Shown here one piece after another: positions 1 through 32,000 of a DNA stretch of 32,000 nucleotides. The position numbers were made by a program, and so were the translations under genes. Numbering within the stretch: position 1 is the stretch's first letter; each line of letters begins with the position of its first letter. Below the pieces are notes generated by a model. That model saw nothing but the letters and a program-made list of their open reading frames with translations. It searched no databases and was not told the origin of the DNA. The DNA is from Acutalibacteraceae bacterium (GTDB lineage: Bacteria > Bacillota > Clostridia > Oscillospirales > Acutalibacteraceae), in the NCBI GenBank assembly GCA_045544035.1, contig JAZPYE010000007.1:1-32000 (forward strand), read 5' to 3'.

Positions 1-262
1 TGTCAGTCTTAATAGAAGATTTAACAAACTTGCTTGAGCCGGCATTTTTTACGTACCAGGTGTATTTTAAACCATCGCCCGATGCCTTAACCGGCACCTT
101 GACCGACATACCCGAAGGCTTGGTTACCGACACGGGCTGCTGGGTGATTTTTAAGGTTTTGCCACTAGCCTCAACAGTTTGATAGTTAACCATAATGACT
201 ATATTTGCTATCATCAAAGCAGCCAAAACGACAATTGCCATTTTCTTCAATATCTTTAACAT
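1..262 (-). CDS. hypothetical secreted or membrane-anchored protein, N-terminal 87 aa only (gene runs off the left edge)
   Basis: My own minus-strand translation gives an ATG at 262-260 preceded by GGAGA. The product MLKILKKMAIVVLAALMIANIVIMVNYQTVEASGKTLKITQQPVSVTKPSGMSVKVPVKASGDGLKYTWYVKNAGSSKFVKSSIKTD stays open to position 1. It has a basic N-terminus plus a hydrophobic segment (signal peptide or anchor). It is absent from the ORF track because it is truncated. Confidence 0.45.
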   Translation of the reverse strand, partial: MLKILKKMAIVVLAALMIANIVIMVNYQTVEASGKTLKITQQPVSVTKPSGMSVKVPVKASGDGLKYTWYVKNAGSSKFVKSSIKTD

Positions 263-508
263 AGTTCATTCTCCTTTGTTTTCATATGTCCACAAAATGA
301 ATAAAAATACACGTTTAACATACCAACCGCGTTTAAATGCATATTAGTAATGTATACACCAATTTATTATATCATATATTATCATTCATATCAAGTCTCT
401 ATCATTTAATAACCTAAGCCTTGCAAAAATAAGTGCAAAGCCGCAATATAAAAGGCGGCGAGCGAAACCGCGACAGGTTTGAGTCCTGTCACACTAAACA
501 TATTGTGC

Positions 509-549
509 TTGACTAAATAACTGAAAGAAGATAATATTATTTGTATAAT
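509..549 (+). promoter_or_regulatory. candidate sigma-A promoter(s) for trmO
   Basis: TTGACT (509-514), a 17-nt spacer, then TAATAT (532-537). An overlapping alternative is CTGAAA (521-526), 17 nt, then a perfect TATAAT (544-549). Both sit just upstream of the GTG start at 567. Confidence 0.5.
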
Positions 550-566
550 ATATATTTATAAGGCAG

Positions 567-1268
567 GTGAAGGTCTTGGCAAAAGACAATGAAAAAACCA
601 TTGCCCCTGTGGCATTTATAAGAACCGATTTTAAGGAAAAATTCGGAATTCCGAGGCAAAGCGGCAGGGCAAAAAGTCTTATGGGCGAAATTGTTTTCGA
701 AAGCCGCTTTCAAAACCCCGATGCCCTTAGAGGTCTTGAAGGCTTTTCCCACCTTTGGCTGATTTTTGATTTTTCTCTGTCCCACCGTGAGGGCTTTTTC
801 CCCACCGTGCGCCCGCCCCGCCTTGGGGGCAACAAAAAGGTGGGCGTTTTTGCCAGTCGTTCACCTTTTAGACCCAATTCACTGGGGCTTTCCTGCGTTA
901 AACTTGAGGGAATAAGGCACACCGAAAACGATGGCGACACCCTGCTGGTTTCAGGGGTTGACCTGCTTGATGGCACCCCGATTTATGATATTAAGCCCTA
1001 TGTCCCAATGGCCGACTGTATTGAAAACGCCAAAGGCGGCTACACCGAGGAAACGGCGGGGCACCGCCTAAATGTCATTTTCCCTGAGGAGCTTAAAAAC
1101 CGCTTGCCCGAAGAAAAACTGCAGGCGGCAACCGAGTGCTTGGCAGATGACCCTCGCCCCTCTTATCAGGAGGATTCAAGGGTTTACACCATGGCATTTG
1201 CAGGGTTTGACCTCACCTTTGAGGTTCAGGGCGATACGCTTTTTGTAAGGGATGTAAAAATTCTTTAA
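567..1268 (+). CDS. trmO: tRNA (N6-threonylcarbamoyladenosine(37)-N6)-methyltransferase TrmO (YaeB/TsaA-like)
   Basis: 233-aa ORF with a GTG start. FGIPRQSG, HLWLIFDF, RPPRLGG and DGTPIYDIKPYVP are the characteristic TsaA-like beta-barrel motifs of the YaeB/TrmO family. Confidence 0.85.
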   Translation: MKVLAKDNEKTIAPVAFIRTDFKEKFGIPRQSGRAKSLMGEIVFESRFQNPDALRGLEGFSHLWLIFDFSLSHREGFFPTVRPPRLGGNKKVGVFASRSPFRPNSLGLSCVKLEGIRHTENDGDTLLVSGVDLLDGTPIYDIKPYVPMADCIENAKGGYTEETAGHRLNVIFPEELKNRLPEEKLQAATECLADDPRPSYQEDSRVYTMAFAGFDLTFEVQGDTLFVRDVKIL

Positions 1269-1284
1269 AATACCTTTTTATCTC

Positions 1285-1313
1285 TTGAAAGAGGCAAAAT
1301 TTTGGTGTATACT
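1285..1313 (+). promoter_or_regulatory. candidate sigma-A promoter for the DUF1846 gene
   Basis: TTGAAA (1285-1290), a 17-nt spacer, then TATACT (1308-1313). It lies about 40 nt upstream of the ATG at 1353, which is preceded by a GGGAGGG RBS. Confidence 0.5.
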
Positions 1314-1352
1314 TATATAGTTAATTGTTAATTTACTCTTTGGGAGGGTATT

Positions 1353-2837
1353 ATGGGGAAAATAGGTTTCGATAACGACAAATACATTAAGCTGCAATCG
1401 GAAAAAATTCGTGAGCGCATTGATATGTTCGGCGGCAAGCTTTATCTTGAGTTTGGCGGCAAGCTTTTTGATGACTTCCACGCAGCCCGAGTGCTCCCCG
1501 GCTTTGCGCCCGACAGCAAGGTTAAAATGCTTTTGAAGCTTCGTGACCAGGCTGAAATTGTCATTGTAATCAATTCCGATGCTATTGAGAAAAATAAGCG
1601 CCGCGGCGACCTTGGAATTACCTATGACCTTGATGCCCTGCGCCTTATTGATGCCTTTAGAGGAATCGGCCTTTTCGTTGGCAGCGTTGTTATCACCCGC
1701 TATAACTCCCAGCCCACCGTTCAGGCATTTGAAAAGAGGCTTACCGCCCTTGGAATTAAGGTTTACCGCCACTATTCCATTCCCGATTACCCCGCCAACA
1801 TCCCCTTTATTGTAAGTGATGAGGGCTTTGGTAAAAACGATTACATTGAAACCTCCCGCAGCCTTGTTGTTATAACTGCCCCCGGCCCCGGTAGCGGCAA
1901 AATGGCAACCTGTTTATCCCAGCTTTATCACGAGCACAAGCGCGGTGTTAAGGCGGGCTATGCAAAATTTGAAACCTTCCCCGTTTGGAATTTAGCGCTA
2001 AAGCACCCCGTTAACATTGCCTATGAAGCGGCAACCGCCGACCTTGATGATGTTAACATGATTGACCCCTTCCACCTTGATGTTTATGGCGAAACCTCGG
2101 TTAACTACAACCGCGATATTGAGATTTTCCCTGTGCTCAGCGCAATTATGGAGAATATTTTGGGCGAGTCGCCCTACAAAAGCCCCACCGACATGGGGGT
2201 TAACATGGCAGGCTTCTGCATTACCGACCCTGAGGCCGTAAGAAAGGCAAGCTGTCAGGAAATCATCCGCCGATATTATGCGGCGCTGTGCTCCAACCGC
2301 CAGGGTATGTCGGACAAAAATGAAATTTACAAGCTTGAGCTTTTAATGCGCCAGGTTGGCACCTCTACTGCCGACCGCCCCGTTGCCGCCGCCGCACTTA
2401 AAAAGGCTGAGGAAACAGGCGCCCCCGCCGTTGCACTTGAACTCGAAAACGGCAAGATTATCACAGGCAAAACCTCATCGCTTCTAGGTTCCAGCGCGGC
2501 TCTGCTTTTAAACGCTTTAAAGGAACTGGCTAACATTCCCGATGAAACCCAGCTTATCTCCCCCACCATTATTGAGCCCATTCAGCACCTTAAAATAGAG
2601 CACATGGGCAACCACAACCCAAGGCTCCACACCGATGAGGTGCTTATTGCCCTTTCAATTTGCGCCGCAACCGACCCCGTTGCCGCCAAGGCAATGGACA
2701 TGCTTTATAAGCTGCGTGGCTGCGAGGCCCACTCAACGGTTATTTTATCCCGAGTAGATGAGCAGTGCTTTAGAAAATTGGGTGTTAACATTACCTTTGA
2801 GCCTAACTACCAAACCAAAAAACTTTATCACAATTAA
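1353..2837 (+). CDS. DUF1846 (UPF0371) family protein
   Basis: 494-aa ORF. The N-terminus [23 protein letters not shown]...[17 protein letters not shown], the central [20 protein letters not shown] and the overall length are typical of the conserved Firmicute UPF0371 family. Confidence 0.85.
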
Positions 2838-2844
2838 AATAACA

Positions 2845-2876
2845 AAAAGCACTCAGCGATGCTGAGTGCTTTTTTA
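2845..2876. terminator. bidirectional intrinsic terminator shared by the convergent DUF1846 and DUF1015 genes
   Basis: AAAAGCACTCAGC / GAT / GCTGAGTGCTTTT is a perfect 13-bp stem. It is flanked by an A-run on one side and a T-run on the other. Confidence 0.8.
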
Positions 2877-2887
2877 TTGCTGTTTTT

Positions 2888-4153
2888 CTATTTCATCTTA
2901 TTCATAACAAGGCCTGTTATAAGTTTCGGGTAGAAATAGGTTGATTTTTGGGGCATCTTTTCCCCTGCGGCTGAAACGGCGGCGATTTCCTCAACTCTTG
3001 TGGGGTTTAAAATAAAGGCGCAGTTTGCCGAACCCTTTGCCGCGGCATAAGCCTCGGCAAAATCCCTTGTGTAGGTAAGGTTAATTTGTTTTGCCATATT
3101 TTCCTTGTCAATGCCCAGCACATTTTCTAAAATTAAAGTGTGAAGCACCGAAACGTCCAGCCCCTTTAAAGCAGGGGAGGCTGTTTTTAAAGCCTCATCC
3201 ATTGCGGCCATATTTTTAAGGGTTAAAATTGCGGTTTTGGTTCTTCCCACAAAGCCGAATGCCTTTTCTCCCTTTTCATAAGCGGCGGCAAGCCTTACCT
3301 CAATCTCCTCCTTTTTGCAGGGGGAAACGGTGAAGTTATCCTCGCAGTCTTTAAGCAGCTTTTCCTCATCTAAAGCGGGTAAATCCCTTACAATGCGGTG
3401 GGTTGGGAAAACCACAAGACCCTTATTTTCCATATCAATAAGGAACATCATAATGTAATCGGCATTTTCGCAGGAAATGCCCTGCTCGCGAAGCTGTTTT
3501 TGATAGTTAAGGGCGGTTTCATAGCGGTGGTGGCCATCGGCAATATACAGCTTTTTATCATCGAAAAAGCGGCAAAGCCTTTCGGTTTTCTCGCTTTTCT
3601 TTGCAACCCAAAGGCTGTGGGTAACGCCATCGGCATCGGTGAAGGTATCCTCGGGCGCACCTGCCGATAACTCCTCAATAAGCCCTTGTGAGATACCCTC
3701 TTGGTCGGAATAAAGAGAATAAATCTGACTAAAATTGCAGGAGGTTGCTGTCATTAAATTAAGGCGGTCGGTCTTAGCCTTAGATAAAGTTTCCTCATGG
3801 GGCAAAACAACACCATCGGAAAAGGGGTGCAATTTAACGCGGGCCACAATGCCTTTAAAGGAATAGTTTACGCCCTTAACCGCAAATTTTTCCTCATAAA
3901 TATAAAGGCAGTCTTCCGTGTCCTGCTTTAAAATGCCGCTATCCACCCAATTTTTAAGGGTTTGGCCTGCCAAATTATAGCCTGCTTCGCTTTGTTCGGG
4001 CAGCTCAAGGCGGATTATATTATTTTCGTTTGTGTTAAGGTAAGCCTTTTTTTGCTCGGGGGAAATAATATCATAGGGCGGGCAGCAAACCTCGCTCTTT
4101 TCCCCTGCTTTTTCGGTAAAGCGCAGGGCGCCGAATTCTTTAACTGTTGCCAT
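2888..4153 (-). CDS. DUF1015 domain-containing protein
   Basis: 421-aa ORF. The N-terminal FGALRFTEKAG...CPPYDIIS and the central YIADGHHRYETAL motif are hallmarks of DUF1015. It starts 15 nt downstream of thrS, so the two are probably co-transcribed. Confidence 0.8.
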   Translation of the reverse strand: MATVKEFGALRFTEKAGEKSEVCCPPYDIISPEQKKAYLNTNENNIIRLELPEQSEAGYNLAGQTLKNWVDSGILKQDTEDCLYIYEEKFAVKGVNYSFKGIVARVKLHPFSDGVVLPHEETLSKAKTDRLNLMTATSCNFSQIYSLYSDQEGISQGLIEELSAGAPEDTFTDADGVTHSLWVAKKSEKTERLCRFFDDKKLYIADGHHRYETALNYQKQLREQGISCENADYIMMFLIDMENKGLVVFPTHRIVRDLPALDEEKLLKDCEDNFTVSPCKKEEIEVRLAAAYEKGEKAFGFVGRTKTAILTLKNMAAMDEALKTASPALKGLDVSVLHTLILENVLGIDKENMAKQINLTYTRDFAEAYAAAKGSANCAFILNPTRVEEIAAVSAAGEKMPQKSTYFYPKLITGLVMNKMK

Positions 4154-4168
4154 TGTAAATAACTCCTA

Positions 4169-6106
4169 TTAAAGCTTTTTGGTTTTGATTTCTTCTACCA
4201 GCATAGCGGTGAAATCGGCAATGCTCATTGAGCCTAAATCGCCATCCTCGCCGCGGCGGCGAACCGATAAGGTTCCCTCTTCCACTTCCTTGTCACCAAT
4301 GATTGGCATATAAGGAATTTTTTGGAGCCTTGCCTCGCGGATTTTATAGCCGATTTTTTCATTCCTGCTATCAATTTCAACCAACATTCCGAGGGCTTCG
4401 AGCTGCTCCTTAATCTTTTCGGCATATTCAAAATGTCTATCGGCAATGGGGAGAAGCCTTACCTGAACGGGGGCAAGCCAGAGAGGAAATGCTCCTGCAT
4501 ATTTTTCAATAAGCAGAGCTAAAGTTCTCTCATAGCAGCCGATGGATGTTCTGTGAATAATGTAGGGATTTTTCTTTGTACCATCACTATCGGTGTATTC
4601 CATACCGAACTTTTCGGCAAGCATTTGGTCGATTTGAATGGTGATAAGGGTGTCCTCCTTGCCATGAACATTCTTAATTTGAATGTCAAGCTTGGGGCCG
4701 TAGAAGGCGGCTTCGCCGATACCCACCTTATATTTAATGCCAAGGTCGTTTAGGATATTCTCCATTTTGCTCTGTGCTTCATCCCACTGCTCGGCGGTGC
4801 CGATATATTTATCCTTATCCTCGGGGTCCCACTGAGAAAAACGGTAGGAAACATCCTCATATAATCCTAAGGTTTTGAGCATAAAGGTGGTAAGCTCTAA
4901 ACAGCGGCGGAATTCATCCTCAAGCTGGTCGGGGCGGCACATAAGGTGACCCTCAGAAATTGTGAACTGGCGAACACGGATAAGACCGTGCATTTCGCCA
5001 CTGTCCTCATTTCTAAAAAGGGTTGAGGTTTCGGCATAGCGAAGGGGCAAATCCCTATAAGAACGGGGGCGATTAAGATATGCCTGATACTGGAAGGGGC
5101 AGGTCATGGGACGAAGGGCAAAGCACTCCTTGGTTTCATCAGTTGGGTCGCCCATAACGAACATACCATCAAGATAATGGTCCCAGTGTCCCGAAATTTT
5201 ATAAAGGTCGCTCTTTGCCATTAAAGGAGTTTTGGTGCGCATCCAGCCACGGCGAGCCTCCTCATCCTCAACAAAACGCTGTAGAGTTTGAATGATTTGG
5301 GTGCCCTTGGGCAGCATGATGGGCAAACCCTGGCCTATAACATCGCAGGTGGTAAAGAGTTCGAGCTCGCGGCCAATTTTGTTGTGGTCACGCTTCTTTG
5401 CCTCCTCAATTTGCTCTAATCGGGCGATAAGCTCGCTTTGTTTCGGGAAGGCGGTGCCGTAAATTCTTTGAAGCATTTTTCTACTGGAATCACCGCGCCA
5501 ATAAGCGCCAGTTGCGGAGGTAAGTTTAAATGCCTTAACAAGGCCCGTGGACATAAGGTGAGCGCCGGCGCAAAGGTCAGTAAATTCGCCCTGCTTGTAA
5601 AGCGAAATCTCCGCATCCTCGGGCAGGTCGTTTATAAGCTCAACCTTGTAATCTTCATTAGCCTTTTTAAAGAAATCAAGAGCCTCGGCGCGAGATAGGG
5701 TAAAACGCTCAAGGGGTAAATCCTCTTTAACGATTTTCTTCATTTCCTCCTCAATAACGCTAAGGTCATCGGGGGTAAACATTTTTTCGCTGTCAATGTC
5801 ATAGTAAAAACCATCATCAACGGCAGGGCCAATGGCAAGTTTAACGTTTGGGAATAATCTCTTTACTGCCTGAGCCAAAATGTGGGATGCGGTGTGGCGG
5901 AAGGTCCACTTGCCGTAGTCATCATCAAAGGTTAAAATTTGAACCTCATCACCATCATTTAAAGCGGTTCTAAGGTCGGCATTTTTACCGTTAACCAAAG
6001 CGGCGCAGGCCTGCTTTGCAAAGCCGCCGCCAAGGGATTTAACAGCCTCATAAACGCTTAAAGAATTTTCAAATTCTCTTTCACTGCCATTCAAAATAAT
6101 TTTCAT
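4169..6106 (-). CDS. thrS: threonine--tRNA ligase
   Basis: I trimmed the ORF to the ATG at 6106 (MKIILNGSEREF..., TGS domain), which is preceded by GGAGGAAC. Class II aaRS and ThrRS motifs are present (HRTSIGCYERTLALLIE, FPLWLAPVQVRLLPI). The 36 codons upstream in the ORF track lie over the T-box leader. Confidence 0.95.
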   Translation of the reverse strand: MKIILNGSEREFENSLSVYEAVKSLGGGFAKQACAALVNGKNADLRTALNDGDEVQILTFDDDYGKWTFRHTASHILAQAVKRLFPNVKLAIGPAVDDGFYYDIDSEKMFTPDDLSVIEEEMKKIVKEDLPLERFTLSRAEALDFFKKANEDYKVELINDLPEDAEISLYKQGEFTDLCAGAHLMSTGLVKAFKLTSATGAYWRGDSSRKMLQRIYGTAFPKQSELIARLEQIEEAKKRDHNKIGRELELFTTCDVIGQGLPIMLPKGTQIIQTLQRFVEDEEARRGWMRTKTPLMAKSDLYKISGHWDHYLDGMFVMGDPTDETKECFALRPMTCPFQYQAYLNRPRSYRDLPLRYAETSTLFRNEDSGEMHGLIRVRQFTISEGHLMCRPDQLEDEFRRCLELTTFMLKTLGLYEDVSYRFSQWDPEDKDKYIGTAEQWDEAQSKMENILNDLGIKYKVGIGEAAFYGPKLDIQIKNVHGKEDTLITIQIDQMLAEKFGMEYTDSDGTKKNPYIIHRTSIGCYERTLALLIEKYAGAFPLWLAPVQVRLLPIADRHFEYAEKIKEQLEALGMLVEIDSRNEKIGYKIREARLQKIPYMPIIGDKEVEEGTLSVRRRGEDGDLGSMSIADFTAMLVEEIKTKKL

Positions 6107-6398
6107 AAAAGTTCCTCCAAAGTCACTTGAATTTAAAAAATAAAAAACGCCCCGCACGGCATATTTGCCGCACAGGACGAAAAAGACAATTCTTTTCCGC
6201 GGTTCCACCCGCATTGCAGTGAACTCACTGCCTCTTTAAAGATTCTCTAACGCAAATCACGCGGTCGGCTTCATTTATTTCACCGACACTCAAAGGTGGT
6301 CTTCACTTAAAATTTCCATTGGCGGCTTTCAGCCGATGACCGCCTTCTCTTTCTGAAAGGTTTTTAAGTTACTTTCCTTATCACAGTTTTAATAATAT
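6107..6398 (-). promoter_or_regulatory. T-box leader (tRNA-Thr sensing) with terminator/antiterminator, controlling thrS
   Basis: The minus strand reads AATGCGGGTGGAACCGCGG (plus 6197-6215), which is the conserved T-box sequence. It is followed by the hairpin GUCCUGUGCGGCA-AAUA-UGCCGUGCGGGGC plus GUUUUUUAUUUUUU (plus about 6133-6179). That stem needs four G-U pairs, so it forms only in the minus-strand RNA. The candidate specifier is ACC (Thr) followed by A, in ...AAGUGAAG-ACC-ACCUUUGAG (plus 6298-6300). An AGAGA element lies further 5'. Confidence 0.85.
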
Positions 6399-6404
6399 AT
6401 TACT

Positions 6405-6433
6405 AATATACTTTTATTTTCCCTGTTTGTCAA
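6405..6433 (-). promoter_or_regulatory. sigma-A promoter for the thrS T-box leader, embedded in the 3' end of the NUDIX gene
   Basis: The minus strand has TTGACA (plus 6428-6433), a 17-nt spacer, then TATATT (plus 6405-6410). Confidence 0.6.
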
Positions 6434-6881
6434 GGCTTGATTTAACAAGTTTTTCGCCCTCATAGCAGAGCGTTAGGTGGAAAAAGGGCTCGTTTTTCAT
6501 AATCAACTCCAAAAACACCCTGTCTCCCTCCCAGGTGGGATAGCTTAAGACCTTGTCGTTATCTACCCATTTTAGCTCGCCCTCATCGCATTCCTTCAAG
6601 GTGTCATCTATAACAGTGGCGGTAAAAAGGTGCATTTTTTCATCTTCCCAAACATCGGATATAAAATCGACAACGCCCCTATAGGTGTAGGTGTTAAGGG
6701 TCAGCCCCGTTTCCTCATAAACCTCACGAAGTAAACACTGCTCGGCGGTTTCTCCTTTTTCAAACTTGCCGCCAACCCCAATCCATTTGTTTTCATTCAA
6801 ATCATTTTTCTTTTTTGTGCGGTGCAGCAGTAGGGTCTGATTTTTTGTGTTTTCTATGTAACAAAGAGTTGTGTCTTTCAC
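6414..6881 (-). CDS. NUDIX hydrolase (MutT / 8-oxo-dGTP diphosphatase-like)
   Basis: 155-aa ORF with a GTG start. The Nudix box is GGKFEKGETAEQCLLREVYEETGL (GX5EX7REUXEEXGU). Confidence 0.85.
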   Translation of the reverse strand: MKDTTLCYIENTKNQTLLLHRTKKKNDLNENKWIGVGGKFEKGETAEQCLLREVYEETGLTLNTYTYRGVVDFISDVWEDEKMHLFTATVIDDTLKECDEGELKWVDNDKVLSYPTWEGDRVFLELIMKNEPFFHLTLCYEGEKLVKSSLDKQGK

Positions 6882-6932
6882 GCTATCTGCCCCCTATTTC
6901 TTAAAGCATATTCTATCACATTTTTCCATTCT

Positions 6933-6961
6933 TTACAATAAACTTTTCTTATGATACAATA
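6933..6961 (+). promoter_or_regulatory. sigma-A promoter for pth (extended -10)
   Basis: TTTACA (6933-6938), a 17-nt spacer, then TACAAT (6956-6961). A TG sits at 6953-6954 (TGnTACAAT). Confidence 0.6.
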
Positions 6962-6991
6962 TTATCAGTTAATTTTGAAAGAGGTTTTAAA

Positions 6992-7588
6992 ATGTTTTTT
7001 AAGCGAAGCGCCGCCTCGAAATATGATTTTATCATAGTCGGCCTCGGAAATCCGGGCAAAGAATATGAAAAAACCCGCCACAACGCAGGCTTTATGGCGG
7101 TTGATAAAATAACCGAGAAGTTTGGTCACACAAACAAAAAGATTAAACACAAGGCCGAAATTTGCGACCTTAAAATCGGTGGCAAAACCCTCCTTATTGT
7201 AAAGCCCCAAACCTATATGAACTTGTCGGGCGAGGCCGTTGGCCCTCTAGCTCGTTACTATAAGGTTGCCCCGCAAAATGTCTTTGTTATTTTTGATGAC
7301 ATTTCACTGCCTGTGGGTAATATCCGCATTAGAAAAAAGGGGAGTGCAGGCGGCCACAACGGCATTAAAAGCCTGATTTCCAACCTCGGCACAGAGGATT
7401 TCCCAAGGCTTAAAATCGGTGTTGGCGCAAAGCCCCACCCTGATGCTGATTTAAAAAATCACGTTCTGGGCGGAATTCCAAAGGAACAGTTGCCCGAATT
7501 TGAAAAAGCACTGGATAATGCCGTTTCGGCGGTGGAAGAAATGCTTAAATGTGGCATTGAAAGTGCAATGAATAAATTTAATTCCTAA
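6992..7588 (+). CDS. pth: aminoacyl-tRNA hydrolase (peptidyl-tRNA hydrolase)
   Basis: 198-aa ORF. It carries IIVGLGNPGKEYEKTRHNAGF, the canonical Pth N-terminal motif with the catalytic His, and GHNGIKS. Confidence 0.95.
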   Translation: MFFKRSAASKYDFIIVGLGNPGKEYEKTRHNAGFMAVDKITEKFGHTNKKIKHKAEICDLKIGGKTLLIVKPQTYMNLSGEAVGPLARYYKVAPQNVFVIFDDISLPVGNIRIRKKGSAGGHNGIKSLISNLGTEDFPRLKIGVGAKPHPDADLKNHVLGGIPKEQLPEFEKALDNAVSAVEEMLKCGIESAMNKFNS

Positions 7589-7593
7589 AAAGA

Positions 7594-7627
7594 CTACGAG
7601 GCACAAAAAAGTGCCTCGTAATTTTTT
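7594..7627. terminator. bidirectional intrinsic terminator between convergent pth and spoVAE
   Basis: The hairpin is CTACGAGGCAC-AAAAAA-GTGCCTCGTA followed by ATTTTTT. An A-run precedes it on the other side. Confidence 0.8.
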
Positions 7628-7994
7628 ATGCCTTATCGCCCGGTTTAAAAATAAGCGCCATTAAAACGGCTGAGCAAACGGCTGTGGCAATTCCTGCGGC
7701 GGTGGCGGTGAGCCCGCCTGAAAGGGCGCCCATAAAGCCATATTGCTCTACCGCTTTTTGCACCCCTTTTGCAAGGGAATAACCAAAACCTGTAAGGGGC
7801 ACGCTGGCGCCTGCCTCGGCAAATTTTATAAGGGGCTCATAAAGCCCTATAGCCGTTAAAAACACGCCTGAAACCACATATCCAACAAGAATTCTTGCAG
7901 GGGTAAGGGCAGTGTTATCAATTAAAATTTGACCGATAACGCAAAATGCGCCGCCCACAACAAAGGCTTTAACAAGTGATAAAAATAATTCCAC
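7626..7994 (-). CDS. spoVAE: stage V sporulation protein AE (SpoVAEB-type small membrane protein)
   Basis: 122-aa ORF with a GTG start. VGGAFCVIGQILID...LTPA...GLYEPLIKFAEAGASVPLTGFG...IFKPG matches my recollection of Bacillus SpoVAEB along its full length. No spoVAC or spoVAD lies next to it. Confidence 0.8.
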   Translation of the reverse strand: MELFLSLVKAFVVGGAFCVIGQILIDNTALTPARILVGYVVSGVFLTAIGLYEPLIKFAEAGASVPLTGFGYSLAKGVQKAVEQYGFMGALSGGLTATAAGIATAVCSAVLMALIFKPGDKA

Positions 7995-8039
7995 GGAAAC
8001 TACTCCTTTTTACTGTTTCAGTAGTAGTTTTCCGTGGAA
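7989..8039 (-). terminator. rarA terminator-like hairpin that also contains the spoVAE SD and GTG start
   Basis: The arms are 7989-8004 (TTCCACGGAAACTACT) and 8023-8039 (AGTAGTTTTCCGTGGAA), giving 16 bp with one bulged T. In the minus-strand RNA the stem is followed by UUAUUUUUA. The GTG start (7994-7992) lies inside the 3' arm. Confidence 0.6.
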
Positions 8040-8043
8040 AATT

Positions 8044-9309
8044 TTATTTATTCTTAATTTTGTCCATATATGCCTTAAATGCCTGCTCGTTTTTGTTATC
8101 GCCAGGGGTATAATACTTTTTATCCTTTAACGCATCGGGCAGATATTGCTGTTTAACATAATGGTTTTCGAAATCGTGGGGATAAAGGTAAAACTGACCT
8201 TTTTTCTCCACCTCGGCGCTGTCATAATGCTTATTTTGCAAGCTTCTCGGAATGGGATAAACTTTGCCGAGCTCAACATCACTCATTGCCGCGTTTATAG
8301 CATCGTGAGCTGAATTCGATTTAGGTGCTGTTGCCACCAAAATAACGGCGTTTGCAAGGGGCAACCTGCCCTCAGGAAGCCCCAGCATTAGGGCAGTATC
8401 CACCGCCGCTTTTACAATCGGGATAATTTGGGGATAGGCAAGGCCAACATCCTCATTAGCGCAGGCAAGAAGCCGCCTGCAGGCACTTGGCAAATCACCG
8501 GCAGCCAGAAGCCTTGCAAGGTAATAAATAGCCGCATCGGGGTCGGAGCCGCGCATTGATTTATGATAGGCTGAAATAATGTCGTAATGCTCATCCCCTG
8601 CCCTGTCATAGCGCACGGGGCTGTTTTTAAGCAGCAGCTCAACATCATCATTTGAAATCTCAATACACTCTTTGCCTTTGTCGGCAGAAAGCACGCAAAG
8701 CTCTAATGTATTGAGGGCACGGCGAACGTCCCCTGCACCGCTACGGGCAATTTGGGCAAGACCCTTTTCGGAAAATTTAATCTCCTTGCCCTTTTCGCCC
8801 TTCAAAAATTCTACCGCACGGGTGAGCGCCTCTAAAATATCCTCTGAGGCAAGCGCCTTAAACTCGAAAACGGTGGAGCGGGAAAGCACCGCCGAATAAA
8901 CATAAAAGCTGGGATTTTCGGTGGTGGAGGCAATAAGGGTTATATCCCCACTTTCAATGTAGGATAAAAGAATTTGCTGTTGCTTTTTGTTAAAATACTG
9001 AATCTCATCAAGATATAAAAGAATTCCGCCTGCCGCCTCAATGGTATTAAGGGAAGCGATAATATCCTTTATATCCGCCGTGGAGGCAACGGTGGCGTTA
9101 AGATAGTGCAGTTTTTTGCCGCAGGTGGCGGCGATAATATTAGCCACGGTGGTTTTACCAACCCCCGAGGGGCCATAAAAAATCAGGTTGGGAATTTGAC
9201 CCGACTGAATAATACGGGTAAGTAGTTTTCCCTCACCCAAAATATGCTTTTGACCGCAAACTTCTGACAGCGTTTTAGGTCTTACACGGTCGGCAAGTGG
9301 GGAAGACAT
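8044..9309 (-). CDS. rarA: replication-associated recombination protein A (AAA+ ATPase RarA/MgsA)
   Basis: 421-aa ORF. It has LADRVRPKTLSEVCGQKHILG, a Walker A motif GPSGVGKTT, a Walker B motif LLYLDEIQYFNK, and the C-terminal MgsA domain (HYDIISAYHKSMRGSDPDAAIYYLARLL). Confidence 0.9.
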   Translation of the reverse strand: MSSPLADRVRPKTLSEVCGQKHILGEGKLLTRIIQSGQIPNLIFYGPSGVGKTTVANIIAATCGKKLHYLNATVASTADIKDIIASLNTIEAAGGILLYLDEIQYFNKKQQQILLSYIESGDITLIASTTENPSFYVYSAVLSRSTVFEFKALASEDILEALTRAVEFLKGEKGKEIKFSEKGLAQIARSGAGDVRRALNTLELCVLSADKGKECIEISNDDVELLLKNSPVRYDRAGDEHYDIISAYHKSMRGSDPDAAIYYLARLLAAGDLPSACRRLLACANEDVGLAYPQIIPIVKAAVDTALMLGLPEGRLPLANAVILVATAPKSNSAHDAINAAMSDVELGKVYPIPRSLQNKHYDSAEVEKKGQFYLYPHDFENHYVKQQYLPDALKDKKYYTPGDNKNEQAFKAYMDKIKNK

Positions 9310-9383
9310 ATTCTTTCGCCTCCTTAATATTACTCAATAACTATATTTTATAATAAGACAACTTCTTTTTCAAGTTTTTTAGA

Positions 9384-9391
9384 CATACAAT
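9384..9391 (+). promoter_or_regulatory. mother-cell sigma (sigE-type) -10-like element upstream of spoVB
   Basis: CATACAAT equals the Bacillus sigE -10 consensus CATACAnT. It lies 25 nt before the ATG at 9416 and just 5' of the GGGAG RBS. I could not identify a convincing -35. Confidence 0.35.
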
Positions 9392-9415
9392 TACCTGAAA
9401 GGGAGTTTTTTTATA

Positions 9416-10933
9416 ATGAAAAAGGTGTTGTTTTTCAAAAATACCGCGCTGCTTACCGCAACACAGCTTATTTTAAGATTTTTAGGCATTGTTTTTAAGG
9501 TGTATTTAAGCGGTGCTGTTGGCAGTGAGGGCATTGGCCTTTATCAGCTTGTTTTCTCGGTTTATATGCTGGCAAACACCTTTGCTTCATCGGGCCTTAC
9601 CGTAGCGGTCACCCGCCTTATTGCCGATGAGCTGACTTTGGGCAGTGAAAATGGTGTTAAAAAAATTCTTTTTAAATGTATGGCGCTTGCCGCCTGTTTT
9701 GCGTTTTTAAGCGGATTTATTGTCTTTGTTTTCTCAAAACCCATTGCTCTTTTCTTTATTGGTGATGAAAGGAGCCTGCCCGCCCTTAAAACCCTCACCT
9801 TTTCCCTTCCCTTTATGGCAATTTCCGCCTGTGTTAGGGGCTACTTTACGGCAAGGCGCAAGGCGCTGCCACCCTGCATTTCGGGGGTTTTCGAACAGCT
9901 TATAAGAATTTTTGTTACCCTTAAAATTCTAAAGCGGGCAGTGGGCGCCGAGAATGCCTGCACCGCCATTTTAACAGGCGACCTTGTGGCAGAGGCGGCG
10001 GCAACAAGCATAATTCTGTTTTTCCTCTTTGCCGATTTTAAATATTTAAAGATTTTAAAGGGCAGGGCCCACCCGCCCTTTAAGCTAACAAAAGAAATTC
10101 TGCGAATTTCTTTTCCCATAAGCTCCTCACGGCTTATAAACAGCCTGCTTCGCACCGCCGAAAGCCTGCTGGTGCCCGTATGTCTTGTTAAATTTGGAAT
10201 GGAAAGAAGTGCGGCGGTGTCGGTTTTTGGAATGATTAAGGGAATGGCGCTGCCTCTTATCTTTTTCCCAAGCTCACTGCTTTCCTCGGTTTCTTCACTG
10301 CTTATCCCCGAAATTTGCGAAGCAAAGGCAAAGGGACAAACGGGAATTGCCCGAAAGCAAATTGGAAAGGTGCTTAAAATCACCGCCCTTTCGGGCCTTT
10401 TTCTAGCCGCAGTTTTCCTTTTTTGCGGCGAAACCCTTTGCACACTTATTTATAAGGAGTCAGGTGTGGCACTGCTTGTAATTGCCCTTGCCCCACTAAC
10501 GCCGCTAATGTACCTTGACAGCGTGTGTGACGGCATTTTAAAGGGGCTTGACCAACAAAATTTTTCCTTTAAGGTCACAGTGAGCGATTCAGCTTTACGC
10601 CTTGTTTTTACCCTTTTCTTTGTCACCAAATTCGGAATGAGCGGCTTTCTGGGCATTATGTATTTCAGCAACCTTTACACCTGCCTTTTAAACTGCTTAA
10701 GGCTACAAAAAGTTATGGGTATTAAAATTAAACCCCTGCGCAATGTGCTTGTTCCCGCCCTTTTTGCCTTTGCCTGCGGCTATCTTACAAAATCGGCGCT
10801 TTTGCCCTTTTCACTGCCACAAATTTTTTATGCCGTTATTTTTTGCATTTTCGCCTTTGCTTTTTTCTTTACCCTGCTACTTCTTGGCGGCATAACAAGC
10901 AAAGAGGAAATAAGAAACCTTATTACAAAATAA
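9416..10933 (+). CDS. spoVB: stage V sporulation protein B-like MOP-superfamily (MurJ/Wzx-type) flippase
   Basis: 505-aa polytopic membrane ORF. The N-terminus NTALLTATQLILRFLGIVFKVYLSGAVGSEGIGLYQLVFSVY is typical of SpoVB and polysaccharide-biosynthesis flippases. Its sporulation-gene neighbours and the sigE-like -10 element support the call. Confidence 0.7.
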   Translation: MKKVLFFKNTALLTATQLILRFLGIVFKVYLSGAVGSEGIGLYQLVFSVYMLANTFASSGLTVAVTRLIADELTLGSENGVKKILFKCMALAACFAFLSGFIVFVFSKPIALFFIGDERSLPALKTLTFSLPFMAISACVRGYFTARRKALPPCISGVFEQLIRIFVTLKILKRAVGAENACTAILTGDLVAEAAATSIILFFLFADFKYLKILKGRAHPPFKLTKEILRISFPISSSRLINSLLRTAESLLVPVCLVKFGMERSAAVSVFGMIKGMALPLIFFPSSLLSSVSSLLIPEICEAKAKGQTGIARKQIGKVLKITALSGLFLAAVFLFCGETLCTLIYKESGVALLVIALAPLTPLMYLDSVCDGILKGLDQQNFSFKVTVSDSALRLVFTLFFVTKFGMSGFLGIMYFSNLYTCLLNCLRLQKVMGIKIKPLRNVLVPALFAFACGYLTKSALLPFSLPQIFYAVIFCIFAFAFFFTLLLLGGITSKEEIRNLITK

Positions 10934-10960
10934 GAGGAGGCAACCGCCTCCTCTTTTATT
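10932..10960. terminator. bidirectional intrinsic terminator between convergent spoVB and spoIIID
   Basis: The hairpin is AAGAGGAGGC-AACC-GCCTCCTCTT followed by TTATTTG. Confidence 0.75.
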
Positions 10961-10963
10961 TGT

Positions 10964-11212
10964 TTATTCTCCCTTATATTTCTTTCTGGTTGCCATGCCA
11001 CCTCTTATGTGGCGCTCCTGCTTATTTTTCTCCAGCACCGCCTTAACCTGTTTATATAGGGCAGGCTGACTGCGCTTTAGCCGCTCGGTCACATCCTTGT
11101 GCACCGTTGATTTGCTCACCTTAAACACCTTTGCCGCAGCCCTCACGGTGCCGCCCGTTTCCACAATGTATTCTCCCAGCAGCGTTGCCCTATCAGAACC
11201 CAAACGATTCAT
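10964..11212 (-). CDS. spoIIID: sporulation transcriptional regulator SpoIIID
   Basis: 82-aa ORF. GEYIVETGGTVRAAAKVFKVSKSTVHKDVTERL...ERHIRGGMATRKKY aligns with Bacillus SpoIIID (KYIVETKKTVRVIAKEFGVSKSTVHKDLTERL...IRHLRGGEATKLKY, from memory). Confidence 0.9.
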   Translation of the reverse strand: MNRLGSDRATLLGEYIVETGGTVRAAAKVFKVSKSTVHKDVTERLKRSQPALYKQVKAVLEKNKQERHIRGGMATRKKYKGE

Positions 11213-11338
11213 AGAAAATCCCTTCCTTTAATAAATTCTATGAATCGTTTTTTCTTTTTAGAATAATAATTACATCGGCGAAGCCGCACATTTTTTATTT
11301 TTTGTTATTTATTTTCTTGGCAGGGGGGGGAGACAATG

Positions 11339-11513
11339 TTATGTAAACCTCAAACCCGTTGCCGTTTTATTTCGTTGTTTTTATATTATGTAAACCGAGG
11401 AGGCTTGTCCTACGGCATTAAATTTATTACATTAAATTTTGTAATAAAAAAACAAACATTCCTATATTATGTAAACCAAACGCGGTGTTTATTTTTGTGC
11501 TGTTATGTTAACC
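11339..11513. repeat. four dispersed copies of TTATGTAAACC (minus strand GGTTTACATAA) in the tadA-spoIIID spacer
   Basis: The copies are at 11339-11349, 11386-11396, 11467-11477 and 11503-11513. The last has one mismatch (TTATGTTAACC) and overlaps the tadA stop codon. The two central copies share the 15-mer TATATTATGTAAACC. Confidence 0.8.
11403..11412 (-). promoter_or_regulatory. candidate SpoIIID binding site (autoregulation)
   Basis: The minus strand reads TAGGACAAGC, which fits every position of the published SpoIIID consensus WWRRACAR-Y. It is about 190 nt upstream of the spoIIID ATG and 12 nt 5' of one GGTTTACATAATATA copy. Confidence 0.4.
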
Positions 11514-11957
11514 TTGATTTCTTAAATCCTTAAAGAAATTTTGCAACATTTCGGTACACTGACTTTCGCAAATTCCCGAATAAATTTCTGTGTTTGTGTT
11601 TGCTGTGAAAACATTTTGAGCGCTGCCGCAGGCACCCGCAGTAAAATCATAGGCGCCGAAAATCACCGATTTAATTCTTGCGTTTATGATAGCGCCTGCA
11701 CACATAACGCAGGGCTCAAGAGTCACATAAAGCTCGCAGTCATCAAGCCGCCAGCTATGAAGCTTCTTGCAGGCCGTCTCTATAGCTCTGATTTCGGCGT
11801 GACCAAGGGCGCTTGAGGTTTGTTCGCGGTCGTTTTTGCCAACACCTACAATTTCACCGTTTCTAACCACCACGGCGCCAACGGGAATTTCGCCGTTTTT
11901 GGCGGCTTCAATGCCTAATTCAATGGCTCTGTACATAAATTTCTTATCCATAAACAT
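11508..11957 (-). CDS. tadA: tRNA adenosine(34) deaminase TadA
   Basis: 149-aa ORF with the CDA zinc motifs HAEIRAIE and LEPCVMCAGAI. The ATG at 11951 (MDKKF...) has better RBS spacing (AAAGGA, 6 nt) than the ATG at 11957. Confidence 0.9.
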   Translation of the reverse strand: MFMDKKFMYRAIELGIEAAKNGEIPVGAVVVRNGEIVGVGKNDREQTSSALGHAEIRAIETACKKLHSWRLDDCELYVTLEPCVMCAGAIINARIKSVIFGAYDFTAGACGSAQNVFTANTNTEIYSGICESQCTEMLQNFFKDLRNQG

Positions 11958-11963
11958 TCCTTT

Positions 11964-11979
11964 TGTTTCACGTGAAACA
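11964..11979. promoter_or_regulatory. 16-bp perfect palindrome TGTTTCACGTGAAACA immediately 5' of the tadA RBS
   Basis: Read directly from the sequence. The same core occurs at 17594-17615 in front of gyrB. Confidence 0.6.
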
Positions 11980-11987
11980 TTTTATTT

Positions 11988-12020
11988 AAAAACGCCGAAA
12001 AGCAAATTTTCGGCGTTTTT
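11988..12020. terminator. intrinsic terminator after the CPBP protease gene (symmetrical A/T-run flanks)
   Basis: AAAAACGCCGAAAA-GCAAA-TTTTCGGCGTTTTT forms a perfect 14-bp stem. Confidence 0.8.
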
Positions 12021-12028
12021 GACAAGGT

Positions 12029-13027
12029 TTATCTTAAAAATATGGCCTCAACAAGGGTTAAAATGATGCAAATTACAACAATAGGGGAGGTGAAAAACCA
12101 AATCAGCTTATCCTTGGTTGTTGCAACGGTTTTATTTTCCTCAATTTCAAGACATTCGTTTTCCTTTTTAGATAGAAGGAAAATGCCCAAAACGCCGAGA
12201 AGCAGATTAAAGCACAGCACAAAGAGGTAAACAGTGTTTACAAGCTCAAATCCAAACCACTCGCCAAGGTAATAAACACCCACTGAAATAAAGTTATTAA
12301 CAAAGTGAATGATAATTGCAGGCCACATTGAGCCGCTTTTAACCGTGGCATAGCCCACCGCAAGGCCTATTATGGCGGCAAAGAAAATTTGGGTAAAGTT
12401 GCCGTGGATAAGGCCAAATAAAACCGATGAAACGATTATTGCAAAGCCGTCACCATAACGCCTGAGTGAACCGAGGCACACCCCACGCATTCCAAATTCC
12501 TCAACAAAGGCGGGAACTAGCGCGGTGGAGATAAATGCGAGGGTTACTCCGAAAATGCCTTCGGGATAGGAGGGCTCAACATACTTATCGGGGAAGCCAA
12601 GGTTTATAAAAATTGCTCCACTAACCGAATTTGCAATGTTTGAAAACGCTGCCGCGCCAATGCCGATTAAGATAAGTGGCAAGAATGTGCCTTTTTTGGG
12701 TTTTCCAAAGGGGAGAAGCTCGTTTACCTTAAACCCACCCCATTTCATAAGCACCGAAAAGGGAAGAATGAAAAAGGCGATGGATAAAAGTATCTGTACA
12801 AAGCAGGAAACGGCAGGGTCTCCGATAAGATTATCAAGATAACCGCTGGGAACACCAAAAATGCCCAAAATAGTGGACAAAAGGGTGTACCAACCCAGGG
12901 AAATCAGAAGAACTGCGCCGTAAGCAAGGCCCAAAGCGTTGCCAAGGCGGCGAATGCCCTCCTTTTCGTTTTTGCGTGCAATTCTCCGTTTTTCTCTTAT
13001 TTCAAGTTCTATTAAAGCATCTTCCAT
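12029..13027 (-). CDS. CPBP family intramembrane glutamic endopeptidase (CAAX/Abi-type)
   Basis: 332-aa polytopic ORF with the three CPBP motifs: EEFGMRG (EExxxR), FGLIHG (FxxxH) and HFVNNF (HxxxN). Its start is 6 nt after the gyrA stop. Confidence 0.8.
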   Translation of the reverse strand: MEDALIELEIREKRRIARKNEKEGIRRLGNALGLAYGAVLLISLGWYTLLSTILGIFGVPSGYLDNLIGDPAVSCFVQILLSIAFFILPFSVLMKWGGFKVNELLPFGKPKKGTFLPLILIGIGAAAFSNIANSVSGAIFINLGFPDKYVEPSYPEGIFGVTLAFISTALVPAFVEEFGMRGVCLGSLRRYGDGFAIIVSSVLFGLIHGNFTQIFFAAIIGLAVGYATVKSGSMWPAIIIHFVNNFISVGVYYLGEWFGFELVNTVYLFVLCFNLLLGVLGIFLLSKKENECLEIEENKTVATTKDKLIWFFTSPIVVICIILTLVEAIFLR

Positions 13028-13033
13028 AGGGAA

Positions 13034-15595
13034 TTATTCCTCTGCTTTTTCTTCAGTTTCGTTTTCCCCTTCATTTTCCGCTTCTGTGCCCACCTCAGCC
13101 GCATCGGCATCGGGGGCTTCGGGAGTAGTGAATTCCTCCTCATCATCGTGTTCGCTTATAGCCGCAGAAAGAATGATGGTGTCGCCTGTCACTCTCTTAA
13201 CCCTTACACCCTTTGAGGGGCGGTTAAAGGTGCTGATTTGGGCGGCGGGCACCCTGATAATAACACCGTCGGAGGCAATCATAATAACATCGTCCTCATC
13301 GGTAACGTTAAGCACTGCCGCAACATCGCCGTATTTTTCTACGCGATAGTTTGTAATACCCTTACCGCCGCGGTTTTGCAGCCTGTAATCGGCAATAGAG
13401 CTCTTTCGGCCGTAGCCCGTTTCGGTAACGGTGAGCACAACGGTGTCGGCGTTTACCTTGGTCATTGCAACAACGCTGTCATCAGCCTTTAATTTAATTG
13501 CGCGAACGCCCATTGCAGTTCTGCCCATGGGGCGAACATCGGTCTCACTAATGTGAATTGCCATGCCCTTCTTGGTGGCAATAAGCAGTTCATCGGAACC
13601 ACTTGTCATTTCGGTAAAGGCAAGCTCATCGCCCTCATCAAGAGAAAGGGCAATAATACCGGTTTTTCTAATATTCTGGAACTGGTCAAGGTGTGTTCTC
13701 TTAATGGTGCCGTTTTTGGTGACCATAACCACATAGGCATCGGTTTTAACATCATCACAGGGGAGAATGTTGGTAATTTTTTCGCCCGACATAAGGGGTA
13801 AAATGTTAACCATGTTCATTCCCTTGCCAATTCGGCTGCCTTCGGGAATTTCATAAGCCTTCAGCTTATAAATTCTGCCAAGGTTAGAGAACATAAGGAT
13901 ATAATCGTGAGAGGAGCATACAAACATGCTCTCCACAATATCATCTTCTCTGGTTGTCATGCCACGAATGCCTCTGCCACCGCGGTTTTGAACGGAATAT
14001 TCACTGCTCGGAATGCGCTTAATATAGCCATTTCTGGTCTTTGTAAGAACACATTCCTCTTCGGGAATAAGGTCTTCAATGTCAACCTCGCCCGAAACTG
14101 CTGAAATTTCGGTGCGGCGGTCATCGGAATATTTATCACGGAGATTTAATGCCTCGGTCTTAACAATATCAAGAACACGGCTGTGTGAAGCTAAAATTTC
14201 CTGACATTCCTTAATAAAGGCGTGTTTTTCCTTAAGCTCATCCTCAATTTTTTGTTTTTCCATGCCCGCAAGTTTGCCAAGCTGCATTTGAACAATGGCG
14301 GTTGTTTGAATTTCATCAAAGCCGAAGCGGTCAGAAAGCCTTTCCTTTGATTCAGGAATGGTTTTTGAGGTACGGATTATGGAAATAACCTCATCAATAA
14401 AGTCAATTGCCTTATTCAGCGCCTCTAAAATGTGGGCGCGCTCCTGCGCCTTTTTCATATCAAAGGCTGTTCTGCGCTCAATAATCTCACACTGGAAGTC
14501 AATGCAGTTTTGGAGCATATCCTTTAGGGTTAAAACCTGGGGCTTGCCGCCGACAATGGCAATAAGGTTTGCGCCAAAGGTGGTTTGAAGCTCGGTGTAG
14601 GAGAAAAGCTTGTTAAGCACTACCTGAGGGTTAGCATCCCTTTTTACATCAACAACAATTCTGATACCGCCATCACGCTTTGAGGAATAGTCAACAACAT
14701 CATCAATGCCCTCAACGCGCTTTTCGGCGGCCAAATCGTAAATTTTCTTAACTAATGCTTCTTTTCTAACCTTGTAGGGAATTTCGGTGATAACAATGCG
14801 GAATTTTCCGTTTGAAAGCTCCTCAATTTCGGTTTTACCGCGAACGATAATCTTGCCCTTACCCGTTGCATAGGCGGCTCTGATTCCCGCTCTGCCCATA
14901 ATAATGCCGCCGGTGGGGAAGTCGGGACCCTTAATGTACTCGCAAAGCTCGGGCAAATCTGCTTCAGGATTATCAATAAGGCAGCACATGGCATCAATGG
15001 TTTCGCCCAAATTGTGGGGCGGAATTTCGGTTGCCATACCAAATGCAATACCGCTTGAGCCGTTAACAAGAAGCTGTGGGAAGCGAACGGGGAGAACGGT
15101 AGGTTCTTTTAAGCGGTCATCGTAGTTCGGAACAAAATCAACGGTGTCCTTATCAATATCATCAAGCATATGAACCGATAAACGATTCATTTTAGACTCG
15201 GTATAACGGTAAGCGGCGGCAGGATAGCCATCAATGTTACCAAAGTTACCGTGTCCATCAATAAGAGGATAGCGGAGAGAGAAATCCTGCGCCATTCTTA
15301 CCATTGCATCGTAAACCGAGCTGTCACCGTGGGGATGATAACGACCAAGCACCGAACCAACAGTGTCGGCGCACTTTCTGTAAGCCTTTTCGGGGGTCAG
15401 ACCGTTTTCATACATTGTGTAAAGAATTCTGCGGTGAACCGGCTTTAAACCATCACGAACATCAGGCAGCGCACGACCAACGAGAACCGACATACCATAC
15501 TGCAGCATGCTGCTTTTAACTTCATCAACAATTTCAACAGGTAAAATATTGGTATCCTGACTTTCGGGCCAATAAACCTTTTCTTGTTTAGCCAT
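13034..15595 (-). CDS. gyrA: DNA gyrase subunit A
   Basis: 853-aa ORF. It has GLKPVHRRILY, the QRDR region HPHGDSSVYDAMVRMAQ, the active-site AAAYRYTE and C-terminal beta-pinwheel repeats. A 40-aa Asp/Glu-rich tail follows. Confidence 0.97.
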   Translation of the reverse strand: MAKQEKVYWPESQDTNILPVEIVDEVKSSMLQYGMSVLVGRALPDVRDGLKPVHRRILYTMYENGLTPEKAYRKCADTVGSVLGRYHPHGDSSVYDAMVRMAQDFSLRYPLIDGHGNFGNIDGYPAAAYRYTESKMNRLSVHMLDDIDKDTVDFVPNYDDRLKEPTVLPVRFPQLLVNGSSGIAFGMATEIPPHNLGETIDAMCCLIDNPEADLPELCEYIKGPDFPTGGIIMGRAGIRAAYATGKGKIIVRGKTEIEELSNGKFRIVITEIPYKVRKEALVKKIYDLAAEKRVEGIDDVVDYSSKRDGGIRIVVDVKRDANPQVVLNKLFSYTELQTTFGANLIAIVGGKPQVLTLKDMLQNCIDFQCEIIERRTAFDMKKAQERAHILEALNKAIDFIDEVISIIRTSKTIPESKERLSDRFGFDEIQTTAIVQMQLGKLAGMEKQKIEDELKEKHAFIKECQEILASHSRVLDIVKTEALNLRDKYSDDRRTEISAVSGEVDIEDLIPEEECVLTKTRNGYIKRIPSSEYSVQNRGGRGIRGMTTREDDIVESMFVCSSHDYILMFSNLGRIYKLKAYEIPEGSRIGKGMNMVNILPLMSGEKITNILPCDDVKTDAYVVMVTKNGTIKRTHLDQFQNIRKTGIIALSLDEGDELAFTEMTSGSDELLIATKKGMAIHISETDVRPMGRTAMGVRAIKLKADDSVVAMTKVNADTVVLTVTETGYGRKSSIADYRLQNRGGKGITNYRVEKYGDVAAVLNVTDEDDVIMIASDGVIIRVPAAQISTFNRPSKGVRVKRVTGDTIILSAAISEHDDEEEFTTPEAPDADAAEVGTEAENEGENETEEKAEE

Positions 15596-15614
15596 TTTTC
15601 ATTCTCTCCTTTCC

Positions 15615-17552
15615 TTAAATATCCAAATCGGTTGCAAAGACCGCGTTTTCTTCTATAAATTGCTTTCTGGGCTCAACCTCTTCACCCATAAGCATTGTAA
15701 AGGTTTCGTTTGCAAGCTCGGCATCGCTCATTGTAACCTGCAAAAATGTTCTGCGCTCGGGGTCAAGGGTGGTTTCCCAAAGCTGGTCGGGGTCCATTTC
15801 ACCAAGACCTTTATAACGCTGAACATCGGCTGTGCCGCCAAGCTTTTCAATATATTCAGCCTTTTCCTCATCGGTAAAGGCATCAAAATGCTGTTTGCCC
15901 TTTGAAACACGGAAAAGGGGAGGCTGTGCTAAATAAATGTGTCCTGTTTCAATAAGCTGTGGCATATAGCGGAAGAAGAAGGTGAGCAGCAGTGTTCTAA
16001 TGTGGCTTCCATCAACATCGGCATCGGCCATAATAACAATTTTATCATAACGTAACTTTGAAATGTCAAAGTTTTCGCCGATTCCGGTGCCCAAAGCCAC
16101 AATAACGGGGGTTAGCTTATCGTTGCCGTAAACCTTGTCATCTCTTGCCTTTTCAACGTTGAGCATTTTACCCCAAAGCGGGAGAATTGCCTGGTAGGTT
16201 GAGTTTCTGCCCTCAACAGCCGAACCGCCTGCAGAATCACCCTCAACGATGTAAATTTCGGTTTTGGTTGCATCATCGGAAATGCAGTCCTTAAGTTTTT
16301 CGGGCATTCTTGTTTTACCGCCAATTCCCGATTTATTTCTCGATGCATCTCTTGCCTTTTGAGCCGCCTCACGGGCGTTTGATGCCGCAATTGCCTTATC
16401 AATAACAATTTTAGCATCGGCAGGGTTTTCTTCTAGGTATTTATAAAGCTGGTCGTTAATGATGTCACGCACCATTTGACCAATTGAGGTGTTACCAAGC
16501 TTTGCCTTTGTTTGGCTTTCAAACTGCGCATCGGCAAGTTTAACCGAAACAACGGCAACGAGGCCCTCCATAATATCCTCACCCTTAAGGTTATCGGAAT
16601 CGACCTTTAACTTTTTAAAGTCGTGAGCATACTTATTAACAACTCTGGTCACCGTTTGGCGGAAAGCCTGCTCGTGGGTGCCTCCATCTATAGTGTGCAG
16701 TGTGTTAGCAAAGGACATAATTTTATTATCATAGGCTGTTGACCACATAAGTGCAATTTCAGCCGTTGAGTCACCCTTTGTGCCCGATAAATAAATAATA
16801 TCGGAAATGGGGTCCTTTTTAATTCCCTTAAGGAGATAGCTTACATATTCCTTAATACCGCCCTCAAACATAAGGTCATCGGTTCTTTTTTCAAAAACAT
16901 CGGAACGCTTGTCCTCTAAAACAATTCTAATGCCTGCATTAAGAAATGCCTGCTCACGAAGACGATTAAGTAAAATATCATAATCATAAGTAGTTGTGTC
17001 GGTAAATATTGTGGGGTCAGGCTTAAAAGTAACGGTGGTTCCTGTTTCACTTGTTTTGCCAATTTTCTCAAGGTCGGTTACAATAACGCCCTTTTCATAG
17101 CGCTGTTTGTAAATATCTGCACCGTCCTTAACCTCAACCTCAAGCCAAGAGGAGAGCGCGTTAACAACCGATGCGCCAACACCGTGCAAACCACCCGAAA
17201 CCTTATAGCCGCTGCCGCCAAACTTACCGCCTGCGTGAAGAATGGTGAAAACAACGGTAACCGAGGGAATTCCCTTTTGGGGATTAATACCAACGGGGAT
17301 ACCACGGCCGTTATCGGTAACACGAATTACACCATCATCAAGAATCTCTACAGTTATTTTTGTACAATAGCCTGCAAGTGCCTCATCTATAGAGTTGTCA
17401 ACAATCTCATAAACAAGGTGGTGTAAACCGCGCTCACCTGTTGAGCCTATGTACATACCCGGGCGTTTTCTTACCGCTTCAAGACCCTCAAGCACCTGAA
17501 TTGAAGATTCATCATAATTTTCGGTGACCTGTACTTTTAAATTCTCGCTCAT
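15615..17552 (-). CDS. gyrB: DNA gyrase subunit B
   Basis: I trimmed the ORF to the ATG at 17552 (MSENLKV..., AGGAG 8 nt upstream). Motifs present are YDESSIQVLEGLEAVRKRPGMYIG, GLHHLVYEIVDNSIDE, the Toprim EGDSAGGS and PLWGKMLNVEKA. Confidence 0.97.
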   Translation of the reverse strand: MSENLKVQVTENYDESSIQVLEGLEAVRKRPGMYIGSTGERGLHHLVYEIVDNSIDEALAGYCTKITVEILDDGVIRVTDNGRGIPVGINPQKGIPSVTVVFTILHAGGKFGGSGYKVSGGLHGVGASVVNALSSWLEVEVKDGADIYKQRYEKGVIVTDLEKIGKTSETGTTVTFKPDPTIFTDTTTYDYDILLNRLREQAFLNAGIRIVLEDKRSDVFEKRTDDLMFEGGIKEYVSYLLKGIKKDPISDIIYLSGTKGDSTAEIALMWSTAYDNKIMSFANTLHTIDGGTHEQAFRQTVTRVVNKYAHDFKKLKVDSDNLKGEDIMEGLVAVVSVKLADAQFESQTKAKLGNTSIGQMVRDIINDQLYKYLEENPADAKIVIDKAIAASNAREAAQKARDASRNKSGIGGKTRMPEKLKDCISDDATKTEIYIVEGDSAGGSAVEGRNSTYQAILPLWGKMLNVEKARDDKVYGNDKLTPVIVALGTGIGENFDISKLRYDKIVIMADADVDGSHIRTLLLTFFFRYMPQLIETGHIYLAQPPLFRVSKGKQHFDAFTDEEKAEYIEKLGGTADVQRYKGLGEMDPDQLWETTLDPERRTFLQVTMSDAELANETFTMLMGEEVEPRKQFIEENAVFATDLDI

Positions 17553-17593
17553 TTTTAATCTCCTGTTCAATAAATATGGAAACCATTTATTTA

Positions 17594-17615
17594 AAATGTT
17601 TCACGTGAAACATTT
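17594..17615. promoter_or_regulatory. 22-bp perfect palindrome AAATGTTTCACGTGAAACATTT in the remB-gyrB spacer
   Basis: Read directly from the sequence. It lies 16 nt after the remB stop and 42 nt before the gyrB ATG. It shares the core TGTTTCACGTGAAACA with 11964-11979. Confidence 0.6.
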
Positions 17616-17630
17616 ATTTTTTAAAAATTC

Positions 17631-17891
17631 TCACATTTTTTCAAGAAAACCGCTTCTTTTTAGCAGTGTTGTTGGCGAAATTTGAGAAAGATATATTTTT
17701 TGCTCTCCTTTTTCTTTGCATAAAATAAAGGATTTTGGCAGTTCATAAGAAACAACCGAAACCTGCCCTTTTTTTTCTGCTTCATTTAAAAATTTTCGGG
17801 TTTTTTTTGAAACAGTTGTTGTATCAAGATCAAAAATACCTATAATATCCTCGGTTTTAATAACCTTTTCCTGCCCTAAATGAAGATACAT
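17631..17891 (-). CDS. remB: DUF370 protein (RemB/YaaB-like)
   Basis: The ORF sits in the conserved position between recF and gyrB. The sequence MYLHLGQEKVIKTEDIIGIFDLD... is typical of DUF370. I prefer the ATG at 17891 (GAGGAA 8 nt upstream, 4 nt after the recF stop) to the ORF-track start at 17906. Confidence 0.8.
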   Translation of the reverse strand: MYLHLGQEKVIKTEDIIGIFDLDTTTVSKKTRKFLNEAEKKGQVSVVSYELPKSFILCKEKGEQKIYLSQISPTTLLKRSGFLEKM

Positions 17892-17895
17892 TTTT

Positions 17896-18963
17896 TTATT
17901 CCTCAATTTTTCCTTTTTTTATTTCTATTTTCTTACCTTCCTTTAATCGGTCGACAACATCAGGCTCACAGCAGGTTATAAGCACCTGCCAACCCTTTAT
18001 GTGGTTTAAAATATATTCCTGCCTTGAAGGGTCTAGTTCACTCATAACATCATCAAGCAGCGCCACGGGAAATTCCCCTGTTATCTTTTTAATAACATGG
18101 GCTTCGCTAAGTTTTAAACTAAGCGCCACGCTTCTCATTTGTCCCTGTGAGCCAAATTTTCTCGCATTTAGCCCGTTTATTAAAAATTCAATATCATCAC
18201 GGTGAGGTCCTGCCGAGGTTATTCCTGCAAGAGCGTCACTCTTCCTAGAATTAACAAGATATTGTGCAAAATTTTCTTCATTTGCGCTGTTTAGATAATT
18301 TATGTTTATTTTTTCTTTTTCACCAGACAAACCACTGTAAATTTCGGTTAAGATGGGTGTTATAAGTTCAATGTATCTTAAACGGTATTTAATTATTTTT
18401 TTACCGTTTTCGCAAATTTCAGCTTCAAATGCAGATAAAATCTTTAAATCAATATTTTCTTTTAAACTCTGCTTTAAAATTGCATTGCGCTGGGTCACAG
18501 CACGGGTGTAATCCTTTAAATAATTTATGTATTTAGGATAAAGCTGACCTATTGCAATATCAATAAAGCGGCGGCGCTCCTTTGGACCGTCTTTTATTAG
18601 AGAAAGGTCTGAAGGGGAGAAAACAATGGCATAAAAATTTCCTGCAAGCATGCCGGGTGATGAAAGAGGTTTTGAATTTATAAATGCTTTGCGCCTGTTT
18701 TCAATAATAATTTTTTCATCTTTTTCAACACCGTTTGATTTAAATGTTAAATCAAGAACTGCTTTTTCAGAGTTTAACATTTTAATTTCGCTGTCCTTAG
18801 CGCCTCTAAAACTTTTAGCACCTGTAAAAAGCCACACAGCCTCAATTAAATTTGTTTTGCCCTGTGCATTTTCACCATAAATAACATTTATCCCATCACT
18901 TGGAAAAAAAGAAATTTCTTTTATATTGCGAAAATTTTTAATTTTTAAACTTTTAATTTTCAT
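17896..18963 (-). CDS. recF: DNA replication/repair protein RecF
   Basis: 355-aa ORF. It has LKIKNFRNI, a Walker A motif GENAQGKTNLIEA, the SMC signature FGSQGQMRS and a Walker B motif LLDDVMSELD. Confidence 0.95.
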   Translation of the reverse strand: MKIKSLKIKNFRNIKEISFFPSDGINVIYGENAQGKTNLIEAVWLFTGAKSFRGAKDSEIKMLNSEKAVLDLTFKSNGVEKDEKIIIENRRKAFINSKPLSSPGMLAGNFYAIVFSPSDLSLIKDGPKERRRFIDIAIGQLYPKYINYLKDYTRAVTQRNAILKQSLKENIDLKILSAFEAEICENGKKIIKYRLRYIELITPILTEIYSGLSGEKEKININYLNSANEENFAQYLVNSRKSDALAGITSAGPHRDDIEFLINGLNARKFGSQGQMRSVALSLKLSEAHVIKKITGEFPVALLDDVMSELDPSRQEYILNHIKGWQVLITCCEPDVVDRLKEGKKIEIKKGKIEE

Positions 18964-19168
18964 TTTCTATAACAAAATTTTGTCCTTCAAAGGTAAAAAC
19001 ATCACCTGAATATAATTTTTTGCCCCTCATTAAACAAATTTCGCCGTTTACAGCCACTTCTCCATTTTGAATTACTATTTTCGCGTGTCCACCTGTCCCC
19101 ACGGCTGAGGCTAATTTTAAGGCCGAATCAAGTTTTATAAATTTTTCTTTTATATAAACCTTTTTCAT
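18953..19168 (-). CDS. yaaA: S4 domain-containing RNA-binding protein YaaA
   Basis: 71-aa ORF in the canonical slot between dnaN and recF. IKLDSALKLASAVGTGGHAKIVIQNGEVAVNGE is an S4 fold motif. It overlaps recF by 11 nt. Confidence 0.85.
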   Translation of the reverse strand: MKKVYIKEKFIKLDSALKLASAVGTGGHAKIVIQNGEVAVNGEICLMRGKKLYSGDVFTFEGQNFVIENEN

Positions 19169-19171
19169 TTT

Positions 19172-20272
19172 TTATTTTAACCTCATGGGCATAATCATAT
19201 ATTTATATTCATCGTGTTCGGTGGGATTAATAACAACGCCTGAATTTGCGCCATTAAAAAGAATTTCAACCCTTTCTTCCTCTGTTGCCTTTAAAGCCTC
19301 TAATAAATAGCGGCTGTTAAGACCAATTTCAAATGAAGCACCCTCAAGAGAAATTTCATATTCCTCTTTAGCGCGGCCAACTGCAGTAGCGCAAGAAAAG
19401 GAAATTTTATCCTCCTCAAAAAGACAACGAACAGGTGTTGAAAAACTGTCACTTATAATAATTGACATTCTCTCAATAATGTTAATTAAATCCCTTGTGT
19501 TAATAAAAACTCTTTGTTTAAATTCATCGGGAATGGTTTTTTTGTAATTTACAAAATCACCCTCAAAAACACGTGATATAAAGGTATAACCATTAATAAT
19601 GAAGGCAACAAGCTTTCTTGAAATTTTAATATCAACATCCTCACAGTCTTCACCAATAAGTTTTACAACCTCGCTTATTGATTTACCGGGAATAATGAAT
19701 TCAAAATTTTTATCAGTTGCAACCTTTTGGCGGCGAATTGCAAGGCGATAACCATCAATGGCAACAAACTGTAAGGTTTTATTTTCCACCGAAACATTTA
19801 CACCTGTTAAAATTGGGCGGGTTCCCTCATTTTGAGCAACAGCAAAAAGTGTTCCTCTCACCATATCCTTTAAAATTTCGGCCTCAATGGTTACATTTTC
19901 GCCCTCAGAAAAGAAGGGAACCTCTGGATAAACCTTGGCATCCATTCCCATAATGTCAAAAACAGCGCCGCCTGATGAAATGTGGCACATTAAACGGTCA
20001 TCACTTTCAATTCTAACCTGAATTCCGTTCATTCTTCTTAAAATATCAGAAAGAAAGCGTGCAGGAAGAACAATATCTCCTTCTACACTTGTGTTGGCAT
20101 AAATTTCCTTTTTAATACCCATTTCAAGGTTATAAGATAAAAGTGTTATTTTTCCCTTTTCGGCGCTTATTAAAATTCCCTCTAAAACGGGCTGAGAGGT
20201 TTTGTTTGATACAATCCTTGATAAATTAGTTACAGCATCAAGCAGTTTTTCTCTTTCAACTTCAAAAATCAT
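19172..20272 (-). CDS. dnaN: DNA polymerase III subunit beta (sliding clamp)
   Basis: 366-aa ORF. The N-terminus F.V.REKLLDAV..LSRIV..KTSQPVLEGILI, the C-terminal MIMPMRL and its position after dnaA support the call. Confidence 0.95.
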   Translation of the reverse strand: MIFEVEREKLLDAVTNLSRIVSNKTSQPVLEGILISAEKGKITLLSYNLEMGIKKEIYANTSVEGDIVLPARFLSDILRRMNGIQVRIESDDRLMCHISSGGAVFDIMGMDAKVYPEVPFFSEGENVTIEAEILKDMVRGTLFAVAQNEGTRPILTGVNVSVENKTLQFVAIDGYRLAIRRQKVATDKNFEFIIPGKSISEVVKLIGEDCEDVDIKISRKLVAFIINGYTFISRVFEGDFVNYKKTIPDEFKQRVFINTRDLINIIERMSIIISDSFSTPVRCLFEEDKISFSCATAVGRAKEEYEISLEGASFEIGLNSRYLLEALKATEEERVEILFNGANSGVVINPTEHDEYKYMIMPMRLK

Positions 20273-20492
20273 AAAAATTCTCCTTTAAAAGAATATTTTA
20301 ATTATCAGTATTATTATATTATGTGGAAATGTGGGATAAGTATTTAAATCCCTTTAAAACAAAGAAAAAAAAAGGTGGAAAAAAATTTAATAAAAATTGA
20401 ATAAAAAATATGATAAAAAAGTTATAAACGGGGGTGTTAATAAGTAAAGGTTAAATTATGTTAAAATTGGGGATAACTTGTCCTAAAAAATT
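20273..20492. other. candidate oriC segment (dnaA-dnaN spacer) with degenerate DnaA boxes and an A/T-rich unwinding tract
   Basis: Matches to TGTGGATAA are TGGGGATAA at 20468-20476 (8/9), TGTGGAAAT at 20322-20330 (7/9), TGTGGGATAA at 20330-20339 (consensus with one extra G) and TGTTAATAA at 20435-20443 (7/9). The tract 20361-20420 is almost pure A/T. The Bacillus-type bipartite origin places the DUE in this spacer. Confidence 0.6.
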
Positions 20493-21806
20493 TTACTGCG
20501 CTTCCTGCAAATTTCTTATCATGTTTTCAATCATTTCTTTTTCGTAAGGCTTGTCTTTTAAAAAATTTTCAATTTTCTTAATGTTATAAAGCACGGTGGT
20601 GTGGTCACGGCCAAAATGGTCTCCAATTGCTTTATAGGACATATCGGTCATTTCTCTTACTATAAACATTGCAACCTGGCGCGCCTGAGCTAACTGTTGG
20701 GTTTTACGATTTGAATAAATATCGGCTTCGGAAACGTTATAAGAACGGGCAACCTCGCTTATAATTTTTTCAACGCGAACGGGCTCTGGCGCCGAATCAT
20801 CAACAACTTTTTTAATAAAATCCTGAACAACCGAAACGGTGGGGGTGCCGCCCTGAATTTGAACATAGGCTTTAATGTTTTTAACAACGCCTTCAAGCTG
20901 CCTTGTGTTTTTCTTAATATGGTCGGCAATAAGGAAAACAAGGGAATCATCAATGGTGAGATTTAATTCGTTTGCCTTTTTCTTTATAATTCCAACCCGT
21001 GTTTCAAAATCAGGAGGGGTAATATCAGCGAAAAGACCGCCCTCAAATCGGGAGCGAATGCGGTCATCAAGGGTTTTAATATCCTTTGGAGGTCTGTCCA
21101 TTGTAACAATGATTTTTTTATTGTTTTGGTAAAGAGCGTTGAAGGTGTTAAAAAATTCCTCCTGGGTTTGCTCCTTACCGGCAATAAACTGAATGTCATC
21201 AATAAGCAAAATATCCACCGAACGGAAACGGTTTCTGAATTCGGTTATGGTGCCATCCTTAATTGCGGCAATCATTTGGTTTGTGAAATCTTCACACCTT
21301 AAATATTCAATTTTGCGTGAGGGGAAATGCTTTAGAGAATGATTTTTAACCGCCAGTAGCAGATGGGTTTTGCCAACGCCCGAATTACCGTAAATAACAA
21401 GAGGGGTTTGGGCATTTGACTCGTTGTTTGCAATAGAAAAGGATGCCGCGTGGGCAAAGCGGTTTGTGGGGCCAACGATAAAGTTATCAAAGGTAAAGCA
21501 TGAGGCAAAGGAAAAATCTTCGGCAACCTGTTCAGTTAGAACTGAACCGTTTTCATCCTCAATTAAAATAATGATTTCAAAATCAATTCCCATAATTTGT
21601 TTTAAGGCACTTTTTAAAAGCTGGGTGTAGTTATCCTCAATGATACCTTTTTTATATTCATTATCAATTCCCATAACGAACTCGCCGGCGCGAAGCTCAA
21701 TGGGGTGAAGGTCCTTAAGCCAGCAGTTAAAGGCAACCTCGGTGATACTCTCAAGGCAAACCTCTTTAACGGCGGCCCAAACATCGTTTAGTGATTCTAT
21801 CTTCAA
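20493..21806 (-). CDS. dnaA: chromosomal replication initiator protein DnaA
   Basis: 437-aa ORF with a TTG start at 21806 (GAGGAA 8 nt upstream). It has FTFDNFIVGPTNRFAHAA, a Walker A motif GNSGVGKTHLL, LLIDDIQF, and a domain IV with DHTTVLYN. Confidence 0.97.
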   Translation of the reverse strand: MKIESLNDVWAAVKEVCLESITEVAFNCWLKDLHPIELRAGEFVMGIDNEYKKGIIEDNYTQLLKSALKQIMGIDFEIIILIEDENGSVLTEQVAEDFSFASCFTFDNFIVGPTNRFAHAASFSIANNESNAQTPLVIYGNSGVGKTHLLLAVKNHSLKHFPSRKIEYLRCEDFTNQMIAAIKDGTITEFRNRFRSVDILLIDDIQFIAGKEQTQEEFFNTFNALYQNNKKIIVTMDRPPKDIKTLDDRIRSRFEGGLFADITPPDFETRVGIIKKKANELNLTIDDSLVFLIADHIKKNTRQLEGVVKNIKAYVQIQGGTPTVSVVQDFIKKVVDDSAPEPVRVEKIISEVARSYNVSEADIYSNRKTQQLAQARQVAMFIVREMTDMSYKAIGDHFGRDHTTVLYNIKKIENFLKDKPYEKEMIENMIRNLQEAQ

Positions 21807-22100
21807 AATATTTCCTCCCCTGCATTTTTTATTGTATTAAGTTAAATAAATAATTATATATCATAACATTATACATTATAACACTAAAATTTATAAATTA
21901 CAATAAGAAAATATAATATTATATATAATATATAATAAAAACTATAGAAATTCACATTTCTTACAAAAAGAGTACAAAAAGAAGGCAAAATTTAAAACCC
22001 CGCAGGGCTCAAATTTAAAGGTTTTAAGAAAAAATGTATTATTTAGAAAATAACAGCAAAAATAAAAAGGAACAAAAATAAAAAAGGAGAAAAGGAAAAA
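21807..22100. other. A/T-rich divergent control region between dnaA and the ABC transporter (possible second oriC half and promoters)
   Basis: The region is 294 bp with long ATATAATA-type low-complexity runs (21900-21940). I found only a 6/9 DnaA-box match (AAATTCACA, about 21948-21956). Coding polarity switches here. Confidence 0.35.
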
Positions 22101-23429
22101 ATGAAAAAAATAATTTCTTTAATTTTTGCTATTATTTTGTGTTTTAGCCTCACATTCACCCTGGCAGGCTGTAACAAAAAGGAAACAGCGCAGGTTTATT
22201 TTTTAAATTTTAAACCTGAAAGTGCCAAGGTGTACGGTGAAATCGCCAAGGCTTACGAAAAAGAAAAAGGGGTTAAAATTAAGGTTGTAACGGCCTCATC
22301 CGGGGCTTATGAGCAAACCTTAAAATCAGAAATCGCCAAGGATTTTGCCCCCACAATTTTTCAGATTAACGGCCCTGTTGGTTACACCGCCTGGAAGGAT
22401 TACTGTTTAGACCTTAAAGATACCACACTTTATAACATTTTAACCGACAAGGCGCTGGCTGTAAGAGATGGCGATGGCGTTTTTGCCGTTCCTTATGTGG
22501 TTGAGGGCTACGGTATCATTTACAACGGGGAAATTATGGAAAAATATTTTAGTCTTTCTACTAAAAAGACAAAAATATCCTCTACTTCCGAAATTAATTC
22601 CTTTGACGCCCTAAAGGCAGTGGCAGAGGATATGACCGCCCACAAAAAGGAGCTGGGCATTGAGGGCGCCTTTGCCTCCACCTCGCTTATTTCAGGTGAG
22701 GATTGGCGAAGCCACACCCACCTTGCAAACATTCCTATTCACTATGAATTTAAGGACAGCGAAAACGCGCCATTAACCGTTTTGCAAACGGCGGAAATTT
22801 CCTTTAAGCACGCCGATAATTATAAAAAACTGTTTGATTTATTCCTTAACAATTCAGTCACCGAAAAGGGCTTGCTTGGCACAAAATCGGTTGCCGATTC
22901 CATGGCGGAATTCGCCCTCGGCAAAGCGGCAATGGTGCAAAACGGCAGCTGGAGCTATTCCCAAATTGCCGAGGTAAAGGGCAATACCGTAAAGGCGGAT
23001 AAAATTGGCTTTTTGCCTCTTTTTATGGACTTTGAAGGGGAAGAAAACCAGGGCATTTGCATTGGCACCGAAAATTATTTAGCCATTAACAAAAAAGCAA
23101 CTGCCGAACAGCAAAAGGCTTCTCTCGATTTTCTCACATGGCTTTTCACAGAGGAAAACGGCAAGCGTTTTGTAAGTGAGGAGCTGGGCTTTTTGACCCC
23201 GTTTACAACCTTTTCGGCAGAAGATGCGCCAAACGACCCGCTATCAAAAGAGGTTGTTAGGTTTATGAACGATAAAACAAAGGATAATGTGCCCTGGACC
23301 TTCACCTCATTCCCGGGCGAAATTTTCAAAAAGGCATTTGGCGGAGCGCTCCTTGAATATGCTCAAGGGTCAAAGACCTTTGATGATGTTATAAAAACAG
23401 TAAAGGAAAAATGGAAGGAAGCAAGGTGA
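22101..23429 (+). CDS. carbohydrate ABC transporter substrate-binding lipoprotein (CUT1 family)
   Basis: 442-aa ORF. It has a signal peptide with the lipobox LAGC, and the general features of an extracellular solute-binding protein (family 1). It is followed by two permease genes and malQ. Confidence 0.85.
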   Translation: MKKIISLIFAIILCFSLTFTLAGCNKKETAQVYFLNFKPESAKVYGEIAKAYEKEKGVKIKVVTASSGAYEQTLKSEIAKDFAPTIFQINGPVGYTAWKDYCLDLKDTTLYNILTDKALAVRDGDGVFAVPYVVEGYGIIYNGEIMEKYFSLSTKKTKISSTSEINSFDALKAVAEDMTAHKKELGIEGAFASTSLISGEDWRSHTHLANIPIHYEFKDSENAPLTVLQTAEISFKHADNYKKLFDLFLNNSVTEKGLLGTKSVADSMAEFALGKAAMVQNGSWSYSQIAEVKGNTVKADKIGFLPLFMDFEGEENQGICIGTENYLAINKKATAEQQKASLDFLTWLFTEENGKRFVSEELGFLTPFTTFSAEDAPNDPLSKEVVRFMNDKTKDNVPWTFTSFPGEIFKKAFGGALLEYAQGSKTFDDVIKTVKEKWKEAR

Positions 23430-23434
23430 AAGGG

Positions 23435-24298
23435 ATGATTAAACGGGGAAAAGGGGATTTTATAATCTTTGCTCTCCCAACCCTTATCTGTTTTACAGTT
23501 GCCTTCATTATTCCCTTTGTTATGGGGCTTTACCTTTCCTTCACCTCATTTACCACCGTGAGTGATGCCACATTTGTGGGGCTCCAAAATTTTGTAAATA
23601 TTTTTAAAAACGGTGGAGAGTTTTTGGCTTCCCTAAAATTCACCCTGCTTTTCACCCTTGTCAGCGTTTTAACCGTTAATGTTTTCGGTTTCCTGCTTGC
23701 CCTGCTGCTCACCTCATCGGTTCGTGGCAAAACCTTTTATCGCACCGTGTTTTTTATGCCCAACCTCATCGGCGGAATAGTGCTGGGTTACATTTGGCAG
23801 CTGGTGCTTAACGGTATTTTAAGAAATTTCGGAGTAACGCTTACCACAAGCGAGGTTTACGGCTTTTTCGGCCTTATGGTTTTAATGAACTGGCAAATGA
23901 TAGGTTATATGATGGTCATTTTCGTTGCGGGAATTTCCTCACTGCCCACTCAAATGCTGGAGGCGGCAAGGGTGGATGGCGCAAACTATTTCACCACACT
24001 TTTAAGGGTGATTTTGCCCAATTTAAAGGAAAGCTTCACAATTTGCCTTTTCTTAACCCTAACCAATTCCTTTAAACTTTTTGACCAGAACCTAAGCCTT
24101 ACCGGCGGCGCGCCATCGGGAAAAAGCTCAATGCTTGCTCTAAACATTTACGACACGTTTTACGGCAGCGTTGGCAGGGAGGGCCTAGGCCAGGCAAAGG
24201 CGGTAATTTTTTCTATAATTGTTGCCCTTGTGGCGTTTTTACAGTTTTATTTAACCAGAGAAAGGGGCAATAAAAAATGGCAAAAAGAAAAACACTAA
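23435..24298 (+). CDS. carbohydrate ABC transporter permease (MalF/UgpA-like)
   Basis: The ORF has six predicted TM segments and an EAA-loop region (MLEAARVDGANYFTTLLRVILP). An alternative ATG at 23411 overlaps the binding-protein gene by 19 nt. Confidence 0.85.
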   Translation: MIKRGKGDFIIFALPTLICFTVAFIIPFVMGLYLSFTSFTTVSDATFVGLQNFVNIFKNGGEFLASLKFTLLFTLVSVLTVNVFGFLLALLLTSSVRGKTFYRTVFFMPNLIGGIVLGYIWQLVLNGILRNFGVTLTTSEVYGFFGLMVLMNWQMIGYMMVIFVAGISSLPTQMLEAARVDGANYFTTLLRVILPNLKESFTICLFLTLTNSFKLFDQNLSLTGGAPSGKSSMLALNIYDTFYGSVGREGLGQAKAVIFSIIVALVAFLQFYLTRERGNKKWQKEKH

Positions 24299-25110
24299 AC
24301 ATTCTTGCCACCCTTTTGCTCATTTTATTAAGCGCCCTTTTCATTTTTCCCATTGCTGTCATAATAATGAATTCCTTTAAAACAAGGTTTGAAATAAGCA
24401 CGGCGCCCTTCACGCTTCCAAACAGCGACACCTTTGCAGGGCTGGAGAATTATATTACGGGAATCACCGAAACAGGTTTTTTATCTGCCTTTTTTTATTC
24501 CCTTTTCATAACCGTTTTTTCGGTTTTAGCCATTGTTTTTTTTACCTCTCAAACGGCGTGGTACATTGTAAGAAGAAAATCTCGATTTACGAAAACGTTG
24601 TATTACGCCTTTGTGTTTGCAATGGTGGTGCCATTTCAAATGGTTATGTTTACCCTATCGAAAACCGCCAATCTTTTAAATCTTGATTCGCCTTTAGGCC
24701 TCGTTTTTATCTATTTGGGTTTTGGCGCGCCCCTTTCGGTGTTCCTTTTTTGCGGCTTTGTGAAAACGGTGCCGCTGGAAATTGAGCAGGCGGCCTTAGT
24801 TGATGGCTGCGGCAGTGTGAGAACCTTTTTCCTTGTGGTTTTTCCCCTTTTAAAGCCAATTTCCACAACGGTGAGCGTGCTTAACGCTATGTGGATTTGG
24901 AACGACTATCTCCTGCCGTATCTCATTATCGGAAGCGAGTATAAAACCATTCCCATTGCCGTTCAGTACCTTCGCGGCGGCTATGGCTCGGTGGATATGG
25001 GCGCCCTTATGGCGGTGCTCACCCTTTCGGTGGTTCCCGTTGTTATTTTTTATTTTTTCGGACAAAAGTTTATCATCGAGGGGGTGGCGGCAGGTGCAGT
25101 CAAGGGGTAA
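24277..25110 (+). CDS. carbohydrate ABC transporter permease (MalG/UgpE-like)
   Basis: 277-aa ORF with the EAA loop IEQAALVDGCGSVRTFFLVVFPLLKP. It overlaps the upstream permease gene by 22 nt. Confidence 0.9.
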   Translation: MAKRKTLNILATLLLILLSALFIFPIAVIIMNSFKTRFEISTAPFTLPNSDTFAGLENYITGITETGFLSAFFYSLFITVFSVLAIVFFTSQTAWYIVRRKSRFTKTLYYAFVFAMVVPFQMVMFTLSKTANLLNLDSPLGLVFIYLGFGAPLSVFLFCGFVKTVPLEIEQAALVDGCGSVRTFFLVVFPLLKPISTTVSVLNAMWIWNDYLLPYLIIGSEYKTIPIAVQYLRGGYGSVDMGALMAVLTLSVVPVVIFYFFGQKFIIEGVAAGAVKG

Positions 25111-26458
25111 GGGCATTTTGCTCCCCGTTTTTTCCCTGCCGGGTAAGGAGAGGGTTGGCACCCTAGGTGTGGGTGCCCGCTTTTTTATTGATTTTTTAAA
25201 GGAAACGGGGCAAAACTATTGGCAAATTCTCCCCCTGGGCCCCGTAGGGCAGGGCAACTCCCCCTATTCTTCCATTAGCGCCTTTGCAGGCAACGAACTT
25301 TATATTGACCTTGAGGAACTTTATAAAAAAGGGCTTTTAAAAGAAAAGCCCCGGGAAAGTGAAAATACGGGTAGGGTGGATTATAAAACTCTTAAAGCCG
25401 AAAAAATGCCGTGGCTTATTCTCGCGGCAAAGAACTTTAAGCAGGATAAGGAAATTCTTAAATTTTTAAGGGAAAACGATTTTTGGCTTTCAGATTATGC
25501 AAAATATTGTGAAAAAAGGAAAAAAATACCCCAAAACATCACAAAAGTGTTGCAGTTTTTCTTTTTTTCACAGTGGGGAAATATTCGCGGGTATGCAAAC
25601 GAGCGAGGCATTAAAATTATTGGCGATTTGCCCTTTTATGTGGGGGCGAACTCGGTTGACATAATATCTAACCCTAAAAACTTCAGGGTGGGCGAGGATT
25701 TAACCCCTACACTGCTTTCCGGTGTGCCGCCCGATGAGTTTTCAGAGGATGGCCAACTGTGGGAAACACCTGTTTATAATTTTGAAAAACAGCGCACCGA
25801 TGGCTTTAAATTTTGGCGACAAAGGATAAATCAGGCGGCCGCCCTTTATGACTGCGTGCGCCTTGACCATTTTCGTGCCTTTTCCTCCTTTTATGCCGTG
25901 CCTATGGGACAAAAAACCGCCAAAAACGGACAGTGGATTAGGGGTGTGGGTATGCCTTTTTTCGAGGCACTAAAAAAAGAATTTTCAAAAATTCAGGTCA
26001 TTGCTGAGGACCTGGGATTTTCTGATGATGACCTTAAAATGCTTATTGAGAAAACAGGCTTTCCCACAATGAAGGTGCTTCAGTTCGCCTTTGACGGCAG
26101 GGAGGACAACCCCTTTTTGCCTCAAAATTTTGATAAAAACTGTGTGTGTTACACAGGCACCCACGATAACGACACCGCCGCCTCCTGGTATGAAAACGCC
26201 GATGAGAAAACCAAAAAACGGCTACTCCAAATTTGCGGCGATGCGGGCTTTACACCCTGCGAAAAGCTGATAACCCTGGCAATGAAAAGCAGGGCAGACA
26301 CCGTGATAATTCCCTTCGCCGACTACCTTGAAAGGGGAAATGAAGCCCGCATTAACACCCCTGGAAGCGAGAGCGAGGATAATTGGTCCTGGCGGGCAAA
26401 GGAAAGCGATTTCACAGAGGATTTAAAGAAAAAGGTTGGGCGGTTATCGGAGAGGTAA
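25094..26458 (+). CDS. malQ: 4-alpha-glucanotransferase (amylomaltase, GH77)
   Basis: GILLPVFSLPGKERVGTLG, WQILPLGP...NSPYSSISAFAGN, VRLDHFRAF, IIGDLPFYV, VIAEDLG and YTGTHDND are GH77 signatures. The probable start is GTG at 25094 (GAGGGGG upstream). The ORF-track ATG at 24956 lies inside the permease gene. Confidence 0.85.
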   Translation: MQSRGKGILLPVFSLPGKERVGTLGVGARFFIDFLKETGQNYWQILPLGPVGQGNSPYSSISAFAGNELYIDLEELYKKGLLKEKPRESENTGRVDYKTLKAEKMPWLILAAKNFKQDKEILKFLRENDFWLSDYAKYCEKRKKIPQNITKVLQFFFFSQWGNIRGYANERGIKIIGDLPFYVGANSVDIISNPKNFRVGEDLTPTLLSGVPPDEFSEDGQLWETPVYNFEKQRTDGFKFWRQRINQAAALYDCVRLDHFRAFSSFYAVPMGQKTAKNGQWIRGVGMPFFEALKKEFSKIQVIAEDLGFSDDDLKMLIEKTGFPTMKVLQFAFDGREDNPFLPQNFDKNCVCYTGTHDNDTAASWYENADEKTKKRLLQICGDAGFTPCEKLITLAMKSRADTVIIPFADYLERGNEARINTPGSESEDNWSWRAKESDFTEDLKKKVGRLSER

Positions 26459-26487
26459 AAGGGAGGCTTTTACACCCAAAACACTCT

Positions 26488-26521
26488 AAAAAAACAAACC
26501 TCGGCAGAAATGCCGAGGTTT
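26488..26521 (-). terminator. intrinsic terminator of the toxin/immunity operon
   Basis: The minus-strand RNA forms AAACCUCGGCA-UUUC-UGCCGAGGUUU followed by GUUUUUUU. On the plus strand no T-run follows the hairpin. Confidence 0.7.
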
Positions 26522-26549
26522 ACATAATGTTGAGAGCAAATGAATAGTT

Positions 26550-26867
26550 TTATGATATGATTTTATATGTAAAATTGTTTTCTATAGAACTCACTCTATC
26601 AAACACTCTTAACATGATTTTGCACTCTTCTTGCAATTTTTTATCTAATGAATCCAAATTATGTATTTCAACAACATATTTTTCATCATCAAATAAATAT
26701 CTGAGACAATCCCAAAGAGCATCCCAATTTTCGCCGTAATACTGGGGTAAACCAAATTTTTCTTTAAGCATTAAGTGAATTTCGCCTAAATATTTGCATT
26801 TGGAAAAATCTAATATTATAGGGTTTTCGGTTATTTCTTTAAATGCGTGATAATCATTATAATTCAC
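26550..26867 (-). CDS. barstar-family ribonuclease inhibitor (immunity protein)
   Basis: 105-aa ORF with a GTG start. GLPQYYGENWDALWDCL matches barstar ALPEYYGENLDALWDCL, which contains the barnase-contacting Tyr29, Asp35 and Asp39. Its AGGAGG RBS overlaps the toxin stop codon. Confidence 0.85.
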   Translation of the reverse strand: MNYNDYHAFKEITENPIILDFSKCKYLGEIHLMLKEKFGLPQYYGENWDALWDCLRYLFDDEKYVVEIHNLDSLDKKLQEECKIMLRVFDRVSSIENNFTYKIIS

Positions 26868-26878
26868 TTTTTTACCTC

Positions 26879-27448
26879 CTATATAATTTCAAAAAATGTT
26901 TTGTAGTGGTCATATGTTACAAATATTAACCCATCATTTGAATAAACAACTCTCTGATTATTTCTATAACCAAATCTGTAATTTATATCCGCCTCATACC
27001 AAATACGCCCCTCTTTGCTCGGCAAATGACCATTATCATTATAATATTCTCCGCCAAATATCATCTTATCTGGACAAGACATTGATAGATTCGCTAATTT
27101 AGGCATCCAACCATTTGCTTTAGCTTCAGCACTTGTCAAATAATAATTCGGCAATTTTGATTCAAATTTTAAAGTCCAGTCTGCACCGTTTAAACCATTT
27201 ATAGTAGCAGTTCCGGCTTTTACAGTTTTCATAACAAGTATACGACATCTACACATATTATGCAACCTCGGTTCTTTTTCGGGCTTTTCGTTTATAAGCC
27301 ATATTTTTCCGTGGAGACTTCTGCAGTCATAGCAAGTTCTGATGTCTAAGTGAGCTATCCAATTTTTATATCTATTGCTTTCGCCAAAATCCGGTTTCCA
27401 ACTAAAACCATTAATTATTTGCAACAAAAGATAAGCAAAAATATCCAT
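26879..27448 (-). CDS. barnase-type ribonuclease toxin with an N-terminal MuF/SPP1-gp7 domain remnant
   Basis: Residues about 81-189 align end to end with mature barnase. The matches are LPNYYLTSAEAKANGW / LPDNYITKSEAQALGW, GRIWYEADINY / GRTWREADINY (Glu73), YRNNQRVVY / FRNSDRILY (Arg83, Arg87) and YDHYKTF / TDHYQTF (His102). Residues about 27-72, NWIAHLDIRTCYDCRSLHGKIW...PRLHNMCRCRI, match the C-terminal W..D.RTC..C..L.G...H..CRC motif of phage head-morphogenesis (Mu F / SPP1 gp7) proteins. Confidence 0.8.
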   Translation of the reverse strand: MDIFAYLLLQIINGFSWKPDFGESNRYKNWIAHLDIRTCYDCRSLHGKIWLINEKPEKEPRLHNMCRCRILVMKTVKAGTATINGLNGADWTLKFESKLPNYYLTSAEAKANGWMPKLANLSMSCPDKMIFGGEYYNDNGHLPSKEGRIWYEADINYRFGYRNNQRVVYSNDGLIFVTYDHYKTFFEII

Positions 27449-27471
27449 AAATACACCTCCTTCTAGAAACT

Positions 27472-27500
27472 ATTTTAAGTTTAAAAAAATGGACATACAA
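27472..27500 (-). promoter_or_regulatory. candidate sigma-A promoter of the toxin/immunity operon
   Basis: The minus strand has TTGTAT (plus 27495-27500), a 17-nt spacer, then TAAAAT (plus 27472-27477). A GGAGGTG RBS sits 7 nt before the ATG at 27448. Confidence 0.45.
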
Positions 27501-27706
27501 CGACATCTTTGCGACATTTTTTAAAAATATAAACGTTTTAAAAATGTAGCCTCAACGGGATACTCTGCGCTGCTTGATTTTTCGACCGTTCCGAACGGTT
27601 GCGAAAAATCTGCGTTGCTCGAGACTTCACAGTCCGAAAAGGCTATCGCGCCTTTTCGGCTGCTTCGACGAACCCCTCGGGGTCCTCATCCCTTAAAGCG
27701 CGAATA

Positions 27707-27742
27707 GAAAAAAACGAGAACCGCACAATGTGCGATTCTCGT
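27707..27742 (-). terminator. intrinsic terminator of tRNA-Arg
   Basis: The minus-strand RNA forms ACGAGAAUCGCACA-U-UGUGCGGUUCUCGU (one G-U pair) followed by UUUUUUU. Confidence 0.8.
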
Positions 27743-27745
27743 TTT

Positions 27746-27822
27746 TGGCGCGCTTTAAGGGATTCGAACCCCTGACCTTTTGGTCCGTAGCCAAACGCTC
27801 TATCCAGCTGAGCTAAAAGCGC
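27746..27822 (-). tRNA. tRNA-Arg (anticodon ACG), CCA encoded
   Basis: The minus strand reads GCGCTTT-TA-GCTC-AGCTGGATA-GAGC-G-TTTGG-CTACGGA-CCAAA-AGGTC-AGGGG-TTCGAAT-CCCTT-AAAGCGC-G-CCA. This folds into a clean cloverleaf with anticodon loop CU-ACG-GA. The 61-aa ORF 27643..27828 is its translation shadow. Confidence 0.92.
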
Positions 27823-27845
27823 AAGCATTTTTTCGATGCTAAAAG

Positions 27846-27874
27846 ATTATATCACAAACGAAAAATAAAATCAA
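27846..27874 (-). promoter_or_regulatory. sigma-A promoter of tRNA-Arg (extended -10)
   Basis: The minus strand has TTGATT (plus 27869-27874), a 17-nt spacer, then TGaTATAAT (TATAAT at plus 27846-27851). It lies about 24 nt upstream of the tRNA 5' end. Confidence 0.6.
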
Positions 27875-28005
27875 TAGGAAATTTAAAAAATTTTTATTAT
27901 GCCCCGTTTTCCATAAAAAACCTGTCAAACTTTGAAAAAACTCATTGAAAGATAGGAAAAAAAGGTATATAATCATAATATATTTTTTAAGAGGGGTTAT
28001 ATTCT

Positions 28006-29085
28006 ATGTGTAAGAAAATTATTTGTCTGCTTCTGGCGTTTTGTCTTTTGTTTTTGTGCGGTTGCTCGGGCAAAAAACCCACTGTTGATGTAAGCGAAGG
28101 CTTTAATTCATCGGGGGTTTCAGAGGAAAAAGTTTATGAAATCAACCCCTTAACGGGTGAAAAGACCCTCACCGCCGAACAGGTGAACCTGCGCCCCGTG
28201 GCTGTGTCGGTTAACAATGCCGTTGAAAGCGTGCAGACTGGCCTTGCAAAGGCTGATGTTGTTTATGAGACTGAGGTTGAGGGCGGTACAACCCGACTGC
28301 TTGCCGTTTTTAAGGATATTTCCTTGGCAGGGCAGGTGGGTCCCGTTCGCTCTGCCCGTATTCCCTTTAGTGACCTCGCAAGCGGTCACGATGCAATGTA
28401 CCTTCACTGCGGTGTTGACCCTGTATACTGCGCCAAGTATTTAGTAAATATCGGCTCCGACCATATGGATATTAACACGGGCCTTGCCGCAAATTACGGC
28501 TTCAGAGAGCCCAACGGCTTTGCCTACGAGCATACGATGTACACAAATTCCGAAAAGATTATAGATGGAATGAAGGACCTTAAAAAACGCACCACCACCG
28601 ATAGAAACACCTGGATAAGCTTCCTGCCCGAACCTGAAGAAGGTACCCCCCTCATTGCCTCTACCACCGCAAGGGAGGTTAAGGTTGTGTTTAGCGGCGC
28701 TTATTCCAATTCCTTTAGATATAACGAGGAAGAGGGCATTTATCAGCGAATTAGAAAAGGCAACTTCCACACCGATTATAAAACGGGAGAAAGGGTCAGC
28801 GTTAAAAACATTTTCGTGCTTAAAACCACCATTAGAGATTATCCCGATGGCAAACACCGCGAGGTGCTTTTAAACAGTGGCTCGGGTTATTACATAAGCA
28901 ATGGTAAATACGAGGAAATCAGTTGGTCAAAGGGCGATTATGATGACTCCTTCACTTTCACGAAGGCCGATGGCAGCGCCTTTTATGCCAACGCAGGCAA
29001 TTCCTGGATTTGCATTATAAATTCCACAGGCAGCGTTAATTTCACCGCCGCGCCCGAACCTGCTACCTCAAGCGAGGCACAATAA
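28006..29085 (+). CDS. DUF3048 domain-containing lipoprotein (YerB-like)
   Basis: 359-aa ORF with the lipobox LFLCGCSG. NPLTGE...RPVAVSVNN...GLAKADVVYETEVEGGTTRLLAVF is the characteristic DUF3048 N-terminal region. Confidence 0.8.
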   Translation: MCKKIICLLLAFCLLFLCGCSGKKPTVDVSEGFNSSGVSEEKVYEINPLTGEKTLTAEQVNLRPVAVSVNNAVESVQTGLAKADVVYETEVEGGTTRLLAVFKDISLAGQVGPVRSARIPFSDLASGHDAMYLHCGVDPVYCAKYLVNIGSDHMDINTGLAANYGFREPNGFAYEHTMYTNSEKIIDGMKDLKKRTTTDRNTWISFLPEPEEGTPLIASTTAREVKVVFSGAYSNSFRYNEEEGIYQRIRKGNFHTDYKTGERVSVKNIFVLKTTIRDYPDGKHREVLLNSGSGYYISNGKYEEISWSKGDYDDSFTFTKADGSAFYANAGNSWICIINSTGSVNFTAAPEPATSSEAQ

Positions 29086-29094
29086 AAAACAAAG

Positions 29095-29124
29095 TAAAAA
29101 AGCCGTGCAATGCACGGCTTTTTT
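29095..29124. terminator. bidirectional intrinsic terminator between the convergent DUF3048 gene and yebC
   Basis: AAAAAAGCCGTGCA-A-TGCACGGCTTTTTT is a symmetrical stem with A/T runs on both sides. Confidence 0.8.
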
Positions 29125-29139
29125 GTTTACATAATGTTT

Positions 29140-29886
29140 TTAGTCCTCATCGGGTTCCTCAGGGGCATCCCAGTTGTGCCAGATGTTCTGAACATCATCG
29201 TTTTCTTCCAGCATATCAATGAGTTTTTCCATCTTTGTAATGGCTTCCTCATCGGTAAGGGAAGTCATAGTGGAAGGAACATAGGCAACCTCGGCTGATA
29301 AAAAGGAATAGCCCTTGGCTTCCAGAGCCTCACGCACACGACCTAGTTCATTGGGGTCGGTAGAAATTTCGAAAACATCGCCGTCCTCGAAATTAAAGTC
29401 CTCGGCGCCGGCTTCCAGTGCGGCATCCATAACGGTTTCCTCATCCTTGCCCTCGGCTTCGATAAGGATAAGGCCCTTGCGCTGGAACATAAACATAACA
29501 GAGCCGGGCTGACCCAGGTTACCGCCGCATTTATCAAAATAGTGGCGCATATCGCCTGCAGTTCTGTTACGGTTGTCGGTTAAGGTTTCAACAACAACAG
29601 CAACACCCGAGGGACCGTAACCCTCGTAAACAATTTCCTCATAGTTATCGGTGTTGCCCTCTCCTGCGGCTTTCTTAATAATGCGCTCAATGTTTTCGTT
29701 GGGAACATTGGCAGCCTTTGCCTTGGCGATAACATCCTTAAGCTTGCTGTTTTCACTTAAATTGGGACCGCCCGCTTTTACAACCATGGCGATTTCTCTG
29801 CCGATTTTGGTGAAAACCTTGGCTCTGGCCTGGTCGGTTTTTTCCTTTTTTCTTTTAATGGTACTCCATTTGGAATGTCCTGACAT
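29140..29886 (-). CDS. yebC: YebC/PmpR family DNA-binding transcriptional regulator
   Basis: MSGHSKWSTIKRKKEKTDQARAKVFTKIGREI is the invariant family N-terminus. I used the ATG at 29886 rather than the TTG at 29898. Confidence 0.9.
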   Translation of the reverse strand: MSGHSKWSTIKRKKEKTDQARAKVFTKIGREIAMVVKAGGPNLSENSKLKDVIAKAKAANVPNENIERIIKKAAGEGNTDNYEEIVYEGYGPSGVAVVVETLTDNRNRTAGDMRHYFDKCGGNLGQPGSVMFMFQRKGLILIEAEGKDEETVMDAALEAGAEDFNFEDGDVFEISTDPNELGRVREALEAKGYSFLSAEVAYVPSTMTSLTDEEAITKMEKLIDMLEENDDVQNIWHNWDAPEEPDED

Positions 29887-29938
29887 TTTTAAATTCAATC
29901 CTTCTCATAAAAATTATTCAACTAAATTATATTAACAC

Positions 29939-29966
29939 AAAACCCCCTTTTGCACAAGGGGGTTTT
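29939..29966. terminator. intrinsic terminator after the VanY-like gene
   Basis: The hairpin is AAAACCCCCTT-TTGCAC-AAGGGGGTTTT. Confidence 0.7.
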
Positions 29967-29972
29967 AAAATT

Positions 29973-30776
29973 TTAATAAAGGGTTGCTAAATATTCCTCG
30001 AACACCTTGCCGCTTTCCCTTATAAGTTTGGCGTTTTCCTTGCCAACATAGCGGTAGTGCCAGGGCTCGGGGATAATGCCGGTGGTGTCCTGTTTGTCAT
30101 CGGGATAGCGGTAGATAAAGCCATAATCCCAACAATTTTCCTGAAGCCACTTAAATTCCTCGGTGTAACGGAAACTGTCATCGGTTGAGTTAAAGTCAAC
30201 AGCCAACCCGAGTTGATGCTCGCTGGTTCCCGGAATGGCAACTGCCGTTGCGGCTTCGATTTCTGCCTGCTTTCTTGTGTAATCGGGGTTGGCTGCCATA
30301 ACGCGGGCTACCTTGTTGTCAAAAAGGGCTTGTTGTTCTGCCATTGTTCTGGTTGATGAAACGAGAACAAGGTTAACACCCTCTCGCCTGGCATCATCCA
30401 TCATAGCAATAAGGTCGTTAAAGCCCACAGTTGCAAAGTGCATATTAGCCCAGGTGCCGTAGCCTGCGGGAATGGGGGTGGTTCTAGGCTTAAAGCCCTC
30501 GGGCAGGGGAACCCAGGGGTTAACCAGCATCATAAGATACTCCTCATCGTCAATGGGGGTGTAATCGGTGTTAGAGGAAAGGGAGGAGGTCTCAGTTGCA
30601 GAGGAAGCCTCACTTGATACCTCACTTGATACCTCACTTGAAACGGCTGAGCTTGTGCCCACCTCGGTTACAGAGGAGGACTGCTGAGAGCTGCCTACAA
30701 TATCGTTTCCCCCGCAGCCGCAAAGGGCAAGAAGCAGTGCAAAGCACAAAACAAGAGCAACAATTTTAGATTTCAT
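29973..30776 (-). CDS. M15 family D-alanyl-D-alanine carboxypeptidase (VanY-like) lipoprotein
   Basis: The preferred start is the ATG at 30776 (MKSKIVALVLCFALLLALCGCGG, lipobox; GGGAGGA RBS). VanY motifs are GTSEHQLGLAVDF and PEPWHYRYVG. A Ser-rich linker contains (SSEV)n. Confidence 0.8.
   Translation of the reverse strand: MKSKIVALVLCFALLLALCGCGGNDIVGSSQQSSSVTEVGTSSAVSSEVSSEVSSEASSATETSSLSSNTDYTPIDDEEYLMMLVNPWVPLPEGFKPRTTPIPAGYGTWANMHFATVGFNDLIAMMDDARREGVNLVLVSSTRTMAEQQALFDNKVARVMAANPDYTRKQAEIEAATAVAIPGTSEHQLGLAVDFNSTDDSFRYTEEFKWLQENCWDYGFIYRYPDDKQDTTGIIPEPWHYRYVGKENAKLIRESGKVFEEYLATLY
30608..30643. repeat. 3 x 12-nt in-frame tandem repeat inside the VanY-like gene
   Basis: CCTCACTTGATA CCTCACTTGATA CCTCACTTGAAA encodes the SSEVSSEVSSEV part of the linker. 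Confidence 0.9.
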
Positions 30777-31740
30777 TTTTATTTTCCTCCCATATTTTTT
30801 CACAAATATAATCAATATCTTTTATTTCTTTTATTTCTCCGCAAAGCTTTCTGAGATTTGCGGCGCCTTTAAGACCCTTCATATACCACGCCGTGTGCTT
30901 TCTTGCCTCCAGCATTGCGATATAAGGGTCTTTATATTTACACATAAGCTCAATGTGGCGGCGCATTGCATTAAGTTTTTCACAGAGGGTCGGCTGGGGC
31001 AGAATTTCGCCTGTGCAAAAGAAATGGTTTATGCTTTTAAAGACAAAGGGGTTGCCCATGGCGGCTCTGCCCACCATAAGAAAATCGGCTCCCGTTTTAT
31101 CCTTTACCGCCTTTGCCGAGGGGCCATCAACAATATCGCCGTTGGCAATAATGGGAATACTCACCGCCTCTTTAATTTTTCTAATTGTGTCATAATCAAC
31201 AGGCGGGGCATACATTTGTTTTCGTGTTCTGCCATGAACAGTTATGGCATCGGCGCCTGAAGCCTCTAAAATTTTGGCAAGCTCAACGCCGTTAATGCTG
31301 TTTTCATCCCACCCGATTCTGATTTTAACGGTAACAGGCAGGTCAACTGCATTTTTGACCGCCTTAACGATTTCACCTGCTTTTTTGGGGTCTTTAAGCA
31401 ATGCACTTCCACCGCCGTTTCCCGCAACCTTCGGGGCAGGGCAGCCCATATTGATATCAATAAAATCGGGGTTAAATTTAGCGGCAGTTTCTGCGGCTAA
31501 AGCCATAGTTTTTTCTTCGCCACCGAAAAGCTGGGATGCCATTGGGCGTTCTTTTTCGCCGATAAAAAGGTAGGAGGCGGATTTTTTATCCCCCATGCTA
31601 ACTCCTTTTGCGCTTGTTAGTTCCCCAACGGTGTAGGCAGCCCCTGCCTCGCGGCAAATCTCTCTCATGGCGCGGTCGGCAACCCCTGCCATAGGGGCTA
31701 GGGCGGCGTGGCCTGAAATTTCCAATTTTCCAATTTTCAT
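30766..31740 (-). CDS. dusB: tRNA dihydrouridine synthase DusB
   Basis: 324-aa ORF. LAPMAGVADRAMREICREAGA, DINMGCPAPKV (catalytic Cys) and TVHGRTRKQMY are Dus-family motifs. Confidence 0.9.
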   Translation of the reverse strand: MKIGKLEISGHAALAPMAGVADRAMREICREAGAAYTVGELTSAKGVSMGDKKSASYLFIGEKERPMASQLFGGEEKTMALAAETAAKFNPDFIDINMGCPAPKVAGNGGGSALLKDPKKAGEIVKAVKNAVDLPVTVKIRIGWDENSINGVELAKILEASGADAITVHGRTRKQMYAPPVDYDTIRKIKEAVSIPIIANGDIVDGPSAKAVKDKTGADFLMVGRAAMGNPFVFKSINHFFCTGEILPQPTLCEKLNAMRRHIELMCKYKDPYIAMLEARKHTAWYMKGLKGAANLRKLCGEIKEIKDIDYICEKIWEENKNEI

Positions 31741-31908
31741 TTATGCCACCTCCGCCAAAAATCATATTAAAATTATATCAAAAAGGCGGCTTTTTGTAAA
31801 GTGAATATATAATATTAAAATATTTTTGAAATTATGCTTCTATTTTCTTTAAAGTAGTGATATAATAATTTAGAATATAGCCAAATTTTGCATAGGATGG
31901 AATTTACA

Positions 31909-32000
31909 AATGGAGATAATCGTTAAGGGAAAAAAGGTGATTTACGAGGATGTAGGTCAAGGCGAGGCCATTGTGCTCCTGCACGGCTGGGGCTCTGAAA
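31909..32000 (+). CDS. alpha/beta hydrolase, N-terminal 30 aa only (runs off the right edge)
   Basis: My own translation gives MEIIVKGKKVIYEDVGQGEAIVLLHGWGSE. The V.Y...G.G..IVLLHGWG pattern is the usual oxyanion-hole HG start of alpha/beta-fold hydrolases. A TGaTATAAT extended -10 lies at 31858-31866. Confidence 0.5.

Follow-up and report, generated by a model that had tools for sequence, protein, structure and literature searches.

We have found that the AT-rich islet between malQ and a tRNA-Arg gene of an Acutalibacteraceae bacterium is, with high confidence, a self-contained and horizontally mobile toxin-immunity cassette of ~1 kb, in which an operator/promoter is followed by the genes for a toxin and its immunity protein. 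In our preferred reading this cassette acts as a polymorphic inter-strain toxin. We hold the mode of action, which is inferred, with moderate confidence, and the reading as a whole, including the operator and the preference for tRNA genes, has in our estimate a probability of about 0.55. Coordinates are those of the window, that is, the whole stretch of 32,000 nucleotides that was analysed (contig JAZPYE010000007.1), in which the following features were located:

26494..26523, minus strand: terminator hairpin and T-run downstream of the barstar gene (terminator scan)
26550..26867, minus strand: barstar-family immunity gene, 105 aa, GTG start (PF01337, phmmer)
26875..26880, minus strand: ribosome-binding site (RBS) of the barstar gene, AGGAGG (sequence read)
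26879..27448, minus strand: toxin gene, 189 aa (ORF)
26882..27202, minus strand: barnase (RNase) domain of the toxin, residues 83-189 (PF00545, phmmer, AF2/Foldseek)
27215..27448, minus strand: N-terminal domain of the toxin, residues 1-78, MuF/SPP1-gp7 core homologue (PF04233, TIGR01641, PHROG, BFVD)
27456..27461, minus strand: RBS of the toxin gene, AGGAGG (sequence read)
27472..27516, minus strand: cassette promoter/operator, three tandem TGTCG boxes and a -10-like element (motif comparison)
27548..27705, minus strand: GC-rich structured element of ~158 nt, four-way junction (folding, relatives)
27710..27746, minus strand: terminator hairpin of tRNA-Arg (terminator scan)
27746..27822, minus strand: tRNA-Arg(ACG) (ARAGORN; Rfam tRNA, 67.6 bits)

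The first-pass annotation, made from the letters of the sequence, had described an AT-rich islet holding two genes on one strand, and both ORFs, toxin and immunity, are indeed found there on the minus strand. Windowed GC analysis places the islet at 26545-27555 (~1 kb) with a GC content of 0.307, the lowest of any 1-kb stretch in the window (mean 0.428, sd 0.045), and the GC3 of its genes is 0.25-0.28 versus 0.46-0.52 in the neighbour genes. The annotation was right about the AT-rich part but had extended the islet on the tRNA side to 27745. Its real end lies at ~27535-27555, because the tRNA-proximal ~190 nt have a GC of 0.52 and are conserved in relatives that do not carry the cassette. Low GC alone was ruled out as proof of foreign origin, since the dnaA-dnaN-recF block at 17.3-21.9 kb of the window is almost equally AT-rich (GC 0.31-0.35), and it is therefore the comparative data, not the composition, that prove the foreign origin of the islet.

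The C-terminal domain of the toxin is, with high confidence, a barnase-type RNase whose predicted catalytic Glu, Arg, Arg and His are intact. Residues 83-188 align without gaps to barnase residues 4-109 (phmmer E 5e-27), the protein matches PF00545 with 40.3 bits (cut-off 24), and its AF2 model (pLDDT 92.7, pTM 0.88) retrieves barnase and binase from the PDB with Foldseek (target TM 0.85-0.89, rmsd 1.2-2.1 A, identity 45-48%). Both the profile search and phmmer thus recover the barnase relationship proposed at first reading, and the gapless alignment, in which barnase residue n is toxin residue n+79, confirms what was then said of the active site: Glu73, Arg83, Arg87 and His102 are kept as E152, R162, R166 and H181, and Lys27 is replaced by Ser (S106). 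R162 and R166 are invariant among 48 family members, and E152 and H181 are conserved in at least 90% of them. In barnase, Glu73 is the general base and His102 the general acid, Lys27 stabilises the transition state, and Arg59 and Glu60 belong to the guanine-recognition loop. The barnase residues are not kept at these last three positions, which are S106, D138 and N139 in the window toxin; across the family, position 106 can be S, G, N, P, Y, K or R, and the Arg59 and Glu60 positions are also variable. No Sec signal peptide or pro-peptide was recognised in the toxin, whose N-terminus (MDIFAYLLLQIINGFSWKPD) lacks a basic n-region. This agrees with the earlier claim that the protein has no signal peptide, as the AF2 model predicts a folded Cys/His module at the N-terminus (pLDDT 78-97).

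With high confidence, the toxin begins with a Cys/His module (residues ~1-78) whose homologue is the conserved core of MuF/SPP1-gp7. Within it, residues ~25-78 correspond to the conserved Cys/His core of these phage head proteins, and of the MuF Pfam domain the toxin retains no more than the final ~50 positions: the PF04233 alignment covers profile positions 63-111 of 112 with 29.3 bits, just below the cut-off of 29.6, and TIGR01641 matches the N-domain with E 3.2e-7 (30.7 bits, cut-off 39.65). PHROG head-morphogenesis families also match it (E 1e-9 to 1e-5), and its structural matches in BFVD are minor capsid or MuF proteins only, over ~48 residues with an rmsd of 1.4-2.3 A. C39, C42, H63 and C66 are invariant and R67 and C68 near-invariant, and the Cys/His residues probably form a zinc site. 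Both toxin domains are under purifying selection (dN/dS ~0.1-0.3). This MuF-derived domain had been overlooked by the earlier note; the N-terminal 80 residues are a MuF-core homologue and not an anonymous extension. The N-domain ties the toxin to the putatively phage-delivered 'MuF toxins'.

The immunity protein was annotated from the start as a barstar homologue with its contact helix, and this is corroborated by a PF01337 (Barstar) match of 71 bits (cut-off 23.4) and by a phmmer E of 3.6e-9 against barstar structures. The barnase-contact helix (YYGENWDALWDCL) is retained in the 105-aa protein; in the alignment, its helix LPQYYGENWDALWDCL lies against barstar LPEYYGENLDALWDCL, including the equivalents of Tyr29, Asp35 and Asp39. 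PF01337 is its only domain, and it has no DNA-binding domain. The toxin and barstar genes are separated by 11 nt, and the toxin stop codon TAG (26881-26879) overlaps the AGGAGG of the barstar gene (26880-26875), which lies 7 nt ahead of its GTG start. The translational coupling proposed earlier can thus be read in the sequence, and the same stop/RBS overlap occurs in loci L001 and L008; with high confidence, the barstar is predicted to be translated by coupling from the toxin mRNA. In all the related loci a barstar is encoded beside its RNase.

Upstream of the toxin we found the boxes TGTCGCA (27516-27510), TGTCGTT (27505-27499) and TGTCCAT (27495-27489), followed by a -10-like TAAAAT (27477-27472) that begins 18 nt past the start of the last box. 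Tandem TGTCG boxes precede the toxin gene in 8 independent contexts, one of them with a mismatch in a box and another with TGGCG as second box, and the 18-nt spacing is fixed in the six contexts where it was read. The tandem motif is almost absent elsewhere in 770 kb of loci. The operator is conserved and travels with the cassette, and an activator binding to the tandem boxes would probably drive its expression. The box arrangement resembles tandem Spo0A boxes, in which Spo0A contacts G2, C4 and G5 of TGTCGAA (PMC3485338); 5 of the 7 box-core positions match, positions 6-7 (consensus AA) not being conserved, and Spo0A is a candidate assignment. The hosts are spore formers, and the sporulation genes yabP, yqfD, yunB and spoVT are found in cassette neighbourhoods. 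The hexamers were also compared with promoters of the sigma-G or sigma-E type, which they match too loosely for an assignment.

The two genes had been proposed to be accessory and not core, and comparison of the malQ/tRNA-Arg interval supports this, as three related species carry other cargo in the slot. L018 has an orphan barstar, 94% identical to that of the window and intact after deletion of the toxin, whereas HTH_26 and YAcAr-SLOG genes fill the slot in L016 and L017. In L018 a small ORF takes the place of the toxin; as it matched nothing in Pfam, the idea that it encodes a fragment of a four-helix-bundle protein was dropped. The terminator hairpin on the barstar side (26494..26523) recurs in L016, L017 and L018, whatever the cargo, and is the conserved malQ-side frame of the slot. 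Its tRNA-side frame is the structured element at 27548..27705 (minus strand, MFE -67.7 kcal/mol, z -5.1), which lies outside the mobile cassette and is identical in L018, near-identical in L016 and diverged in L017 with compensatory changes. This element matched no Rfam family at either gathering or permissive threshold, and an exact-pattern scan of viral contigs gave no match. No flanking direct repeats of 14 nt or more were found around the window cassette; direct repeats of 35 nt and 77 nt flank the cassette in L001 and L069, respectively. L060 carries a 24-nt, att-like duplicate of the 3' end of tRNA-Arg.

The toxin family comprises 1551 database matches with the two-domain architecture and a length of ~189 aa; among the best 120 of these 1551, nearly all have 188-191 aa and carry PF04233 and PF00545. 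An exact look-up of the window's own toxin returned no record, and its close variant P0279 led to loci of the same species. An exhaustive representative search with the N-domain yielded almost only proteins of up to ~205 aa in which this domain is N-terminal, and a word-index search with the N-domain alone gave only 9 truncated fragments. Of 24 N-domain proteins inspected, 22 run on into barnase-like sequence or break off there; among them the C-terminal domain is always barnase, so that the polymorphism lies within one toxin fold and not across folds.

The contexts of the cassette were drawn from 10 exact-protein look-ups. In the loci examined its layout is a promoter, a toxin gene and one to three barstar genes, and it is carried in at least 8 unrelated chromosomal housekeeping neighbourhoods. 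The GC of the toxin gene (0.31-0.41) is below that of the upstream flank (0.38-0.52) in every host, and also below that of the downstream flank wherever this is available. In 6 of the 8 chromosomal contexts the cassette directly follows a tRNA gene of the same strand (binomial P ~3e-13); the location beside a tRNA gene, first pointed out for the window, is thus significant across independent contexts. Sites immediately downstream of tRNA genes would be the preferred targets of the cassette, and prophages occasional ones. It contains no recombinase in spite of this strong site preference. No phage genes were found in the 32-kb window or around the other 7 chromosomal contexts, and genes for an export or delivery apparatus were found neither in the window nor beside the 8 chromosomal copies.

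Prophage-associated copies were detected in L064, L065 and L066. In L064 the copy is at the prophage end and consists of a truncated toxin (P0121, 82 aa) and an intact barstar, and in L065, the only complete phage context, it sits within the tail module but on the opposite strand, with the tail chaperone gene on one side and the tape measure gene on the other. Among 50,697 records of the phage GenBank collection there was one weak match to the N-domain and none to barnase, and only 2 loci were found among 2.9 million viral contigs, the family being nearly absent from sequenced phages. In a plasmid search the barnase domain matched only Bacillus S-layer ribonucleases, all of which lack the N-domain. 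The cassette is neither a plasmid family nor a common phage family.

Comparison of closely related loci revealed how the pair varies. L008 and L010 are ~99% identical in the flanks, promoter and codons 1-93 but only 50-75% identical in the barnase core, and L010 contains a 340-nt insertion carrying a different barstar. L010 encodes toxin B, its own barstar and barstar A, and L007 encodes toxin A, barstar A, a barstar 85% identical to that of the window and a further one that shares 95-100% identity with the barstar cognate to toxin B of L010. Loci carry 1-3 barstars, the extra ones matching the cognate barstars of sister-strain toxins, and all the immunity arrays that we saw belong to a single species group. 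In the comparison of the window with L001, dS is saturated in the N-domain and 0.5 in the barnase core, a mosaic. These alignments point to displacement of the barnase core together with its barstar while the N-domain is constant. This comparative pattern is polymorphic-toxin behaviour, and it favours inter-strain antagonism over a purely intracellular toxin-antitoxin (TA) or abortive-infection role.

In the mechanism that we propose, the N-domain would be the constant part of the toxin, and the barnase core and its cognate barstar would be swapped together by recombination. Inside the producer cell the barstar would, by homology, plug the active site of the RNase, and strains would accumulate extra or orphan barstars as protection from the toxins of neighbouring strains. 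From this swapping and from the extra and orphan barstars we infer that the toxin would most likely enter the cytoplasm of other cells, where it would degrade RNA and harm those without a matching barstar. It could ride in phage or phage-like particles, as the MuF core suggests: in SPP1 it is the portal that directs gp7 to the procapsid, and MuF-fused toxins have been proposed to be delivered in that way (PMC6316719, PMC5576092, PMC10083569), although virion carriage has been demonstrated for none of them (PMC10083569).

The resemblance to MuF polymorphic toxins (Jamet et al. 2017, PMC5576092) extends to the MuF-core homologue at the N-terminus, the C-terminal toxin, the small immunity gene directly downstream and the gut Firmicutes hosts. 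A MuF toxin is defined by a C-terminal toxin extension of at least 100 aa and a small immunity ORF, and here the barnase extension has 107 aa and the barstar 105 aa. Named examples are Apk2 of Bacteroides caccae and Bxa of B. stercoris (PMC10083569). In the list of Zhang et al. (2012), MuF is one of the trafficking modes given for Tox-Barnase, and the immunity is Imm-Barstar; the combination of the three is already known from that catalogue (PMC3482391). However, the cassette protein has 189 aa compared to 300-1000 aa for MuF toxins and keeps only the last ~50 residues of the MuF core, and its gene is outside the DNA-packaging module and not beside portal and terminase genes. All the MuF toxins found by Jamet et al. 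belonged to (pro)phages (PMC5576092), whereas this is a standalone cassette of housekeeping regions beside tRNA genes, and even the opposite-strand copy in the tail module of L065 is not at the MuF position.

As in CDI CdiA-CT/CdiI, Rhs, T7SS LXG and MafB systems, a constant N-terminal part is combined with a toxin and a cognate immunity that are displaced together, and older or foreign immunity genes are kept downstream or remain as orphans in toxin-less strains. Unlike these systems, the cassette has no recognisable secretion or trafficking domain, repeats or stalk, its variation stays within the barnase fold, and its arrays contain no orphan toxin fragments.

The first-pass annotation had likened the pair to a TA or abortive-infection module, and an intracellular module of this kind, or an addiction module, is the alternative that survives best, though we consider it unlikely. 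The barnase would be held by the barstar and unleashed upon loss or titration of the latter, as could follow phage infection or the disappearance of the element, killing or arresting the cell or stabilising the carrier DNA, and the MuF-like N-domain could be a decoy sensor that binds the phage portal. A toxin that begins with a folded Cys/His module in place of a signal peptide and is tightly coupled in translation to its barstar fits this explanation, as do the small autonomous units that phage morons and type II TA systems form. Like these, the cassette has its own promoter and terminator and a composition unlike that of the host, and its insertion sites include the spaces between operons of housekeeping regions, the end of a prophage (L064) and a phage structural module (the tail module of L065). 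Moreover, conflict-type cargo (SLOG and HTH genes) fills the same slot in relatives, and an addictive pair would explain persistence of the genes after loss of a larger tRNA-adjacent carrier element. However, neither protein matched any of 5027 PADLOC defence models, and no match to a known TA or defence family was found. In type II TA systems the antitoxin is labile, binds DNA and autoregulates the operon, and its gene is usually first, whereas here the toxin gene comes first and the barstar, devoid of a DNA-binding domain, would act as an active-site plug. Barstar is an extremely tight and stable inhibitor and not a labile antitoxin. Arrays of 2-3 divergent barstars matching sister-strain toxins, displacement of core plus immunity as is typical of delivered polymorphic toxins, and retention of an intact orphan barstar in L018 after toxin deletion also speak against the intracellular explanation.

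An extracellular RNase of the Bacillus barnase type is, in our opinion, very unlikely. Such an enzyme would be released in a manner independent of a signal peptide, for instance when a subpopulation or the sporulation mother cell lyses or upon prophage induction, and would serve nutrient scavenging or matrix/RNA turnover, with the barstar only protecting the producer before release and the N-domain being a nucleic-acid-binding or stabilising add-on (SPP1 gp7 binds DNA; PMC10083569). The toxin does share with barnase (B. amyloliquefaciens)-barstar and with binase (B. pumilus) the RNase fold, the gapless full-length alignment, an identity of 45-48% in the structural alignments, the catalytic residues and the barstar contact helix, and it may also share Spo0A regulation, as barnase synthesis in B. 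amyloliquefaciens is Spo0A-dependent (PMC7604891) and this is paralleled by the Spo0A-like boxes and the spore-former hosts. But unlike Bacillus barnase it has an 80-residue MuF-core Cys/His domain and no signal or pro-peptide, and unlike the Bacillus pair its gene and that of its barstar are adjacent, translationally coupled and mobile, with a core and a barstar that co-diversify and with extra barstars that accumulate. A public good gives no reason for such diversification nor for extra or orphan barstars, and the variable K27, R59 and E60 positions, which are not conserved as in barnase, fit interface co-evolution better than conserved housekeeping catalysis.

It is hardly credible that the gene has lost its function and is what decay has left of the 3' end of a prophage MuF-barnase gene beside a tRNA attachment site: only the end of the MuF domain is present, the gene adjoins a tRNA, and truncated copies and the L060 att-like sequence exist, but hundreds of clusters, down to 52% identity, share the start, the N-terminal sequence and a length of 188-191 aa, no full-length MuF-barnase parent appeared among the N-domain search matches, and random truncation of a prophage MuF toxin was ruled out because of the conserved length and start, the conserved promoter (with its RBS) and the purifying selection.

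A bolder version of delivery in phage particles, which we consider doubtful, would have the chromosomal toxin hitch-hike in them. With the ~50-residue MuF-core zinc module as a minimal tag for binding the portal, the toxin would be loaded in trans into capsids, released virions would inject the RNase into the next cell, whose survival would need a matching barstar, and the Spo0A-like operator would tie the toxin to the stationary-phase/sporulation decision. Bacillus cannibalism toxins are tied to this same decision. If this were true, the capsids would be those of resident or infecting phages, or of phage-like particles encoded elsewhere, and the cassette would be, according to which party profits, either a weapon of kin discrimination taken over from phages or a 'booby trap' by which the host poisons phage progeny.

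Returning to the polymorphic inter-strain toxin that we prefer, the function of MuF-fused toxins and whether they travel in phage heads is treated as an open question in PMC10083569. As the MuF domain is stripped here to ~50 conserved residues, the cassette may define the minimal module for the MuF role, be it portal binding, packaging or nucleic-acid binding. This module precedes the best-understood RNase/inhibitor pair in biochemistry, which makes a small and tractable test system: barnase/barstar assays exist, and the catalytic and zinc-ligand mutants are obvious. The preference for sites downstream of tRNA genes without a recombinase and the travelling operator are further features that merit attention. 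Finally, the family is large and belongs to abundant gut Oscillospirales, and its polymorphism, together with the immunity arrays, suggests that a layer of competition among gut strains has gone unrecognised.

Just two sizeable ORFs, both on the minus strand, lie between malQ and tRNA-Arg in the window, and together with their promoter they form the cassette described here.

ends at 26458, + strand: malQ (GH77)
26494-26523: hairpin and T-run 3' of the barstar gene
26550..26867, - strand: barstar ORF, 105 aa, GTG start
26879..27448, - strand: toxin ORF, 189 aa, ATG start
27746..27822, - strand: tRNA-Arg(ACG)

The first-pass annotation had called the two products a barnase/barstar pair, and they belong to these families on every sequence and fold test. 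The toxin scored 40.3 bits against Pfam Ribonuclease PF00545 (cut-off 24), and its residues 83-188 aligned without gaps to barnase residues 4-109 (phmmer E 5e-27; barnase position n is toxin position n+79). The 105-aa protein matched Barstar PF01337 with 71 bits and barstar structures with E 3.6e-9, and its contact helix reads LPQYYGENWDALWDCL against LPEYYGENLDALWDCL in barstar. Furthermore, the AlphaFold2 model of the toxin, built with 48 family members, was confident (pLDDT 92.7, pTM 0.88), and its C-terminal half superposed on barnase and binase (target TM 0.85-0.89). The alignment bears out the retention of the active site proposed at first reading, with Glu73, Arg83, Arg87 and His102 present as E152, R162, R166 and H181 and Lys27 replaced by S106; the guanine-loop residues Arg59 and Glu60 correspond to D138 and N139. 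The exceptions are Lys27, the guanine loop and the secretion signal, in which the window toxin departs from barnase. The two genes are coupled as had been described, the toxin stop TAG overlapping an AGGAGG that is placed 7 nt ahead of the barstar GTG.

No identity had been given to the N-terminal part of the toxin, of which residues ~25-78 resemble, in profile and structure searches, the last portion of the MuF domain of phages. This part matched PF04233 over profile positions 63-111 of 112 (E 1.6e-6, 29.3 bits for a cut-off of 29.6), the SPP1 gp7 model TIGR01641 (E 3.2e-7, under the cut-off of that model) and several PHROG families of the type 'head morphogenesis / minor head protein' (E 1e-9 to 1e-5). 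When Foldseek was run against predicted viral structures, nearly all matches, including all the confident ones, were minor capsid or MuF proteins, the confident matches covering ~47-50 residues with an rmsd of 1.4-2.3 A and 30-40% identity. C39, C42, H63 and C66 are invariant across the family, and R67 and C68 are kept in at least 90% of the members; this Cys/His pattern is a probable zinc site.

The family database search returned 1551 matches, the best 120 of which are nearly all 188-191 aa long, with identity down to 52%, and are mostly annotated with PF04233 and PF00545. When the N-domain was used by itself in an exhaustive HMMER search, only 203 cluster representatives were recovered, nearly all of up to ~205 aa with the domain at the extreme N-terminus, and no full-length MuF-barnase protein was present among the 150 listed of these 203. 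Of 24 representatives that were aligned, all but two either run on into barnase-like sequence or end after the N-domain, which appears to be dedicated to barnase. Pairwise dN/dS is ~0.1-0.3 in both toxin domains where dS is unsaturated and, therefore, both are maintained by selection. One member, L069 (a locus from another contig; toxin at 6001-6642), has a called 213-aa product whose GTG start falls within the conserved operator; its true start is most likely a downstream ATG (MGMDIF...) giving ~190 aa like other members, and the 208-226-aa family members in databases may result from similarly over-called starts.

The AT-richness ascribed to the whole malQ-tRNA interval is real, but it does not reach the tRNA. 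The segment 26545-27555 has a GC of 0.307, the minimum among 1-kb windows of the 32 kb (mean 0.428, sd 0.045), and GC3 is 0.28 in the toxin and 0.25 in the barstar gene for 0.46-0.52 in malQ, DUF3048, yebC and the ABC transporter genes; the ~190 nt adjoining the tRNA (27556-27745), with a GC of 0.52, are outside the AT-rich insert. Nor is low GC unique to the islet, as the following genes form a block (17.3-21.9 kb) with a GC of 0.31-0.35.

20493..21806, - strand: dnaA
19172..20272, - strand: dnaN
17896..18963, - strand: recF-like gene

Because this block is almost as AT-rich as the islet, low GC by itself is no proof of foreign origin. No more than ~5 kb separate the islet from the probable replication origin, and in another locus, L071, the same cassette is directly beside dnaA. 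Elsewhere in the window, a T-box leader (Rfam RF00230, 116 bits) at 6170-6393 (-) lies upstream of a 681-aa ORF (4169..6214, -).

Accessory status follows from comparison of the slot itself. A MalQ scan of species-representative genomes identified three close relatives, L018, L017 and L016 (MalQ 87%, 83% and 91% identical to that of the window), that share the malQ ... tRNA-Arg ... DUF3048 frame, and the pair, which had been regarded as accessory provided that it was not universal at this position, is indeed accessory because their slots hold an orphan barstar or HTH and SLOG genes instead. L018 (7472-8100) carries an intact barstar with its RBS, 94% identical to that of the window, and has lost the toxin save its last ~15 nt; ~250 nt of unrelated sequence, with a 39-aa ORF without Pfam match, stand in its place. 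L016 (4700-5470) and L017 (7560-8210) carry a Cro/C1-type HTH gene (PF13443) and, transcribed divergently from it, a 122-125-aa SLOG gene related to YAcAr/cpYpsA (PF10686). A YpsA and HTH pair is also found directly 3' of the barnase cassette of L013, in a different neighbourhood. The frame is kept on both sides, as a malQ-side hairpin and a ~160-nt GC-rich element adjoining the tRNA, and the variable part spans ~26534-27535; conflict-type cassettes seem to have a small hot spot here.

The GC-rich element, between tRNA-Arg and the islet, was located in the window and in all three relatives.

27548-27705, - strand, window: structured element, ~158 nt
8090-8257, L018: structured element
5520-5690, L016: structured element
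8225-8400, L017: structured element

In a species with a MalQ of just 87% identity the element is 100% identical, and the diverged L017 copy shows compensatory changes in several hairpins. It folds, better on the minus strand, into a four-way junction (-67.7 kcal/mol, z -5.1), and at its 5' end it repeats, in inverted orientation, the T-arm and the 3' part of the acceptor of tRNA-Arg. Neither an Rfam family nor any of the viral contigs matched it. It could be a small RNA not yet described or the relic of a recombination site. A similar 'AAGGGAT-GAACCC-GNRA-GGGTT' piece occurs 3' of tRNA-Ala in L072.

Exact-protein look-ups placed the cassette in eight unrelated chromosomal neighbourhoods, all of gut Clostridia and three of the eight with sporulation genes.

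malQ ... DUF3048: window, L060-L062
yabP/yqfD ... purL: L001-L006
yunB/ligA ... transketolase: L007-L011
SBP_bac_5 ... HTH/YpsA: L013-L015
dnaB/dnaC-like ... GH3: L067, L068
aspS ... HTH: L069, L070
glyS/rpmH ... dnaA: L071
aspartate aminotransferase ... aldo-keto reductase/spoVT: L072-L081

In all of them the toxin is followed by one to three barstar genes, no recombinase or phage gene is beside the cassette, and the toxin gene (GC 0.31-0.41) is below its upstream flank (0.38-0.52) in every host, and below the downstream flank wherever the locus extended far enough to include one. The cassette is thus mobile, and the idea that its tRNA-side position marks an insertion site gained general support: a same-strand tRNA gene (Arg-ACG twice, Arg-CCG, His, Leu-TAG or Ala-GGC) lies 118-508 nt upstream in six of the eight contexts (binomial P ~3e-13, with control loci totalling 418 kb giving a chance of ~0.005 per site).

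Direct repeats bracket two of the cassettes. In L001 they are 35 nt long and 97% identical (7764-7798 and 9198-9232, 1434 nt apart) and consist of the tRNA-His terminator hairpin; in L069 they are 77 nt long and 84% identical (5917-5993 and 7019-7095, 1102 nt apart) and correspond to another terminator hairpin. Both far exceed transposon target duplications in length, and the cassette has no recombinase gene. No such repeats flank the window cassette. In L060 (4416-5000), which shares species and slot with the window, the 3' end of tRNA-Arg recurs as an exact 24-nt direct copy, CGAATCCCTTAAAGCGCGCCAAAA, ~150 nt downstream of the tRNA and with its own terminator, and the structured element is mostly replaced by other sequence. 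Copies of a tRNA 3' end are a classical footprint of integration at tRNA sites, and we interpret this one as the att-like footprint of a further integration event.

Core and immunity genes are exchanged within a single slot, as three loci of the yunB/transketolase context illustrate.

L008: toxin A; barstar A
L007: toxin A, identical; barstar A, a barstar 85% identical to that of the window, and barstar H
L010: toxin B; barstar H and an A-type barstar (96-97% identical to those of L007/L008)

Barstar H of L007 and the cognate barstar of L010, which comes first in that array, share 95-100% identity. Between the DNAs of L008 and L010, identity is ~99% for flanks, promoter and codons 1-93, falls to 50-75% in the barnase core and returns to 92% in the last 60 nt, and L010 has a 340-nt insertion carrying barstar H. 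The toxin genes of the window and L001, with saturated dS in the N-domain and a dS of 0.5 in the barnase core, are another mosaic. The positions that vary within the family include the equivalents of K27 and R59/E60, which in barnase contact both barstar and substrate.

The promoter carries a conserved operator of tandem TGTCG boxes with a 10-11-nt period (consensus aaATGTCGGTGAATGTCGCAaat; 27516-27510, 27505-27499 and 27495-27489 in the window). The spacing was read in six contexts, and in each of them a TATAAT-like -10 follows the start of the last box by exactly 18 nt. Boxes occur in eight independent contexts (with one box mismatch in L013 and TGGCG as the second box of L072), are absent upstream of the toxin in L065, L066 and L071, and in 770 kb of loci are almost confined to toxin upstream regions, with three unrelated matches. 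They agree with the description of Spo0A boxes (TGTCGAA; PMC3485338) both in arrangement (7+3 nt) and in the conservation of G2, C4 and G5, and barnase synthesis in B. amyloliquefaciens has been reported to be Spo0A-dependent (PMC7604891). As positions 6-7 are unconserved across cassettes, Spo0A is put forward here as a hypothetical regulator.

The association of the family with phages is real and rare. A single weak N-domain match came from the GenBank phage collection, plasmids gave barnase-domain matches to Bacillus S-layer ribonucleases only, and IMG/VR contained two loci with a family member. In the first, L065 (7923-8845), the cassette is inserted, in opposite orientation, between the genes for the tail assembly chaperone and the tape measure of an HK97-like siphophage contig, ordered terminase, portal, protease-capsid, major tail and without a MuF gene after the portal; in the second, L066 (7959-8504), the toxin shares its strand with an 'internal virion protein' gene and comes two genes after it. 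In addition, L064 has a truncated toxin (82 aa) and an intact barstar just beyond a prophage lysis module. These placements indicate that the cassette is moron-like and able to reside in phages; it is mostly chromosomal and outside the MuF position of phages.

The main rival explanation is an intracellular toxin-antitoxin, abortive-infection or addiction role, which is how the first-pass annotation had understood the pair. Its cytoplasmic nature and moron-like spread fit such a role; the immunity arrays, the orphan barstar of L018, the toxin-first gene order, the lack of a DNA-binding antitoxin and the absence of any PADLOC match do not fit it. For delivery of the toxin to other cells, MuF is the sole homology-based lead: SPP1 gp7 enters the procapsid via the portal, and injection together with the phage DNA has been proposed for MuF-fused toxins (PMC6316719; PMC5576092), although this is still a proposal for every MuF toxin (PMC10083569). 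The scarcity of family members in phages and the lack of packaging genes nearby argue against a phage route. Compared with the related MuF toxins, the cassette lacks their defining (pro)phage packaging-module context and its toxin retains a mere remnant of the MuF domain. The combination of MuF, Tox-Barnase and Imm-Barstar was already present in a 2012 catalogue (Zhang et al. 2012), and in the searchable literature we found no account of the minimal ~189-aa architecture, of the standalone chromosomal cassette or its tRNA-downstream preference, or of the shared operator or barstar arrays.

Finally, a constant N-terminus, a C-terminal toxin displaced together with its cognate immunity and the retention of foreign immunities are signatures of polymorphic toxins (Zhang et al. 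2012), and the constant N-part, core/immunity displacement and retained foreign barstars of this family are such signatures. Judged from its sequences, the pair most likely works like a polymorphic toxin system, in which the barnase domain would be an active RNase held off by barstar inside the producer, the N-domain would be the constant trafficking or targeting part, and the toxin would hit cells without the cognate barstar. The same signatures argue that cells encounter toxins of other strains.

Follow-up and report, generated by a model that had tools for sequence, protein, structure and literature searches.

MuF toxins are described as encoded by prophage head-module genes and as combining MuF regions of 250–320 residues with varied toxin tips (PMC5576092, PMC11699363, PMC12226406), Apk2 and Bxa being two examples (PMC12226406, PMC11699363). 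The literature on these toxins describes muf genes as systematically linked to head genes, and the criterion used to recognise them by Jamet 2017 consists of the four profiles MuF1–4 (PF04233, PF06152, MuF3 and MuF4). Tox-Barnase with Imm-Barstar is already listed among the MuF-associated toxins (Zhang et al. 2012, PMC3482391). Widespread as these toxins are, the role of the MuF domain and the delivery of the toxin have never been shown. SPP1 gp7 and Mu gpF (PF04233) are minor head proteins of 300–450 residues encoded beside the portal, and gp7 carries no toxin. Barnase itself is made with a Sec signal and a propeptide. The skf and sdp 'cannibalism' operons of Bacillus subtilis provide a further point of comparison, being Spo0A-controlled killing factors with peptide toxins and dedicated export.

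In the window, by which we mean the whole 32-kb stretch of DNA analysed, a short gene joins a piece of the MuF core to a barnase domain and is followed directly by a barstar gene, with the following features.

26879..27448, minus strand: toxin gene, fusion of a mini-MuF domain and barnase, 189 aa plus stop (ORF list, Pfam, homologues, AF2)
27233..27448, minus strand: span flagged by the original prediction, codons 1–72 of the toxin ORF
27215..27448, minus strand: N-terminal domain, residues 1–78 (AF2, conservation, dN/dS)
27218..27376, minus strand: homology to the MuF/SPP1 gp7 C-terminal core, residues 25–77 (Pfam, tblastn, PHROG, Foldseek, phmmer)
26882..27211, minus strand: barnase domain, residues 80–189 (Pfam, alignment with PDB barnase)
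26550..26867, minus strand: barstar immunity gene, 105 aa (ORF list, Pfam, alignment with PDB barstar)
26494..26523, minus strand: terminator-like hairpin 3' of barstar (sequence)
26548..27510, minus strand: conserved cassette block, 62 bp of promoter, then toxin, then barstar (limits of DNA homology)

Like the MuF polymorphic toxins, the window toxin begins with MuF-related sequence, ends in a toxin domain and is followed at once by a small immunity gene, and its barnase domain (residues 80–189) matches the description of MuF toxins as having a C-terminal extension of at least 100 residues with a toxin domain (Jamet 2017). In contrast to MuF toxins, the window family carries about 50 MuF-core residues plus 25 clade-specific ones instead of 250–320, its gene lies neither downstream of a portal gene nor in a head module, and the family is chromosomal, in gut Oscillospirales. 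Nor does it show the toxin-domain polymorphism of MuF toxins and of polymorphic toxins generally, barnase being the only toxin found in it. Since head-module location and toxin polymorphism are both absent, only half of the Pfam domain is present, and we found no description of a short non-phage MuF-barnase form in the literature searched, we regard the family as a variant of the MuF toxins and not as a member.

The N-terminal domain

The proposal that residues ~27–72 reproduce the C-terminal signature of MuF/gp7 proteins is borne out by Pfam, PHROG, comparison with a phage MuF protein and fold searches alike. PF04233 (Phage_Mu_F) aligns residues 25–70 with profile positions 63–111 of 112 (E = 1.6e-6), confirming that only the tail of MuF is present; the toxin lacks half of the PF04233 domain and all of the MuF region upstream of it, and scores 29.3 bits over its full length against a cut-off of 29.6, or 31.3 bits when cut down to its N-terminal 86 residues. 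At least eight PHROG head-morphogenesis or minor-head families match residues 26–77 (best E-values 5e-10 to 6e-9), always in the middle of profiles 500–1000 positions long. A tblastn search of 50,697 phage genomes returned one weak match, a canonical MuF protein of 371 aa in MT836429, where the gene order is large terminase (TerL), portal, MuF, a 241-aa ORF and a major-capsid-like gene. The motif of this protein, KWLSTLDGRTSSQCRSLDG...PPLHHNCRS, aligns with NWIAHLDIRTCYDCRSLHG...PRLHNMCRC in the window toxin, and a phmmer search with it against the ORFs of related loci matched 44 toxin ORFs (best 1.2e-9). SPP1 gp7 and Mu gpF have in common with the toxin the core W..D.RTC..C..L.G ... PP.H.NCRC and a matching predicted fold.

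Folded alone, residues 1–80 give an AF2 model with a pLDDT of 90, in which a helix (residues 3–13) is followed by strands at 21–32, 49–51 and 68–76. In a Foldseek search of this model against BFVD, about a third of the best 50 matches are nameless and nearly all the others are MuF, minor-capsid or head-morphogenesis proteins, superposing over about 50 columns at about 2 Å rmsd. Neither a sequence match nor a fold match to the N-terminal domain was found among solved structures, and the cryo-EM 'minor capsid protein' of XM1, which we considered as MuF evidence, is actually a decoration protein. A word-indexed search with the N-terminus alone as query returned 11 fragments only. The homology of residues 25–77 to the MuF core is solid, and residues 1–78 descend from the conserved C-terminal core of MuF/gp7, now forming a clade apart.

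The residues that precede the signature, 26 in number, had been taken as unrelated; instead they are as conserved as the rest of the domain and folded into it, the first 24 having a mean column conservation of 0.65, against 0.67–0.75 elsewhere, and forming the helix and first strand of the AF2 model. The domain carries a net basic charge and a Cys/His cluster (C39, C42, H63, C66 and C68) of which C39, C42, H63 and C68 are invariant, and C66 at least 90% conserved, even among the most divergent members, a pattern that suggests a zinc site. In the full-length AF2 model the toxin is one confident body (pLDDT 94, pTM 0.88), its two domains being joined by a linker of five residues, AGTAT, in which G79, A81 and T82 are invariant.

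The barnase and barstar pair

The predicted fusion to barnase, with barstar downstream, is equally well founded. PF00545 (Ribonuclease) matches residues 98–187 (E 4.6e-10), and residues 83–188 align without gaps with residues 4–109 of PDB barnase (E 5e-27), with 46% identity and a TM-score of 0.83–0.87 on barnase length. Toxin residues E152, R162, R166 and H181 correspond to barnase E73, R83, R87 and H102, so by alignment the domain is predicted to be a barnase-type RNase with its catalytic Glu/Arg/Arg/His intact. The position of barnase K27 is occupied by S106, a substitution that counts against the function proposed below. The downstream gene matches the barstar family PF01337 (E = 8.5e-20), and to no DNA-binding domain or other Pfam family; it keeps the D35/D39 motif as ENWDALWD and shares YYGEN.DALWD with PDB barstar. 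Neither toxin nor barstar matched a family among the 5,027 defence-system models of PADLOC-DB v2 at E-values up to 1.

The pair resembles barnase-barstar of B. amyloliquefaciens and simple barnase-barstar gene pairs in fold, catalytic residues, level of identity (46% for the RNase), D35/D39 motif and toxin-then-immunity order. It differs from them in that the place of the Sec signal and propeptide is taken by a folded domain, predicted to be of a zinc type, in the loss of K27, and in forming what appears to be a mobile cassette with immunity arrays.

The cassette and its relatives

The window covers a replication-origin (dnaA/oriC) neighbourhood, with dnaA, dnaN, recF, gyrB, gyrA, thrS, pth, a sugar ABC transporter and 4-alpha-glucanotransferase among its genes, and the cassette adjoins a tRNA-Arg. 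That no phage structural gene lies nearby, as the original prediction had stated, holds for phage genes of any kind within the 32 kb. DNA homology with relatives in unrelated contexts stops at 27510 and 26548, limits that are common across contexts and define a cassette of 0.96 kb (promoter, toxin and immunity gene) with a G+C content of 28–37%, against roughly 45% in the flanks. Barstar starts 12 nt past the toxin stop. The terminator-like hairpin at 26494..26523 falls outside the conserved block and faces a convergent 4-alpha-glucanotransferase gene. Around the cassette we found no transposon-like ends or terminal repeats, only AT-rich chance repeats.

A full-length toxin query recovered 1,551 homologues (protein clusters), the best 120 of which are 52 to 100% identical to it, nearly all 187–191 aa long and in possession of both Pfam domains; 100 of the homologues fetched measure 185–195 aa. 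An exact-sequence look-up of the window protein gave no record. Database entries of 208–226 aa, considered as longer forms, proved to be start-codon miscalls reading through the promoter. A HMMER search of 1.84 billion representatives with residues 1–95 gave 232 matches, and in nearly all of the best 150 the domain stands at the N-terminus of a short protein, the long ones being one protein of 436 aa, extended at its C-terminus, and two repeat proteins of more than 1,400 aa that are spurious matches. In this survey of domain partners, for which one sequence reaching 15 residues into barnase served as the HMMER query, every informative sequence runs after the N-terminal domain into barnase or a truncated tail, and none of 146 representatives has another toxin domain behind it. 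One variant, P0258, is fused to a phage lysozyme.

When one genome per species was scanned, relatives were found in 518 species genomes. The best 79 loci come almost all from human and ruminant gut MAGs, assigned to Acutalibacteraceae, Ruminococcaceae, Oscillospiraceae and unclassified Clostridia, and several genomes contain 2–3 copies of the cassette. Barstar lies directly downstream of the toxin, within about 15 bp, in 78 of these 79 loci. The number of barstars per locus ranges from 1 to 4, extra or orphan barstars occur at about ten loci, tandem toxin-barstar modules at four (L031, L055, L078 and L082), and strains with identical toxins carry 1, 3 or 4 barstars. In five species representatives (L030, L032, L046, L069 and L087) the toxin has a single nonsense mutation beside an intact barstar; frameshift slippage or recoding, considered for such disrupted members, was set aside, the five inspected genome copies showing single nonsense mutations instead.

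Pairwise comparison of 20 family members gave a dN/dS of 0.171 for residues 1–78 and 0.173 for the barnase part, and the two domains are thus under equal purifying selection. These observations bear on the idea, raised in the original prediction, that the gene is the domesticated tip of a prophage. On that view, a complete MuF-barnase gene was recently shortened at its 5' end, and what remained is expressed by chance. MuF toxins elsewhere belong to prophages (PMC5576092), and low local G+C beside a tRNA gene would suit such an origin; a short form whose length and start stay constant across 518 species and more than 1,500 clusters, with its N-terminal domain at a dN/dS of 0.17 and its N-terminal 24 residues, RBS and promoter all conserved, would not. 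The long relatives from which the point of truncation was to be mapped did not appear either: full-length MuF-barnase is absent from the best 120 of the 1,551 homologues, the best 150 of the 232 HMMER matches, the 50,697 phage genomes (tblastn) and IMG/VR. Upstream of the toxin gene lie the promoter, a structured non-coding element and tRNA-Arg, the last being the only Rfam family in the region, and no MuF-like coding debris. Recent truncation is therefore scarcely credible. The other architecture that had been put forward, a minimal zinc knuckle plus RNase able to work with no capsid module linked to it, is consistent with the data. It had also been allowed that the short N-terminus might turn out to be a widespread stand-alone domain unrelated to phage heads; widespread and stand-alone it is, but it is truly related to MuF.

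The promoter

The region upstream of the toxin gene contains three further features.

27489..27516, minus strand: three TGTCG-type boxes over the -35 region, candidate tandem Spo0A (0A-box) site (sequence)
27472..27477, minus strand: -10 element TAAAAT, 11 nt past the last TGTCG box (sequence)
27454..27460, minus strand: RBS GGAGGTG, 5 nt ahead of the ATG, kept across loci (sequence)

The RBS had been correctly recognised, at 27460–27454, and is conserved in relatives. Of the promoter first proposed, TTGTAT-17-TAAAAT, the -10 element stands as a conserved feature, but TTGTAT shares just 3 of 6 positions with TTGACA and coincides in part with a conserved repeat motif. In the window this motif consists of the boxes TGTCGCA (27516–27510), TGTCGTT (27505–27499) and TGTCCAT (27495–27489), the last two lying 3 bp apart and the third having G5 changed to C. 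In relatives down to 52% protein identity the box consensus ATGTCGGTGAATGTCG is kept at a fixed distance, the upstream order being AAAGATGTCGGTGAATGTCG, 11 nt and TATAAT, with the motif perfect even at 52% identity. Read as TGTCGGT-GAA-TGTCGnn, the family motif amounts to two 7-bp boxes 3 bp apart, and its variants keep TGNCG.

The 0A-box has the core TGTCGAA, of which Spo0A contacts G2, C4 and G5 (PMC3485338), and Spo0A has been footprinted on a pair of imperfect boxes separated by 3 bp (PMC2731898). Positions 6–7 of the family boxes differ from TGTCGAA. From the architecture of the motif we infer that the tandem TGTCG boxes are candidate Spo0A sites; sigma-H, sigma-G and LexA readings were also considered, by comparison with consensus sequences by eye, and dropped, a tandem arrangement of 0A-boxes giving the best fit. 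B. amyloliquefaciens requires Spo0A to make barnase (PMC7604891), and a similar link to Spo0A control is possible for the cassette.

The boxes could alternatively be bound by the toxin's own N-terminal domain, the mini-MuF then acting as a repressor of its promoter in the style of toxin-antitoxin autoregulation. gp7 binds DNA (PMC6316719), a regulator and its site would travel together in the cassette, and the strict pattern ATGTC[GC]-N4-ATGTC, which occurs 32 times in 1.16 Mb of loci, is always found upstream of a toxin gene. The more general tandem TGTCG-N5-TGTCG, in contrast, occurs 42 times in the same 1.16 Mb, compared with 1.3 in shuffled sequence, and while 31 of the 42 are at cassette promoters, the other 11 reduce to about six distinct sites, intergenic wherever neighbours were checked, one of them upstream of a dockerin-protein gene (L001, position 2285). 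Occurrence at other intergenic sites fits a host regulator better than self-regulation. In addition, distant subfamilies keep the N-terminal domain and have ordinary TTGACA promoters with no TGTCG boxes, and we consider autorepression very unlikely.

Chromosomal and phage contexts

The three annotated contexts of relatives are mutually different and all housekeeping. Among the 135 nearest neighbours, 155 Pfam families are represented, the commonest of which, HTH_3, occurs six times, and no portal, terminase or capsid family recurs; likewise, with the hallmark proteins of three phages as queries, no TerL, portal, capsid or tail match was obtained among 3,896 flanking ORFs. These scans covered the nearest genes and used single-sequence searches, so rare prophage contexts could escape them. 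Among 2.9 million viral contigs of IMG/VR, two carry a mini-MuF barnase (L094 and L095), and these phage-borne toxins are also short (200 and 181 aa, respectively). L094, the one with a readable gene context, is an HK97-like siphophage whose protease-capsid gene comes straight after the portal, with no MuF gene. Its cassette lies on the opposite strand in the tail module, between the tail chaperone and the tape-measure gene, and resembles an insert and not a head gene at the MuF position. In L095 the toxin comes after an internal-virion-protein-like gene. On balance we lean towards a self-contained toxin-immunity cassette that has spread horizontally to unrelated housekeeping sites, as opposed to the decayed tip of a prophage.

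A different relationship to phages is conceivable, in which the mini-MuF would be a minimal portal- or DNA-binding tag that loads the chromosomally encoded RNase in trans into the heads of resident or infecting phages, to be injected into the next cell. What the toxin shares with MuF is specifically the one stretch that is conserved throughout MuF, and it has no export signal of its own; the portal directs gp7 to the procapsid, and gp7 is also a DNA-binding protein (PMC6316719). The two phage copies, one in a siphophage with no MuF gene after the portal and the other behind an internal-virion-protein-like gene, as well as the variant joined to phage lysozyme, also point this way. In contrast, more than 99% of copies have no phage gene anywhere near them, the toxin lacks roughly 200 residues of the MuF N-terminus, the domain is paired only with barnase, unlike a generic trafficking domain, and the L094 cassette, on the opposite strand within the tail module, looks like an insert. 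We judge such loading unlikely. Its most specific form, in which a Spo0A-timed RNase would ride in trans in released phage heads by means of a minimal capsid-loading tag, is in our view rather doubtful. If capsid loading were true, ordinary phages would deliver a toxin of bacterial origin, or the cell would defend itself by poisoning the progeny virions.

Proposed function

As an explanation of the whole, we propose that the locus is a mobile cassette for antagonism between bacteria, tied to Spo0A and released by lysis, with the mini-MuF as a nucleic-acid-binding or targeting handle, a reading to which we assign a probability of roughly 0.55. Transcription would be tied to the stationary-phase or sporulation regulator Spo0A through the tandem TGTCG boxes over the -35 region, and barstar from the same operon would block the RNase in the producer. 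Neighbours lacking the matching barstar would be hit, which would explain the immunity arrays. We found no signal peptide, secretion domain or linked exporter for the toxin or its cassette; because of this lack of an export signal, release would probably occur by cell lysis, possibly timed by Spo0A. The same lack counts against the proposal, which offers no route by which the toxin would reach other cells.

The mini-MuF would act as one unit with the RNase and not as a head-assembly protein, retaining the MuF region through which SPP1 gp7 may bind DNA or the portal. The N-terminal domain is basic, packs rigidly on the RNase in the predicted model and is coupled to barnase alone, suggesting that it forms a single functional unit with the enzyme, and we somewhat prefer a nucleic-acid-binding or targeting role to that of a loading tag.

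Work on polymorphic toxins associates immunity arrays, orphan immunity genes, copy variation between strains and toxin-first order with toxins that reach other cells (PMC3482391), and since all four are seen here, antagonism is favoured over an intracellular toxin-antitoxin role. In the latter, barnase held by barstar would be freed upon phage infection or stress, leading to abortive infection, with the MuF-like domain as a sensor of, or decoy for, phage head proteins. A compact two-gene operon with its own promoter and no export signal, scattered over chromosomal sites and occasionally carried by a phage as an insert, also resembles a module of that kind, and to this extent counts against antagonism. 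Unlike type II toxin-antitoxin systems, the cassette places the toxin gene first and its barstar has no DNA-binding domain; the extra and orphan barstars of strain-variable number look like defence against incoming toxins, and none of the 5,027 defence-system models matched. An intracellular role of this type therefore seems improbable.

Antagonism under the control of the sporulation master regulator would, if the tandem 0A-type boxes are real, give the cassette a combination of toxin and immunity similar to that of skf and sdp, from which it differs in having unrelated proteins and, as its toxin, an RNase with no export genes.

A piece of the MuF core of about 78 residues has been kept by evolution outside phages, in hundreds of species of gut Clostridia. 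The mini-MuF is a small and tractable construct with which one may ask whether the domain binds zinc, DNA, RNA or the portal, whether it loads into capsids, and whether it tunes the RNase. The main value of the finding is that a natural minimal MuF unit makes MuF function experimentally approachable. For the gut Oscillospirales, it adds an abundant barnase/barstar cassette for competition, possibly timed by the regulator of sporulation.

Genomic setting of the cassette and the upstream structured element

The toxin-barstar cassette is flanked in the window by a tRNA-Arg(ACG) gene and a convergent 4-alpha-glucanotransferase gene, with dnaA approximately 5 kb away. The interval separating the terminator of tRNA-Arg from the promoter of the toxin gene contains a conserved element of approximately 140 nt that is predicted to be structured, with a consensus fold of 47 pairs, compensatory changes being found at 12 of these. 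No Rfam family matched the element at E-values up to 1. Copies were also located at three loci carrying relatives of the toxin (L-numbers, with coordinates within each locus).

Window 26450-27650, region with the cassette, between tRNA-Arg(ACG) and the 4-alpha-glucanotransferase gene
Window 27746-27822, tRNA-Arg(ACG)
Window 27551-27692, minus-strand reading, conserved structured element (predicted; ~140 nt, consensus fold)
L017 3907-4125, element copy, orientation opposite to that of the toxin
L038 7653-7791, element copy
L046 15980-16090, element copy adjoining a tRNA, with the toxin 8 kb away

In L038, as in the window, the element lies near the cassette, together with a sugar ABC transporter locus resembling window 22177-25110 (65% DNA identity), but the order of both differs. 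The element lies outside the cassette and is not one of its components.

Disrupted toxins and possible truncated or rearranged forms

Five toxin genes are each broken by a single nonsense mutation beside an intact barstar gene.

L046 8001-8570, nonsense-mutated toxin gene
L069 7983-8545, nonsense-mutated toxin gene
L087 7983-8552, nonsense-mutated toxin gene
L030 14-600, nonsense-mutated toxin gene
L032 8001-8585, nonsense-mutated toxin gene

The stops comprise TGA at the codons for C66 (of the conserved Cys/His cluster) or W91, TAG, and TAA, the last at codon 146 in both L030 and L032. Immunity genes vary in number: strains that share the toxin P0014 in identical form and at a common chromosomal site (L001-L005 10589-11961) carry one, three or four tandem barstar paralogues, showing fast turnover of immunity copy number there.

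Among cluster representatives, P0182, P0199, P0246, P0247, P0277 and P0272 join the N-domain directly to just the last 30-55 barnase residues, the N-domain of P0272 being shortened too, while P0131, P0180 and P0225 carry non-barnase tails, which may be toxin-barstar deletion fusions. Both groups may be real variants, or products of assembly or decay. Among the relatives from the genome set, the nearest (L017 4747-5238, 90% identity) is missing codons 1-26, and the DNA upstream is unlike the cassette promoter; the 5' part of this copy may have been replaced or lost by truncation.

Copies on viral contigs and a lysozyme fusion

Only two viral contigs carry the toxin family, L094 (7923-8845) and L095 (7959-8501). 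L094 comes from a siphophage lacking a MuF gene downstream of its portal; the cassette is inserted there on the opposite strand, with the tail chaperone gene on one side and the tape-measure gene on the other. The L095 toxin is preceded by an internal-virion-protein-like gene and an amidase. The 436-residue P0258 (L093 1215-2525) runs from mini-MuF through a shortened barnase to a C-terminal phage lysozyme domain (PF00959), and is without genomic context because its sole source is a 2.5-kb contig.

Tandem TGTCG boxes beyond the cassette

Besides cassette promoters, tandem TGTCG-N5-TGTCG boxes occur at a handful of further sites in related loci.

L001-L005 ~2285-2380, tandem boxes
L033 303, tandem boxes
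L014 7426, tandem boxes
L028 153 and 2195, tandem boxes
L062 6645, tandem boxes
L051 12098, tandem boxes

One example among these sites, TGTCGTTTTTTGTCGAA, is located approximately 108 bp upstream from the gene for a dockerin/SH3 protein. Judged by motif, these sites may belong to the same Spo0A-like regulon as the cassette promoters.
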